Shown one piece after another: positions 1-55,290 of a stretch of DNA of 55,290 nt (position 1 is its first letter; each line of letters opens with the position of its first letter). The DNA is from an uncultured Candidatus Saccharibacteria bacterium (GTDB lineage Bacteria; Patescibacteriota; Dojkabacteria; SC72). The notes under the pieces are model-generated. The model ran no database searches, was not told where the DNA came from, and saw only the letters and a program-made list of their open reading frames with translations. The stretch lies in contig CAZCMQ010000001.1 in NCBI GenBank assembly GCA_964500025.1, positions 1 to 55,290 on the forward strand, given 5' to 3'. The translations under genes and the position numbers were made by a program.

Positions 1-55
1 CCACCGTCTTGAACAGTAACTGTTCCATCAACAGTTAAAGATCCTCCATTATCTG
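1..55. repeat. Terminal overlap copy 1 (identical to 55236-55290); contig closes into a circle or is circularly permuted
   Basis: Read directly: bases 1-55 (ccaccgtcttgaacag...ccattatctg) recur exactly at 55236-55290; unique length 55235 nt. Confidence 0.95.
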
Positions 56-260
56 TGACCGGAACGGTCCCTGAGATACCCACGGTACCGTCTACTGTGA
101 GGGAACCTCCATTGTCAGTAACAGGAAACGTTGTACGTTCTGCACCTGAGGAATCTACCAGACATGCAGTAGCCGCATATTGTGAAGAACCATTGGCAGC
201 GACAATGACTGTTCTGTCAATGTTTCCGCCGTCCTTCACAGTCATTGTTGTTAGTGCCAT
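1..260 (-). CDS. N-terminal part of a repeat-containing virion fibre-like protein that spans the circular junction
   Basis: ATG at 260 (minus) gives MALTTMTVKDGGNIDRTVIVAANG... The frame runs off the left edge and, after removing the 55-nt overlap, continues 55235->54524 in frame (260+712=972 nt, 323 aa). Contains tandem units of the type TDNGGSLTVDGTV. Confidence 0.8.
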   Translation of the reverse strand, partial: MALTTMTVKDGGNIDRTVIVAANGSSQYAATACLVDSSGAERTTFPVTDNGGSLTVDGTVGISGTVPVTDNGGSLTVDGTVTVQDG

Positions 261-412
261 AATTTAAAATCCATAAAGAAAGAGGTAATACATTGAATTA
301 GTGGACTCACTATAAATTAGTGCAGGACCACTAGGAGGCTCTGGAGGAACCCCATCACCCCTAACATTGAAGATGGCAACATCATTAAAGCCAATTCCAA
401 GTCCAAACATGA

Positions 413-661
413 TTATCCATACATTGCTACAATATTAGTAGCTGTGGTGCCAGTTGAGTTAACTCTGGTGACACGGATTGGTAGAATCTGTCCTTGGACA
501 ACTCCAGTAAAAACACAAGTTTGGCCATCTCGCATAAGAACAGAAACATTTCCTCCTCCGCCAATAAACAGACCTTTGGTTTCTAAAGGAAGAGGAACAG
601 TATTAGATGGGGTTACCACAACAGCAGAACTAGCTGGGGCGTCAATCATTGATGCAGCCAT
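413..661 (-). CDS. Small virion-module protein, unknown function
   Basis: 82-aa ORF co-oriented with the late operon, directly downstream of the hairpin at 674-691; Gly/Thr/Val-rich. Confidence 0.6.
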   Translation of the reverse strand: MAASMIDAPASSAVVVTPSNTVPLPLETKGLFIGGGGNVSVLMRDGQTCVFTGVVQGQILPIRVTRVNSTGTTATNIVAMYG

Positions 662-673
662 GATATTCCTTAA

Positions 674-691
674 AGGGGGCCGAAGCCCCCT
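674..691 (-). terminator. GC hairpin (AGGGGGC-UUCG-GCCCCCU in minus sense) between two capsid-module genes; attenuator or transcript-stabilising hairpin
   Basis: 7-bp perfect GC-rich stem with a 4-nt loop read in the 32-nt gap between ORFs 694..1122 and 413..661; only a short U tract follows. Confidence 0.4.
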
Positions 692-693
692 AA

Positions 694-1122
694 TTATTGA
701 ACGTAATAAATAAAAACTGTATAAGGACCACCTGCACCAGAAGCAGTACCGCTTTCTGCATATTTAGCATAAACGTTAATGTCTCCAGTTGGGGGAACTT
801 GAACTAGATTAGGAAGATTCGTAGTCGAAACGACTGTTGTTGGACGAATCATACCTCCGGCGGTTTTCACATCCTGAGCATTAACCCACTCGTTAGCTGT
901 TGCTGTAGTACCAATGCTAATAGTAGCACTGCTGCCCGCAGTAGATGCTACTCCTAGAATAGCAATATCTACTACAGTAGAATTAAAAGGAAGTACAGCT
1001 TTAACTGACGCCACAGTATCGGTACGAGCCACGGTAAAAACCGTGACCCGTACGTCCATACCGGGAGGAGTGAGAGAAGTCGGGCCGTTTGGAGGATTAA
1101 GGTCGATTGCCCGGATGCCCAT
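694..1122 (-). CDS. Virion-module protein downstream of the major capsid gene, unknown function
   Basis: 142-aa ORF starting 3 nt after the capsid gene stop, same strand. Confidence 0.65.
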   Translation of the reverse strand: MGIRAIDLNPPNGPTSLTPPGMDVRVTVFTVARTDTVASVKAVLPFNSTVVDIAILGVASTAGSSATISIGTTATANEWVNAQDVKTAGGMIRPTTVVSTTNLPNLVQVPPTGDINVYAKYAESGTASGAGGPYTVFIYYVQ

Positions 1123-1124
1123 GA

Positions 1125-2033
1125 TTAGGCTCCTTGCGAACCATAAAGACCACGAGGATCAGTCCAGCCTACACTGAACCGCATACGAGCCTTGAACTTA
1201 GCGTTCTCGGTATCGAAGTCGTTATCCATTGCAAAACTGTCTTCATCCCGCTCAAAGTATTTCATACCATGAGGAGCATTGGTCCGGATAAACCAAGCAT
1301 CAGAATCAGTCAGATAATGGTTTACTACAATATTCTTGTAGAGACCGGCTGACTTGATTGCATTGATGTCATTGAGATCCGTACCAGGACGACCCACAGT
1401 CTTGAGAATCCGATTAGCTTCAAACTCTAGTTGAGGGGGAATGATAAGCTTCTCTGGACGAAGCGCGATCAGAAGACCACGATCATTCCGAAGAAGACTG
1501 ATATCAATTGCCGCCTGTTCAAGAGCAGCTTCTGAAAGATCCACTGAAACTGAAGGAACGTTTGACCATGTACCACCAGCAATATTAGGGTGGTTATTGA
1601 CTAGTAGAGCAACACCATCACCACCTTGGTATGTGCCATTGAAGGCACGGTTATATACCATGGCAGCAACATTCTCTTTAGTCTGTCGCATAGAGAATGC
1701 AAGACCTTGAGCACGTTTCTGAGCCACGACATCATACTGATCGTCGTCCATTGCTTCCCGAGTTACAATGAACCCAAGAGCATAGACAACGTGACGATAT
1801 CGCGTAGTAAAGCCTTGTCGCTCAGTATCGTACTCGATACCAGCGCCTTCTGGTTTGACGGGAGCCAGACCAAAAGAACTAAGACCAACATCCTCTTCGT
1901 ATGCACGCGAAGAGGTATTTTTATCGAAAAGTTCGGTGAACTCTACTGGATATTCGGCATAAGCTTTTCCATACCAAGAATTAACGCCTGGCCATAGAGC
2001 TTTAGCAAAACTAGATTGAGTGATGATACCCAT
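1125..2033 (-). CDS. Major capsid protein (HK97-fold type, inferred)
   Basis: 302-aa ORF in the canonical portal-scaffold-capsid order; sequence (MGIITQSSFAKALWPGVNSWYGKAY...) resembles podophage major capsid proteins from memory; no search was run. Confidence 0.7.
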   Translation of the reverse strand: MGIITQSSFAKALWPGVNSWYGKAYAEYPVEFTELFDKNTSSRAYEEDVGLSSFGLAPVKPEGAGIEYDTERQGFTTRYRHVVYALGFIVTREAMDDDQYDVVAQKRAQGLAFSMRQTKENVAAMVYNRAFNGTYQGGDGVALLVNNHPNIAGGTWSNVPSVSVDLSEAALEQAAIDISLLRNDRGLLIALRPEKLIIPPQLEFEANRILKTVGRPGTDLNDINAIKSAGLYKNIVVNHYLTDSDAWFIRTNAPHGMKYFERDEDSFAMDNDFDTENAKFKARMRFSVGWTDPRGLYGSQGA

Positions 2034-2035
2034 TA

Positions 2036-2617
2036 TTATACTCCAGTAGTACCCACAGATTGGTATTGGTGAACGTTGAAGCGCACTAAAACTTTAGCAT
2101 TGGCAGAGCCAATTTCATTATCAATGCGATCTACGAAACCAAGAATCTGTAGAGGAAGGGTTGATGTATCCAATGCAGTTGAAGTATCTACTTGCATACC
2201 GGATGCACCAGTTGAAGTAGAACCAGCCCCAACAATAAAATTAACATTAAGACCGACACCAGCAACGGTGAGTGCACCGCCGACAGCGTCTTCTTGTGCT
2301 TCAAAAATAAGGTCTGGAGCATCTGCTACATATACAACACGATTAGTAGAAGCTGGACGATAGATAGGTACATTCAGAGCATTTGGATCTGCTTCAAAGC
2401 CTACTACGACTCCAATACCAGTATTACCTGCCGCAGCTTGCGCTACAGTAGGATAGCCGTCCGCAGAAGCGGAACCTGCTAGCTTAACAATATCTCCTAC
2501 GAAGACAGCAACGTTATCCGTTGACGGGATAAAATACTTATTAAACTGTCCATTGTAGGCAGAACCGTTAAGGTGTTTAACGGGGCGAAAACCATTAACA
2601 CGACTTACGTTTGCCAT
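2036..2617 (-). CDS. Head-module protein immediately upstream of the capsid gene (decoration/cement-like, speculative)
   Basis: 193-aa ORF tightly packed with the capsid gene (2-nt gap); function assigned from position only. Confidence 0.6.
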   Translation of the reverse strand: MANVSRVNGFRPVKHLNGSAYNGQFNKYFIPSTDNVAVFVGDIVKLAGSASADGYPTVAQAAAGNTGIGVVVGFEADPNALNVPIYRPASTNRVVYVADAPDLIFEAQEDAVGGALTVAGVGLNVNFIVGAGSTSTGASGMQVDTSTALDTSTLPLQILGFVDRIDNEIGSANAKVLVRFNVHQYQSVGTTGV

Positions 2618-2645
2618 TTAATTCTCCTTGGCCTCGCCCTGAAGT

Positions 2646-3050
2646 TTAAGAGATCTTGATCTCTCCGTATGAACCTTCAAGGGAGGGGTTTTTGATTGTG
2701 CGTTCTAGAGAGTCGAGATGATCCTGTTTGGCTTTCTGATCTTGGTTGTAGTCTTCTTTTCGTTGACGCATTAGCACTGCTTTAGTGCCTCCACCCATAG
2801 AAACAGTATTATCTCCAGTTTGTCCGACATCTAAACGCCGAGTTGATCCAGCTTTATGTTGGCGATAATCTACAATCTCGTAGCCAGCTTCTTCGAAAGA
2901 AGCTACTCGATCCTCAACATCGTTAACCCAACGATAAACAAAACCTGGATCTTGATTAGTAATTTTAAGACGATCTCTTGTGTTCAGTGGAACACGGACC
3001 GGACGGGCACTTGCCTCTTTTGTCATATTAAGCTCCTTTGATCGCTTCAT
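2646..3050 (-). CDS. Head-module hypothetical protein (likely starts at the internal Met, MTKEAS, at 3026)
   Basis: ORF between the scaffold and capsid-associated genes; starting at 3026 nearly removes the overlap with the upstream gene (3 nt instead of 23). Confidence 0.6.
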   Translation of the reverse strand: MKRSKELNMTKEASARPVRVPLNTRDRLKITNQDPGFVYRWVNDVEDRVASFEEAGYEIVDYRQHKAGSTRRLDVGQTGDNTVSMGGGTKAVLMRQRKEDYNQDQKAKQDHLDSLERTIKNPSLEGSYGEIKIS

Positions 3051-3786
3051 AATCTTTGAGATACTGCTCTTTAGTGATTCCCGCAGTGCGCATAACTTTA
3101 TGCATAATTCGAAGTTCTTCTTGACTCATGTCAGATTCGATCGTTTTTGCGGCCTTGGAAGTAGCAGACTTTGTTTCTACGGCACTTGCCTGTTGTTTGT
3201 TCGGATTTTGGAACTTTTCAGGATAAATCCGTTTTACATGCTCTGTAACCTTTTTGAGAACTTCTGCTGGAGGTACGCCTCGTTGGGCGAGTTGAGTTCC
3301 AAAAGAATCTGCAACAGCAGCTAGTTCAATGTCTGTGTGATACCATTTATTTTGATCTACCCAACGTTGAAACTCTTGTGGAGCTTCCTGTACATTTTGT
3401 TGGGGAATAGTGGCTTTTGCTGCTTGTTTAACTTGATCAATCTGTTCCGTGATTTCTTCTACACGATCCATGTCTTGATCTTCAAGAGCAGCTTTTCGTT
3501 CTGCTCGGAGAGTATTCAAGGCACGGTTGTATTCGACTTCACGGACTTGTTCATAATGTTGAACAACAGCTTTGTTATTTTGGTCTAGAGCACGAATCTT
3601 TTTATTTAACTCGTCAATCTTTTCAAACAAAGGAGCGCGAGCTACAAAGACTTCTGCTGATACCCACTTACCTGGTTCTCCATTAAATTCTTCTTTGGGG
3701 AGCCATCCTTGGCTACGGGCTTCCTGTTCTACAGGATCTACTTGAACTTCTTGTTCTTGTGTTTCTTCAGTCATTTTCTTCCTCAA
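3028..3786 (-). CDS. Putative scaffolding protein
   Basis: 252 aa, strongly charged, helical, E/K/Q-rich composition; lies between portal and capsid. Confidence 0.55.
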   Translation of the reverse strand: MRKKMTEETQEQEVQVDPVEQEARSQGWLPKEEFNGEPGKWVSAEVFVARAPLFEKIDELNKKIRALDQNNKAVVQHYEQVREVEYNRALNTLRAERKAALEDQDMDRVEEITEQIDQVKQAAKATIPQQNVQEAPQEFQRWVDQNKWYHTDIELAAVADSFGTQLAQRGVPPAEVLKKVTEHVKRIYPEKFQNPNKQQASAVETKSATSKAAKTIESDMSQEELRIMHKVMRTAGITKEQYLKDYEAIKGA

Positions 3787-4084
3787 TCACTGCGATGATG
3801 TCATCGTCGTTTAAAATAATACGACGATCTTCTTCTTGTCCAAAAGCTTTACCGGCATATTTCGCGAATAATACACGGTCACCTGTTTTGGCCCATGGAA
3901 AACCTTCATCGAAAGCCTTCCATGCATTATCACCGATAGATTCAATTACTCCGGTGACTACTGCAGCTTGTTCTAAAGCTGCTTCAGTGTGCGCTAAAAT
4001 GATACCGGATTTGGTAGCTCTCATTTGTGCATCACTGATATCTGGAATTACTACGACTCTATGTCCTGCTGGTCTAATCTTCAT
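3767..4084 (-). CDS. GroES/Cpn10-like co-chaperonin
   Basis: MKIRPAGHRVVV...TKSGIIL...TGDRVLFAKYAG...DDDIIAVIE aligns by eye with E. coli GroES (MNIRPLHDRVIV...AGGIVL...VGDIVIF...SDILAIVE) over the full length. Confidence 0.8.
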   Translation of the reverse strand: MKIRPAGHRVVVIPDISDAQMRATKSGIILAHTEAALEQAAVVTGVIESIGDNAWKAFDEGFPWAKTGDRVLFAKYAGKAFGQEEDRRIILNDDDIIAVIEEEND

Positions 4085-4238
4085 TAGCTTCCTCTTCTAA
4101 TTCTTCCTGAATATTGAGTACTACTTCGTATGCGTAGTACATTCCCTTTAGCATTTGAACACGCTCAGGAAGATTCTCATACGTGTTTACCAATTCATCC
4201 TTAATCGCCTCTTGTCTAGCTCTAAGTTGAGCGAACAT
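4074..4238 (-). CDS. Small acidic ORF (54 aa) between portal and GroES-like gene
   Basis: Not in the ORF track (below 60 aa). Its ATG overlaps the portal stop (TGATG) and its 3' end overlaps the GroES-like start by 11 nt. Sequence: MFAQLRARQEAIKDELVNTYENLPERVQMLKGMYYAYEVVLNIQEELEEEANED. Confidence 0.4.
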   Translation of the reverse strand: MFAQLRARQEAIKDELVNTYENLPERVQMLKGMYYAYEVVLNIQEELEEEANED

Positions 4239-6406
4239 CACTTGCGTGACTGGTTCTTCCCTCCAGTGCTTGACTGCGCCTTTTGAGATTGTAATTTTGA
4301 TTTTTCCTCCGCGTGACGTTGTTGTTGTTGATGCTTCTGTTCACTTTGAACCATACCTTGCTGAGCTTGAGCTTGCTTGGCCTGCATCTGTTGAGCAGTC
4401 TGAGCCATAAAGATTTTTTGTTTATGTTCATCTGCCTTGGCCTGTAGTTGTACTTTTTGGGCTTGGGCCTGAAGATTGATTCTATGTTCTTCGGCTTTCA
4501 TTTTAAGTTCAGCTTCTTTAGAAGCAGCTTCAAGTTGCAGTTTTCGTTCTGCTAAACTGCCCTGAATTTCAGCTTTTTTCTGTTCAGCTTCCATCTTCAT
4601 CTGCATTTCCATCATCTTTGGATCAGGTTTCTGAGGAATCTGAGGCTGTCCAGATTGTGCCATTCCAGGAATCAATTGTTCGTAATTAGGAATCTCCATC
4701 GCATCAAGGATGCGGACAGTGACTTGTCCTGGATCAATCGTGCCCATCGGAATGAGCTGTAATAGAGCTTGGGCTTTGGCCAGTCTTTCTTGCTGTGAAG
4801 AAGCACTTGGATCAGCCGCTGGATAAATATCAAATTCTTCTGTATCAAAATCTCCTGGACCAATAGATTCATCCAAAACTTTAGAAATCGTATGGGGGTC
4901 CAAATAATCCGCGTTCAGTTCGAACAGCTTTTGGAACTCTTCCGTCAGTGAACGATACACCCGTTTGTAAATCGCGGTAAAGACTTTCATCCCCTGTTCG
5001 ATTGAGGCGGTAGTCGTAGTAGCAGGAGTATTTTGTCCAGGCATCTTCCCGACAAAGATTTCCGCAATAGAGGCAAGCTCTTTTCCCGCACCTACAAGGT
5101 ACTCCAACAGTTTCATCAGAGTCGCTGAGGGCTCCTTCGTTGGAAGAGGCATGATCTGTTTCTTGATGTCGTCTCCGGTCGCATTCACCCATTTCCATTC
5201 TCCTGGAGTAAAGGAATAATCTCCTCCTTTGATTCGGAGACCTTTGCCCACAAATCCAGATTGAAGATTGTTGAGAGTACCAGAGTCAATAAGTTGATTG
5301 ACTAGGGTATTTACAGACTCATTTAAAGGACCTAACAGGTGACCAAATCCAAGATCATAAAAAGAACCATCTGGATTTGGAATAAATCCGAATTTGGTAT
5401 AGTATTGCTTTGGAGGAATATAAGTTGGTTTCTCGTTCTTGAATCTAACACGCCGTAAATCAAATCTAGCGGTGATTCTAAGAACTTTACCAGAGTTTTT
5501 CTCAAAAGTTACAATATAAGGTTTCTCAAACTTGTCTTTAGGAAGCTCCAGCCAAGTGTGCTGTTCGATGATTTCGAAAGGCATCACCTTTTCATCAGAC
5601 ATATCCGTAGTTCCTTCAGGACCAATCGGAGTGCCTAGATCTACATCTATATAAAGACCTTCTCGTTGTCTTTCTTTAATCTGACGCTTATATAGAAGAA
5701 TAATCTCAGAGATTCTTTCAGCGGTGCAGAAGTCCTTTGCCCAATAATTGACCACAAGATTATCAATTCCGATAACTTTGGAACAATTTTTATTGGTTTC
5801 GGGATCGAAATAAGTCTTTTTATACATGTTGCCAGTAACACCAACCTGCATAAGAAGCCTATCCATGCCCTCTTCCCAGCCTTCCATATCATGGAGAATC
5901 TGCCAAGACATAAAAGTTCTCACTCGTTTGGCACGAGCTTCTTTTTCATTGTTTGGATCTTTTCCATAGACTTGAGTGGCTACGATCTGCCCATTTGAAG
6001 GGACTAGAGAAGGATAAGCCCTTGCCGAGAACTGCATTGCTGCAATTCCCATCAAGGGAAACTTGACATTAGAGGCATTATTCCAAGGGAAGTTTCTAAT
6101 GTCTTTGCATTGAGTGGCTAGTTTTACCCAATCTTTGATTTCTTCTTCCCATTGTTTTCGAGAAGCAAGATCATTCTCAAATCCTCGCTTGCATTCTTGA
6201 CCAATTTTGATCAAGTCATTTTCTTTGAGATTTTCTGCAAGATTAATCTGAGAAATAATAGAATAAAGAGATTCTTCTTGGGGAGCTTCTTCAACCTCTG
6301 GAAGAGGTTGTTGTGGGGGCATTTGAGGGACTTCAGTAGCCTGTGGTTGTGTTGCGCCCTGCATTACTCCAGCCTGATTCGGCAAGCTCATCGGCATATT
6401 CATCAT
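4238..6406 (-). CDS. Portal protein with long Q/A/K-rich C-terminal helical tail
   Basis: 722-aa ORF immediately downstream of large terminase; size and coiled C-terminal tail recall the P22 portal barrel; start uncertain (several Met between 6364 and 6406). Confidence 0.8.
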   Translation of the reverse strand: MMNMPMSLPNQAGVMQGATQPQATEVPQMPPQQPLPEVEEAPQEESLYSIISQINLAENLKENDLIKIGQECKRGFENDLASRKQWEEEIKDWVKLATQCKDIRNFPWNNASNVKFPLMGIAAMQFSARAYPSLVPSNGQIVATQVYGKDPNNEKEARAKRVRTFMSWQILHDMEGWEEGMDRLLMQVGVTGNMYKKTYFDPETNKNCSKVIGIDNLVVNYWAKDFCTAERISEIILLYKRQIKERQREGLYIDVDLGTPIGPEGTTDMSDEKVMPFEIIEQHTWLELPKDKFEKPYIVTFEKNSGKVLRITARFDLRRVRFKNEKPTYIPPKQYYTKFGFIPNPDGSFYDLGFGHLLGPLNESVNTLVNQLIDSGTLNNLQSGFVGKGLRIKGGDYSFTPGEWKWVNATGDDIKKQIMPLPTKEPSATLMKLLEYLVGAGKELASIAEIFVGKMPGQNTPATTTTASIEQGMKVFTAIYKRVYRSLTEEFQKLFELNADYLDPHTISKVLDESIGPGDFDTEEFDIYPAADPSASSQQERLAKAQALLQLIPMGTIDPGQVTVRILDAMEIPNYEQLIPGMAQSGQPQIPQKPDPKMMEMQMKMEAEQKKAEIQGSLAERKLQLEAASKEAELKMKAEEHRINLQAQAQKVQLQAKADEHKQKIFMAQTAQQMQAKQAQAQQGMVQSEQKHQQQQRHAEEKSKLQSQKAQSSTGGKNQSRK

Positions 6407-7850
6407 CTTCTATTTCCTGTTTTGTGGGATGTTCGATCATAATATCAAGAAGCATTCCTAAATAAGAGAATGCATCCACCTGATCGTCCCACTTACCGCG
6501 TGGGAATTTAGTACATTCGTCTTCAAAAGAAGGATACCAATCCTCATCTTTGTCAAATCTAACTGTTCTTGCTCTCATTCGAGCTTGAATAGACCGACTT
6601 CTCTGAATCTTGTCTTTCCCCAAGTGTTTCATTTTGATAATCTGAGGCCAGACATTCTGGAGAACCATTTCTTCTCTCAAGAAAGGTCCAATTGCCTTGG
6701 TAACTTGCATTTCCTCAAGTCCGATAGCTATTGGATCATAGGTTCTTTGGAGTTGGAGAATGAGATCTACGATTTCTCGGCCATCTAGACGGTCCCGAAT
6801 AACTTCAACAATATGTAGTTTTCTGTCTTCGTCCATTCCTCCGACCACAAATGCGGTATAATCCGCAGTTTCATTCTCAGAGATAGCCAAATCACCAGTA
6901 ATATAATAGACTAACTTCTTTTCTTTCTCTGCATCAGTCAAAGGAACAAAATCTTTTAGTTTAAAGTAGGAATAGGCAGCATCAATCGGTCTATTTAGAA
7001 ACTCTTGAGAGTAGACATCAGGGAGACCTTGAGCAATATAATCATTTCTCTTCTCCACGAAGAACTCTTTATCATACCTCTCCGGCCAAAGAAACTCAGT
7101 GAAGTCGTCATTATGTGCTTTCCACTTCACCGAAACCCAAGCACCTATCTTTTTAGTGGAGTAGAGCTTTAGTCCCTTCTCAATGCTGGTTTTCTCTCCT
7201 TCCTTCGGCATAAAAAACTCTAAAAGAGAGCCATTATGAAGAACAGTGCCCCAAACTCTACACTTTCCTGTAGGAGAGAGACAAGGTAAAAGGGCTCCAT
7301 AGAACCATCTTCTCAGTTTATCTCTTCTATCCTTATTCATCACGGCCTCATCATTCTCCAAATCATCACAAACAATGAGATCAGGACGAGTGCCGTTCCA
7401 ATTCAGACCACGGAGCTTCTGCTCCGCTCCCTTTGCAAGAATCCTGAAGGTATGTCCGTCATTCATGCGGACTATAATATCTCCCTCAGTCTCTTTTACA
7501 AAGTCAATTAAACCCTTTTCATTCTTTTTGACCCCGAAGATCTGTTGAAGTTCTTCGTTGTCTGCTAATTCTTGTCTAATATTCCCAAGAAACATGCACG
7601 CTTGGGATTCTGTGTCCGAAACAATCAAGATAAACTTAGCTTCTCTAAAGAGAGCAGAAGCCAGAATATATGCAAAAGATCCCCCAGTGGTCTTTCCATG
7701 TCCTCTAGGCGCGGCTGCTGCTACATATCTATGCTTTGAACAAGCCAGTTCCCACAACTCATAATGAAATGCAGGAGAAGGAACACTCTGATCAAACCTA
7801 GGAGAGAGAACGCTGCCTACAAACCCACTAATAACATCAGCCGTTAACAT
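6333..7850 (-). CDS. terL: Terminase large subunit
   Basis: 505 aa with Walker A-like APRGHGKTT, a DD(L)E Walker B-like segment (LIVCDDLEND) and a C-terminal nuclease-like region; sits upstream of portal. Confidence 0.9.
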   Translation of the reverse strand: MLTADVISGFVGSVLSPRFDQSVPSPAFHYELWELACSKHRYVAAAAPRGHGKTTGGSFAYILASALFREAKFILIVSDTESQACMFLGNIRQELADNEELQQIFGVKKNEKGLIDFVKETEGDIIVRMNDGHTFRILAKGAEQKLRGLNWNGTRPDLIVCDDLENDEAVMNKDRRDKLRRWFYGALLPCLSPTGKCRVWGTVLHNGSLLEFFMPKEGEKTSIEKGLKLYSTKKIGAWVSVKWKAHNDDFTEFLWPERYDKEFFVEKRNDYIAQGLPDVYSQEFLNRPIDAAYSYFKLKDFVPLTDAEKEKKLVYYITGDLAISENETADYTAFVVGGMDEDRKLHIVEVIRDRLDGREIVDLILQLQRTYDPIAIGLEEMQVTKAIGPFLREEMVLQNVWPQIIKMKHLGKDKIQRSRSIQARMRARTVRFDKDEDWYPSFEDECTKFPRGKWDDQVDAFSYLGMLLDIMIEHPTKQEIEDDEYADELAESGWSNAGRNTTTGY

Positions 7851-8361
7851 TTACGACTTCAATCACTTCCACTCTCTTTTTAGAAAACTCTTCGAATTTC
7901 TTTGCAAGATTGAGCAGAAGATCTGTCTGTTGTTGTTTCTCCTCAACTGGCTTTTTCTCCAATTGAGTGGATCTCTCAAGAAGATCCTTGGCTACAGTGT
8001 GAGCATCTCGAAGTTGTACAGGCTTTCTCCGCATTTCTCCGGTTTTCTGGTCATAGATCCATTCCCCATTCTCAAGCCTATCCAGCGACACATCTAAAGC
8101 CTTATTAGCAATAGCCTTCAATTTATTAGAAAGAGTGATAGTATTCTCAGTCTTGATCTCATTAACGAGTTCAGTCCACCATTTAGAATATCTCCATTCC
8201 TTCATAGTGGTGAGTTTAATATCCAAGGCAGCAGCAGTCGCTGACAGATTACCTGTCACCAACCACAGCTTCACTGCTTCCAATTTCTGAGAATCAGAGT
8301 ACCACCCTTTGGTAATTCTTTTCTTTTTGGACTTTATGTGTGGAATTTTGTCGCTTAACAT
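7837..8361 (-). CDS. terS: Putative terminase small subunit (HTH-containing)
   Basis: 174 aa directly upstream of terL with a 14-nt overlap; N-terminal HTH-like segment (SQKLEAVKLWLVTGNLSATAAALDIKLTTMKEW). Confidence 0.6.
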   Translation of the reverse strand: MLSDKIPHIKSKKKRITKGWYSDSQKLEAVKLWLVTGNLSATAAALDIKLTTMKEWRYSKWWTELVNEIKTENTITLSNKLKAIANKALDVSLDRLENGEWIYDQKTGEMRRKPVQLRDAHTVAKDLLERSTQLEKKPVEEKQQQTDLLLNLAKKFEEFSKKRVEVIEVVNVNG

Positions 8362-8569
8362 TACCCTTTAAACACTCCTTAGTGATCAGGATCTGAAACT
8401 CCTCCGGAGTCTTTACAGTATCCGCCAGTTCTATAATCTTATTAACATCCCAGTTTTCGAAATCTACTGGTACCCCATATGCCGCAGCATAGGCAGAATT
8501 CCCTACTCCCCAACAGTCCACCTGTAATTGAATAGGAAACAAAGAAAGTAAAAACATAATAAAGTTCAT
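8294..8569 (-). CDS. First gene of the leftward arm, hydrophobic N-terminus, unknown function
   Basis: AGGAG 6 nt upstream of the ATG at 8569; the consensus promoter lies about 20 nt further upstream; overlaps the terS start by 68 nt. Confidence 0.55.
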   Translation of the reverse strand: MNFIMFLLSLFPIQLQVDCWGVGNSAYAAAYGVPVDFENWDVNKIIELADTVKTPEEFQILITKECLKGNVKRQNSTHKVQKEKNYQRVVL

Positions 8570-8590
8570 GTTATTCTCCTAATGTGTTAC

Positions 8591-8619
8591 ATTATAACAC
8601 AACTGTATCTTTTTGTCAA
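8591..8619 (-). promoter_or_regulatory. Consensus sigma70-type promoter for the leftward arm (TTGACA-17 nt-TATAAT)
   Basis: Minus-strand reading: TTGACAaaaagatacagttgtgtTATAAT, with TGTGTTATAATGT shared with the promoter at 23619. An inverted repeat GTGTTA..TAACAC (8584-8600) overlaps the -10. A palindrome half-site abuts the -35. Confidence 0.65.
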
Positions 8620-8629
8620 TACATGTTAC
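8619..8629. repeat. Half-site of the TAACAT-NN-ATGTTA palindrome (ATACATGTTAC) abutting the -35 of the leftward promoter
   Basis: Read directly; matches one arm plus the centre of the full palindromes. Confidence 0.5.
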
Positions 8630-8938
8630 CTGAAAAAATTATAAAAAATTTATCATACTCTGTTTCCGAGCTCCGTCAGGAGCGAGTTTTCCCCCCTGGG
8701 GGGTCGATTTTTGAGGGGTCGGGAGGGGGGCTGTCGAAGAGGCTGACAGGGTGATTGCTTACTAACAAGCACTTGCACGCTGGCGCCTCATATACTTTGC
8801 TTACAGTTTTCCTACTGTTAGTTAGTGTTTACCTACGTCTTTATGGGTCGCGGACTATGCTTATGGCAGGGTACGCGGCCGGCCTAGGGTGGCCCGAAGG
8901 CAGGGTTCGGCAGGGGGTTGATGTTGCGTGCGAGCAAC

Positions 8939-8950
8939 AACATGCATGTT
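8939..8950. repeat. Palindrome copy AACATGCATGTT
   Basis: Perfect 12-bp palindrome in a non-coding stretch. Confidence 0.85.
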
Positions 8951-9090
8951 AGATCGAGGTAGGGTTTTCCTGATTCTTTTTTTTCGGCACAGCACTTGTT
9001 TTCGTGCTACTCTATAGATCCGTAGTGATTTTTTGGAGTAAATGAGAATGATTCGCAAATTGGTAGGTCTGGTCGGCGGGAGGGGTTGAC

Positions 9091-9300
9091 ATGGCGATGA
9101 CCCGCGCAGAACTCATGGAGTTCGCCGAACTCTCGGCGGCGCTCGCCAAGGACAACGGCTGGAACTACGCCGACCCCGTGGCCACGCACCAAGAAAATCT
9201 CATGGACACCATGGCCGAGCACGGGATCAGGAACCCCGATTACAGTGATGCGCTTGATCTCTACGCGCGGCTTGTCCGCCAATTCGGATTGAGGGGTTGA
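9091..9300 (+). CDS. GC-rich island ORF, 69 aa, unknown function
   Basis: GGGAGGGG Shine-Dalgarno 5 nt before the ATG; GC-rich third codon positions. Confidence 0.6.
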   Translation: MAMTRAELMEFAELSAALAKDNGWNYADPVATHQENLMDTMAEHGIRNPDYSDALDLYARLVRQFGLRG

Positions 9301-9434
9301 CATGCGGACACCGATCTTCGCACGGGCGAGGTGATGAGCATGTGGCCGGCCGATGCGGCGTATGCGGCCCGAGTGCTCGGGTGGCCCCTAGTGGATCAGA
9401 GGGGCTATTGGGCGGATTCTAACTGGAGCTGACC

Positions 9435-9614
9435 ATGAAACTGATCAAAAACTTTCCCGACAACCGGACTAAGGTTTACCAGCAAGATGGCGAGTATATC
9501 GTCCGATTCTTTGACGCCGATGGACGGCATCTGCCCGATGCTGATTATTTTACCGACGACAAAACCGACGCCTTGGCGACTGCCTCGGTGCGATGGATGA
9601 ATCTGGGAGACTGA
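9435..9614 (+). CDS. GC-rich island ORF, 59 aa, unknown function
   Basis: Not in the track (below 60 aa). GGAG 6 nt before the ATG. Sequence: MKLIKNFPDNRTKVYQQDGEYIVRFFDADGRHLPDADYFTDDKTDALATASVRWMNLGD. Confidence 0.55.
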   Translation: MKLIKNFPDNRTKVYQQDGEYIVRFFDADGRHLPDADYFTDDKTDALATASVRWMNLGD

Positions 9615-9685
9615 CATCTAGGCCGAAACCTAGCCCCTCCGGGGGCGATGGTCTGCCGGTATGTGCCGGTACTGACGAGGCTATC

Positions 9686-9892
9686 ATGACACTTCAAGGA
9701 AAAACGGACATGAACCCGCCATTTACGGTCCACCTCACGCGCACCGACTATTCCGCTATCCGCACGGCGCTCTTACTGTATCTGTGGAAGGTACAGGATC
9801 GCATCAAGGGTGGACAGGCAAATCCGTGGGATGCCGGCACCCTGATGAAAATTCAACGCGCATTAAATGCCATCGAGAATCAGTGCAAATAA
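9686..9892 (+). CDS. GC-rich island ORF, 68 aa, unknown function (shorter start within track ORF 9593..9892)
   Basis: GAGG 5 nt before the ATG at 9686; followed by the hairpin terminator at 9907. Confidence 0.55.
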   Translation: MTLQGKTDMNPPFTVHLTRTDYSAIRTALLLYLWKVQDRIKGGQANPWDAGTLMKIQRALNAIENQCK

Positions 9893-9906
9893 TTGACAGG
9901 AATCAC

Positions 9907-9928
9907 AGCCGGCCTAGCGCCGGCTTTT
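9907..9928 (+). terminator. Intrinsic terminator-like hairpin AGCCGGC-ctagc-GCCGGCT + TTT
   Basis: 7-bp GC stem, 5-nt loop, short T run, 15 nt after a stop codon. Confidence 0.6.
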
Positions 9929-9942
9929 AACATGTATGTTAA
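9927..9942. repeat. Palindrome copy TTAACAT-GT-ATGTTAA
   Basis: 7+2+7 inverted repeat; exact reverse complement of the copy at 11818-11833. Confidence 0.85.
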
Positions 9943-9945
9943 GTT

Positions 9946-9959
9946 AGTGAGTACTCACT
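9946..9959. repeat. Second perfect palindrome AGTGAGTACTCACT
   Basis: 14-bp perfect palindrome 3 nt after the previous palindrome. Confidence 0.8.
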
Positions 9960-10063
9960 TCGGAAAAAAGCATGCCAGCCTGGGTTAGGGTTTTCCCTAA
10001 TGTAAGTTTGTATGGGTCGCGGGCGACTAATATACAGACAAGTGTCAGACACTGCGGTTAAAC

Positions 10064-10079
10064 TGGCATGGGTTTTGCT
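10064..10079 (+). promoter_or_regulatory. Sigma54-like -24/-12 element (TGGCAT-N5-TTGCT)
   Basis: ctGGcatgggttttGCtt with GG-N10-GC spacing, about 195 nt upstream of ORF 10274; single occurrence. Confidence 0.3.
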
Positions 10080-10183
10080 TGCAAAATAGTTCTTGTGCCC
10101 GACGTCGGAATACGCTACAATGGGAGTATGGGTCTATGGATTGACTATTGATTCTGGTGTACCGATAGAAAAAATTCATTGGC

Positions 10184-10197
10184 TAACATGCATGTTA
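10184..10197. repeat. Palindrome copy TAACATGCATGTTA
   Basis: Perfect 14-bp palindrome 77 nt upstream of ORF 10274. Confidence 0.85.
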
Positions 10198-10273
10198 CGC
10201 GTGACAGGCCGCCCCGAATCATGAGACTATATGTGTACGGTCACTGTTGACCGCACCTACAGGAGATTGAAAA

Positions 10274-11140
10274 ATGGAAAATGCTACTGCTGTCGTCGCT
10301 GACGGACATTTAGAGCCGATCGGTAAATCGGATGCGCTGGTGCCCCAAGCGATCACTGGTCAGGGTATCGCAAACCTGCTGGCGGAAATCTCGGACGTGT
10401 CCCGCGCTGCGGGACTGGCCGCCACGAAAGCCAAGTTTGAAACGCTGCTGGCCGGAATTTTCGCGCTTGGTCAGGATGCCTTCAAAACCGTCAAAAAAGA
10501 CTTCCGCGATGCGAGGAAAGCGCAGGGATACGAGGATTCCTCGCAGCGGGCGACTGATCTGCACGCAATTTGGGGGGCGAATCAGTGGATCAAACTCCCT
10601 GTGCTGGACGAGAATGGTCAGCCGCTGTATGACACTGTGGTACAGATCGGGGCGGACGGCAAGCCCGTCATGAATCCTAATGATGCGCAGGCGACCGTCG
10701 AAATTCCTCGTATGGCGAATTGGATGCCGCAGGAATCGGAGTATGCATGGAATTCCTGCACCAATGCTGCGCGCGCTGCGCTGAAACTGGCCGGAATCAC
10801 TCCGACCGGCGGAAAGATTTTGACCGACGAGCAAAAAGAGGCGAACAAGGAAAAACGCCTCACGTCGAAAGCCGTGGAAGAGGCGAAGGTTGATCCGATG
10901 ACGCTGTTGTCTATGGCGCCTGAGGAACGGGTCAAGGTGTTGCAGGATCTGGACACGGCGATCCAGAAAAAGCGCGAAGAATTGGAGTACAATGCGCTCG
11001 AAAAATCGGCTGCCCGGATCGGCAAGCGGCTGCTGGAAGATTATTCCGGGCAGGATCTGCTGGATATGCTGACGCTGATCTGCCGGGAAGCCGGATATAA
11101 CTGCCATCTGGAAAAGAGAATCGCCGAAGCCGCCGAGTAA
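10274..11140 (+). CDS. GC-rich island ORF, 288 aa, unknown function
   Basis: AGGAG 7 nt before the ATG and a hairpin terminator 7 nt after the stop; the shadow ORFs on both strands are typical of GC-rich DNA. Confidence 0.7.
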   Translation: MENATAVVADGHLEPIGKSDALVPQAITGQGIANLLAEISDVSRAAGLAATKAKFETLLAGIFALGQDAFKTVKKDFRDARKAQGYEDSSQRATDLHAIWGANQWIKLPVLDENGQPLYDTVVQIGADGKPVMNPNDAQATVEIPRMANWMPQESEYAWNSCTNAARAALKLAGITPTGGKILTDEQKEANKEKRLTSKAVEEAKVDPMTLLSMAPEERVKVLQDLDTAIQKKREELEYNALEKSAARIGKRLLEDYSGQDLLDMLTLICREAGYNCHLEKRIAEAAE

Positions 11141-11146
11141 TCAACT

Positions 11147-11167
11147 AGCCCCCTAATGGGGGCTTTC
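11147..11167 (+). terminator. Hairpin AGCCCCC-taat-GGGGGCT + TTC
   Basis: 7-bp GC stem immediately after the stop of 10274..11140; weak T run. Confidence 0.5.
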
Positions 11168-11183
11168 TCATTAGGAATGAAAC

Positions 11184-11399
11184 ATGGCTTATCAAGTTTG
11201 CTTTTGGGCAAAAGACGGACCGAATGGTGAATCCCATCTTCGCACGGTCCGTCTTACTCGGGTGGCACAGGCCGAATCAATAGCACGGCATCGGATCTTA
11301 GGATGTGTCAGGGTGACCCTTGAACGCACCGACGGTCCGCCGGAAAAGCGGATTCTACGGAATCTGTTTATCAAGCCCGGATACAAAGATCCGTTCTAA
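11184..11399 (+). CDS. GC-rich island ORF, 71 aa, unknown function
   Basis: AGGAA-type SD upstream of the ATG; the stop codon TAA is the first arm of the palindrome at 11397. Confidence 0.6.
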   Translation: MAYQVCFWAKDGPNGESHLRTVRLTRVAQAESIARHRILGCVRVTLERTDGPPEKRILRNLFIKPGYKDPF

Positions 11400-11410
11400 C
11401 ATGCATGTTA
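11397..11410. repeat. Palindrome copy TAACATGCATGTTA
   Basis: Perfect 14-bp palindrome overlapping a stop codon and directly preceding a terminator hairpin. Confidence 0.85.
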
Positions 11411-11431
11411 AAGCCCCTAACGGGGCTTTTT
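11411..11431 (+). terminator. Intrinsic terminator AAGCCCC-taac-GGGGCTT + TTT
   Basis: 7-bp stem, tetraloop, T run. Confidence 0.7.
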
Positions 11432-11449
11432 CCATTTTGGAGTGTAAGA

Positions 11450-11647
11450 ATGAAGCCCGAACAAAAGTTTGATGGTTGGGGAAACCATTGGTTAGTAAAT
11501 CCAAAGACAGGCAAACACTCCGTAATATGCCCATATAAAGGATATGTTTATTTCGAAGGGTGGGTAGGCTGCACGGATTACTATATTTCCGGCGGGGGGG
11601 TTTTTTCTCCCGAGGAATTTATTAAACATACCGCCTTCATGGAATAA
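11450..11647 (+). CDS. Hypothetical protein, 65 aa (start moved downstream of the terminator)
   Basis: GGAG 8 nt before the ATG at 11450; the track start at 11405 would place the terminator hairpin inside the gene. Confidence 0.6.
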   Translation: MKPEQKFDGWGNHWLVNPKTGKHSVICPYKGYVYFEGWVGCTDYYISGGGVFSPEEFIKHTAFME

Positions 11648-11757
11648 ATCTTGTTGTGAATTTTCAACGCTAAATGAAGCGGTTGAATATGTTCATGATT
11701 GTTAGATACAAGGAAAAATCATGATATGGGTATTCTTATATCTGGTAGCTGTAGCTT

Positions 11758-11946
11758 TTGTTCTTCTTTTTTTTAGGGGGTCGAAAATTGTCAGCGGTGA
11801 TTAAAGGGTTCACTTATTTAACATACATGTTAACTTTTTTAAGTGGAATGTTTATCCATCATTTACCATTCCTTTTACTGGTATTGGTAATCCTGGGGGC
11901 TTTCCAACTAATAGTGGTAGAAAAATGGACTTCAGCACACTTTTGA
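11758..11946 (+). CDS. Small hydrophobic ORF (start uncertain; may start at ATG 11828 inside the palindrome)
   Basis: Predicted TM-like stretch LPFLLLVLVILGAFQLIVV; contains palindrome copy 11818-11833. Confidence 0.35.
   Translation: MFFFFLGGRKLSAVIKGFTYLTYMLTFLSGMFIHHLPFLLLVLVILGAFQLIVVEKWTSAHF
11818..11833. repeat. Palindrome copy TTAACAT-AC-ATGTTAA
   Basis: Reverse complement of the copy at 9927-9942; lies in AT-rich DNA outside the GC island. Confidence 0.85.
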
Positions 11947-12080
11947 TTTTTTACATCCTTGCGCTAACTGCGATGAGTAACCCAAACATAGTAAAAAATG
12001 TAAAAACTCTTTTGGCTGATGATGGACTCTCATCAGTTATTATAACCGCCGCAGTCTTTGCTATTTGGAAATGGGCATGA
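11925..12080 (+). CDS. Small membrane-like ORF, 51 aa
   Basis: Not in the track. Sequence: MDFSTLLIFYILALTAMSNPNIVKNVKTLLADDGLSSVIITAAVFAIWKWA; the stop overlaps a following ATG (ATGA). Confidence 0.3.
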   Translation: MDFSTLLIFYILALTAMSNPNIVKNVKTLLADDGLSSVIITAAVFAIWKWA

Positions 12081-12333
12081 AAGGCTATCCACATCTAACT
12101 GCCGGATATACGCATTCTGTTTCGCAGAATATGCTGAAATACAACAAAGCAATCGCTTTTTTGGGAGACAAACTGTGCACACACAAAAAACACAGCCCGA
12201 AAAACAACGGCTACAAGCCAGTGCTATCGCGATGATTGAAATGTTTCTCATCGCTGTCGGTTTTATAGGAATGGGAGTTTCCTTTTTCTATATCGCTTAT
12301 CTTCTTCTTATTGTTGTGGAGGCGTTTTGCTAA
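12058..12333 (+). CDS. Hypothetical protein with C-terminal TM segment (alternative: two micro-ORFs 12077..12235 and 12232..12333)
   Basis: Track ORF with an A/T-rich third position; the frame choice is uncertain. Confidence 0.4.
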   Translation: MLFGNGHERLSTSNCRIYAFCFAEYAEIQQSNRFFGRQTVHTQKTQPEKQRLQASAIAMIEMFLIAVGFIGMGVSFFYIAYLLLIVVEAFC

Positions 12334-12530
12334 TAGTTTTTACCAAAAAAGGCTCTTACCATCGTTTGAAATATGGAGACTTAAAGCCGGAATTAGATTC
12401 CGAGCCTGCCACTATCCAAGTTGATGGAATCGAAATAGAAAAATTGATTTCATTAGAATTGGTCAAAAGCAATATTGCTAAAAAAACTTGGACTGGTGAA
12501 GAGGCAGAAAGACTATGGAAAATACTGTAG
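12327..12530 (+). CDS. Hypothetical protein
   Basis: TTG start 4 nt after GGAGG; co-oriented and tightly packed. Confidence 0.5.
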   Translation: MLIVFTKKGSYHRLKYGDLKPELDSEPATIQVDGIEIEKLISLELVKSNIAKKTWTGEEAERLWKIL

Positions 12531-12763
12531 ATGAATTTGGCAACGAAATCATGTCTGGAGCAGATCTTAGAAAAGCGCAGATAGTAAAAAGACATCTCAT
12601 AGTAAGAGCAAAAAGATACTGTAACTTTGATGATGTAGACATTACTTACTGCGAAGCTGAATACGCAGATCAACCTCCAAAAGAATATTGGCCGGAGTTT
12701 TGTTCTGGGGATATTTGTATTGATCTTCAAACCGGAGAAATAACAGAGGGAGATGGTGTATGA
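12515..12763 (+). CDS. Hypothetical protein
   Basis: Packed early-arm ORF. Confidence 0.6.
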   Translation: MENTVDEFGNEIMSGADLRKAQIVKRHLIVRAKRYCNFDDVDITYCEAEYADQPPKEYWPEFCSGDICIDLQTGEITEGDGV

Positions 12764-13032
12764 AATACAAAAAAGAACTGATTGCTTGGACTAAAGGAGA
12801 AAGACTCCAATTTAAAGATGCGTTTGGCACATGGCAAGATCATCCGGGTATTGATTATGTATCTCTTCCACCGTGTCTAAGAGATACTCAAGAATGGAGA
12901 ATCAAGCCAAAAGAGCAGTATATAGCGCATAGCAGACTGACCGGCGCTTATATAGAAGATATTTCTGAGAATGAATTAGAAGATCTGAAAAAGAATCCGA
13001 ACTACATTCTGTATAAAGCTACGCCACTATGA
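12760..13032 (+). CDS. Hypothetical protein, member of a small paralogue family (AWxxGxxIQ/E ... W/YRIKP)
   Basis: ELIAWTKGERLQFKD..W..EWRIKPKE resembles 13562..13855 and 24637..24783. Confidence 0.65.
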   Translation: MKYKKELIAWTKGERLQFKDAFGTWQDHPGIDYVSLPPCLRDTQEWRIKPKEQYIAHSRLTGAYIEDISENELEDLKKNPNYILYKATPL

Positions 13033-13241
13033 GCTACGCCACCAAATCAAAAGGAAACAAACCAACATGTTTTGGTTTGGTGCGCTGTGGATATCCATAT
13101 TGCCTAGTCAAAGGTGAATGTGAAAATCCTCCCGATCCTGATAATCTTCCAGAAATACTACGCAAGTCTATAGATGTGGACTTGCTTAATCCTTTTGGAG
13201 AATCAAATGACAGAAATGGAAATCCTTCAAAAAGCAAATGA
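13029..13241 (+). CDS. Hypothetical Cys-containing protein
   Basis: ATGA overlap with the upstream gene. Confidence 0.55.
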   Translation: MSYATKSKGNKPTCFGLVRCGYPYCLVKGECENPPDPDNLPEILRKSIDVDLLNPFGESNDRNGNPSKSK

Positions 13242-13407
13242 CACTGTTACAGTGTTGGACAAACCTATTTATGAAATAAAAGTTGCAGGAGTTACTACAG
13301 AATGGACTAAAGATTACGCTGTGGCTGAAGAGGCTTTCAGAGCTTCTAAAAGTATTCACAAAAGAATGTTTCGTATTACCGGCAGTGAAAAGGAAAGAAT
13401 TCGATGA
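13207..13407 (+). CDS. Hypothetical protein (start at GGAGA-preceded ATG 13207)
   Basis: In frame with track ORF 13174..13407; better SD. Confidence 0.55.
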   Translation: MTEMEILQKANDTVTVLDKPIYEIKVAGVTTEWTKDYAVAEEAFRASKSIHKRMFRITGSEKERIR

Positions 13408-13565
13408 AGCCCAATCCACGTAAAAAACGCCCAACACTTGCTGAAAGGCGTCTTGATGCCCGTAGAGTTGATTACAACTCAATGATGGAAGCAGCCAACA
13501 AAGGAGATGGACTGAAAAAACGAGGAATGTCCGGCTATCACAAACCAGGAAGTCTACAAAAATGA
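13404..13565 (+). CDS. Small basic ORF, 53 aa
   Basis: Not in the track. ATGA overlaps at both ends. Sequence: MKPNPRKKRPTLAERRLDARRVDYNSMMEAANKGDGLKKRGMSGYHKPGSLQK. Confidence 0.45.
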   Translation: MKPNPRKKRPTLAERRLDARRVDYNSMMEAANKGDGLKKRGMSGYHKPGSLQK

Positions 13566-13855
13566 CCACTGATGAAATGATCGCCGTTCTTGTAGCTGCA
13601 AAACAAGGCAAGCGTATTCAGGCGAAATCAACTAACTCCATGGGTGGTTGGACGGATTGTCCTTTCCCAAGCTGGGATTTTCGAAATTATGAGTATCGAG
13701 TAAAGCCTACTCCATGGTATGTTATATTAGGGTTTCATGGGGCTTTAATGTTTTCTAGAGTTTACTCTAGTTTAGAAGAAGCAACCCAAGCAAAAAGAGA
13801 GCTTCTAGAAGATGGCGTGACCCGTGACATTTCTATTCATGAGATTCAAAAATGA
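13562..13855 (+). CDS. Hypothetical protein, paralogue-family member
   Basis: MIAVLVAAKQGKRIQAKS..GGWTD..YEYRVKPTP. Confidence 0.65.
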   Translation: MTTDEMIAVLVAAKQGKRIQAKSTNSMGGWTDCPFPSWDFRNYEYRVKPTPWYVILGFHGALMFSRVYSSLEEATQAKRELLEDGVTRDISIHEIQK

Positions 13856-14196
13856 AATACATGCATCTAAGATTTGGGCAAGTTTCGGATGGTAAAGCTA
13901 ACTATTATCCTCGGGGAGGAATGACTTTCGCATGGGAAGTCAAGGATGATGGTTTATCTGTGGGCGTTAGTATTTGTAGTCTTAATGACAATTTTTGTCG
14001 TCGGATCGGGCGTTCTGTAGCCGATGGACGAGTCAATTGGCATTGGAAAAATGAAGATTTCAAAAAAATCCCAACTAACAAAGATATCGCTGAGCAATTA
14101 GCAGAGCAGTTTGTTGGCCTTGATGGTTTTATAGATTATGAATATTACCTTGATTTTCTCAGAAGCAATCCACGCACTCTATACCTAGATGTATGA
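13852..14196 (+). CDS. Hypothetical protein
   Basis: ATGA overlap; 114 aa. Confidence 0.65.
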   Translation: MKYMHLRFGQVSDGKANYYPRGGMTFAWEVKDDGLSVGVSICSLNDNFCRRIGRSVADGRVNWHWKNEDFKKIPTNKDIAEQLAEQFVGLDGFIDYEYYLDFLRSNPRTLYLDV

Positions 14197-14434
14197 TGTA
14201 AACATCGACCTTTCTGCCCGGCGCAACGTTGAGTATGCAAAATGTCGGGCAGTAATTGAACGAGAAGCAAAAAATCGCATGGAAAAACGCCGTGCTAAAC
14301 AAATCGTGATTGAGTTCCTTGGAGGAAAAGTGATGCCAGGACAGGAGGTCATTACTAAAAAACATGGAGAATATGTAAATAAAAAACTCCGAGCCTATGT
14401 AGTATTTCCAGATAATACTAAGGCTGTTCTATAA
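14189..14434 (+). CDS. Hypothetical protein
   Basis: Packed ORF, 81 aa. Confidence 0.6.
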   Translation: MYDVNIDLSARRNVEYAKCRAVIEREAKNRMEKRRAKQIVIEFLGGKVMPGQEVITKKHGEYVNKKLRAYVVFPDNTKAVL

Positions 14435-15012
14435 TGAAACAACTAACACTCGCTGAAGCTAGTTTTACTTACTTAAAACCAATTTATGGTGCAGTAACAG
14501 ACTTTAGTAGAAAACTACAAGAACAAAGAAAAAAAGCAGAGTATTTAACTAAAGAACAAAAAGACAGAATACTTCCATATAGCTCAGCCTTAATTTATCA
14601 GGCTTTTAGTTGTTGTGGAGCTATAGAAATTAGCCCTGTGTATCAGCTTTCAGAAGAAGAAAGCATTGATCTAGCCAAGAATCACCTAATTCCAGAAAAA
14701 AAAGTGATTTTTTGGATTGAAGCAACCGACGAATTTGGTAGAGAATATCACTTTACCAGAGTTATGAAAAGATATGGAGCCAATCCAGTTTTTTCTTTCC
14801 ATAATCCAAATTACAAAAATGGAAACTTTTGTACATTATGGGTGTGGGCGCCGAGGAGTGCGGCTTTAGATGCTCCAAAAACAATAAATTATTCAACTAG
14901 TGACTATGAGCCAGACGCGAATAAAATTTCATTGTATCAAGAAACGATGAAACGATATAACTATGTTAATCACTATCATAATGGAATTACTCTTTCCAAA
15001 ACCACTTCTTAA
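14434..15012 (+). CDS. Hypothetical protein
   Basis: 192 aa; start overlaps the previous stop (TAATG). Confidence 0.7.
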   Translation: MKQLTLAEASFTYLKPIYGAVTDFSRKLQEQRKKAEYLTKEQKDRILPYSSALIYQAFSCCGAIEISPVYQLSEEESIDLAKNHLIPEKKVIFWIEATDEFGREYHFTRVMKRYGANPVFSFHNPNYKNGNFCTLWVWAPRSAALDAPKTINYSTSDYEPDANKISLYQETMKRYNYVNHYHNGITLSKTTS

Positions 15013-15280
15013 AAAAGTAGAACTTAAGTCCGTTGTTCCTACTTATGCCCAATGGCATGAATTAATAGAACAGGCCAAAGAAAGTGGATTTACTCCAGGA
15101 ACTATCTGCATAAAAAAGAATACGAATAAAAATAATGTCTATGGTTGGATCATTCTATTAGAATTTAATAGGGCTCCATCAGAAGACTATAAGATTGTTC
15201 GCGGACGAGAATACGGAAAAATTGAAGATTTTTCAATGGATGAATTAGAGATTATTACTAAATCATGTCTGGATGGTTGA
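14963..15280 (+). CDS. Hypothetical protein (start 14963 or 14981)
   Basis: Track ORF; overlaps the upstream gene by 32-50 nt. Confidence 0.6.
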   Translation: MLITIIMELLFPKPLLKKVELKSVVPTYAQWHELIEQAKESGFTPGTICIKKNTNKNNVYGWIILLEFNRAPSEDYKIVRGREYGKIEDFSMDELEIITKSCLDG

Positions 15281-15453
15281 TTCAAACTGATCGAGGAATT
15301 TTTTTCTTCGAAATAATGGAAGATGATCGAGATTTAGGAAAATTTGGCCTCCCTTTATTATATGATAATTTAGGCAAGATTCCAATCATTTATGGAATTA
15401 CATACATTTCAGATCTGGACGAAGAGTTTGCTAGCAGGTGTATTATTCTATGA
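15265..15453 (+). CDS. Hypothetical protein
   Basis: 62-aa packed ORF. Confidence 0.5.
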   Translation: MSGWLIQTDRGIFFFEIMEDDRDLGKFGLPLLYDNLGKIPIIYGITYISDLDEEFASRCIIL

Positions 15454-15713
15454 GACAGTATATCATTGAACTCAATGAAAATAAATTACGACAAGATCCA
15501 AACACTGGATTTCGTTATTTTATGGCACGAGTTTATCCAGCAGATCAAAATACAGAAGAAATGGCACATATTATTGTCGAGAATAATTTCAAGACATCTT
15601 GCTGCATTGTCAGAGAAGGCGTTATTGTAGAGGCAGCGACTCCTAAAGTCGTGGTAAAAGAGAGAAATGAATTTGGTGAGTTGATCGGAGTAAAGAAATC
15701 AAAAGATTCGTAA
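15450..15713 (+). CDS. Hypothetical protein (ATG 15450, ATGA overlap)
   Basis: In frame with track ORF 15438..15713. Confidence 0.6.
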   Translation: MRQYIIELNENKLRQDPNTGFRYFMARVYPADQNTEEMAHIIVENNFKTSCCIVREGVIVEAATPKVVVKERNEFGELIGVKKSKDS

Positions 15714-15715
15714 GC

Positions 15716-16318
15716 GTGCCTATGGGCACGATGTCCTTGGAAACCTTTAAAAAATTAGGTGAACAAGTAAGTTCTATTGATCCTGAATTTCTACAAGAAA
15801 ATGATGTGCTAGTTCTGTGGGGAGGGGAAGATATTTCTTCTCATTTTTATGGGGAGAAACCCACATATACATACGCTGGTTCACCATCCCGTCGAGATGT
15901 GATCGAACAACGTATGTTCAATTCCGCTGTTTCAAAGGGATTGCCTATCATTGGTGTCTGCCGTGGAGCACAGTTAGCTTGTGCTCTATCTGGCGGCCGT
16001 TTATATCAAGATATTCAGCATCCTGGCATGCATTACATGTCATGTAATGACGGAAAACAGCGCGTCTCTAATTCTGTGCATCATCAAATGATGCGGCCTG
16101 ATGACACTGATCATCAGCTAATTGCTTGGACAAACAATCTTTCCCCTTATCATAAAACAGAAGAAGGTGATGTTGGGGAAGTAGAACAAGAACCAGAGAT
16201 TGTTTATTTCAATAAAACTAAAGCTCTAGCAATTCAAGGCCATCCAGAATTTGTTCCTAATGGACATCCATTTCATACTTATGCTTGTGAGTTAATTGAT
16301 GCCTACAGTATCAAGTAG
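15716..16318 (+). CDS. Class I glutamine amidotransferase / peptidase C26 (gamma-glutamyl hydrolase-like)
   Basis: Nucleophile elbow IIGVCRGAQL and the His/Glu motif AIQGHPEF. Confidence 0.85.
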   Translation: MPMGTMSLETFKKLGEQVSSIDPEFLQENDVLVLWGGEDISSHFYGEKPTYTYAGSPSRRDVIEQRMFNSAVSKGLPIIGVCRGAQLACALSGGRLYQDIQHPGMHYMSCNDGKQRVSNSVHHQMMRPDDTDHQLIAWTNNLSPYHKTEEGDVGEVEQEPEIVYFNKTKALAIQGHPEFVPNGHPFHTYACELIDAYSIK

Positions 16319-16703
16319 TATTACTGGATGTGGCATGGGCCACATTAGTTCCCTGAACTTCAATAGTAAAAAAACCACACAAGACTTTATTGCGGTCTTG
16401 GAACGAGTATTAAGAGGTACAGCAAAAGCAAAAAACAAAAAGTATCGAATGTATACTTATACACTAGCTAACACTCAATTACTACCCGATAACATGAACA
16501 TCATGAAAACAAATGATGATAATAGAGGGTGGTTTTATATACATGCACATCCATTTTTTGTAAAAGCATTCCGACCGAAAAAAATTCTAGAATGGGAAAA
16601 CAGCATTCATTCTTACAATAAGAACGTTATGTTTTCATTCAAATTAACAGATGAAGGTCTTGCTAAATTAAAAAAACTCCTAAAGGAACATAATATTTTA
16701 TGA
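16296..16703 (+). CDS. Hypothetical protein inside the amidoligase cluster
   Basis: Track ORF; alternative start ATG 16335. Confidence 0.6.
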   Translation: MMPTVSSSITGCGMGHISSLNFNSKKTTQDFIAVLERVLRGTAKAKNKKYRMYTYTLANTQLLPDNMNIMKTNDDNRGWFYIHAHPFFVKAFRPKKILEWENSIHSYNKNVMFSFKLTDEGLAKLKKLLKEHNIL

Positions 16704-17446
16704 GACTTGGTTTTGATCCTGAATTTTTTCTTAAAAGCAAAAGTGGTGTTTTTATTTCTTCTGTTGGACTTATTGGTGGATCTAAAGAATTTCCTTTAGA
16801 TATTGGAGAAGGTTGTGCACTACAAGAAGACAATGTTGCGGTCGAGTTTAACACCCCACCATGTAGCTCACCTGAAGAGGCGATACGGTATTTTCAATAC
16901 GCCAAAGAAAAAACAATCGAAAAAATCCAAGATATGGGGCTTGAAATCGCAATTGTCCCATCGGCCGTATTCGATCCATCGGAATTGGATCATCCTTCGG
17001 CTAGGAGATTCGGATGCGATCCGGATTACAATGCCTGGACGTTTGAAGAAAATCCTCGACCACAAGCGGAGAATTCAAACCTTCGTTCAGCGGGAGGTCA
17101 CATCCACGTTGAAACTGACAAAAACATCATTCAAGTGGTACGTGCGTTGGATGTTTACGTGGGAGCCTGGCTTTCACAACGAGATATGGATACGCAAAGA
17201 CGACTATTATATGGGAAAGCCGGAGCCTTTCGTCCCAAAGATTATGGTGTAGAGTACCGTACTCCCTCTAATTATTGGATTTCTACTGACGATCTTATTA
17301 GCCGAACTTGGTGGCAAGTAGAAAAAGCCCTCAAATATGTCGATCAAGGAAAGGAAATTCCTGTTCGGGATGACATCATTGAGGCGGTAAATAATGCAGA
17401 TAAAAGGATCTATAAGAAACTAGACAAGGAATTTGCAATTGAATAA
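16700..17446 (+). CDS. COOH-NH2 ligase (phage phiEco32-type amidoligase family, from memory)
   Basis: LGFDPEFF..., EDNVAVEFNT, FGCDPDYNAW, AGGHIHVE, GVEYRTP: the pattern I associate with the glutamate-cysteine-ligase-like phage COOH-NH2 ligases. Confidence 0.75.
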   Translation: MRLGFDPEFFLKSKSGVFISSVGLIGGSKEFPLDIGEGCALQEDNVAVEFNTPPCSSPEEAIRYFQYAKEKTIEKIQDMGLEIAIVPSAVFDPSELDHPSARRFGCDPDYNAWTFEENPRPQAENSNLRSAGGHIHVETDKNIIQVVRALDVYVGAWLSQRDMDTQRRLLYGKAGAFRPKDYGVEYRTPSNYWISTDDLISRTWWQVEKALKYVDQGKEIPVRDDIIEAVNNADKRIYKKLDKEFAIE

Positions 17447-17948
17447 AGATGATGTAATTTCTGATTTCACTAAAAAATACCATGACACTTATTTATTTGC
17501 AAACCCTTGCTCATCTTTTGATTTGTTTCATGTCACATTAAGCGAAAAAGATAAAATCACATTATTTAATGATGATTTGGGAAACTTCACCACCTTTTTT
17601 GGTGGAACTGTAGAATTAAATGTCAAGTATCCGAAAACTGGGTATTTTGAACACGAAGATAAAATTTATTTTATTATTAGAAATCCACAAAGACAGTGGA
17701 AGCGTGGAATTAATTCAGGAACATTTCATATTCTCGTAAATGGATCTAATTTAGTCAAAAAATGGTCCACTTCTTTAGTTAAAGCTAGTTTCAACGATCC
17801 AACAAATGTGGCTGAGCGTTATGAAAAAGCAAAAAAGGGAGAGAAAACTCTAATCAATCGAGATTGGATTTATTCTGATGGTGTATACTTCAAACTCAGA
17901 AAAATGCCACTTCCGTTGAAAGAATATGAATCATGTATCCTAAAATAA
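17433..17948 (+). CDS. Hypothetical protein inside the amidoligase cluster
   Basis: 171-aa packed ORF. Confidence 0.65.
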   Translation: MQLNKDDVISDFTKKYHDTYLFANPCSSFDLFHVTLSEKDKITLFNDDLGNFTTFFGGTVELNVKYPKTGYFEHEDKIYFIIRNPQRQWKRGINSGTFHILVNGSNLVKKWSTSLVKASFNDPTNVAERYEKAKKGEKTLINRDWIYSDGVYFKLRKMPLPLKEYESCILK

Positions 17949-18712
17949 AAATTTCAGAAATTTTTCCCGTTCCTCCGTTAAAAGTTATTAATTTGTCGGA
18001 GTCTTTCAAGAAGAAATACAGTTCTTATATTTCTTCAGAGAGACTTTTGGGAATTGAACTGGAAATTGAAAAACCGTTTTTTAGAACTAAATGTTCTAGT
18101 GCTATTTGGAGCGGAACAAATGACGGTAGTTTGCGAAACGGTGGAATAGAGTTCAAAAGTGCGGGGCCGATGAAATTTTGTGATTTGGTTCCAAGTCTTA
18201 CTTATTTTAAAGAATCACTTTCTTATGTGATTTCTCCACGATGCTCTTCTCATGTTCATGTCAATGTAGGGGATCTGGATTTTAATGCTGTAGAACGTAT
18301 TTTTACGTTTTACATGCATATAGAGAAAGATTTATTCAAGTTCGTTGGAAAAAATCGCAATAAAAATATTTATTGTATTCCATTGTGGGATACTACCTAC
18401 GGATTGCGTCCGTTTAAAGAAGCGGTACAGATACAGTCAAAAAATAACCAAATTAAGGTAAATTGGAGCAAATATACCGCATTGAATTTTGCTACCATTC
18501 CGACACTAAATACTATAGAATTTAGACATTATCCAGGATTATCGGAAATTCCTCATTATATCTCTTTTATTTCTATCCTGGAGAATATGATTAAGTTTTG
18601 TGAATCTAATAATCCATTAGATTTGTCCTATTCAGAAATGTGCTCTGTTGTGAATCTGTCTATTAATAGACAAGAATTTGATAATACTCGTCTACTTTAT
18701 TCCGGAGAATAA
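17933..18712 (+). CDS. Amidoligase (glutamine-synthetase-like 'Amidoligase_2' type, from memory)
   Basis: LGIELEIE, TNDGSLRNGGIEFKS, SSHVHVNV, TIEFRH motifs. Confidence 0.75.
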   Translation: MYPKIKISEIFPVPPLKVINLSESFKKKYSSYISSERLLGIELEIEKPFFRTKCSSAIWSGTNDGSLRNGGIEFKSAGPMKFCDLVPSLTYFKESLSYVISPRCSSHVHVNVGDLDFNAVERIFTFYMHIEKDLFKFVGKNRNKNIYCIPLWDTTYGLRPFKEAVQIQSKNNQIKVNWSKYTALNFATIPTLNTIEFRHYPGLSEIPHYISFISILENMIKFCESNNPLDLSYSEMCSVVNLSINRQEFDNTRLLYSGE

Positions 18713-18715
18713 TAA

Positions 18716-20083
18716 ATGTGTGGTTTGGTAGGAATGCTGAGTAAGCGAAAGCTTGGACTCAATCACGAAGAAATCAATGCTTTCAAGGATCTTCTAACAA
18801 TTGATGTTCTCCGTGGAAAAGATTCTACGGGTGTTTTTAGTGTCGCGAAAAGGGAGTTACAGTTATTTAAGGTTGCTACGCATCCGATGAATGCGTATGA
18901 CACCAAAGAATGGAAAGAATTCGAATCAGACGCACGAAGAAACAGTAAGGTACTGGTGGGCCATAACCGGGCTGCGACGAGAGGGACTGTAAACAGTAAT
19001 AACGCTCATCCGTTCTTAGAAAATAATATTTGCTTAGTTCATAATGGAACTTTGTTTAATCACACAAATCTGAATAAAGATTCAGAAGTAGATAGTCATG
19101 CGATTGCTGTAGCTTTATCAAAAAACAACAATGTTGATGAAGTAATTAATTCCATTTATGGAGCTTTTGCATTAATTTGGTTTAATTCGGATACTAATGA
19201 AGTTATTTTTACGCGGAATAAGGATCGTCCCTTGTTTTATGCTGAAAATAATGACATGGTGGCCATCGGTTCTGAATATCTACCATTGTTTTACTCTTTA
19301 GGTAGAAATAAAATTGATCCAAAAGACATCATTCAAGAAGTTCCAGTTGATGAGATTTTTACCTTTAGTGGAAAGACTTTAAAGAGGAGGAAACTGGCTA
19401 CTCCAGACCCAAAAGGTCATTCGATTTTGAGTGGTGGGAAACACAAATCGGAAACCTCCTCCACTAAAACCAAAGTTATCTTCCATATGGAAGAACTCAA
19501 GAATTATGCAGGGGTTGAAGGAGTTCTAGCACTAGGTAAAATCATTCTTCCGGAAACATTTAAGGGAGAAGATTGTCGCATTACTCTTGAAGGATGGGAA
19601 AAAGAATTTGCAGATGATCTGTTAAATCAGCCATTTTACGAAGCTGAAATTGATCATGTTTCCTATCATAATAGAGGTTCTATGTATTGGTTGTCTTATT
19701 CTTCTCTTAACATGTATGTTGGAGAAGAGTGTGATACATTAGATGAACCAATTCCTACTGCTATTCGGGATCATGTCATTGAGCGTCATTTGTGCGATGA
19801 ATGTGCAATGCCGTTTTCAAAATATAATTTTCATGGTGCCCAAGTTATTCTAGATCCCGCAGATTGCACAATAACTACAACCTGCTCTGATTGCGTCAGA
19901 GCAGAGATGTTTAAAACAGATCCAGAGTTAGGAGATAAGTTCGATGAGTATTTTAATTCTCCCGTACAAGAAAGGAAGCAGAAGCGCGCGAACTTTATGC
20001 ACACATTTGAAAAAATTTCAAACATGCGTGCTCGTTCGACCGGATCTTCCCATCAATCTAAAGAAACACCAGCTTCTAGTTAA
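18716..20083 (+). CDS. Class II (Ntn) glutamine amidotransferase with C-terminal Cys-rich extension
   Basis: N-terminal MCGLVG (Cys nucleophile), GHNRAATRG, NAHPF, LVHNGTLFN; C-terminal CDEC...CSDC. Confidence 0.85.
   Translation: MCGLVGMLSKRKLGLNHEEINAFKDLLTIDVLRGKDSTGVFSVAKRELQLFKVATHPMNAYDTKEWKEFESDARRNSKVLVGHNRAATRGTVNSNNAHPFLENNICLVHNGTLFNHTNLNKDSEVDSHAIAVALSKNNNVDEVINSIYGAFALIWFNSDTNEVIFTRNKDRPLFYAENNDMVAIGSEYLPLFYSLGRNKIDPKDIIQEVPVDEIFTFSGKTLKRRKLATPDPKGHSILSGGKHKSETSSTKTKVIFHMEELKNYAGVEGVLALGKIILPETFKGEDCRITLEGWEKEFADDLLNQPFYEAEIDHVSYHNRGSMYWLSYSSLNMYVGEECDTLDEPIPTAIRDHVIERHLCDECAMPFSKYNFHGAQVILDPADCTITTTCSDCVRAEMFKTDPELGDKFDEYFNSPVQERKQKRANFMHTFEKISNMRARSTGSSHQSKETPASS
19707..19720. 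repeat. Intragenic match to the palindrome (TTAACATGTATGTT)
   Basis: 14-nt identity with the copy at 9927; lies inside the amidotransferase CDS and may be coincidental. Confidence 0.4.
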
Positions 20084-20702
20084 TTGGGGAAATTCTAGGA
20101 ATATAGTTTTGGGGGACAAAGTTCTCAATCCTCCTCATGTAGTTAATAGAACTTCAAACAAACTAACCTTTCTACGCATTTTAAGGGGCCTAGAAGGAGT
20201 TTATTTCCCTGATTGGTGTGAGGATAGCGACACAGCTAAAAAATGGATTACAGAAGGTTCTGTGGTGTTTTGTAGGACTTTACTAAATTCCCATTCAGGG
20301 AGAGGTATTGTTGTAGCAGAAACTCCAGAACAAGTAGTTGAGTGTTTATTATACACCAAATATGTAAAAAAGAAAAAAGAATTTCGGGTACACGTATTTA
20401 GAGATTCTGTAATCGATGTTCAAGAAAAAAGAAAAAGAAAGGGGATGGAAAATAATCCAAAGATCCGTAATCTGGATAATGGATGGGTTTACTGTAAAGA
20501 TAATATACAAGAGCCAGATAATCTCAGAGAAACGGCTATCAAAGTAATCCAATCTTCTGGTCTTGATTTTGGTGCTGTGGATATTATCTGGAATGAAAAA
20601 GAAAATAAATGTTATGTTCTGGAAGTTAATTGTGCTCCAGGATTAGAAGGAACTACTATTGAATCTTATGGAGAAGCAATTGGTGAATACGCAAGTAATT
20701 AG
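19944..20702 (+). CDS. ATP-grasp ligase (RimK-like)
   Basis: AGGAG 9 nt upstream. N-terminal ILILPY..SRSA...LVNWGNS, then SHSGRGIVV, EFRVHVF, DFGAVDIIWNEKENKCYVLEVNCAPGLEG. Overlaps the upstream gene by 140 nt. Confidence 0.85.
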   Translation: MSILILPYKKGSRSARTLCTHLKKFQTCVLVRPDLPINLKKHQLLVNWGNSRNIVLGDKVLNPPHVVNRTSNKLTFLRILRGLEGVYFPDWCEDSDTAKKWITEGSVVFCRTLLNSHSGRGIVVAETPEQVVECLLYTKYVKKKKEFRVHVFRDSVIDVQEKRKRKGMENNPKIRNLDNGWVYCKDNIQEPDNLRETAIKVIQSSGLDFGAVDIIWNEKENKCYVLEVNCAPGLEGTTIESYGEAIGEYASN

Positions 20703-21153
20703 ATTTGAAGATTGTCTAAAAGCGGGAGAGGTTGTTTGGCATGCAGTTCCGACTAAAATAGTCGGATCTTCTATCAAAAAAGGAGAACCTGCAGTAGTTG
20801 TAGAAACTGATTGCTCAAAATTTGGAATTTTATCCAAATTTAATGGGATTGTGTCTTATGTAGATAATATGGCTATTGATGAGCCATGTGATATCATCAT
20901 TAAAATTGAAGAAAAAGAAATTCAGAAAAAGACAAAATCTGTAAAAATAAATGCAGGTGTCTTAGATAACCATCAAGAACACATTGCTAATTTATTTAAT
21001 GAGTTTCTTCGAGATGCGGACCGGCCTCCGAATCCGGTAAATATAATCGTACACGACGAGGAAAGAAATCTTGTATGGGACATTGAAGATATTCCGGCCG
21101 TGGGTGCTCAAGGAAACGGCCTGCGCGGAGTGCGCGTTCGGCCACGCGAATAG
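20659..21153 (+). CDS. Protein with N-terminal lipoyl/biotinyl-like hybrid-barrel motif (ETDC in place of ETDK)
   Basis: KKGEPAVVVETDCSKFGILSKFNGIVSYV resembles the lipoyl-attachment consensus ..G..l..iETDKa...i.s...G.v. The start is uncertain (ATG 20659/20668 or GTG 20683). Confidence 0.6.
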   Translation: MNLMEKQLVNTQVIRFEDCLKAGEVVWHAVPTKIVGSSIKKGEPAVVVETDCSKFGILSKFNGIVSYVDNMAIDEPCDIIIKIEEKEIQKKTKSVKINAGVLDNHQEHIANLFNEFLRDADRPPNPVNIIVHDEERNLVWDIEDIPAVGAQGNGLRGVRVRPRE

Positions 21154-21155
21154 GC

Positions 21156-21416
21156 ATGAGATGTCTATCTTGTAATAGAATCCTCTCTTCATTTGAATCA
21201 ACCCGAAAATATACCAAAAGCCATGAATATGTGGATTTATGTAAAAGATGCATCAAGGGTTTGGGAATCACAACTGTTGACAGAGAGGATCTAAGAGATG
21301 AGAGTGACTTGCAAGAAATGTGGGCTATTGAAAATGAATGTGAGCGAAGTGAAGAATTGTATGAGAACGGATTGTCTTTTGAAGGAGAGATTGAAACTCC
21401 CCCACACTCCGAGTAA
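21156..21416 (+). CDS. Zinc-ribbon-like small protein with acidic C-terminus
   Basis: CLSCN...CKRC. Confidence 0.6.
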   Translation: MRCLSCNRILSSFESTRKYTKSHEYVDLCKRCIKGLGITTVDREDLRDESDLQEMWAIENECERSEELYENGLSFEGEIETPPHSE

Positions 21417-21479
21417 AGAAACGGTAATTGATATGGTTTCTGCTAAATTTGATGACCCTATTTATTTAAAGAGAGCTTT

Positions 21480-21695
21480 ATGACACTTCATGAAATTCCA
21501 TTAAAACTTGGTGATTGGATTTGGTCATTAACAAGTTGGACATGGGTATGTGTTGGAGAAAACATCACAGCAACTTTTGTTAATCGAAATCAACGTAAGT
21601 TTTTGTGGTACAGTCCGCCAGAAATAAAGAAAAAACTTCATGAGTTGGATAAAAGTAGCCGAGAAAGTAGCAAAGAAGAGCCAGTTCCGGCATAA
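21480..21695 (+). CDS. Hypothetical protein
   Basis: Track ORF; overlaps the deaminase start by 56 nt. Confidence 0.5.
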   Translation: MTLHEIPLKLGDWIWSLTSWTWVCVGENITATFVNRNQRKFLWYSPPEIKKKLHELDKSSRESSKEEPVPA

Positions 21696-21999
21696 AGTAG
21701 GAGCGGTCATTATAAAAGGTGGCCGCGTACTTTCTGTTGGATATAATGAAATCAGATATGCCAAAATTAAGCGACCATATCCGGAAAGTCTTCATGCAGA
21801 AGTGGCGGCGATCTACCGATCAATACAAACTGGACATGATCTATCCGGTGCTTCTATTTATGTATGCCGTGCTAGCGGGGATTCTTTTAGGCTTTCTAAG
21901 CCATGTCCTCATTGCATGTCTCTTATAAAAACAGTAGGAATAAAAAAAGTAGTTTGGAGTGAGCAGGGCGATCAAACAAGGTCCGTGTATTTGGTGTAA
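21640..21999 (+). CDS. dCMP/CMP deaminase (zinc-dependent)
   Basis: HAE ... PCPHC zinc-binding motifs; VGAVIIKGGRVLSVGYN. Confidence 0.85.
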   Translation: MSWIKVAEKVAKKSQFRHKVGAVIIKGGRVLSVGYNEIRYAKIKRPYPESLHAEVAAIYRSIQTGHDLSGASIYVCRASGDSFRLSKPCPHCMSLIKTVGIKKVVWSEQGDQTRSVYLV

Positions 22000-22633
22000 C
22001 AGCAGTGATGCGTTTACTACCTATGATGATGGACATAGTTATTGTTACAGTTGTCATAGATATAAACCTCCTGAAGGATGGAAGCCCATGGAATTAGAGG
22101 AACATCATCCCGTGATTTACACGGAGTTAAGCGAAGTTAACGAAGAATGCAAGAAGTTACTGCAAAAGTACGAGATTCCTCATGCTGAGTACTACTTCAA
22201 GTATTCAAGACCACATAACAGAATGGTGATGGTTCTACCAGACTTTAAATCTGGCAGAGCCTTAGACGAAAGAAACCCCAAATGGTTACATGAGGGAGAA
22301 GTTCCACAGCATATCTTTGGATTGGATTATTCGAAGAAATCTGTTTGCATTGTAGAAGATCCATTCTCTGCATTAAAAACAGCTAGATTTACCCCGAGTT
22401 ATTGTTTGTTTGGAACAAAGCTGTCTATTCCGGCCATGAAGAGTTTGGCCAGACAATTCAAACATGCGATCATCTGGTTAGACTATGATGCCCATGACAA
22501 GGCACAGGGATTGGCAAGATTCATTCGGCTGATGGGAATGTCAGCCAGTGTGTTCCGAACAGAAAAAGATCCTAAAGACCAATCTTTGGATGATTTGAAA
22601 AGTTTATTGGAGGTTGGATATGTCCAAAATTAG
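21959..22633 (+). CDS. DNA primase (zinc finger + TOPRIM)
   Basis: CIWCNSSDA...YCYSCH zinc ribbon; VCIVEDPFSALK and IWLDYDAHDK TOPRIM-like acidic motifs; GTG start. Confidence 0.8.
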   Translation: MSRAIKQGPCIWCNSSDAFTTYDDGHSYCYSCHRYKPPEGWKPMELEEHHPVIYTELSEVNEECKKLLQKYEIPHAEYYFKYSRPHNRMVMVLPDFKSGRALDERNPKWLHEGEVPQHIFGLDYSKKSVCIVEDPFSALKTARFTPSYCLFGTKLSIPAMKSLARQFKHAIIWLDYDAHDKAQGLARFIRLMGMSASVFRTEKDPKDQSLDDLKSLLEVGYVQN

Positions 22634-22832
22634 AGTTTGGTATAAAGACACGTATAAGGATTGGGAAGATCCTTTCTTTGTTGACAACATCTTCGCTATT
22701 GTCGCTAGGGATGGTTATTTTTCTCTGGCTGCTGGAGATGATGGAAATTGGTGGCTGTTATTTGAAGACTACGACATTCATTGGCTTCCAAGGCTTATCA
22801 AAGGTTTGCAACAAGCACAGGATTATCTATGA
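22620..22832 (+). CDS. Hypothetical protein (ATG 22620, GGAGG 6 nt upstream)
   Basis: In frame with track ORF 22614..22832. Confidence 0.6.
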   Translation: MSKIRVWYKDTYKDWEDPFFVDNIFAIVARDGYFSLAAGDDGNWWLLFEDYDIHWLPRLIKGLQQAQDYL

Positions 22833-23038
22833 TCGTTGGTGAAAATGTCAGGAATATGGGTCGATGGAAGATCCGAAAATACGGGAAGAAGGGGAATCAA
22901 ACTACAGGAAGAGCCAAGGGAATTAAACTAAGTCCCCTTGAAAAGTACATGTGTAGATCTAATCGTAGCTGGAAACATCCTCTCTATGGAGAGATTATGG
23001 CTAAGCTTGGAATGAAGAGAGGCAAAGAGAAGCGCTAG
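22829..23038 (+). CDS. Small basic protein
   Basis: ATGA overlap with the previous stop; K/R-rich. Confidence 0.45.
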   Translation: MIVGENVRNMGRWKIRKYGKKGNQTTGRAKGIKLSPLEKYMCRSNRSWKHPLYGEIMAKLGMKRGKEKR

Positions 23039-23116
23039 GAAGCTCTACAATCGATTTTAATGTGTACAAGCTGGGGTAGTACCAACCATGCAAAATAATT
23101 GACTGTAGGAGGTTCT

Positions 23117-23341
23117 ATGTGGTCCTATGACCCCATTATTCCCAAGGAAAGGCTCGTTGCCGGAAAATATTACCTTGGAAGGTGTAGAAATGCTAAAGTA
23201 GCTAGATGGGATGGAAAAGAATTCTGGTATTGGAGAACCAAGTTTGGTTACACTTTCTTGGAAAACATCAAATGTCCAGAAGATGACAATACCTTCGATG
23301 TGTTCATTGCTGAAGAAATGATCAAGGATATTCCTCTATGA
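23117..23341 (+). CDS. Hypothetical protein (ATG 23117 after GGAGG)
   Basis: In frame with track ORF 23099..23341. Confidence 0.6.
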   Translation: MWSYDPIIPKERLVAGKYYLGRCRNAKVARWDGKEFWYWRTKFGYTFLENIKCPEDDNTFDVFIAEEMIKDIPL

Positions 23342-23535
23342 ATGATTTTATATGGGAATCCATCGAACCTGTTTTACTACCTGCAGATAAGAGCGGCGAT
23401 CTATATCGACACAATCAACAAGTAAAATGTGTTTGTGGAAACACTAAATTTCAGTTGTTTTCTTCAGATGGTTGGTATCAACTCACAGGACGATGCACAA
23501 AATGCAAAAACACAACTACAGTGTATTCGGGCTGA
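23338..23535 (+). CDS. Zinc-ribbon small protein
   Basis: CVCGN...CTKCKN; ATGA overlap. Confidence 0.6.
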   Translation: MNDFIWESIEPVLLPADKSGDLYRHNQQVKCVCGNTKFQLFSSDGWYQLTGRCTKCKNTTTVYSG

Positions 23536-23618
23536 AGTCATCTGACATATTTTGACCATAAAACAGAGGAAATCGAGACTAAAAACAGAATTTATAAGAG
23601 AATAACCTACAATTAGTA

Positions 23619-23648
23619 TTGACAAATCTGTTAAAAATGTGTTATAAT
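23619..23648 (+). promoter_or_regulatory. Near-consensus sigma70 promoter with extended -10 (TTGACA-18 nt-TGtTATAAT)
   Basis: attTTGACAaatctgttaaaaatgTGtTATAATgt. It shares TTGACAAATCT with 28916 and TGTGTTATAATGT with the leftward promoter. Confidence 0.7.
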
Positions 23649-23654
23649 GTTGGA

Positions 23655-23999
23655 AAAATGATAAATTCATTCCTGGACGGTGAAAACTGCAACGGTGGCG
23701 GGAATGTCTTAAATGTCTCTACCACGGTAACCAAAAGAGACAGCCGGGGGAACTCGGGGAGCTAATAAGTTGTATGAGGGCGGCGATGTGCGTGCACTAG
23801 CCAATAGGCTGACTTATTATGTCTCCCTGCATCTGGAGCCGGTGGTAAGCGAAGTAGCATTCGAAAGTCCAGATTACCACGCCTTTGCTACATAAGGTAT
23901 TAAGTGGTGCCGACTACGGAAACCTCAATAAAGTCCGCGGCTGGTTTTGTTTCCTTTACTCACTTTTTAGTGGGTAAGGGGGAACTTTGCCAGCCGTTT
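23655..23999 (+). ncRNA. Candidate structured RNA or long structured leader (about 345 nt), class unknown
   Basis: No ORF of 60 aa or more on the plus strand and visibly higher G+C than the flanks. Hand-found helices: 23668-73/23701-06; 23715-20/23736-41; 23757-61+23763-70/23812-19+23823-27; 23842-48/23874-80 (alternative 23904-08/23876-80). Terminal long hairpin 23938-23996. Confidence 0.5.
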
Positions 24000-24146
24000 C
24001 CTAATAAAGTATAGTAGAGTGAAGAAAGTAAAGTTTACGCTAACTATAGCTGTTAGAAACGATATAACTGTTAATACCATTCGCCGCACCTTGGAAAATC
24101 TTCTAAAATATCTTCCTTGGTGCGTTTTTATTTCTGAGGTATCCAA

Positions 24147-24320
24147 ATGAGATTGTGGCCTTTTTCTAAAGAAGTTAAAGTACAAACCGACAAGAGAATA
24201 ACTATTCCCATTAAAGTACTTGCAGAAAGTCTATTTGAGGAGTATAATCCTAACAAATATTATTATTTTGCCCGTGTTTCTCATAATGATGACATTATAA
24301 TCGCCCAATATCAGAAATGA
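24147..24320 (+). CDS. AbrB/SpoVT (swapped-hairpin) family DNA-binding protein, 57 aa; antitoxin-like
   Basis: Not in the track. GAGG 6 nt upstream. KVQTDKRITIPIKVLAESL...DDIIIAQYQK parallels AbrB (VDELGRVVIPIELRRTL...DDEKIILKKYK). The stop overlaps the next ATG (ATGA). Confidence 0.65.
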   Translation: MRLWPFSKEVKVQTDKRITIPIKVLAESLFEEYNPNKYYYFARVSHNDDIIIAQYQK

Positions 24321-24640
24321 AAGTAAATAATACCTCTAGTAATTCTATAGTACTCTCCATTCCAGAGGGATCGGCCCAATTAACTGAATTCCCGGGGAAT
24401 GAATGTCAGATAGGAATTTTTCATAATGTTTATATTAAAAGGGAACATAGAGGAAAGGGAATTGGATCTAAATTTCATAAACATAGACTAGAAGCTGCCA
24501 AAAGATATGGATATTCTACTGTAATCTGTACGGTTAATGTTGATAACGTGGTTGAACTTCGCATATTAGAAAAGAACAATTGGATCAATATGGGAAAGCT
24601 CACAGATACTTCTTATCTTTTTAAGAAAGATTTGACATGA
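24317..24640 (+). CDS. Minimal GNAT-family N-acetyltransferase, 107 aa
   Basis: Acetyl-CoA motif A: VYIKREHRGKGIGSKFHKHRLEAAKRYGY...VNVDNVVELRILEKNNWINMG. Confidence 0.8.
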   Translation: MKVNNTSSNSIVLSIPEGSAQLTEFPGNECQIGIFHNVYIKREHRGKGIGSKFHKHRLEAAKRYGYSTVICTVNVDNVVELRILEKNNWINMGKLTDTSYLFKKDLT

Positions 24641-24783
24641 AGCATAAATACTATGATGTAATTATCGCTTGGGCTAACGGAAAAGATATTGAATGCCGTA
24701 CTTCATATACATATGAATGGCAGCCTTGTATGACAGACGAAGAATGGATTGATGAACTCTTAGAGGGAGTTTTAGGTGGATAA
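24637..24783 (+). CDS. Small ORF, 48 aa, paralogue-family member
   Basis: Not in the track. ATGA overlap. MKHKYYDVIIAWANGKDIECR..EW resembles 12760 and 13562. Confidence 0.5.
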   Translation: MKHKYYDVIIAWANGKDIECRTSYTYEWQPCMTDEEWIDELLEGVLGG

Positions 24784-24955
24784 GCATGTTTTGGTTGTCG
24801 CTTACAAAACCCATTATATACACAATGGAGAAAGAATAGATTATTGGGCAATCAGACAGTGGACTTTTAATACAAAAGAAAGCGCGGAAGAGTTTTTCAC
24901 ACAGCTTGAAAAACTTGAATTCAAATTAGTGGCTATATGGAAAATACCATGCTAA
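24776..24955 (+). CDS. Possible small ORF (GTG start), 59 aa
   Basis: GGAG upstream of GTG 24776; weak. Confidence 0.3.
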   Translation: MDKHVLVVAYKTHYIHNGERIDYWAIRQWTFNTKESAEEFFTQLEKLEFKLVAIWKIPC

Positions 24956-25161
24956 TATATCTTTCTATTTGTACTTTTTTTGCTCTCTTTACACTATTAT
25001 ATTCTTATTTTGTAGAAAGTGAGATTTATATAGCCTCCGTCATTATTAGTATATTGCTTTATGTACCGTTCTTGAATATAGTTTTATTGTCAATGTTTAT
25101 CGTTGCTGTGTATGACGACAATAGAGCTTTTTTTGATAAATCATTACTCAAAAGAAAATGA
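24937..25161 (+). CDS. Small membrane protein
   Basis: Two hydrophobic stretches (LIYLSICTFFALFTLLY; VIISILLYVPFLNIVLLSMFIVAV). Confidence 0.5.
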   Translation: MENTMLIYLSICTFFALFTLLYSYFVESEIYIASVIISILLYVPFLNIVLLSMFIVAVYDDNRAFFDKSLLKRK

Positions 25162-25261
25162 TTAGCTTATCTTTGCTTGCATTATATATTAACTTGTTTA
25201 CTCTTATATTTTCTCTTATTTGTATTATACTTTTACCATTTGCTATTTATTTTGTGCTAAA

Positions 25262-25471
25262 ATGAATTGTTCTGAATGCATGTTTTCAGTTAATGATGGA
25301 TATGAATTGTCTTGTCGTAGATATCCACCAACTGTTATTACTCACACATCATCTAGGTTTCCGGTCGTGTATCAAGGGTGGTGGTGTGGGGAATTTAAAC
25401 AAAGATTTGATTCAATCACTATGTTAAAATTAGTGCCAAGGGAGAATGAATCCAGAAGTCTTAGTAATTAA
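25262..25471 (+). CDS. Cys-rich small protein (ATG 25262)
   Basis: In frame with the track ORF; MNCSECMF... Confidence 0.5.
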   Translation: MNCSECMFSVNDGYELSCRRYPPTVITHTSSRFPVVYQGWWCGEFKQRFDSITMLKLVPRENESRSLSN

Positions 25472-26648
25472 GTTTCTACTAACATACGAGAATTACGCCA
25501 AATGGCGCAGCCGCATCGACTCATTAGAATTTTCAAAGGAGATGCGGCCTTTTCTTTTTGCATTAGATAACCTTTTCGCAAAACAAAAAGAAGTAAGTGC
25601 CCAAGAATTAGGTATCGAAGTATACAGAACCGGGAAGAAAGATCGAGAACTTCTATCTATTGTTGCGGAGCAACTGCTTACAGCAGAACCTCCTAATAAT
25701 GTAGAAGAATTACTTGACACTTTCCACAAAGCAAAGACACTTCGAGATCTAGCCACTGCTGCCTATGAGGCAAGTATTGATGGCAGCGTGGATAAAATTT
25801 ATCCGTTAGTAGAAAAATTAGAAAAAACGGAAGAAATCAGCGAAGAATATGTCACTGATGACATAGATAGCATTCTTGCTGATACTGCTCTCCAACCTGG
25901 ATTGCGTTGGAGACTCAACACCCTTAATCGTTCTTTAGGTTCCTTGAGAACCGGTAATTTTGGTTTTATCTTTGCGCGGCCAGAGGTAGGTAAAACTACT
26001 TTTATTGCGTCCGAAGTAACATTTATGTCAGAACAAACTGACAGACCTGTTATCTGGATCAATAATGAACAGCCGGGTAAGGAAGTAATGTTGAGGGTGT
26101 ATCAAGCAAAGCTTGGTGCAACTCTTGATCAAATTAAACGTAATCCACAAAAAGCTAAGGAAGCTTATGAGCGCGCCGGTAAAATCTTACTTGTTGACAA
26201 GGCAACGATCTCAAGAAAAGAAATTGAAGCACTTGCAGAAAAAGAAAAACCTTCGCTTATTGTCATTGACCAACTCGACAAAGTTACGGGCTTCGACGCC
26301 GAAAGAGAAGATCTTGTTCTCGGGAAAAAATACATCTGGGCAAGAGAACTGGCAAAAAGGTTTTGTCCCGTCATTGGCGTTTCCCAAGCAGACGGAACAG
26401 CAGAGGGAATTCAATGGCTCAATATGGGGCATGTGAGTAACGCAAAGACAGCTAAACAAGCAGAGGCAGATTTTATTTTAGGTATTGGAATGCTTCTAAC
26501 TCCAGGATTTGAAGATAATAGATTTATTTCTATCTGTAAAAATAAACTATTAGGAGACGAAGATACTGATCCTAAACTTAGACATGCTAGATTGGAAGTA
26601 TTAATAGACCCGGAAAGGGCACGCTATCTTGATTTGGAGGAAACTTGA
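25446..26648 (+). CDS. dnaB: Replicative DNA helicase (DnaB / T7 gp4-helicase-like)
   Basis: Walker A GFIFARPEVGKTTF, Walker B LIVIDQLDKV, GGGAG-type SD upstream. Confidence 0.85.
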   Translation: MNPEVLVIKFLLTYENYAKWRSRIDSLEFSKEMRPFLFALDNLFAKQKEVSAQELGIEVYRTGKKDRELLSIVAEQLLTAEPPNNVEELLDTFHKAKTLRDLATAAYEASIDGSVDKIYPLVEKLEKTEEISEEYVTDDIDSILADTALQPGLRWRLNTLNRSLGSLRTGNFGFIFARPEVGKTTFIASEVTFMSEQTDRPVIWINNEQPGKEVMLRVYQAKLGATLDQIKRNPQKAKEAYERAGKILLVDKATISRKEIEALAEKEKPSLIVIDQLDKVTGFDAEREDLVLGKKYIWARELAKRFCPVIGVSQADGTAEGIQWLNMGHVSNAKTAKQAEADFILGIGMLLTPGFEDNRFISICKNKLLGDEDTDPKLRHARLEVLIDPERARYLDLEET

Positions 26649-26833
26649 ACCCATATACCCAAAGTGTTAATTGGTTGATTGAAGTTTATGAAAGAACTAT
26701 CGCTCATGCAGAAGATGAGGCTCCACAGGCAACAAGAATCACTAGAGAGGCATTGAATATTCTTAAAATGAATCCATATTATGAAGGTGAGGATCTCTTT
26801 GTACAGAAACCAAAAGATTCTAGACCTAGCTAG
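26645..26833 (+). CDS. Hypothetical protein
   Basis: TTG start after GGAGG. Confidence 0.45.
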   Translation: MNPYTQSVNWLIEVYERTIAHAEDEAPQATRITREALNILKMNPYYEGEDLFVQKPKDSRPS

Positions 26834-27086
26834 AGAGTGTGAGCGCTGTCAAAGCTGTCAATCTACTAGTCCAACAATAGTCGCAGCACATAGTAATCAG
26901 CTCAGGGACGGAAAAGGGAGAGGACTAAAGGCACATGACTATAGAGTGGCTTATCTTTGTTATGAATGCCACACAGAAATTGATCAAGGAAAACTCTCCA
27001 AAGAAGAAAAAAGAGAATTGTGGGAGGATGCGCATAGACGCACGATCGGATGGCTGTTCGAGAACAATCATATAAAAATTATCTAA
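26781..27086 (+). CDS. Zinc-binding putative nuclease (DUF1364/YbcO-like, from memory)
   Basis: CERCQSC...AAHSNQLRDGKGRGLKAHDY..YLCYECH. Confidence 0.6.
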   Translation: MKVRISLYRNQKILDLARECERCQSCQSTSPTIVAAHSNQLRDGKGRGLKAHDYRVAYLCYECHTEIDQGKLSKEEKRELWEDAHRRTIGWLFENNHIKII

Positions 27087-28192
27087 CCTTAGATACAGAA
27101 AACACCACTAGCAATAAAGGCGCTGCTCACGACAAAAGAAATAGAAATGTAGGAATCTCCTATCATTTCAATGGAGACTTTGGATTTACCAACGACTATA
27201 AATTAATTCAAAGTTTGGTAGATCAAGCCACAGATCTAGTTGGATTCAACTTCAAGTATGATCTGGCTTGGCTAAGAAATGTTGGTATCCGAGTAGAACA
27301 TAAAAGAATTTGGGATACCCAAATCGGTGAGTATCTTTTAACTCACCAGCAAACTCGCTATCCTTCTCTCAATGACTGTGCCATTAAATATGGTTTAGGA
27401 GAGAAGATAGACAAGATCGCAGAATATTGGGCTCAGGGAATAAATACAAATGAAATTCCTTGGGAAGAGCTAGAAGAGTATGCGATTCAAGATGCCAAAC
27501 TAACATGGGATCTCTTCAAAGTTTTAGATAATCTCATCGGAGATAAAAAAACTTTGTGGAAATTATATGGATATGATATAATTGTATTAGAGGACATGGA
27601 AAGAAATGGAATCCTCATCTCTAAGGACTATCAGAGGTCGAAAAAAGCTGAGCTTCAAGAGAGACTTGAGTTGGTTGAATCGGAAATTCGGAAATTCATT
27701 CCACCCGATATCCCGAACTTCAACATCAACTCCGGAGATCATCTTTCAGCCCTCCTCTATGGAGGGTCAATCCTCTATCAAAAAAGGATCCCTATTGGAG
27801 TATATAAAACAGGTATCAAACAGGGCCAACCTAGATTCCAAATAGAAAGACAGGTGTTTGTTCTTCCGGGAATGATAAAACCATTAAAAGGATCTGAGTT
27901 AAAAAAACCAGGAATGTATGCTACAGATGAAGCCACATTATTAAAATTAGGAGATAAGAGTGGGTTGATCCCTCTGCTTCTTGAACAAGCGGGACTCACT
28001 AAACTTATTGGAACTTATTTTAATTATGAAGAATTAATTGAAGAAATGGGATGGGATAATTGTATTCATTCTTCCTTTAATCATATTGTAACAAACACTG
28101 GTAGATTAAGTTCAGTGCGACCAAACATTCAGAATTGTCCTCCAGAAGTAGATTATTCTTTTATCAGTCGTTATGATAGTAGCGGCCGATAA
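27050..28192 (+). CDS. polA: Family A DNA polymerase, N-terminal segment (3'-5' exonuclease + thumb/fingers up to the QNxP motif)
   Basis: Exo I LTLDTENT, TNTGRLSSVRPNIQNCP; the ORF ends 19 nt after the ATG of the next segment. Confidence 0.85.
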   Translation: MAVREQSYKNYLTLDTENTTSNKGAAHDKRNRNVGISYHFNGDFGFTNDYKLIQSLVDQATDLVGFNFKYDLAWLRNVGIRVEHKRIWDTQIGEYLLTHQQTRYPSLNDCAIKYGLGEKIDKIAEYWAQGINTNEIPWEELEEYAIQDAKLTWDLFKVLDNLIGDKKTLWKLYGYDIIVLEDMERNGILISKDYQRSKKAELQERLELVESEIRKFIPPDIPNFNINSGDHLSALLYGGSILYQKRIPIGVYKTGIKQGQPRFQIERQVFVLPGMIKPLKGSELKKPGMYATDEATLLKLGDKSGLIPLLLEQAGLTKLIGTYFNYEELIEEMGWDNCIHSSFNHIVTNTGRLSSVRPNIQNCPPEVDYSFISRYDSSGR

Positions 28193-28919
28193 AAAAGCTC
28201 TGGAGTGGAGAGTAGCCTTAGAATTATCAAGAGATGAAACAGGATTAAAAGAAATTCATGATGAATTGGTGGATATTCATAGCGCTAATCAGCGCCATTT
28301 TAATATTCCCGACGGTCCTACAGGGAGAGAAGGAAGACTTGCCGCCAAGATCTTCTTATTCAGAACAATCTTTAGGGGATCAGCATATGCCTTCTCAAAA
28401 GACGAACTCTTTTCGTGGATCTCATCCAGTCCGAAATATTGGGAGAGACTGATTGAACAATTCTTCCAAAAATATGATGGATTGGATGCATGGCATCAGG
28501 AGTTAGCTAAACTTTCAGCACAGAGAAAACCATACAAGAGCTTCACAGGAAGAACGTGGCTGGTTCCTCCTTTTATCACTCCAACAGGGGAAACAAAATT
28601 ACTGTGGTCTAGTTTTACTAATTTTCCAGTACAAGGAACTGGAGCAGATATAGTCAAGTTAACTAGAATTGGAATTCATTCCAGACTTAGAAAACATAAA
28701 ATGAAAGCTGGATTGATTAATACAATTCATGATGCTAACTATATTGACTCTCCTGAGAACGAAGCAAAGGCTTGTGTAAACATTCTTTATGAAGCTAGTG
28801 ATGATATACCAAACCTAGTTAAGAAGTATTTTAATCATGAATTAGCTCTACCTTTTCCATGTGAAGCTAAATGGGGACCAAGTGTGGGAGCATTAGAGAA
28901 AGTAGAAAGATTTGCTTGA
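28173..28919 (+). CDS. polA: Family A DNA polymerase, C-terminal segment (motifs A, B, C), in the +1 frame relative to the N-terminal segment
   Basis: IVAADKKALEWRVA (motif A, cf. DYSQIELR), RLAAKIFLFRTIFRGSAY (motif B), INTIHDAN (motif C); no SD before ATG 28173. Confidence 0.85.
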   Translation: MIVAADKKALEWRVALELSRDETGLKEIHDELVDIHSANQRHFNIPDGPTGREGRLAAKIFLFRTIFRGSAYAFSKDELFSWISSSPKYWERLIEQFFQKYDGLDAWHQELAKLSAQRKPYKSFTGRTWLVPPFITPTGETKLLWSSFTNFPVQGTGADIVKLTRIGIHSRLRKHKMKAGLINTIHDANYIDSPENEAKACVNILYEASDDIPNLVKKYFNHELALPFPCEAKWGPSVGALEKVERFA

Positions 28920-28944
28920 CAAATCTAGACAAATATAATATTAT
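28916..28944 (+). promoter_or_regulatory. Sigma70-type promoter candidate (TTGACA-17 nt-TATTAT) upstream of ssb
   Basis: cTTGACAaatctagacaaatataaTATTAT; the first 11 nt are identical to the 23619 promoter (TTGACAAATCT). Confidence 0.5.
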
Positions 28945-28956
28945 ATATGGAGTCAT

Positions 28957-29424
28957 ATGAACATCAATATCGTTAATGTAAATTCCTCAGTAGGAACTAC
29001 TAAAAAAGGTGAGCCTTATTCACTGTTAGAAGTAACTTATAAAGATTCAAATGGACGAGTATCCCAAAAGAAAATTTTACCTTTCGGCAATAGTAAAGAC
29101 GTTTATGATGTGCTGGCTACTGCTAAACAGGGTGATTGGTTTTCTGTGGAAACAGCTAAAAATGGGATGTATACTGACTGGACCGGAATTGCCAGACAAG
29201 ACTCACCACCAAAGGAAACTCCTGTGAATTATAAACAACGATCAGACGAAACTCAAATTCAAATCATTCGCCAGTCCAGCATTAAAGCCGCTGCAGATCT
29301 TCTTCAAGGTACCGGAGATGTCGAGGCAACTCTCGCGGCGGCCAAACGATTTGAAGATTATGTATTAGGCAAGAAAGCAGATTTCAGCGACATGGAAGAC
29401 GATATTCCTTTTAGTCGGGGATGA
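28957..29424 (+). CDS. ssb: Single-stranded DNA-binding protein
   Basis: Acidic C-terminal tip DMEDDIPF (cf. bacterial SSB DDDIPF); OB-like N-terminal region. Confidence 0.75.
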   Translation: MNINIVNVNSSVGTTKKGEPYSLLEVTYKDSNGRVSQKKILPFGNSKDVYDVLATAKQGDWFSVETAKNGMYTDWTGIARQDSPPKETPVNYKQRSDETQIQIIRQSSIKAAADLLQGTGDVEATLAAAKRFEDYVLGKKADFSDMEDDIPFSRG

Positions 29425-29849
29425 GCACGTCCCAAGACAAAACGTGCTTTAAGTGTGGAATTAGGCAATCTTTAGACGGATTCTATAAGCATCCAAGAAT
29501 GAAAGATGGATACTTGAACAAATGTAAAAATTGCACTAAAACTGACTCTCTATTAAATCGAAGGAAAAACGAAGACTATTATAATAAATATGATAGAGAT
29601 CGAGCTAAACTTTTTCATAGAAAACAATCTATGAAGATTATTCATGAAAAATGGAAAGTAAAATTTCCGGAAAAAAGAAAGGCGCATATTATATTTAATA
29701 ATGCTATTAGAGATAATAAAATTAAAAAACTACCTTGCTGGGAGTGTGGAAACGTGGAAGTAGAGGGACATCATCCAGATTATGACCAACCACTTCAAGT
29801 TGTTTGGCTTTGTACTAAGCATCACAAAGAAATTCATCGAAAATTCTGA
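29421..29849 (+). CDS. HNH endonuclease
   Basis: N-terminal CFKCG...CKNC; C-terminal CWECG...EGHHPDY..P..VVWLCTKHHKEIH. Confidence 0.75.
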   Translation: MSTSQDKTCFKCGIRQSLDGFYKHPRMKDGYLNKCKNCTKTDSLLNRRKNEDYYNKYDRDRAKLFHRKQSMKIIHEKWKVKFPEKRKAHIIFNNAIRDNKIKKLPCWECGNVEVEGHHPDYDQPLQVVWLCTKHHKEIHRKF

Positions 29850-30565
29850 TGAATATCTCTAAACAAGAGGTCACTTACTGTTATCATTATGGTAGTGACT
29901 TAGAGGTAGTGAATGCCGCTAGAGTATCTTTTGATAAGATGAGTGAGTGGGAAATTTCTGGTTGGAAAGAAGAAGTTGATCTAGATTCACGAGTTATTTA
30001 TGATTTTCCCATCCATAAATTATCAGACAAAGATGCAAAACTTATTCACTACTTGGCTAAACATAATCACTGGAGCCCTTTTGGGCACGTTGGGGCAACT
30101 GTTCGTGTTAAGGCTCCAATTTTTGTGGCACGGCAGTTGGCCAAGAGCCAAGTTGGATTGGTTTGGAATGAAGTCAGCCGTAGATACGTTGATAATGAAC
30201 CTGAGTTTTATTTCCCTGATGCTTGGCGCGGAAGAGCGGAGAATGCAAAGCAAGGATCAGGAGAAGTTATCGGAGTAGAACAAAACGACAAAGCTGATCG
30301 TAATTTACAGATGGTAGTTGCACTTGCCCTTGGTGCTTATCAAAGTTTACTTTCATCGGATGTGGCTCCAGAACAGGCTAGAATGGTTCTTCCACAGAAT
30401 ACCATGACTGAATGGATCTGGACTGGTTCTTTGGCTGCTTGGGCTAGAGTATATAAGCTTCGATCAGATCCACATGCTCAATTAGAAACGCAAGAAATTG
30501 CATATAAACTAGAGGAAGTTCTTAAACCACTTTTTCCTGAATCGTGGGAAGCTTTAAAAAACTAA
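29849..30565 (+). CDS. thyX: ThyX-like (flavin-dependent thymidylate synthase fold) protein lacking the RHR signature
   Basis: Aligns by eye with T. maritima ThyX (AARVSFD; LI.YL.KH.H.SPF.H; VKAPIFVARQ; SRRY; LRSDPHAQ), but FRHRIAS is replaced by AKSQVGL. Confidence 0.8.
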   Translation: MNISKQEVTYCYHYGSDLEVVNAARVSFDKMSEWEISGWKEEVDLDSRVIYDFPIHKLSDKDAKLIHYLAKHNHWSPFGHVGATVRVKAPIFVARQLAKSQVGLVWNEVSRRYVDNEPEFYFPDAWRGRAENAKQGSGEVIGVEQNDKADRNLQMVVALALGAYQSLLSSDVAPEQARMVLPQNTMTEWIWTGSLAAWARVYKLRSDPHAQLETQEIAYKLEEVLKPLFPESWEALKN

Positions 30566-30897
30566 TTGCTGGTGTTTTGGCAGCCTGTGCTTTAACAGTG
30601 CAGGCTGCCGAACCATCTAAAGAGCAGGTAATTGCGGCTAGTGCTTTGTTAGCAGCAGATTGGCTGCAAACAAGATACATAGCGAGACATCCAGATCAGT
30701 TCTTTGAACATAATCCATTACTTGGTAGGCATCCTAGCATTGGTCGGGTCAATACTCATTTTCTTGGGGCATTTCTTCTTGGCTACACTCTTACTCAGTG
30801 GGGCTATTGCAATAGGAGTTGTTACTCTGTGTTTATTGCTCTCGAAGGTGCGAATGTAGCCAGGAATTTCTCAATAGGAATAAAGTTTGAATTCTAA
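30544..30897 (+). CDS. Exported protein with signal peptide and C-terminal ...KFEF
   Basis: GTG start; KKLIAGVLAACALTVQA/AEP signal-like N-terminus; terminal Phe. Confidence 0.6.
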   Translation: MGSFKKLIAGVLAACALTVQAAEPSKEQVIAASALLAADWLQTRYIARHPDQFFEHNPLLGRHPSIGRVNTHFLGAFLLGYTLTQWGYCNRSCYSVFIALEGANVARNFSIGIKFEF

Positions 30898-31084
30898 AAC
30901 ACATCCTGTTCAATTAGGATATAGTGAAGTTCCTGAAAAATACACCTTTAAATGTATTAAATGTAAATCTCTCAATATGTACTTCAGAGAAATAGACGAG
31001 ATCTACGGGGATCATAGATATTGGTGTGGGGATTGTAATTACCGTTGGGAAGGAGGAGGATTAGAATTAGGAGGCCAAAATTAG
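30887..31084 (+). CDS. Zinc-ribbon small protein
   Basis: CIKCKS...CGDCN. Confidence 0.5.
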   Translation: MNSKTHPVQLGYSEVPEKYTFKCIKCKSLNMYFREIDEIYGDHRYWCGDCNYRWEGGGLELGGQN

Positions 31085-31586
31085 AACTTTTTTAATTGCC
31101 GATACTCACTTCGGGCATAAGAACATTCTTGACTATTGTCAAAGACCTTATGAATCCTTAGAGGAAATGCACAAGGCTCTTGTCTTCAACTGGAATGCTA
31201 CTGTAAAACCAAAAGATAAGGTATACTGTCTTGGGGATATGGCGATCGCCAGATATGGTATCAAGTTTTTTGGGGAATGTAACGGAAGAAAGATCCTAAT
31301 TAAAGGTAATCATGATATTTTTAAATTAAAAGACTATCTTCCTTATTTTGATGATATCCGTGCTTATCATGTGTTAGACAGATTTTTTCTGTCGCATGTA
31401 CCAATCCATCCTAAATCCCTTCAAAGGTGGAAAGCTAATATTCATGGACATCTGCACAATAATGTAGTAATGGACGGAGATAAACCAGATCCTAGATACT
31501 TCTGTGTCAGTGTAGAGAGAATTGGATTTACTCCACTTGACTTTGAGCATATCAGGAAACATTACAAGGAAATTCACAGTGAATAA
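31080..31586 (+). CDS. Calcineurin-like metallophosphoesterase; proposed non-canonical ATT start (or frameshift from the upstream ORF)
   Basis: The conserved N-terminal motif FLIADTHFGH (31089-31118) lies upstream of the first ATG (31167). The frame is open only from 31071. GGAGG at 31070-74 sits 5 nt before ATT 31080. Confidence 0.7.
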   Translation: MRTFLIADTHFGHKNILDYCQRPYESLEEMHKALVFNWNATVKPKDKVYCLGDMAIARYGIKFFGECNGRKILIKGNHDIFKLKDYLPYFDDIRAYHVLDRFFLSHVPIHPKSLQRWKANIHGHLHNNVVMDGDKPDPRYFCVSVERIGFTPLDFEHIRKHYKEIHSE

Positions 31587-31971
31587 TAGATTACACAATG
31601 TAACAAATCCATATCAAGGGACCTATAAGAAAGTTCTAACAGTTTGTTCAGCAGGACTTCTCCGCTCACCTACTTTAGCATGGATGCTCTCACAACCTCC
31701 ATATGAATATAACACTAGGGCTTGTGGAGTAACTCAGGAATATGCTCTAGTTCCGTTAGATGAGGCTCTGATTCATTGGGCGGATGAGATTGTGTTTGTA
31801 CATCCCGACAACCATGAAGAGGCCGTTGATAAGTTTCCACAGCTTCTAAAGAAGAATGTATTCGTACTTAATCTACCGGATAAGTATCCTTATCGAGACG
31901 AAGAATTGATTAAACTAGCAAGGAAGCAATATGATGACACTACCTCTGTATGTAAACTCCTTCGAAAATGA
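31579..31971 (+). CDS. Cys-based phosphatase (CX5R P-loop; LMW-PTP/ArsC-like)
   Basis: VLTVCSAGLLRSPT matches C-X5-R-S/T; GTG 31579 after AAGGA; 8-nt overlap with the upstream gene. Confidence 0.6.
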   Translation: MNNRLHNVTNPYQGTYKKVLTVCSAGLLRSPTLAWMLSQPPYEYNTRACGVTQEYALVPLDEALIHWADEIVFVHPDNHEEAVDKFPQLLKKNVFVLNLPDKYPYRDEELIKLARKQYDDTTSVCKLLRK

Positions 31972-32028
31972 GTTTATCTGTACAGGTGAAGAAATCAAAC
32001 CAAGGAAGATCGGCTTTGTTTAAACTAC

Positions 32029-32799
32029 TTGTCAGAGAAATTAATGACACTATTAATTGATGCTGATGTTGTGGCTTTTCGGTGTGCTGCTTCCGCAGAG
32101 CCCACAAAAATAAAGCCCTATCGAGAACCAATAGAGATGGCTATTCGTAGGGCAGAAGAATTAATGTATCGTATCTTTGCAGACATGAATACAGATAACT
32201 ACAAAGGATTCTTAACCGGGAAGGGAAACTTTAGAAAAGTTATTGATCCTTCTTATAAAGCCAATAGAACCAAACCAGAACCAGCTTATCTTCAAGATCT
32301 TCGACAATACATGATCCTTGATTGGAAGATGGAAGTAGTTGATGGCATTGAAGCTGATGATGCAATCGGAATGGCTTCAACAGAAGATACTATTATTTGC
32401 AGTAATGATAAAGATCTCCGGCAAATTCCAGGAGGATTTTATAACTTTACGGTAAATAAATTTGAAGTAATTGATGAGATCACTGCAGCCCAAGTTCCTT
32501 ATAGTTTAATGTTAATTGGAGACTCTACTGATAATATTTCTGGAGTCGATCGCATTGGAAAGAAAACTGCAGCTAAAATAATTCAAGAATATGGAGATGA
32601 TATTGACGGACTTAAGAAAAGAGTTCAAGAGTTGTATAACGACGATGAAAGATTCTATCGTAATTTACTTCTCGTTAAAGTTCTTCGTAGTGAAGCAGAA
32701 CTTAAAACAATTAATGACTTGGTTAAAACTCTAAATGAAGACTTCGAGCGCGAAGTCGAAAAACAATTTGAGACCATTGAACAAGTATCGTCACTCTAA
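32029..32799 (+). CDS. 5'-3' exonuclease / flap endonuclease (PIN + H3TH)
   Basis: LLIDADVVAFR, GIEADDAIG, SNDKDLRQI, IGDSTDNISGVDRIGKKTAAKII. Confidence 0.85.
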   Translation: MSEKLMTLLIDADVVAFRCAASAEPTKIKPYREPIEMAIRRAEELMYRIFADMNTDNYKGFLTGKGNFRKVIDPSYKANRTKPEPAYLQDLRQYMILDWKMEVVDGIEADDAIGMASTEDTIICSNDKDLRQIPGGFYNFTVNKFEVIDEITAAQVPYSLMLIGDSTDNISGVDRIGKKTAAKIIQEYGDDIDGLKKRVQELYNDDERFYRNLLLVKVLRSEAELKTINDLVKTLNEDFEREVEKQFETIEQVSSL

Positions 32800-33316
32800 A
32801 ACTCCACAAGAATATCTTTCTCAAAGAAGTAAACAAATGGAAAATGGTTGTGTTCATTTTACAGGGGGCTTAGATAGGGGTGGATATGGACAAGTTCATG
32901 GCTCTAATGCTGCTAAGAAATTGAAAGTCACTAGAGCACACCAAATGGCATATGCGATGACTTATGGTGAATATTCAAAAGACTTTATAATCTGTCATAA
33001 ATGTGATAATCCTACTTGTATCAATCCGAACCATTTGTTTTTAGGAACTTGGAATGATAATATACAAGACATGATGAAAAAAGGAAGATATAAAAATGAA
33101 TTGCATCCAAAAGTAGATTATGAAGAAATCTACCAATATAAAAACAAAGAAACTTGCTTTGATGTCGCAAAACGATTTGGAATCTCTTTCTCTAGGGTCT
33201 GTCAAATCTGGAGAAAAGAAGTCGATTTCAGTCGCAAGCCGAAAAAACAAGGCCAGAAATCTTCAGAAACTAGTGAGAGACAAGATACTCCAGAAGTATC
33301 CGGAGTTGACTCCTGA
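32735..33316 (+). CDS. HNH homing endonuclease (HNH_3 type) with C-terminal HTH
   Basis: GGYGQV...AHQMAY...ICHKCDNPTCINPNHLFLGTWNDN; FDVAKRFGISFSRVCQIW. Confidence 0.75.
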   Translation: MKTSSAKSKNNLRPLNKYRHSKTPQEYLSQRSKQMENGCVHFTGGLDRGGYGQVHGSNAAKKLKVTRAHQMAYAMTYGEYSKDFIICHKCDNPTCINPNHLFLGTWNDNIQDMMKKGRYKNELHPKVDYEEIYQYKNKETCFDVAKRFGISFSRVCQIWRKEVDFSRKPKKQGQKSSETSERQDTPEVSGVDS

Positions 33317-33566
33317 TGATGTCAGATCAACGGGAATGGGCCAACAAGGAACAGACATTCAGCTCAGTAACTTGGGTTGGAAACGGTTCCCGTTTGGAGT
33401 CGAATGTAAGAATATCGCTAGGTTTGTGGGATACACTTTCTACGACCAATCTAAACAAAATACACAAGGCGGTGATCGAATTCCAATTGTCGTTATCAAA
33501 GCAAATCGACGAGATCCTGTCGTCTTGATTGGATTGGATGACTTTTTCAAAGTTATAAAGGATTAA
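33120..33566 (+). CDS. PD-(D/E)xK nuclease, Holliday-junction-resolvase-like (true start probably internal, e.g. 33162)
   Basis: GTDIQL...FGVECKN (D...E-x-K); overlaps the HNH gene 3' end by up to 197 nt. Confidence 0.55.
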   Translation: MKKSTNIKTKKLALMSQNDLESLSLGSVKSGEKKSISVASRKNKARNLQKLVRDKILQKYPELTPDDVRSTGMGQQGTDIQLSNLGWKRFPFGVECKNIARFVGYTFYDQSKQNTQGGDRIPIVVIKANRRDPVVLIGLDDFFKVIKD

Positions 33567-33758
33567 ATGGAAATCACAAAATATTTAGAAACAGAGGATG
33601 GAGGATGTGTTTTTAAGGCAACCCTCACTCAACCTCAATTAAAAGCTTTAGTAGAGTATGCTCTAACTGATATGATTATCAAGGGACTGGTTCCCTTCAC
33701 ATCAGAAGAAGATGTAGATCCTGTTTTAGTGGTAACACAAGACCACAAACCACAATGA
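33567..33758 (+). CDS. Hypothetical protein
   Basis: 63-aa packed ORF. Confidence 0.5.
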   Translation: MEITKYLETEDGGCVFKATLTQPQLKALVEYALTDMIIKGLVPFTSEEDVDPVLVVTQDHKPQ

Positions 33759-34495
33759 GAGTTCTACTTTTAGATATTGAGACCTCTCCATACACAGCAT
33801 ATATCTGGCAACTGAATCAACGTTGGATTAATCCAGACAATATTATTGACAGTGCCCGGATCTTATGTTGGTCTGCCAAGTGGTTAGGAGAAGATGAAGT
33901 CTTCTTTGATTCAGAGCGTAATAATCTACCTGAACATTATCTTTCAAACATCCATAAACTGATGTGCGAAGCTGATGCTGTTGTTCACTATAATGGAACA
34001 AAGTTTGACATTCCTATTCTTAATAGAGAGTTTCTATTATGGGGAATGAAACCACCTGCTCCATCGAAACAGGTAGACTTGTTTAAGGTAGTCAAACAAA
34101 GATTTAAGTTTCCTTCTTCTTCTTTGAATTACATTTCAAAAGCATTGAAGATTGGAAAAAAGACCCCACATAAAGGATTCTCTCTTTGGACAGATTGTAT
34201 GAAGGGAGATGACACGGCATGGAAACACATGGAGGAATACAATAAAAATGATGTCATACTACTGGAACAAGTTTATTATAAACTTCTTCCTTGGATTAGA
34301 GTTCACCCTAACCGGAGTCTTGAAAGTTCTGTTCTTTCTTGCCCAAACTGTGGATCTGAGTCTTTCCAGCGTAGAGGATTTCATCGAACAGCGACTTGCA
34401 CTTATCAACGCTATCGATGCAGTAACTGTGGCAATTGGTTCCGTGGAGGAAAGTCACAAGCACCAACTCCAGAAAACCGAGGCGTAAATGTTTAG
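33755..34495 (+). CDS. DnaQ/PolB-exo-like 3'-5' exonuclease with C-terminal zinc ribbon
   Basis: VLLLDIETSP (Exo I), VVHYNGTKFDIPIL (Exo II), NKNDV; CPNCGS...CSNCGN. Confidence 0.7.
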   Translation: MRVLLLDIETSPYTAYIWQLNQRWINPDNIIDSARILCWSAKWLGEDEVFFDSERNNLPEHYLSNIHKLMCEADAVVHYNGTKFDIPILNREFLLWGMKPPAPSKQVDLFKVVKQRFKFPSSSLNYISKALKIGKKTPHKGFSLWTDCMKGDDTAWKHMEEYNKNDVILLEQVYYKLLPWIRVHPNRSLESSVLSCPNCGSESFQRRGFHRTATCTYQRYRCSNCGNWFRGGKSQAPTPENRGVNV

Positions 34496-34847
34496 TCCAG
34501 CAAAAAACAGAAAACAAAAGAACAATAAATGGGAGGATCCCCTTGATCCTTCCTCTTGGACAATATGGCCGGGAGGATCTTATGCTCCTAATGTAGGAAC
34601 TAAAGAACCACAAGGGCCAGTTAATAGTATTCAACATGGGGGAGATCATTATAAGAAATATGGTGATTTACAACCATGGGATGTTGTGGTAAAATGGAAT
34701 CTTGGTTATCTTGATGGAACGGCTCTAAAATATATTGCCAGATGGCGAGACAAGGGTGGTATTGAGGATCTCCGAAAGGCTATCCACTTCTTAGAAAAAT
34801 TAATTGAGGTAGAATATGACCCCGCTCGCAATACCACTAGTCGATAA
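34488..34847 (+). CDS. DUF3310-like protein (from memory)
   Basis: HYKKYGDLQPWDV...GTALKYIARWRDKGGIEDLRKAIHFLEKLIE. Confidence 0.65.
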   Translation: MFSPAKNRKQKNNKWEDPLDPSSWTIWPGGSYAPNVGTKEPQGPVNSIQHGGDHYKKYGDLQPWDVVVKWNLGYLDGTALKYIARWRDKGGIEDLRKAIHFLEKLIEVEYDPARNTTSR

Positions 34848-35241
34848 GATTTTAGATGCGATAGGAAACTTTTTCCCCTCAGAAAAAGAAAAAGCAGCGG
34901 CTAAGTTAGCGCTGCTTCAATTAGAATTTGATAGAGAAAAGCTTTTTGTAGAAAGCGAAACAGAACTCCTAAAAGGACAGATTGATGTTAACAAAGTTGA
35001 AGCTGCCAGCGATAGCAGATTTACGTCGAATTGGCGGCCATTTGTCGGCTGGACATGTGCTAGCTCTTTACTTTATTCTGCTGTTGTTGAGCCAGTTGCA
35101 CGGTTCGTGGCGATGGTGGTCTACGGTTATTCCGGAACTTTCCCGGTAATAGATTCAACGATTACACTACAGATTTTAATGGGTCTTCTAGGTCTGGCTG
35201 GTATGAGAAGCTTTGACAAAGTTAAAGGAACAGTACGATGA
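34816..35241 (+). CDS. Holin (3-TM, GTA-type holin family, from memory)
   Basis: N-terminal amphipathic region, VNKVEAASDSRFTSNWRPFVGW followed by hydrophobic segments. Confidence 0.65.
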   Translation: MTPLAIPLVDKILDAIGNFFPSEKEKAAAKLALLQLEFDREKLFVESETELLKGQIDVNKVEAASDSRFTSNWRPFVGWTCASSLLYSAVVEPVARFVAMVVYGYSGTFPVIDSTITLQILMGLLGLAGMRSFDKVKGTVR

Positions 35242-35432
35242 TGACACTAGAAGAAATCAAAGAAAAGCTTCGAGAAGAAGATATTATTGATTTAATTGAA
35301 ACTCTACAGATCACCACGGATCACATTGTAGAGAGATTTGAGGATTTTATTGAAGAGCAAGCAGATGATCTTGAAAAAGAATATGAAGAAGAAGAAAGAC
35401 TACTCTTCGGAGACGGAGAAGACCTCATTTAA
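35238..35432 (+). CDS. Small highly acidic protein
   Basis: ATGA overlap; E/D-rich. Confidence 0.5.
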   Translation: MMTLEEIKEKLREEDIIDLIETLQITTDHIVERFEDFIEEQADDLEKEYEEEERLLFGDGEDLI

Positions 35433-35503
35433 AGGTCATAAAACAATCAAACACTACAAAGAAAAAATCAAGCAAGAGCTGGCAGACGAGGAGATTAAGG
35501 AGA

Positions 35504-37234
35504 TTGGAGAAAGAAAGATTTAAAAATAGTTTTGCAGCAAACGTATTTCGATTCAAATATAGTCAAGGACCAAGTGATACTTGGGATGCTCTTGCTGATC
35601 GATTGGTAGAAGATGTTTGTGGCACTCGATGGGGAACTCAGCCAAAGTTAATGTCAGATGATGAACGAAAACAGTTGGCTGAATATATAAAAGAAATGAA
35701 ATTCATACCAGGAGGAAGGTATCTCTATTATGCTGGACGACAGTTTAAAGCTTACAACAACTGCTATCTCCTCAGAGGAGAAGAAGACACAAGAGAAGAA
35801 TGGGCCAGTCTCTTTCATCGAGCTTCTTCCTGTCTTCTCACTGGGGGAGGAATTGGAATCGATTACTCAGTATTCCGTCCATCTGGCCGAGCGCTACAGA
35901 GAACTGGTGGAAAAGCATCTGGCCCCCTACCGCTCATGTTCGCGATCAACGAAATCGGCCGCAACGTTATGCAGGGAGGTTCAAGGAGATCTGCAATCTA
36001 TGCTAGCCTTGATTACAGACATGAAGACATTCCTCTTTTTCTGCGAGCAAAAAATTGGAGAGATCAGGAAGCAGGCAACTCCGGACTAACTTTAGCAGAT
36101 CTGAAGGAACAAAACTTTAATTTTCCTGCTCCTCTAGATATGACCAATATTTCTGTTAATTATGATGACAGTCTTTGTGGTCAGTACTTCTGGAAAGAAG
36201 TTGGAATTGCTGGTGGTAAACAGTACACTAAACTTCCTGTTTCTGAAAACTTGATGAACAGTTCTGTTTATTTGGAAAACGTCAAGCAAGCGATGATGAC
36301 AGGAGAACCTGGTTTCTCTTTTAACTTTAATGGGAAAGAGCGTGAAACACTTAGAAATGCTTGCACAGAGGTTACGAGCGAAGATGATTCTGACGTATGT
36401 AATCTTGGCTCAATCAATCTTGGGAATATTGGATCTTTGGACGAATTCAAATCCATTGTATCCCTCTCTTCTAAATTCCTTGTCTGTGGAACCTTGCGTG
36501 CGGATCTCCCTTATAGCAAAGTCTATAAGATTCGGGAACAAAATAGGCGACTCGGTCTTGGACTCATGGGAATCCACGAATGGCTCTTACAGAGAGGTTA
36601 TGCGTATGAGGTTACTTCAGAACTCCATGAGTGGTTGAAAGTATATAAAGATGAATCAGAGCGATCTGCTAAAGAACATTGCGATAGATTCTATTTGTCT
36701 CACCCTAAAGCGTATCGAGCGATTGCCCCAACAGGAACAATTGGTATTCTGGCGGCAACTACAACTGGCATCGAGCCTTTGTTTGCGGTTGCCTACAAAC
36801 GCAGGTTCCTCACTGAAGGAACTAAATGGAAGTATCAGTTTGTTATTGACAGTACTGCAGAACGACTCATCAATGACTACGAACTCAAACCAGAAAACAT
36901 TGACACCGCCTATAAGTTAAGTCATGATCCAGAACGAAGAATCAAGTTCCAAGCGGACATTCAAGATTACGTTGACATGTCAATTTCAAGTACCATCAAT
37001 CTCCCTTCTTGGGGTTCGAACGGAAATAGCGAGAAAGATGTACCTGATTTCGCAAGAATTCTTGCAAAGTATGCAAGCCGTTTGCGAGGATTCACTTGTT
37101 ACCCTGACGGAAGTAGAGGAGGACAGCCCATTACAGAAGTGAGTTATGAAGAAGCGCATGCTAATAAGAATGTGATTTTTGAGGAAAATGATGTCTGTGA
37201 CATAACCGGTAAGGGAGGAAGTTGCGGAGTATAA
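35504..37234 (+). CDS. nrdJ: Ribonucleotide reductase, class II-like (no small subunit gene in the genome)
   Basis: NCYLL, CNLGSINL, SSTINLP, FTCYPDGSRGGQP, C-terminal CDITGKGGSCGV; no NrdB/NrdF-like ORF anywhere; TTG start. Confidence 0.85.
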   Translation: MEKERFKNSFAANVFRFKYSQGPSDTWDALADRLVEDVCGTRWGTQPKLMSDDERKQLAEYIKEMKFIPGGRYLYYAGRQFKAYNNCYLLRGEEDTREEWASLFHRASSCLLTGGGIGIDYSVFRPSGRALQRTGGKASGPLPLMFAINEIGRNVMQGGSRRSAIYASLDYRHEDIPLFLRAKNWRDQEAGNSGLTLADLKEQNFNFPAPLDMTNISVNYDDSLCGQYFWKEVGIAGGKQYTKLPVSENLMNSSVYLENVKQAMMTGEPGFSFNFNGKERETLRNACTEVTSEDDSDVCNLGSINLGNIGSLDEFKSIVSLSSKFLVCGTLRADLPYSKVYKIREQNRRLGLGLMGIHEWLLQRGYAYEVTSELHEWLKVYKDESERSAKEHCDRFYLSHPKAYRAIAPTGTIGILAATTTGIEPLFAVAYKRRFLTEGTKWKYQFVIDSTAERLINDYELKPENIDTAYKLSHDPERRIKFQADIQDYVDMSISSTINLPSWGSNGNSEKDVPDFARILAKYASRLRGFTCYPDGSRGGQPITEVSYEEAHANKNVIFEENDVCDITGKGGSCGV

Positions 37235-37240
37235 AAGGAA

Positions 37241-37261
37241 AGGGGCCTTTCGGCCCCTTTT
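37241..37261. terminator. Bidirectional intrinsic terminator between the convergent arms
   Basis: aaaaggaAAGGGGCC-tttc-GGCCCCTTttct: A run upstream and T run downstream, between the nrdJ stop (37234) and the lysozyme stop (37262). Confidence 0.8.
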
Positions 37262-37678
37262 CTATTTTCCCGTTCTCATTTTCTCTGCTAACCTAGTTGC
37301 TCTTCCCTTTACTTGAGAAGCCCATTTAGATTGCAGCATTCCTTTAGATGCTGCTTCATAGTCTCCTCTTCGCACAGCATCAAGAGTATTCTTGAAAGTG
37401 GAGAGAACTGACCATCCCATATTGAAACACATATTAACAAGAACTTCCTGTCTGACAGGATCAAGAGATACATACCAAGGGAGATTAGTTCTTAACTCAT
37501 TCTCCGCTCTGGTGATGTCATGCTGAAGTAGATACTCAATCTCATCTGGAAAGAGTCCTACATCAGTTAGATTCCGCCCTACCCCGATTGTTGTTTTACC
37601 AACACTGTCGAGGTAGGGTTTTTTTCTTTCTCCTTCGTCAATTCGAAGTTGAGCGGCTAGTCTGTTTCTATCAATCAT
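37262..37678 (-). CDS. T4-type lysozyme (GH24 muramidase)
   Basis: RIDEGERKKPYLDSVGKTTIGVGRNL matches the T4 lysozyme catalytic E...D...T region. Confidence 0.9.
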   Translation of the reverse strand: MIDRNRLAAQLRIDEGERKKPYLDSVGKTTIGVGRNLTDVGLFPDEIEYLLQHDITRAENELRTNLPWYVSLDPVRQEVLVNMCFNMGWSVLSTFKNTLDAVRRGDYEAASKGMLQSKWASQVKGRATRLAEKMRTGK

Positions 37679-40600
37679 TTAGTCTCTGATGTTTAAGAAT
37701 ACTAGAAGTACTTCCTGTTATAAGAAGCATTTCTTCTTTGGTTAAGTGTTTTTTGAGTGATTCTCTTGGAAGAGATTTAAGTAATCGAAGAACACTGTTT
37801 GGATCACCTGTGATCTTTGCGTATTCCTCAAGTTGATTTGTGAGCTGTTCTCTGGTAAATTCCTGAGACACCATATCATTCTTGATTCGTCTGGCAAGAT
37901 CCTTAGCTCTTTCTGATCTCTTTTGTTCTTTTTGAATACTGTTCCACTTCTCTGTTTGCTTCTTACCTAAATCAAAGGTATTTAATCCTAATCCATATTT
38001 CTTAAGCATCTGATCTTTTTCAGTCAGGGCAGGTTCTTTTGGTTGTCCAAATTTATCTTTAATTCTTCCTTGAGAATCCATAGAAGTTTCGACATCCCAT
38101 AGTCCTTGAAGAGAAGAGGGAATTACACCACGAACTGCATTCTTAGCTGTCTGAGTTCCTGGATCTGAGGCGAAGTCCCATATATTTTTACCAATCTTAA
38201 ATGCCTCTCCTGCTGAAGGAAAAACAAAAGACCATGCATCTCTTTCTGTTGAAGGAATAATATTACCTCCTGAAAGAGACGGCTGCAGCCAAAGTCCAGT
38301 ATCTTTGGAGAGTGGTCCATATAAGAGATAATCCATGGCATCAGAATCAGCTTTAACTCCAGCCCATTCAGCATACTTCTCTTTGATATCATCTGTTAGA
38401 TTTCTACCCGTGATCCAATCATACAGTTCTGAAGCTAGATCATATCCGATAAATCCCTTTAGTCCAGCTAGTCCGAAGTTAGTTGCGAGTTGATATCCCA
38501 AAGCATTCATGTCCTTCTCTTTCCAATAATACTGGTAAAGATTAGTAGAGAAGTGACTGTAAGTTTTTAATTGTCCCATCTGTCTACCAAGAACACCTAA
38601 ATTTCCATAGACCATAGCTTTCTGGTTATTGTGATAATCTCCCATACTGGCCTGTGTTCTATTATAAGCAATCTCCATTGCTTGTTTGGGATTATATCCT
38701 TGGCCTACAATCTGATTAAAAAGAGCGAAGAACATCGTAGGACGAGTAGTAGCCTCAGCAAATCTTAGAGGAGCTGAAGAAAGTTTTCCAAGTTTACTTG
38801 AAGTTTTACCATAAGATTTAATATGCTCATATTCTGACCAAGAAATTAATCCACGATCTTTCGCATAAGTAAAAGCCTCTTTATAGATATCTGGAAGAGA
38901 TGTTAATCTACCTCCTGATTTATAATCAAGATAAGCTGCAGTAAAGATAGCGGATCCTGCAGCTAATTGTTTTCCAGCCTCCATTGGAGTGGTATCAATT
39001 CCAAGATCCTTGGCATTCTTCATTAGCATTGGAAGACCCGTCTGAAGTGGTTGGGTCATCTGAGCAAGCAGCATTCTCATACTTCCAGAAGCAAGTTTCA
39101 TTGTCTGGAAGGTATTGATCAAGAAATTGTTTACAGCCCTGACACTGTTGGGACCATATCCAAGGCCAAGATGTTTAGTGCCGTTAGCAATCGAATCTAG
39201 TACATTGTCAACAGCTCCACCAAGCTGACTGGTTCTACCGTCTAGATAATTTTTATAATCTTCTAGATACTGTTTAGTGTTGGGCTTGACATCAGGATTC
39301 CCAAGTAAAGATTTTAGTTCGGAGTTAGCCTGAATCATGTTATGATTAAGTGAACCTTCTTCAAAATAATTAACGATTGATTTGAAAAAATCATCATTAT
39401 TTTCATAAGCATTTTTCCAGAACTTATTGCCCTCGTTACCAAAGACTCCTTCTTTGTTTAGAGTGTGGACATCGAAATTAAATGCATCTTTACCTTCATC
39501 AATACCACGCTGTCTTAGTGCTTCTGAGATATCTTTGAGCCTTGGATCACCATCAATAATCTTTTGAATATCTTGAAGGGCTTTGACAAACTCTCCCGGT
39601 CTAGCTTGATTGATAGCTCTACGATTAGTATTAGTGATATGTACGTCACTATAGTATTTTTTAACTTGTTTCTTCGCGGCTTCTACTTCAGCTAAAGACT
39701 TACCAGTTAATACACCAACAATCTTTCCATCACGAGTTACGACAGCCGTATAATCTCCTTTAAAGTTATTGGGGCTGTACCCATAACGATAATCAACTGC
39801 GTCTAATCCAGCAGCAGCTCTATTAGCATTCCATTCTTTATAGAATTTATCTAATACGGATCTGTACTGTTCATAGAAAGAGATAACTTTTTCAGAATAA
39901 CCGGCCGCTCTGAGATCTTCGGCTCTCAGTACTTCTTCATTTCTATCTGCCCATTGAGCCATAGTTCTGGCATTTGTTCTTTCTTCATCTGTCATATCAG
40001 CCCAAGACTTTGCGATAGGCTCGACATCATCTCTCATGAATTTAGCTGCTTTGTTAGTAGCTTCTGAAATCACATGATTGACTCTCCGAATTACTGGATT
40101 ATTAAATACCATTCCCTTCATTCGGATACCCGCACCAAGGGCATTGTTACCTTTCCAGAAATTCTTCTTGGGAAGATCATCAGAAGTCTTTCCCTGAAGT
40201 ACAGCATCTTCTACTGTACTGGGAGCAACATCCTTACCGATCTTTTCTCCAGTAACATCTTTCCAAATGGTATCTTCTCTGGACTCTTTAGTAGATTTAG
40301 GAGGACCAACATCATCAACAATACCTAACTCATCTCTCACTTTTTGAATAGCTGAGAGACGATTAGGAGGTCTATCTTTTAGGTCTTGTCTTTCTCTACC
40401 TGGTTTAAACTGTAGAGCAGTGTTCTCTGTATTTAGAAATGGAATGTTTGATGGCTCTGGCTGCTCTGTTTTCAGACGCATACCAAGCTGAGTCATTGGC
40501 CGAGAGGGAGGCGCAGATTCTTTTGGAGTATCTCCAACTTCAGTGATCTTGTTTCCAAAATGAATTGTTTTCGAATCCCCCCAACTCTCAACAGGAATCA

Positions 40601-42503
40601 GACCAACTCCAGGTTCTTTTTGGTATGGAACAACAGTGCTACGTTCAATCTTTCCTTTTCCAGGACCACTGAGATATTTGACTCCCACATGACCGGTATC
40701 ATCATCGAAAGCTAACCCCTTCCCTCCTCCTTGAGTTTGAATAAGATCAAGCTTTTGGGCATCTTCTGGAGTAACATATACGGTTCGTGCTGAGCGTGGT
40801 TGAACTCCCTGCTCTCCTGGATGTTCGGGACGAGCCGCTTTGTCACGGGTGGTAGTACCATCTTCGTGAACTTGGTAGGTCGATCCTTTTGCTGTTTTGA
40901 ATGTTACTGCCTTAGGTTTTTCTGGCTCAGGTGCTTTTGCTGGTTTAAACAATGATGCTAAAATTTCTTCTGCATCATCTCCATAAACTCTCTTGGCATT
41001 CTGTCTTGCAGTGTCTAAAATCAGTTCCGGATTATATCCCTCATCTGCAGCATGCCGAAGCAGCAGTTTTATAGCAGCAGCATCCGGAGAATCTCTGAAG
41101 TCTGGGTTTTTTGCATCTCTCATTAACTGAAAAATACTACGGCCAACTTCTTCTGCACTAGATAAATCCGTTCCGCGAAGGCGATCATTAACTCTATCAA
41201 GAAAAACTTGATCTTTATAAGATGACTGAAGAGCGTTGTCTTGCTCTACTGTTAAATATTTTTCTAACCACCTGCCTCTCTCTCTATAATTCTTTTTTTC
41301 GAATTCAGCTACTTCCTCTGGACCAAAATGTTTACGAACAAAATCAGACTCAATTTTATTATTTTGATCTAAGATAGACTGTCGATAGGATTCGAATTCA
41401 TCTAGAGACATATTTGAAATGTCTCTTTCTGGAGGTCTGTTTATTGCAAAATCAGGCGCTTCTGGAGGAAGTACTTCAGGTTCTTTAGGAGATTCTTTAG
41501 AAATTACGAGATCTCTAGAGACAGGCTTCTCTGGAATAGGTAGATCCATGTCTAGAGTAAGCTGCTCAGTAGGAGCTTGCTTAGGAAGAATGAAGTCATC
41601 TCCTTGATCTGTTTCAGGAAGCTTGCCACCAAACTGAGGTCCGACTGGTTGCTGAGAGTCTAGTCCCTCTGGATCACCTGCCTCAAATTCATTCATCTTT
41701 CCTTGCCGCTGAGATTCAAGAGCATCTAGTTTTTCTCTTGAGCTTCTTTCAGCTTGAGATAATTTTCTCCCTCGATAAACACCAACTCCAGCCCTAGGGG
41801 CTCCTCCTAGAAGAGCCTCAGTAATAATAGTTTCTGGAGTGTTCTCAAATCGCTTAGCTTGTTCTTCATAACCTCTGCCCTCAAGAGATCTTTTCTGAAG
41901 ATAACGGGTAGCCATTCCCTGCGCCACATTAGCAGAAGAGCCAAACAGAGCCGTCTTTCCTAGTTGTGTGAGAGTTCTAATCTCTGGAGCAGCAGCAGGA
42001 ATAGCCATACCAATAGCGTCTGAAGCAGCATCAATCGTTCCCACTAAGTTAGAAACTCCTCTATCAACTCCAGATTGTTCTAATTCAGTTGCTGTGTTAG
42101 ATCCTCTTCCTGCTGCTAGAGCAGGAATGGTATATGGAGCAACAATGGCTGTAGCTAGTGTAGGAACAGCTTGAACTAGATTACCACCAACTCCTGGATT
42201 TTTACCATAGACGTCTAATCCATAATTAATACCTAATGCTCTGCGAACATTATCTTGCCAGCTTTGAATACGATGTAGAGCCATTGCTCGGCGTTCTTCA
42301 TCTTTACCTGCAATATGCTTTGCTACTGCTCCAGAAGCTCCCAGCATAGCTATAGGAACAGCAGCAATGCCTTCCTTGACATCAGTCCAGAGATCCGTTT
42401 TTTCTTCTTTCTTGTCTTCAGGTAGAGTTAACTTTTTCGGAGTCGAGGACTCCTCCGGAAGAGTTAGCTTCAGGTTTGATTCTTCTGGAAGAGTTAATTT
42501 CAT
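37671..42503 (-). CDS. Giant (1610 aa) virion/internal protein with N-terminal KLTLPE(E/D) triple repeat
   Basis: Uninterrupted ORF in the late arm; N-terminus MKLTLPEESNLKLTLPEESSTPKKLTLPEDKK; I recognised no catalytic motif. Confidence 0.85.
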   Translation of the reverse strand: MKLTLPEESNLKLTLPEESSTPKKLTLPEDKKEEKTDLWTDVKEGIAAVPIAMLGASGAVAKHIAGKDEERRAMALHRIQSWQDNVRRALGINYGLDVYGKNPGVGGNLVQAVPTLATAIVAPYTIPALAAGRGSNTATELEQSGVDRGVSNLVGTIDAASDAIGMAIPAAAPEIRTLTQLGKTALFGSSANVAQGMATRYLQKRSLEGRGYEEQAKRFENTPETIITEALLGGAPRAGVGVYRGRKLSQAERSSREKLDALESQRQGKMNEFEAGDPEGLDSQQPVGPQFGGKLPETDQGDDFILPKQAPTEQLTLDMDLPIPEKPVSRDLVISKESPKEPEVLPPEAPDFAINRPPERDISNMSLDEFESYRQSILDQNNKIESDFVRKHFGPEEVAEFEKKNYRERGRWLEKYLTVEQDNALQSSYKDQVFLDRVNDRLRGTDLSSAEEVGRSIFQLMRDAKNPDFRDSPDAAAIKLLLRHAADEGYNPELILDTARQNAKRVYGDDAEEILASLFKPAKAPEPEKPKAVTFKTAKGSTYQVHEDGTTTRDKAARPEHPGEQGVQPRSARTVYVTPEDAQKLDLIQTQGGGKGLAFDDDTGHVGVKYLSGPGKGKIERSTVVPYQKEPGVGLIPVESWGDSKTIHFGNKITEVGDTPKESAPPSRPMTQLGMRLKTEQPEPSNIPFLNTENTALQFKPGRERQDLKDRPPNRLSAIQKVRDELGIVDDVGPPKSTKESREDTIWKDVTGEKIGKDVAPSTVEDAVLQGKTSDDLPKKNFWKGNNALGAGIRMKGMVFNNPVIRRVNHVISEATNKAAKFMRDDVEPIAKSWADMTDEERTNARTMAQWADRNEEVLRAEDLRAAGYSEKVISFYEQYRSVLDKFYKEWNANRAAAGLDAVDYRYGYSPNNFKGDYTAVVTRDGKIVGVLTGKSLAEVEAAKKQVKKYYSDVHITNTNRRAINQARPGEFVKALQDIQKIIDGDPRLKDISEALRQRGIDEGKDAFNFDVHTLNKEGVFGNEGNKFWKNAYENNDDFFKSIVNYFEEGSLNHNMIQANSELKSLLGNPDVKPNTKQYLEDYKNYLDGRTSQLGGAVDNVLDSIANGTKHLGLGYGPNSVRAVNNFLINTFQTMKLASGSMRMLLAQMTQPLQTGLPMLMKNAKDLGIDTTPMEAGKQLAAGSAIFTAAYLDYKSGGRLTSLPDIYKEAFTYAKDRGLISWSEYEHIKSYGKTSSKLGKLSSAPLRFAEATTRPTMFFALFNQIVGQGYNPKQAMEIAYNRTQASMGDYHNNQKAMVYGNLGVLGRQMGQLKTYSHFSTNLYQYYWKEKDMNALGYQLATNFGLAGLKGFIGYDLASELYDWITGRNLTDDIKEKYAEWAGVKADSDAMDYLLYGPLSKDTGLWLQPSLSGGNIIPSTERDAWSFVFPSAGEAFKIGKNIWDFASDPGTQTAKNAVRGVIPSSLQGLWDVETSMDSQGRIKDKFGQPKEPALTEKDQMLKKYGLGLNTFDLGKKQTEKWNSIQKEQKRSERAKDLARRIKNDMVSQEFTREQLTNQLEEYAKITGDPNSVLRLLKSLPRESLKKHLTKEEMLLITGSTSSILKHQRLND

Positions 42504-43741
42504 TTAATTGTAATTCCCATTTCTTTAGCTAGGGCTCTAATTTGATCGTCAGAAAGATTTTTATTTTCTTTGACAGATCTTAATTGTTCCATAGTATAAG
42601 ATTTAGTTTCTTTAGTTGTTCCTAGTGGCTCTGGAGTAGGAGTTTGCTCGGCAGCAGGAAGTTTATTTGTAATCAGATTCTCAATTCTACCTGGGGTTCT
42701 GATTGGAGGTAGAGCATCTGCCGCAGGAGTGCCTTTAATGCCCGGCATATTAGAGAGAGGATTGGGTTTCTCATCCCTAGCTCGTCTTTGATTATCATAT
42801 CCAATGGAAAGTTCATTGAATCTATTACGGAGAGTAAAGTCTTTTAATAGCCCTTCGTTTATAAATTTCTTGATTTCTTCTCCAGTTTTATCTGGATTTT
42901 GTTGAGCTACTTCTTCGCTGAGAGTATCATATGCATTCTTTTGAGAAGAAGTAGTAATTCCAGAAGGATACATTTTTTCTGATGTTTGTGTTCCAGTAGG
43001 TTTACGATAAGTAAATCCCTCTCTCCTTACTGTATTGGCTGCCTCTGCTCTTTGATTTCGTTGGCCTTCTTGATATTGTAGTCTACTCATGGCGGCAATC
43101 AGAGCATTCATTTGTCTTGCTGCAGCTTGATTTCCTTGAAGAGTTAGTTGTTCTAATCTTTGTTGGCCCTGCGTTTGCAGCTTATTGTTTTCTTGGGCAG
43201 CTCTAGCATTCCATTTAGCAACTTCAATAGCTCCTCTTTGAGTGCTAAGAGCCATGTCTTCAACTGCTTTTGAAAGTTGTTCTGGAGATAGAATAGAGAA
43301 TTTCTGAGCAAACTGTTCCGGCATTCCTCTGGATTTCATGAAATTAAACCTCTCTTCAGGAGAAGCTCCAGCTTTAGCTAGTTCCACTACTTGGTTTAGC
43401 CCTTCCATGGCTTTATCCATGCCAGCAGTTTTCTTTTGTTGAAAGTCCTGTAGTTTGGCATCAGCAGTTGCCTGAGTCCCAACTATATTGTTAACTTGAT
43501 TATTGAAGATTCCTTCTTCGTTTTTAATTCGCTGGCCGGCATTACCTAAAGACAATTGTTCTAAAAGACCAGGTTGTTTTTGTGCTGCAAAATCTCTGTT
43601 CTGTTGACTAGTCGCAATGTTTTCTCTAGAAAGAGCATTGGCTAATCTCATTTTGTTTAATTCAATTGGGTCCTTCTGACCCTGTATAGCAGCATCATAA
43701 AGAACTTTATTTAATTGTGCATATTCGAGTGGGCCAGCCAT
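42500..43741 (-). CDS. Gln/Asn-rich internal virion (ejection-type) protein
   Basis: 413 aa, low-complexity helical; ATGA overlap with the giant gene. Confidence 0.7.
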   Translation of the reverse strand: MAGPLEYAQLNKVLYDAAIQGQKDPIELNKMRLANALSRENIATSQQNRDFAAQKQPGLLEQLSLGNAGQRIKNEEGIFNNQVNNIVGTQATADAKLQDFQQKKTAGMDKAMEGLNQVVELAKAGASPEERFNFMKSRGMPEQFAQKFSILSPEQLSKAVEDMALSTQRGAIEVAKWNARAAQENNKLQTQGQQRLEQLTLQGNQAAARQMNALIAAMSRLQYQEGQRNQRAEAANTVRREGFTYRKPTGTQTSEKMYPSGITTSSQKNAYDTLSEEVAQQNPDKTGEEIKKFINEGLLKDFTLRNRFNELSIGYDNQRRARDEKPNPLSNMPGIKGTPAADALPPIRTPGRIENLITNKLPAAEQTPTPEPLGTTKETKSYTMEQLRSVKENKNLSDDQIRALAKEMGITIK

Positions 43742-43742
43742 A

Positions 43743-44951
43743 TTAAGTTCCTGTGGAGAAGAGACTATTCAGAGATTGATAAAGAGGACTATTAGCTGTA
43801 CCAGACATAGCTGTTGCTCCTTGGGCGCCTTGTCCAGTAGAAATTCCAGCCATTCCTTGATATGTACCTGCTAATCCAGATCTATAATTACTTAGATTGC
43901 TCATAGCTAAGTCCTGTAGTTTGGCCTGTCTTCCAAAATTATTGGCCAAATTGCCGCCAGCAGCATCTTTCCGTTGGAGATAATCTCCAGCTACATTTTG
44001 AATGCTCTGATACTCAGGCCCTTGTAGATAACTGAGAGGATTCTCATAAGTTTGTTTAAGCATGTTTCCGTAATAATCGGCATCATTTCGATAACGATCG
44101 AACATGTCTAAGAGTCTATTAGCAGTATTATTATTTTGATAAGAAGCAGCAGCTCCTGATAATAGACTGGCTAATTTACTAATATCTCCAGAATTTAATC
44201 CCAGAGCATTGGAGATAGTATCAAGCAGCCCTTTATTGTTGTTCATGGCGCTGCCTATACCCGCTGCAGTAGCGGCTGTGCCGGCAACTTGTGTTGCTGG
44301 TCCTACAGTAGCTCCAGTAGGATCGGGAAGACCAGAAGTATTTACACTACCAACATTCTGTTGAACACCATGAAGGTTGGTGTCTCCTTCTCCCTGCCAG
44401 CCTGGTTGTTGTTGAGTTGTGGTTACTTCAGATAGAGGACTATTAGCTGCTCCAGCAGCAGCTCCTCCAACATTCATTGCAGAGCCAAGAGAAGTCATTA
44501 GACCAGCATCACCTGCACCCATACCTAGTCCAGCTTCATATAATGCCGGAGAAGTATACGGAGCAACTGATGCCATTACTAATGGACCAAGCCAACTAAG
44601 ATTATCTCCGAACCAATCAAAGATACCCCCACCACCTTTTTGTTGTTCTGTGAATTTGCCATCACCTAGAGTGTATGTACCGTCGTCATTCTTTGTGATA
44701 TCATAATTATATCCACCATAGGTTCCATTGTCATTGCCAAAATCACCTAACCATGAAGACAGCGTAGTGGGGAGTTCTGTTCCTAATCCTGCTCCATTAC
44801 TTCCCCAATATCCAGTGCCCTGAACATTATAACCAGCATTAGGATCATAATATTCTGTTGGTGCTGTGGCTTGAAATCCACTATTTACTAAATCTCTTAG
44901 TTGAGCTTCAGTTAATGTTTTTCCACTTAACGCCTTGAACAGATCGTCCAT
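43743..44951 (-). CDS. Gly-rich internal virion (ejection-type) protein
   Basis: 402 aa, G/A/N/S-rich. Confidence 0.7.
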   Translation of the reverse strand: MDDLFKALSGKTLTEAQLRDLVNSGFQATAPTEYYDPNAGYNVQGTGYWGSNGAGLGTELPTTLSSWLGDFGNDNGTYGGYNYDITKNDDGTYTLGDGKFTEQQKGGGGIFDWFGDNLSWLGPLVMASVAPYTSPALYEAGLGMGAGDAGLMTSLGSAMNVGGAAAGAANSPLSEVTTTQQQPGWQGEGDTNLHGVQQNVGSVNTSGLPDPTGATVGPATQVAGTAATAAGIGSAMNNNKGLLDTISNALGLNSGDISKLASLLSGAAASYQNNNTANRLLDMFDRYRNDADYYGNMLKQTYENPLSYLQGPEYQSIQNVAGDYLQRKDAAGGNLANNFGRQAKLQDLAMSNLSNYRSGLAGTYQGMAGISTGQGAQGATAMSGTANSPLYQSLNSLFSTGT

Positions 44952-44953
44952 AA

Positions 44954-45376
44954 TTACTCCGTATAGTACCAGCCAGAAAAGACATAATCATCCGCAGTGC
45001 TGGTAATAGCAGACGAAGGAGAAACCAATCCAGTAGTATTGTCCATCCAACAATTAACTACAGTGGAAGCACCTTTTTTTGAGAGTTTAAATTCATGTGC
45101 TGCAAAGTTATATTCACCACGATAAAAAGGCTTTAATGGAAGTTTGATGGTTGAATTAGTTGGCATAGCCAGGGAACCACTACTCTCAAAAAGAGCTACA
45201 ACATGAATGATTCTACCTAGCTTTTGATAGCCCCCTTTAATTGAATCTACTCCAGTGACATTGACAGTTGCTGGAATCCACTCATCATCAATAAAAGCAT
45301 CTTTCAGTGCCTTGAGATAATCATAGAGAACTCTATCTTCTATAAAAGGAAATGGTAGTTTAGTTATACTAGTCAT
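44954..45376 (-). CDS. Tail-associated protein, unknown function
   Basis: 140-aa packed late ORF. Confidence 0.7.
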   Translation of the reverse strand: MTSITKLPFPFIEDRVLYDYLKALKDAFIDDEWIPATVNVTGVDSIKGGYQKLGRIIHVVALFESSGSLAMPTNSTIKLPLKPFYRGEYNFAAHEFKLSKKGASTVVNCWMDNTTGLVSPSSAITSTADDYVFSGWYYTE

Positions 45377-46937
45377 TATGTTGAATATAAGTTACTTCAA
45401 AGCCACGCATGAGAAAAGCTTTTCCATTAGCCTGTTCATTGGAAGTGAAAGTAAATCTGAATTTCCAATGATTTCCCCATCCTAATTCTCTCCATCTAAT
45501 AGGAGTGTTAGGGTCTGCGGTAGCGGTATTGATGGTTCCCATATCAGTCCAAGTAGATTGAAGATCATCTTTTCGGTCTTTGGAATATTCTAATTTTACT
45601 GACTGTCCTTGAAAGTTTCCAATGAGTTCTACGTTTCTGATCTCTTTGCTATTGTTACTACCAAAGTCAATTTCATCTGTGGTATAGATAGCATTAGTAG
45701 CATCATTTGCAAAAAACTTATCATGATTAAATAAACCATAGGTAAGATTAACAAGTGGATTTTGCTCTGATGCTATTGCAAAAATAGTATAAAGTGTCTC
45801 TCCCTTCAATGCGGAATAGAGAGGATATATTCCATTAGGATGTGTCTGTCTTCCTAGATTATAACGAACCCATACATTATCTTCTATGATATAAGACATA
45901 GTTCTAATGTATGTAGTATTCACTAAAGTCAGAAGAATAGCAGGAGAATTCTTTTCTATACTCAAACTCAAATAAGAGGTACTAGTAATAATTCTTTGTA
46001 CCCAACTAGATGAAATATCAGTCAGTTGGAAATTAGATAATTTATAAACTCTATAATCAGTTTGTCGTGTTTTCCCAATAAAATAAATATCATCTCCAAT
46101 TTTGATGGGAGTCCTTAAAGCTCCTGCAAATCCACTAGGATTAGACAATCCCACTGTTTGGGCATAGGAAGTATTTCTTGACAGAGGGCTTCCCAGTTGG
46201 TTTGCATTATCATAAAAGAATTCAATAGAATATTTACCAAAGCCTACAATGTGGTTTTTATGTAGCGCAATATAGGACAGGCCATCTGCAAACATCTCAC
46301 AGTCAATGAAATCGGTGGAAGTAGAAAAAGTATCAGGAGCACCAATAGTACTGTTATAAATACGTTGATCTGTTCCTAACACAAAGATATAACCGTCTAA
46401 GAATACCGGATCGGCTCCTGCTCCTACTGCTAAATTCACTGAAGTAATTGTGTTACCTACTGGATTATATAGATGCAAATAAGCCGCAGTAGGATGCGAT
46501 TCTAATATCACTACATAATAAGTAGACCCTACTCTATACTCAGTAAATCCCACATATCCAGAAGAATATTGAAGTGTTTTAGTTACCCCTGAATCTAGAT
46601 ACAAAGTATTACCATAGGCGACATACTGAAGATAATTCTGACTTATTTCTAGTAAAGGAGAAAAGAATCCTCTTGGTGGAGTAGTTGATGGATTTCCTCC
46701 GTTCCAATAAGAAGACACTTGAGTGTATCCACCTCTTTCTGTTAATACATTTACAGGATCTCCATGCCACTGTTTAAGAGAAGTTGGATAGCAATTTTGA
46801 CAGACAGCATTAGCATAAAAATTAAAAGTAGTAGAAGTTCCTCCACGATAATCCGATGGAATAGCACTCCCTTGAATTGGAATTCTTTTGGTTTGCTGAG
46901 TGTTATAAACTGGATTATTTGTATATGCCATTACCAA
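45369..46937 (-). CDS. Tail hub/nozzle-type protein (position equivalent to P22 gp10)
   Basis: 522-aa ORF directly downstream of the gp4-like adaptor; positional inference. Confidence 0.6.
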   Translation of the reverse strand: MVMAYTNNPVYNTQQTKRIPIQGSAIPSDYRGGTSTTFNFYANAVCQNCYPTSLKQWHGDPVNVLTERGGYTQVSSYWNGGNPSTTPPRGFFSPLLEISQNYLQYVAYGNTLYLDSGVTKTLQYSSGYVGFTEYRVGSTYYVVILESHPTAAYLHLYNPVGNTITSVNLAVGAGADPVFLDGYIFVLGTDQRIYNSTIGAPDTFSTSTDFIDCEMFADGLSYIALHKNHIVGFGKYSIEFFYDNANQLGSPLSRNTSYAQTVGLSNPSGFAGALRTPIKIGDDIYFIGKTRQTDYRVYKLSNFQLTDISSSWVQRIITSTSYLSLSIEKNSPAILLTLVNTTYIRTMSYIIEDNVWVRYNLGRQTHPNGIYPLYSALKGETLYTIFAIASEQNPLVNLTYGLFNHDKFFANDATNAIYTTDEIDFGSNNSKEIRNVELIGNFQGQSVKLEYSKDRKDDLQSTWTDMGTINTATADPNTPIRWRELGWGNHWKFRFTFTSNEQANGKAFLMRGFEVTYIQHND

Positions 46938-47620
46938 CGAACCTGTGGCTTGAAATAAACAGAACCTTCTTCATTACCAAATGAAAGAGCTTCTTCTAAT
47001 GCGTCTTTTGCTCTACGAGCAAGATCTTTCTTTTCTTCAATAGGAAGACCATAATGAGGAGCTTCTCTATCTGCTAATCCATAGATGATAGCTTCTTCCC
47101 ATTCTTCTGGAAAATCAGGAAGGTCTGTAGACAATGAAATAGTATTAGTAGCTTCTTGTACATCTATCCTAGCTTCAACATTTGTGCTAGAATAAGAATC
47201 TGGCCAAGGCCAAAGATATACTTCAGCAAAGGTTTTCTTTGGAACAAAATAAATTTGAGTTGGAACAGCAGTAGGATTACTTGGAATAGATAAATACTCT
47301 TGTCTGGTATAAATATTTAAATTTATAGTTGTCTGACTTAGTGTATCATATCTATTCGCATTGATTAATTTCAATGGGATTGTGGAAGTCACTAAAGTTT
47401 GTCCCGGCCCCATCGTAGCAAACCCGTCTGTGAACAACGACATTGGAAAAGAATATTGTGTGATTTTCCATAAAGGCATTCCCTTCGAGTGGAATGACTT
47501 TAACATGGATGTTAATGCGGAAGATGCTCTTGTGATCTGGTTAGCCGTTGGAGTTTCATTTAATCCTAAGCCACCCGCTCTTTCAAGAGCATCTGTAATA
47601 AGTTGATCGCGTGTTTTCAT
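46931..47620 (-). CDS. Head-to-tail adaptor (P22 gp4-like)
   Basis: N-terminus MKTRDQLITDALERAGGLGLNETPTANQITRASSALTSMLKSFHSKG parallels P22 gp4 (..[37 protein letters not shown]..). Confidence 0.6.
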   Translation of the reverse strand: MKTRDQLITDALERAGGLGLNETPTANQITRASSALTSMLKSFHSKGMPLWKITQYSFPMSLFTDGFATMGPGQTLVTSTIPLKLINANRYDTLSQTTINLNIYTRQEYLSIPSNPTAVPTQIYFVPKKTFAEVYLWPWPDSYSSTNVEARIDVQEATNTISLSTDLPDFPEEWEEAIIYGLADREAPHYGLPIEEKKDLARRAKDALEEALSFGNEEGSVYFKPQVRW

Positions 47621-47910
47621 GAGTCAATCATTTGCTCCCAACTGGGGATTCCTTCATTAAAAGTGTTTACCCAATTGACAAACTGTTCGAATGGATTTAG
47701 TTCAATGAACCGATCAGTTTGTTCTGGTCTTGTCCACGGAACTGCTAGGTTTTCTTTAGGGGCCTTGAGAAAATCCATGGGGTGCCGAAGTTCAAAGTCC
47801 TTCTCGCACACCATGAGATTATCCCATCGTTTTCTTAATTGATAGGACTTAAACTTAAATCCACATACATCACAGATAGCGTTCCATGATCCTTTTTTAT
47901 AGTATGTCAT
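47617..47910 (-). CDS. Small Cys-containing tail-module protein
   Basis: CDVCGFKF...VCEKDF; ATGA overlaps. Confidence 0.6.
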   Translation of the reverse strand: MTYYKKGSWNAICDVCGFKFKSYQLRKRWDNLMVCEKDFELRHPMDFLKAPKENLAVPWTRPEQTDRFIELNPFEQFVNWVNTFNEGIPSWEQMIDS

Positions 47911-48149
47911 TTTTTAAGCTCATCAATCTTATCATCAAGTTTATCTAATCTTTGCCAGAGTTCTTTTCGGAAATCTGAAAAATCTTGTTTAGGTAAATAC
48001 TCCAATTGAATTGTCATATTAGATTTTTCAAGTTCTTCCAGACGCTTTTCAATTCTGTCTGTTCGTCTCTCTCGTTGGTGTTGGTTCTGACGAGCTAAAT
48101 AAATGAAGGCAGCCATGATCAATTCAATTATATAATGAATGTAGTCCAT
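47907..48149 (-). CDS. Small TM + coiled-coil protein
   Basis: N-terminal hydrophobic IIELIMAAFIYLA followed by a charged helix. Confidence 0.55.
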   Translation of the reverse strand: MDYIHYIIELIMAAFIYLARQNQHQRERRTDRIEKRLEELEKSNMTIQLEYLPKQDFSDFRKELWQRLDKLDDKIDELKK

Positions 48150-49591
48150 TATACATTCAACACCGCAGCCGAGAAAATTGGAGTGTTAAATGTTTGTGAA
48201 GCCATATATACTCGAACATTTTGTGATCCTCCTACCAAAGATCCAGCAGGAACTGGAATAATCAGTTCAGCTTTTCCATTTACTAAAGAAGGACTGATGT
48301 TCAATCCAACAAAATTAAAGAGAAGATTTCCAACACTGTTTGGTTTGGTAACATCAGTTGCCCAAACCTGACCAGAAACATTAGTAGCTCCAAGGGCTCT
48401 TGGATGAATATAAGCTTTAATCATATATTCATTCTGACCTGCAGGATCTCCTGTTACAAAGGCCGGAGGAGCAGTCCAAATATTTCCAACAGACCAGCTT
48501 CCTGCCGGAGCAGTAGGAGATCCTCCATTAGCTGAAGTTGCTGTATAAATAGCAGAGCCTGCCCAGGCCGCACCAACTGCAGTAACATCAGATGATTGAT
48601 TCCCGGCAGTAGTATTCCATCCTACGGGATCTCCGTCAGGATCTCCTAAAGGAGCCCAACCAACAATCTGTGCTCCACCGGGAGCATCTGTTGGCGGTGT
48701 TGGATCCGGACCAGTGGGAGTAGACGAAGTAAAGATAGCCAAGACTTCATCAGCATTTAATGTCGGAGTTCCGGGCTCATCCCGCAGAATAACAAAACCA
48801 CGATAATACTGGGTTTGTGTTCCACTAGGAGTTGTGATACAATATACTCCAAACTTCTGATACTGGTTTACATCATGATTGACATAACCAATAGGAAGCT
48901 GCTCGTCATGGACCTTTTGTAGAGTGCCTGTTCCTTGTTTAACCCAATATTGAGAAAAAGGATTGTCTCCTGCATTGGGAGACATTCTAAGATGACCCAC
49001 AAGATAGTTCATTTCATTTGCCCGCATAGGCATTGAAACAACTCGTCTTGTAGTTCTATCACTATTGTTCTGAGTGGGGTTATGGGCCGCTACAGAGTGA
49101 TCAATGTACCAGGATGACCCTACCCCATTGGTGGCACAATTAATCGCACTGAAGGCGATCTGGACGCCCTGAGAGGGGGGATTATCTCCATTGTGAAAGT
49201 CAAAGATATTACTGTAATCCGTAGCATCGGCATCTAATGCAAAGGCTAAAACAAACCAGATTGATTGGTTTGTTCTAACTGATTGGCCGTCTCCAGAGTT
49301 ACCTGAAGCTAAGATCTCAGTCTTCCATAGACCTCCCCAGGTAGGCCAGCCATTTCCATGGCGAAGACGAATAACTGTTTGAGTTGGATCCGTAGGATCA
49401 GGAACCCTCATACAGACAATATTATTGCTGCTGTCCTTTAGCCCTGTTTCTGGAATGTTTCGATAACTGACATTGTTAGCTGGGCCGCCTTGGTTGCCCA
49501 TGTGGGTATTAACAATGGAGGTATTAGAAGCAAAAGGTTCTCGGCCATCTACCCACCACTTGACACGAGGATCACTTTTTAGAATTGGCAT
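48149..49591 (-). CDS. Tail fibre/spike protein, possibly with a polysaccharide-lyase-like jelly-roll (weak)
   Basis: 480-aa late ORF; function from position and weak motif impression only. Confidence 0.6.
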   Translation of the reverse strand: MPILKSDPRVKWWVDGREPFASNTSIVNTHMGNQGGPANNVSYRNIPETGLKDSSNNIVCMRVPDPTDPTQTVIRLRHGNGWPTWGGLWKTEILASGNSGDGQSVRTNQSIWFVLAFALDADATDYSNIFDFHNGDNPPSQGVQIAFSAINCATNGVGSSWYIDHSVAAHNPTQNNSDRTTRRVVSMPMRANEMNYLVGHLRMSPNAGDNPFSQYWVKQGTGTLQKVHDEQLPIGYVNHDVNQYQKFGVYCITTPSGTQTQYYRGFVILRDEPGTPTLNADEVLAIFTSSTPTGPDPTPPTDAPGGAQIVGWAPLGDPDGDPVGWNTTAGNQSSDVTAVGAAWAGSAIYTATSANGGSPTAPAGSWSVGNIWTAPPAFVTGDPAGQNEYMIKAYIHPRALGATNVSGQVWATDVTKPNSVGNLLFNFVGLNISPSLVNGKAELIIPVPAGSLVGGSQNVRVYMASQTFNTPIFSAAVLNV

Positions 49592-50502
49592 TACGCTACT
49601 CCTGCTTCTACTACGGCATCAGCTAAGCCTACAGTTCCTTCAGTAGAGTTATAAGCAGAGACTAATACATGAGTTCCATTGGAAAGTCCTAAGCCTGCTG
49701 CATCGATATAAAGAATTGAGTTACCACTCGACAGAGTTGGTTGAGCAGACAAACCAGAAAAGGTTTTTAATCTGGCAGTACCGTCAGCACTCCATACATA
49801 ACCCCCAATGCCAGACTTGCTTTGCATAGAATTACCAAGACTAGTAACCTTGATTCGCTGAGGAGAGGCTCCGACAGGATTCTTGAAAGTGATGATATCC
49901 AGAGACAGATTGCTACTGGATACTACTGATCCAGCAGTTGTTACTGCACCAGCACCAGATTCTGATTTAGATTCCACATACCCATAAGTAGCCCCATTCA
50001 CTAAGGTGAATCCAGAGCCTGCGGTAAAACCAGCCCCACTTTGCGCAGTTAAAAATCCCAGAATGATGCCACCATCTGATCCAGGATCAGTTGAATTAGC
50101 TGAGATAGAAGTACTGGAGGCTGTAGTAGAAACAATTGGTGCTACATAAGGAGAAGCATGTGCTCCCCTTAACTGTACAGTTGTGCATGACCAGTTTGGA
50201 ACATTCTGAGGATTTCCCCCATTGGTGAAGTTCGCATAACATTGAAGAGAAGAGTTGTTAGCTTGAACGACATGATAACCAATAGCTCGATATCTTCCAG
50301 AACTTCCTGTTGAAGGAAGAACCGTAGTCCATACATTAGTATAGGTATTGTCAGAAAAACTGCATGTGGCTGCTGTAGTGTTCCAAGTTGCAAAAGTAAC
50401 TAAAACATCTCCAGGCTGTACCACCAGAGATACCTGTGTATAGATATCAGCGGCACCTGCGGAAGCATTGTTATTTCCGGAAGCAATAATAGCAATAGCC
50501 AT
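49591..50502 (-). CDS. Tail fibre-like protein
   Basis: 303 aa, S/T/G/A-rich beta-type composition. Confidence 0.65.
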   Translation of the reverse strand: MAIAIIASGNNNASAGAADIYTQVSLVVQPGDVLVTFATWNTTAATCSFSDNTYTNVWTTVLPSTGSSGRYRAIGYHVVQANNSSLQCYANFTNGGNPQNVPNWSCTTVQLRGAHASPYVAPIVSTTASSTSISANSTDPGSDGGIILGFLTAQSGAGFTAGSGFTLVNGATYGYVESKSESGAGAVTTAGSVVSSSNLSLDIITFKNPVGASPQRIKVTSLGNSMQSKSGIGGYVWSADGTARLKTFSGLSAQPTLSSGNSILYIDAAGLGLSNGTHVLVSAYNSTEGTVGLADAVVEAGVA

Positions 50503-50503
50503 A

Positions 50504-50929
50504 TTAAGCTCCGTTAGTGAGAGTCAGTGTAGATGCCGGTACTGTAAATGTGCTGTTTGTTGAAACAATATCCTGTCCAAAATCAATAACTCCAACAAGT
50601 TCATCAGCCGTTGAAGCCCCTCCCCTTGATTTATAAATCACTGCTTTTCTTGCGGTGATTGTCGAAGAAGTCCATTGAACTTGACCAAACGTTAAAACCT
50701 GGACATGGTTTACTGTGTCTAATGAAGACAGAGTGCATGTTACTGTTTCTCCACCAGCGGAGTATCCAGTACCTGCCACTTCATTAGTGATATTAGATCG
50801 CCGGCTATGACTTCCCTTACTTTCAGTATAGGTTGAAGTAGTCAGCATCATCTTATAGGTGTCTGTAGTAGGGATAATGTTATTGCGGACTAGATCGCCC
50901 CAATAAGAATCATAAATAATAGAAGCCAT
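50504..50929 (-). CDS. Tail-module protein
   Basis: 141-aa packed ORF. Confidence 0.65.
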   Translation of the reverse strand: MASIIYDSYWGDLVRNNIIPTTDTYKMMLTTSTYTESKGSHSRRSNITNEVAGTGYSAGGETVTCTLSSLDTVNHVQVLTFGQVQWTSSTITARKAVIYKSRGGASTADELVGVIDFGQDIVSTNSTFTVPASTLTLTNGA

Positions 50930-51009
50930 GTTATTCCTTATCTGATAGATAAATAGTGTTGAGTGAGTCTGAGAGTCCCGTTTGCACTACCAGCAACAAT
51001 AATCACCTA

Positions 51010-51906
51010 TTAACTAACGCCGAGAACAAGCAAATAAGATGCCGTACCACCACCGCCACCACTTACAACGAAGGGACTGGAGGAGTCGGTGTCTGATCCA
51101 TCGGCGTTGGTGGAAACAATTGTTGCTGTGTATGTGTCTGGATTAACTGAGTTAAAGATATAAGAGGCGGTGAAATTGGGAGCACTGCCTGTAATAGTAG
51201 CACTGAAAGGTCCATAGTCTGTTCCTGTAGAATCGAGCTGAATAGTCGCAGTGGGTGTTGTAGGACTGGTAACGGAAACACTTACAGTCACATCTTGTCC
51301 AACAACGGAAGGACTAACTGTTCCATTGACCGGTGGTTGAGGAGACGAGGATTCAATTAATTGAAATGCATCATTCTCAATACCCGTAGTAGCTGAAACA
51401 ACCATCCCACCCCGACCTGTGGTGATCGAAGAATCAGTAATGCTGATTCTTTGCACCGTGTCGATAAACACCTTAATTGCCGTGCCGACCATAGACAGTC
51501 GAACTGTCCGGGTAGTTCCACTAGGACTATCTCCAGAATAGGAACCAATCAGAGAAGGAGAAGCACTGACATACTTGTACAGTTGCCATTGTGAAAAAGC
51601 ATTCACATAGACAACGATGTACATATTAACCGAGGACGTGGATAGGCGGCCAATAGGACCGCCGGTATCCGCTCCAGTACCATCGTGAATGATCTGACAC
51701 TCAACATCGTAGTCATTACTTGCTGGAGTAACATTCAGATAATAGATCGAAGATCCTGCAGTATTCGTCCTGACACGATTGTTTTGAATGATCGCGGAAT
51801 TACCAGCCGAAGCTATGTGATTTACCCAGGAATTTCCTTGATCAGATAAATGGGACGCTAAAGAAGTCCCATTAGTATCTGTAAATGCGTCGGTATATGT
51901 TGCCAT
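51010..51906 (-). CDS. Tail fibre-like protein
   Basis: 298 aa; C-terminal Thr/Ser-rich repeats. Confidence 0.65.
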   Translation of the reverse strand: MATYTDAFTDTNGTSLASHLSDQGNSWVNHIASAGNSAIIQNNRVRTNTAGSSIYYLNVTPASNDYDVECQIIHDGTGADTGGPIGRLSTSSVNMYIVVYVNAFSQWQLYKYVSASPSLIGSYSGDSPSGTTRTVRLSMVGTAIKVFIDTVQRISITDSSITTGRGGMVVSATTGIENDAFQLIESSSPQPPVNGTVSPSVVGQDVTVSVSVTSPTTPTATIQLDSTGTDYGPFSATITGSAPNFTASYIFNSVNPDTYTATIVSTNADGSDTDSSSPFVVSGGGGGTASYLLVLGVS

Positions 51907-54524
51907 TAGAATGTCGCCGATAAAGCGTTTTTGGGATTGGAGGTAAAGTTAAAGGAGGCCGCGGCCATCATAGTGTCAAAGTCTGGTCTGACATCACCAG
52001 CATTCGACCCGCCGGCGGCTTCTGCATAGCAGATTGCTGCTCGCTGACCGGCTGTGTATCCTCCCTCGTTATTGAACTCCATACCCCACGAAGTCTGTGG
52101 ACCGTGGAATCTGAGTGCCCATGCCCATGAACCAGACGGCACGGAGATAGCCGTACCCCCAGGAGTTGCTGCCAATCGAAATTGGCGCGATCCATTGTTT
52201 ACATCTCTCACATAGTATTTGGTATAGGAGGTAAATCCTGATGGAGCAGAGCCCCAGAAGATTGCTTCATCGTTAGCTTGGAGTGCAACCGCCCCAGCCC
52301 CACTTGTACCAAAGTCGTGAGTGAAGATTCCACCAGAACCACTCACCCCACCAATCATATAGTATTGGTCCATTGAAGTGATGATGGCAGAACCTCCTGA
52401 AGTGGTCTGTCTCATTGTTGAATTGTAGCCCGTCAGCATCCAAGTAGATGCTGAGGTTTGGTGCCACTTCCAGAACTTCACAAGATAATCTAGCATTACT
52501 TTGGCATCAGAATGTTCGGTTAGGCACCAGCCCACGGAGGCTGCTAAAAGCAAGAAGCCGATTTGCCATGGTTGTCCTACTCCGTCGTCCGCTCTAGCAT
52601 GGTAAAGACCATTGGTCTGCCAGTTCGAGTCTTTGGTGAGATTGAATGCTTTGTTATAGGTAAACTGTGTTGCGGCTAGATCATTGAAGTAACTCTTGGC
52701 GACATGAGCATCTGGGGTTAAGCCAGCAGCATAATAGATCTCTCTTAGGCCCCATGCATCTGTTCTAGCCTGAGAGGGATCATTCTGGCACACACCATAG
52801 TAGTTGACACTAGAAACTGTATAGTTTCTTTCGAAAGATGGATTGCGTGTAATAATGGCGTTGTTGCCATCTTCTTGGAGCATGTCCAGATATTGTGGTT
52901 CTGCAGAAATAATATAGGCCGGCATAGACAGAGACGGCCAGTGTGAAGTATTCCAAGAACCCTGATTGGAGTCCCAAGTTGATCCGAGAAATGTTCCACT
53001 AGGTGCAGTAAAACCATCAGCACTGTTACCACGCCAACGCATAGTCGGAGCAGCAGTTCCCATATTGGAATAAGAACTATTGTTCAGAACTGGGATTTGT
53101 TTCGTTCCTGTTCTGCGCAAACAGATGTTCATCGCTCCATGAGACAGTGCTGCTACGCGGCATGCCCGCTCGCTGTTGAGTGATTGGCCAATGAAATAGC
53201 GACTTCCCCATTCAGGAAGAATTCCAACTCCAGTGTGATAACCTGTACCATCAATGAAGGCTTCAATGGGTCCACGACTCATTGGAGCATAGCTATAGCT
53301 GCTGTCCGCTGTTGGTGAGACTGTGAAGTCATATGGAGGAACTACTCTGGTTGATCTTTGATAAGTACGATCAGGCTTGACTTGAATCGTTGCATCAGTG
53401 GAAATTGATCCAGCTACATAATCGTAGAGACCGTTTGAATCACAGGAGAACACTGAACAGAAGTGAGGCATTCTGAAGGATGATCCACCATTTAGAGAGC
53501 GTACCGTTGATCCACCATTCTTTAGAGTGGCGGTCATGGTATAGCCGTGAGTCTTAGTAGGACTATCAACATCTACCCAAGGTAGAGCAGCACGAGCTAA
53601 GTAACGGATTCCTGCCAGATTGCCTGAGCTATCTTGTAGGGCAGCCACATACCACCAACATTCCAGTTGTCCGTGATTGCTTCCGGATTGCATAAACTGC
53701 TGACGAATTCTCCAGATCTTTCCTGCTTGGCCATCACCAACGACAACTACATCATCATTGTCTGTAATGCCCTGGTTTAGAGAAGTTGTCCAAGTACCAG
53801 ACAGTCCAGAAGTACCTGCGAATTCTACCTTTAGATCCTGAGCGGAAAGATCAGAAGTTGACCTTGCAGATGCGGATTGTGATGATCCTCCATTCTTAAC
53901 ATTGATGGTTAGAGACCCACTACCACTGACAGAGCTAGGCACCTTCAGCATAAAGCCTGCAAATTTAAGAGAGCCGTCATTCCAAGTAACTGTATTCCAC
54001 ATAGTATAGGGAATATCTGTGCCGCCGGTGGTTTCGAATTTCGGATAATCTCCCGAAGCCACATCGCCTTTCTTGAAGGCATGCCCGAACATCGGAGTAA
54101 TAAAACCAGAAGGTACACTTGAACCAGAAGTATTGGCTAGAGTTAAGGTAGTTAGTTGAGATGATCCTGCTACTGCAGCTATTTGAGAACTTGCCGCACT
54201 GGTTGCATTGGCGGAACCATAGCTATTGGTTCCAGTGACTACCGCCCTTAGATAGTAGTTTTCATCTCCGGTTACCGGAACATAGGTGCTATTAGTGGCT
54301 CCGCTAATATCTGAATAAGTGCCGCCAGAAGTAGTTGCCCGCCTCCACTGATACGTATAGGTAATTGGGGGATCACCCGACCAACTGCCTGTGCTGACTG
54401 TTGATGTTTGTCCCACCTGAGCAGTTCCAGAGATTGTAGGAAGTGTGTTGTTTGATGGTGCAACTCCACCACCACCGCTTGTGGGGCGGTGTGCAGCTCT
54501 TATACGTAACCTTAGTTTAGGCAT
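51906..54524 (-). CDS. Large tail fibre/tailspike protein with N-terminal Ig-like module (YTYQW...ISGAT..TY) and large C-terminal domain
   Basis: 872-aa ORF; the motif GSWSGDPPITYTYQWRR...ISGATNSTYVPVTGDENYYLRAVVTGTNSYG is typical of Ig-like repeat modules. Confidence 0.7.
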   Translation of the reverse strand: MPKLRLRIRAAHRPTSGGGGVAPSNNTLPTISGTAQVGQTSTVSTGSWSGDPPITYTYQWRRATTSGGTYSDISGATNSTYVPVTGDENYYLRAVVTGTNSYGSANATSAASSQIAAVAGSSQLTTLTLANTSGSSVPSGFITPMFGHAFKKGDVASGDYPKFETTGGTDIPYTMWNTVTWNDGSLKFAGFMLKVPSSVSGSGSLTINVKNGGSSQSASARSTSDLSAQDLKVEFAGTSGLSGTWTTSLNQGITDNDDVVVVGDGQAGKIWRIRQQFMQSGSNHGQLECWWYVAALQDSSGNLAGIRYLARAALPWVDVDSPTKTHGYTMTATLKNGGSTVRSLNGGSSFRMPHFCSVFSCDSNGLYDYVAGSISTDATIQVKPDRTYQRSTRVVPPYDFTVSPTADSSYSYAPMSRGPIEAFIDGTGYHTGVGILPEWGSRYFIGQSLNSERACRVAALSHGAMNICLRRTGTKQIPVLNNSSYSNMGTAAPTMRWRGNSADGFTAPSGTFLGSTWDSNQGSWNTSHWPSLSMPAYIISAEPQYLDMLQEDGNNAIITRNPSFERNYTVSSVNYYGVCQNDPSQARTDAWGLREIYYAAGLTPDAHVAKSYFNDLAATQFTYNKAFNLTKDSNWQTNGLYHARADDGVGQPWQIGFLLLAASVGWCLTEHSDAKVMLDYLVKFWKWHQTSASTWMLTGYNSTMRQTTSGGSAIITSMDQYYMIGGVSGSGGIFTHDFGTSGAGAVALQANDEAIFWGSAPSGFTSYTKYYVRDVNNGSRQFRLAATPGGTAISVPSGSWAWALRFHGPQTSWGMEFNNEGGYTAGQRAAICYAEAAGGSNAGDVRPDFDTMMAAASFNFTSNPKNALSATF

Positions 54525-55290
54525 TATGTGTATCCCAGATTAACCGTTACCTCGCTGGCAGCAACGCCAGTTGTGTTATTGTCTGCAATTCCCGTTGTGA
54601 TCCGAAGAGCAATTCCAGTAGAGAAGTTTAATCCATTAGGGAAATTTAGAGTTCGACCAGCGCCTGCGGTGTTTCCTGGGATAATATATCGTTGAACAGG
54701 AGTATCAGAACTGGATGGATTTGTGGCCATATTGTATAGTTTCAGAACACAATAAGCCGCATTAATATTACCCACATCCACATTGTACAGAACTCCTGCA
54801 GATGCTTTCACGACAGCCTGATCTTGACTAGTTCCAACGGAGATTTTACTATAGGCCGTTGAGGCTGGGATAATAGTAGAATCATCTGTTGCAATTGTTA
54901 CTCGCTGAACACCATTGCCATTTGCTCCAGAACCAGTAGCAATTGTGTTGCCGTTGATCTGGGTGTTGTTGACAGATTGGTTAGCAGTCAGAGCACCAAT
55001 AGTATTGGAGCCTGTCTGTAGAGTAGCCTGGACCGCGAAGGTACCAGCATTGGTAACTTGATGTGAAGGAACTGAAGCCAGAGATACTGGTAGTGTGGTG
55101 ATAGCAGAAGTGCCATCTGAAAGCCGCACAAATACTGGGGTACCAACAGGGGCGTCGACAGTAAGAGAACCGCTATTATCCGTTACTGCTACCGTACCAG
55201 ATACTCCAACAGTGCCATCAACGGTAATAGAACCACCACCGTCTTGAACAGTAACTGTTCCATCAACAGTTAAAGATCCTCCATTATCTG
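54524..55290 (-). CDS. C-terminal part of the junction-spanning repeat/fibre-like protein
   Basis: The frame is open to the right window edge; the GTG 'start' at 55129 in the ORF track is internal (..SLTVDAPVGTPVFVRLSDGTS..). Confidence 0.8.
   Translation of the reverse strand, partial: DNGGSLTVDGTVTVQDGGGSITVDGTVGVSGTVAVTDNSGSLTVDAPVGTPVFVRLSDGTSAITTLPVSLASVPSHQVTNAGTFAVQATLQTGSNTIGALTANQSVNNTQINGNTIATGSGANGNGVQRVTIATDDSTIIPASTAYSKISVGTSQDQAVVKASAGVLYNVDVGNINAAYCVLKLYNMATNPSSSDTPVQRYIIPGNTAGAGRTLNFPNGLNFSTGIALRITTGIADNNTTGVAASEVTVNLGYT
55236..55290. repeat. Terminal overlap copy 2 (identical to 1-55)
   Basis: Exact 55-nt identity with the window start. Confidence 0.95.

What the first reader, a model, noticed from the sequence alone, without database searches (positions are those of the whole stretch)
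23619..23999. Strong promoter driving an ORF-poor, helix-rich, GC-enriched RNA of about 345 nt and unknown class
A near-consensus promoter with an extended -10 (23619-23648) fires into about 345 nt with no plus-strand ORF of 60 aa or more. This stretch is clearly more G+C-rich than the flanking AT-rich DNA.

By hand I can draw many helices:
- CATTCC/GGAATG (23668-73 / 23701-06)
- GTCTCT/AGAGAC (23715-20 / 23736-41)
- a composite stem, GGGAG+TAATAAGT pairing with ACTTATTA+CTCCC (23757-70 / 23812-27), enclosing a TAGCC-aata-GGCTG hairpin
- GTGGTAA/TTACCAC (23842-48 / 23874-80), where the 3' strand can alternatively pair with GTGGT at 23904-08
- a long imperfect terminal hairpin (23938-23996), whose 5' strand CGGCTG is also complementary to CAGCCG at 23741-46

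Mutually exclusive pairings of this kind are typical of riboswitch or attenuator leaders. The element sits about 150 nt upstream of the AbrB-like/GNAT pair. It could therefore be a stand-alone phage ncRNA (decoy, antitoxin-type or anti-defence RNA) or a ligand- or tRNA-sensing leader for that operon. I cannot assign it to any RNA family from memory.
Basis: seen in the sequence. Interest (0 to 1): 0.8.

Follow-up and report, generated by a model that had tools for sequence, protein, structure and literature searches.

The report
Uncatalogued structured phage leader RNA
One of this phage's two perfect host-type promoters transcribes a roughly 350-base folded, non-coding RNA at the head of its DNA-replication genes; related RNAs occupy the same slot in a few distant uncultured phages and match no catalogued RNA family, so it is a real new phage RNA whose function is still inferred.

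Summary
Window 23619-23648 is a 12/12 sigma-70 promoter with an extended -10, one of only two in this complete 55-kb circular phage genome. It fires into about 345 nt with no credible ORF and raised G+C. The plus strand folds far better than the minus strand (-117.6 against -91.9 kcal/mol).

Rfam 15 and ARAGORN find nothing. I found divergent counterparts in the same slot in other uncultured phages:
- after the primase and before the helicase in L049 and L053;
- between cro-like genes and a helicase-primase pair in L132, L149 and L150.

They share an ordered architecture. It runs: hairpin E, a single-stranded 'AACCGKGGG', a variable hairpin, a 6-bp helix A enclosing 'AGCSGG...AAGU', two hairpins, and a long terminal hairpin carrying 'UGGGUARGGGGG'. 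The helices covary: 14 of 17 pairs show compensatory changes and 0 of 500 shuffles reach this.

The window's own membership rests on synteny, a descriptor match and tail similarity, not on covariance-model or HMM scores. The downstream gene cassette is swapped in near-identical relatives, so this is not a riboswitch for the GNAT pair.

Best guess (about 0.35): a cis-acting elongation-control (antitermination or attenuation) leader for the replication operon. Rivals are a stand-alone trans-acting RNA and a primer or origin RNA. The function is untested.

The parts
23619..23648 (+). Sigma-70 promoter: -35 TTGACA (23619-24), 18-nt spacer with TG, -10 TATAAT (23643-48). The start site is inferred at about 23655-57.
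   Evidence: 12/12 with TG, one of two such sites in the genome. Counterparts L049 and L053 also carry TTGACA promoters with TG.
23668..23706 (+). 5' hairpin P1 (CAUUCC/GGAAUG closing stem).
   Evidence: L049 and L053 also begin with a hairpin, but I could not align it, so it is untested by covariation.
23715..23741 (+). Hairpin E: GUCUCU/AGAGAC with a 15-nt loop ending ACCAAA.
   Evidence: Equivalent hairpins with covarying stems and similar loops occur in L049, L053, L132, L140, L149 and L150.
23742..23753 (+). Single-stranded motif M2, AGCCGGGGGAAC. The family consensus is A-R-C-C-G-K-G-G-G.
   Evidence: The L044 SNP G23743A gives AACCGGGGG, closer to the consensus.
23756..23827 (+). Variable long hairpin F, with a nested UAGCC-aaua-GGCUG.
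   Evidence: inverted repeat I2. It is short or absent in L049, L053 and L132, and about 85 nt in L149.
23831..23874 (+). Helix A domain: AUCUGG (23831-36) pairs with CCAGAU (23869-74). It encloses motif M3 AGCCGGUGGUAAG, the small hairpin A' (CGAA/UUCG, 23850-63) and the junction GAAAGU.
   Evidence: A 6-bp helix is kept with compensatory changes in 8 lineages, always flanked by AGC...AGU. The descriptor hits the window only here.
23876..23908 (+). Hairpin B (ACCAC/GUGGU outer stem, GCCUU/AAGGU inner stem).
   Evidence: A hairpin at the same position is seen by eye in L049, L053 and L132 (sequences).
23910..23919 (+). Small hairpin C (CCG-acua-CGG).
   Evidence: Small hairpins at the same position occur in L049, L053 and L132. 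Support is weak.
23938..23996 (+). Terminal hairpin D. The 5' strand is pyrimidine-rich. The G-rich 3' strand carries motif M5, GUGGGUAAGGGGGAAC (23970-85). Several G-U pairs make it strand-specific.
   Evidence: It is the best and only covariance-model hit in L049 at the syntenic place. The tail is significantly similar to L132 (0 of 500 shuffles).
23987..24015 (+). Weaker promoter-like site TTGCCA-17-TATAGT, overlapping the 3' strand of D.
   Evidence: 10/12. It is not seen in L049, L053 or L132, so its status is uncertain.
24086..24135 (+). Terminator-like hairpin (GCACCUUGGAA...UUCCUUGGUGC) followed by GUUUUUAUUUCU. It ends 11 nt before the ATG at 24147 (GAGG at 24136-39).
   Evidence: It is identical in L044-L046, and the sequence similarity ends at the downstream start codon.

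Best explanation
The element is a plus-strand, non-coding, highly structured RNA of about 345 nt to the end of hairpin D, or about 480 nt if it runs to the U-tract at 24135. Host RNA polymerase transcribes it from one of the phage's two consensus promoters. It forms the 5' leader of the replication-gene operon (helicase, split PolA, ThyX, nucleases, RNR).

It belongs to a small, uncatalogued family of phage leader RNAs with the ordered architecture P1 - E - 'AACCGKGGG' - F - helix A('AGCSGG..AAGU') - B - C - D('UGGGUARGGGGG').

Inferred mechanism: the folded nascent RNA acts in cis on the transcribing polymerase, or recruits a factor to it. Transcription started at this promoter can then pass the terminator at 24086-24135 and any Rho-dependent stops, and reach the replication genes. 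This would work like HK022 put or lambda nut leaders without being a member of either family.

Shown: the promoter, non-coding status, strand, conserved structure, conserved genomic slot, and independence from the adjacent gene. Inferred: everything about mechanism.
For: 1. Promoter strength and rarity. No other site of 11/12 or better lies between 23.6 and 28.9 kb, so helicase (25446) and PolA (27050) must be read through this leader or from far upstream.
2. A hairpin plus U-tract sits between the RNA and the first gene. L062 also has a terminator-like hairpin after its RNA, and in L098, L095 and L079 hairpin D itself is followed by U-rich sequence.
3. Conserved slot at the head of early or replication modules. 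The element lies after the primase and before the helicase in L049 and L053. It lies between the P22_Cro/YdaS-like genes and the SF2 helicase plus Toprim primase in L132, L149 and L150, and L151 has a comparable gap with only a degenerate helix A. That is the slot of nutR/tR1 in lambda (background knowledge) and of putR in HK022 (PMC9378689).
4. In L053 and L132 no separate consensus promoter or terminator was seen by eye between the RNA and the next gene, so there the RNA is probably a leader.
5. RNA-level selection: in 6 non-window lineages (7 alignment rows), 97% of cells are paired, 14 of 17 pairs show double changes, 0 of 500 shuffles reach this, and slid controls give 21-42%. G-U pairs and a 26 kcal/mol strand asymmetry agree.
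6. The RNA-plus-terminator module is kept intact while the downstream cassette is exchanged.
Against: - No functional data exist.
- The RNA is 4-5 times larger than put and shares no demonstrated sequence or fold with put, nut or EAR.
- The window has no boxA.
- L049 and L053 have no clear terminator after the RNA.
- Few strong intrinsic terminators are predicted inside the downstream operon.
- The window's family membership is not significant by covariance model or HMM (R2: 7.3 bits, E = 4.4; nhmmer: no hit). It rests on synteny, a descriptor match (1 hit in the window, 0 in 2.5 Mb of background, 1 in 200 shuffles), the hairpin D hit (14 bits, E = 0.12 in 568 kb) and tail similarity to L132.
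- Position at the head of an early operon is also what a stand-alone early RNA or an origin would show.
Confidence: 0.35

Rival explanations
1. A stand-alone, abundant, trans-acting phage ncRNA (decoy, sponge, protein-sequestering or anti-defence RNA) that ends at hairpin D or at the 24135 U-tract. Downstream genes would be expressed only by leak-through or from the weak 23987 promoter.
For: - A consensus promoter with a discrete terminator-like end gives a compact transcription unit.
- The sequence is invariant apart from 1 SNP while the neighbouring genes are swapped.
- Conserved single-stranded G-rich motifs M2, M3 and M5 could be binding sites.
- The size and complexity are typical of RNAs that work as molecules in their own right.
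Against: - In L053 and L132 the RNA runs into the next gene with no terminator or new promoter seen.
- No target complementarity or partner protein was identified.
- No conserved neighbouring protein gene exists.
- The element always keeps the same orientation and position at the head of an operon, which a trans-acting RNA would not need.
Confidence: 0.25
2. A primer or origin RNA. The host-polymerase transcript would form a persistent RNA-DNA hybrid through the G-rich M5 tract, followed by the AT-rich 24000-24090 stretch, and would prime or activate replication. This would resemble ColE1 RNA II, the T7 phi1.1A/B primary origin or mitochondrial CSB II.
For: - The phage has T7-like replication genes (separate primase and DnaB-like helicase, split PolA; related contigs also carry a 5'-3' exonuclease and L053 an endonuclease I), and none of the ten large proteins scanned looked like a phage RNA polymerase.
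- The element sits among replication genes in every well-resolved member.
- Two G-runs on the non-template strand (GGGUAAGGGGG) are followed by 33-34% G+C DNA.
- RNA II is likewise a long, folded transcript from a sigma-70 promoter (background knowledge).
Against: - There are no iterons, and DnaA-box matches are no more frequent than in shuffles.
- GC skew follows transcription only.
- In the folded RNA the G-tract is sequestered in a conserved hairpin.
- The only antisense (RNA I-like) promoter candidate is weak, 9/12 at 23686-23658.
- D-hairpin RNAs in L068 and L093 precede HNH and small-terminase genes rather than replication genes.
Confidence: 0.15
3. An RNase III (or RNase E) processing and stability cassette. 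The long imperfect hairpins F and D would be cut to separate and stabilise upstream and downstream messages, as in the T7 early region.
For: F and D are long imperfect hairpins (D about 25 bp). The phage is T7-like in its replication genes.
Against: This does not explain the conserved single-stranded motifs, helix A, hairpin E or the dedicated consensus promoter. F is absent from several members.
Confidence: 0.08
4. A ligand- or tRNA-sensing riboswitch or attenuator for the adjacent 57-aa/GNAT genes.
For: There is a structured leader with a terminator-like hairpin before the gene. In the window and L132, GGGAAC of M5 could alternatively pair with GUUYCC just downstream (sequence; the pairing is by inspection).
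Against: - The downstream genes are not conserved.
- There is no riboswitch or T-box hit in Rfam.
- The alternative 3' hairpin is absent from L049 (sequence, by inspection).
Confidence: 0.05
5. Small protein-coding gene(s), for example the 35-codon ORF 23658-23765.
For: Short ORFs exist.
Against: - There are no PHROG hits.
- Counterparts share no ORF; only scattered hits of at most 32 aa in mixed frames and strands.
- The conserved features are helices with compensatory changes.
Confidence: 0.02

Closest known systems
HK022 put RNAs (putL, putR)
   Same: Both are nascent structured RNAs encoded just downstream of strong early promoters, ahead of delayed-early and replication genes. putR lies about 270 nt downstream of the PR start site (PMC9378689), the slot the L132, L149 and L150 RNAs occupy. 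Both are followed by terminators.
   Different: put is about 70 nt with two stem-loops and is known only from lambdoid phages. This RNA is about 280-350 nt with at least 7 helices and G-rich motifs. No sequence or fold relationship is shown, and no evidence of RNAP binding exists.
Lambda nutR/tR1 leader (boxA-boxB) and rrn antitermination leaders
   Same: Both hold an equivalent position and are RNA sites acting on elongating polymerase. Several distant D-hairpin RNAs carry CUCUUUAC, resembling the boxA core CUCUUUA.
   Different: The window, L049, L053 and L132 lack a boxA match. No N-like protein was identified. The pyrimidine strand is base-paired, not free.
ColE1 RNA II, T7 primary-origin transcripts and mitochondrial CSB II
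   Same: All combine a strong promoter, a long folded transcript, a G-tract on the non-template strand, and AT-rich DNA next to replication genes.
   Different: No origin features are detectable. The G-tract lies inside a conserved RNA hairpin. There is no RNA I-like antisense unit.
Lambda pR' '6S' leader transcript (pR'-qut-tR')
   Same: Both are short leader transcripts from a strong constitutive promoter, ended by a terminator ahead of a long operon.
   Different: The lambda leader needs the DNA-binding Q protein, and its body is not a conserved structure. Here the RNA body is conserved with covariation, and no Q-like gene was recognised.
Large phage-associated ornate RNAs (GOLLD, ROOL) and other Rfam phage motifs
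   Same: All are large, structured, phage-borne RNAs of unknown function.
   Different: There is no Rfam match for the window or for any counterpart. This RNA is smaller and is fixed at the head of an operon, not next to tRNA clusters.

Membership tests
Any Rfam 15 family (4227 models, including riboswitches, T-box, 6S, RNase P, SRP, tmRNA, group I/II introns, GOLLD, ROOL, HEARO) | Score at or above the family gathering threshold | tested here: not met
   The whole window gives 0 hits. In E-value mode over 23000-24700 the only hit inside the element is Betaproteobacteria-1 (19.1 bits against a gathering score of 49.4). All counterparts are negative at the element.
tmRNA / tRNA-like | tRNA-like domain and tag reading frame detectable by ARAGORN | tested here: not met
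   0 genes in the window.
HK022 put RNA | Location just downstream of an early promoter, upstream of terminators and delayed-early genes | tested here: met
   Feature taken from PMC9378689.
HK022 put RNA | About 70 nt with two stem-loops, and sequence similarity among put elements | tested here: not met
   The RNA is about 345 nt with at least 7 helices. No put model or sequence was on hand for a direct comparison.
HK022 put RNA | Binds the RNAP beta' zinc-binding domain and suppresses termination in cis | not testable with these tools
   This needs transcription assays.
Lambda-type nut site | boxA (CGCUCUUUA-like) followed by a boxB hairpin, with an N-like protein | tested here: not met
   The window has UUUCCUUUAC, base-paired within D. 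CUCUUUAC occurs only in distant D-hairpin loci. No N-like gene was recognised.
Riboswitch / T-box leader | A conserved aptamer upstream of a conserved class of regulated genes, with mutually exclusive terminator and antiterminator | tested here: not met
The downstream genes differ in every lineage. No Rfam hit.
ColE1 RNA II-type primer | Sigma-70 promoter and a long folded transcript with a G-tract | tested here: met
   M5 at 23970-85.
ColE1 RNA II-type primer | Overlapping antisense regulator and a mapped origin or RNase H site downstream | tested here: inconclusive
   Only a 9/12 antisense promoter-like site is present. There are no iterons and DnaA-box matches are no more frequent than in shuffles. 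The origin itself cannot be tested with these tools.
Intrinsic terminator (for hairpin D) | A G+C-rich stem immediately followed by a U-tract | tested here: not met
   In the window D is followed by GUUUCCUAAU. The later hairpin 24086-24123 plus UUUUUAUUUCU does fit.
The E-M2-A-D phage leader RNA family defined here | Hairpin E, then ARCCGKGGG, then within 110 nt a 6-bp helix bracketing AGC...AGU | tested here: met
   One hit in the window at 23742/23831-23874, 0 hits in 2.48 Mb of other loci, and 1 hit in 200 shuffles. The descriptor's tolerances were chosen with knowledge of the window.
The E-M2-A-D phage leader RNA family defined here | A significant covariance-model or HMM score against models built from other members | tested here: not met
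   R2 gives 7.3 bits, E = 4.4. nhmmer gives no hit. The reverse model R3 finds only hairpin D of L049, at 14 bits.

The most novel reading that the evidence does not exclude
This is the founding, window-type member of a new class of large (about 300 nt) phage riboregulators. They would act directly on the host transcription or replication machinery: an RNA-only processive antiterminator far more elaborate than put, or a G-tract primer RNA that lets RNAP-less T7-like phages start replication. The class would be spread from low-GC lytic phages with T7-like replication genes to temperate phages whose helicase relatives are in Burkholderiales genomes, and possibly to integrated elements of cellular genomes (the G1 repeats).
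Probability: 0.3. Interest if true: 0.8.

Novelty: new variant of a known kind. Interest (0 to 1): 0.58.

Why it matters
Only a handful of RNAs are known to reprogram RNA polymerase or to start replication on their own (put, EAR, RNA II). A conserved, promoter-driven, 300-nt structured RNA fixed at the entrance of phage replication operons would add a new, testable example. It would show how phages that lack their own polymerase time their middle genes. It would also supply a new family for Rfam-type annotation of viral dark matter. The element is compact (promoter, RNA, terminator) and could be moved directly into reporter assays.

Tried and rejected
1. Known-family searches were all negative: Rfam at gathering and E-value thresholds on the window and 20 related loci, and ARAGORN.
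2. blastn of the element and of the L132 leader against 50,697 phage records gave no match. Cultured phages share at most 41% (window helicase) and 38% (L132 helicase) identity.
3. nhmmer or blastn of the window RNA against 43 IMG/VR loci carrying 41-64% identical helicases gave nothing. Model R1 found no match in those loci, and R3 found none either.
4. One viral scan was wasted on a mis-specified pattern. The corrected three-motif pattern found only L132 plus a coding false positive.
5. The genome-contig scan gave only chance hits in the cyanobacterial upp gene and in Streptomyces.
6. MAFFT alignments that included the window were structurally wrong, so models were built from single sequences and grown by model-guided alignment.
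7. Ideas considered and dropped:
   - permuted RNase P (motifs GAAAGUCC and GCAAACCG are in the wrong order, no Rfam hit);
   - 16S 3'-end mimic (only 8 nt shared);
   - CRISPR repeat mimic;
   - G-quadruplex scaffold (the G-runs are not all conserved; L150 has C-rich sequence at M3);
   - M5 as a ribosome-binding site for a downstream ORF (no consistent start codon or ORF);
   - hairpin D as a generic terminator (only one copy per genome; no U-tract in the window).
8. A short literature search found no description of such an RNA.

Full report
**1. What is at 23619-23999**

The window is a complete, circularly assembled phage genome; its first ~55 nt recur at its end. It encodes a large terminase, portal, primase, DnaB-like helicase, split PolA, ThyX and RNR. 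None of the ten large proteins scanned against PHROGs looked like a phage RNA polymerase.

At 23619-23648 lies TTGACA-18 nt-TATAAT with a TG extension, a 12/12 match. Only one other such site exists in 55 kb, at 8619(-), heading the packaging and structural genes.

Downstream, to about 24000:
- the plus strand has ORFs of at most 41 aa (apart from a 48-aa ORF that starts inside the promoter);
- none of the ORFs tested here on either strand matches PHROGs;
- G+C rises to 0.50, against 0.33-0.34 in the flanks.

The plus strand folds to -117.6 kcal/mol (z = -2.59). The minus strand reaches only -91.9 kcal/mol (z = -1.05). That fits a plus-strand RNA whose stems contain G-U pairs.

**2. Not a catalogued RNA**

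Rfam 15 gives nothing at gathering thresholds on the whole window. In E-value mode over 23000-24700, the only hit inside the element is Betaproteobacteria-1 at 19 bits, against a gathering score of 49. ARAGORN finds no tRNA or tmRNA. blastn against 50,697 phage records finds nothing.

**3. Relatives**

The helicase has 99-100% identical copies in Logan assemblies (L044-L048), then nothing above 57% identity.
- L044-L046 carry the promoter, the RNA and the following 150 nt with two SNPs downstream of the promoter. The genes that follow are a different cassette, and similarity ends at the first start codon, 24147.
- The two 56-57% helicase relatives, L049 and L053, have in the same place (after the primase, before the helicase) a TTGACA/TG promoter followed by about 280 nt without genes.
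- A pattern taken from L049 and L053 found L132 in IMG/VR and L140 in a groundwater metagenome.
- L132, L149 and L150 (with L151, whose core is degenerate) are temperate-type contigs whose helicase relatives include proteins from Paraburkholderia, Burkholderia and Massilia genomes. There the element lies in a 460-930-nt gap between P22_Cro/YdaS-like genes and an SF2 helicase plus Toprim primase.

**4. Shared architecture**

Read 5' to 3':
- a first hairpin (P1);
- hairpin E (4-6 bp stem, 12-15-nt loop);
- single-stranded M2, 'ARCCGKGGG';
- a variable hairpin F (absent up to about 85 nt);
- a 6-bp helix A, whose 5' strand is followed by 'AGCSGG...' (M3) and whose 3' strand is preceded by '..AAGU', enclosing a small hairpin;
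- hairpin B;
- small hairpin C;
- a long terminal hairpin D, whose G-rich 3' strand carries M5, 'UGGGUARGGGGG'.

In the window these are E 23715-41, M2 23742-53, F 23756-23827, A 23831-36/23869-74, B 23876-23908, C 23910-19 and D 23938-96.

A single-sequence covariance model of the L049 core finds L132 (E = 1.8e-5) and L053 (E = 3.4e-5) among 594 kb. L140 scores E = 0.12. A second model adds L149 and L150.

On that model-fitted alignment, 97% of cells pair and 14 of 17 pairs carry compensatory changes. No shuffle of 500 reaches any measure, and slid registers give 21-42% pairing. The caveats are that the alignment is fitted to the model and that one L149 row is mis-assigned in hairpin E.

Helix A reads AUCUGG/CCAGAU (window), GUCUAG/CUGGAC, GGCUAG/CUGGCC, UGCUAG/CUGGCA, CGUCAG/CUGACG and GGUUAG/CUGACU. 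All are fully paired.

**5. How firmly the window belongs**

Models built from the other members do not score the window significantly:
- R2 gives 7.3 bits, E = 4.4;
- a profile HMM gives no hit.

The 75-nt hairpin F insertion and divergent loops are probably responsible. Membership rests on five other points.
- Synteny, and a promoter of the same type.
- A structural descriptor (E + M2 with at most 1 mismatch + helix A bracketed by AGC/AGU) hits the window exactly once, at the expected place. It hits 0 times in 2.48 Mb of unrelated loci and once in 200 shuffles. Its tolerances were set with knowledge of the window.
- The window-tail model's only hit in 568 kb is hairpin D of L049, at the syntenic site (14 bits, E = 0.12; E = 0.012 in 55 kb).
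- The window 3' end GUGGGUAAGGGGGAACUUUGCCAGCCGUUUCCUAA aligns with L132's GUGGGU-AGGGGGAACUCUGCC--CGGUUCCCUAA. The score is 37 against a null of 18.2 +/- 2.2, and 0 of 500 shuffles reach it.
- The one SNP inside the RNA in L044 changes M2 to AACCGGGGG, closer to the consensus.

I regard homology as likely, about 0.8, but not proven.

**6. A wider set sharing hairpin D**

Scanning IMG/VR with CTTTAC..GGGTARGGGGG returned 77 loci, most of them chance. About a dozen distinct ones have long pyrimidine/G-rich hairpins preceded by ORF-poor structured DNA.
- L062 and L095 have promoters scoring 12-13 out of 13. Counting the window, L049 and L053, five such RNAs have near-consensus promoters; the background P(score of 11 or more) is about 0.03.
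- Most sit at the start of early, replication or recombination modules: L125 after a cI-like gene, L062 before a primase-helicase, L079 before an exonuclease and a DnaB-like gene, L098 before RecT.
- L068 and L093 instead precede HNH and small-terminase genes.
- The core model R1 does not detect them, so they may share only the 3' module.

**7. What it does**

*Shown:* the strand, the non-coding status, selection on RNA structure, a fixed position and orientation at the head of replication operons, and independence from the adjacent gene.

This rules out a riboswitch for the 57-aa/GNAT pair. The 57-aa protein also has no AbrB hit.

Between D and the next gene the window has another hairpin and then GCACCUUGGAA...UUCCUUGGUGC followed by GUUUUUAUUUCU (24086-24135). 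This ends 11 nt before the ATG. No other strong promoter lies before the helicase and PolA genes.

*Inferred:* in the temperate members the slot is that of lambda nutR/tR1 (background knowledge) and HK022 putR (PMC9378689). I therefore favour a cis-acting elongation-control leader (antitermination or attenuation platform), at confidence 0.35.

The rivals are:
- a stand-alone trans-acting RNA (0.25);
- a primer or origin RNA of the RNA II, T7-origin or CSB II kind (0.15). In its favour are the G-tract, the AT-rich DNA downstream and the T7-like replication genes without a recognised phage RNAP. Against it are the absence of iterons, DnaA-box matches at chance level and a G-tract sequestered in a hairpin;
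- an RNase III processing cassette (0.08);
- a riboswitch (0.05);
- a coding gene (0.02).

**8. Comparison and novelty**

The element works most like put or nut leaders by position, but it fails their defining size, architecture and boxA features. It matches no Rfam family. I classify it as a new variant of a known kind: a new family of phage leader or non-coding RNAs. There is roughly a 0.3 chance that it is a genuinely new class of riboregulator acting on the transcription or replication machinery.

Noticed in passing
window 1-55 and 55236-55290: The first ~55 nt (CCACCGTCTTGAACAG...) are repeated at the end of the window. The window is therefore a complete, circularly assembled or terminally redundant phage genome.
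   Followed up: partly
window 9001-11430: A G+C-rich island (0.54 against about 0.40) holds a 288-aa ORF (10274-11140, +) fully overlapped by a 265-aa ORF on the minus strand. Neither has a Pfam hit. Two strong intrinsic terminators follow on the plus strand, at 11147-11164 and 11410-11429, so the early region seems to be terminator-gated.
   Followed up: partly
window 8590-8619 (-): This is the only other 12/12+TG sigma-70 promoter. It heads the packaging and structural operon, with a short leader and no structured RNA.
   Followed up: partly
window 24147-25445 versus L044 3474-4026: In relatives with 99% identical helicase and a near-identical RNA, the 57-aa + GNAT + small-ORF cassette is replaced by three other small genes (58, 57 and 69 aa). 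The breakpoint is exactly at the first start codon after the terminator-like hairpin.
   Followed up: partly
L049 11640-11877: A group I intron (Rfam RF00028, 105 bits) interrupts the thyX gene of the 56%-helicase relative. The thyX gene of the window-type relative L044 is called as one uninterrupted 238-aa gene.
   Followed up: no
L134 5291-5720, 9352-9473 and at least 5 shorter fragments (also L133, L135, L136, L139, L141): A repetitive element in peat-metagenome contigs, one of them 198 kb and chromosome-like. It carries a 9-bp hairpin, then AACCGUGGGG, then a 6-bp helix bracketing AGCGGGG...AAAGU, like the phage RNA core. It is preceded by a TTATATAA box, and one fragment abuts a tRNA gene. 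It may be a cellular or integrated-element relative of the family, or a coincidence (R1 E = 0.13-0.28).
   Followed up: partly
The following 107-aa protein is a GNAT acetyltransferase (PF00583, E = 5.8e-7).
   Followed up: yes
L132 about 13075-12960 (-), L149 1600-1680, L150 1940-2010: The temperate-phage leaders share an extra, well-conserved 5' module (..AAUAGUAGUACUUACCGCGCYGAAGUCAGAGAGGCGUAACCGGGUUCUCCGAACACCCGGGCGGU..). It lies upstream of the E-M2-A core and is absent from the window, L049 and L053.
   Followed up: no
L053 1475-1494: The loop of hairpin B contains GUUUUUGAAUGGACCAUUAG, which resembles part of the S. pyogenes type II-A CRISPR repeat (recalled from memory: GUUUUGAAUGGUCCCAAAAC). 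This is probably a coincidence.
   Followed up: no
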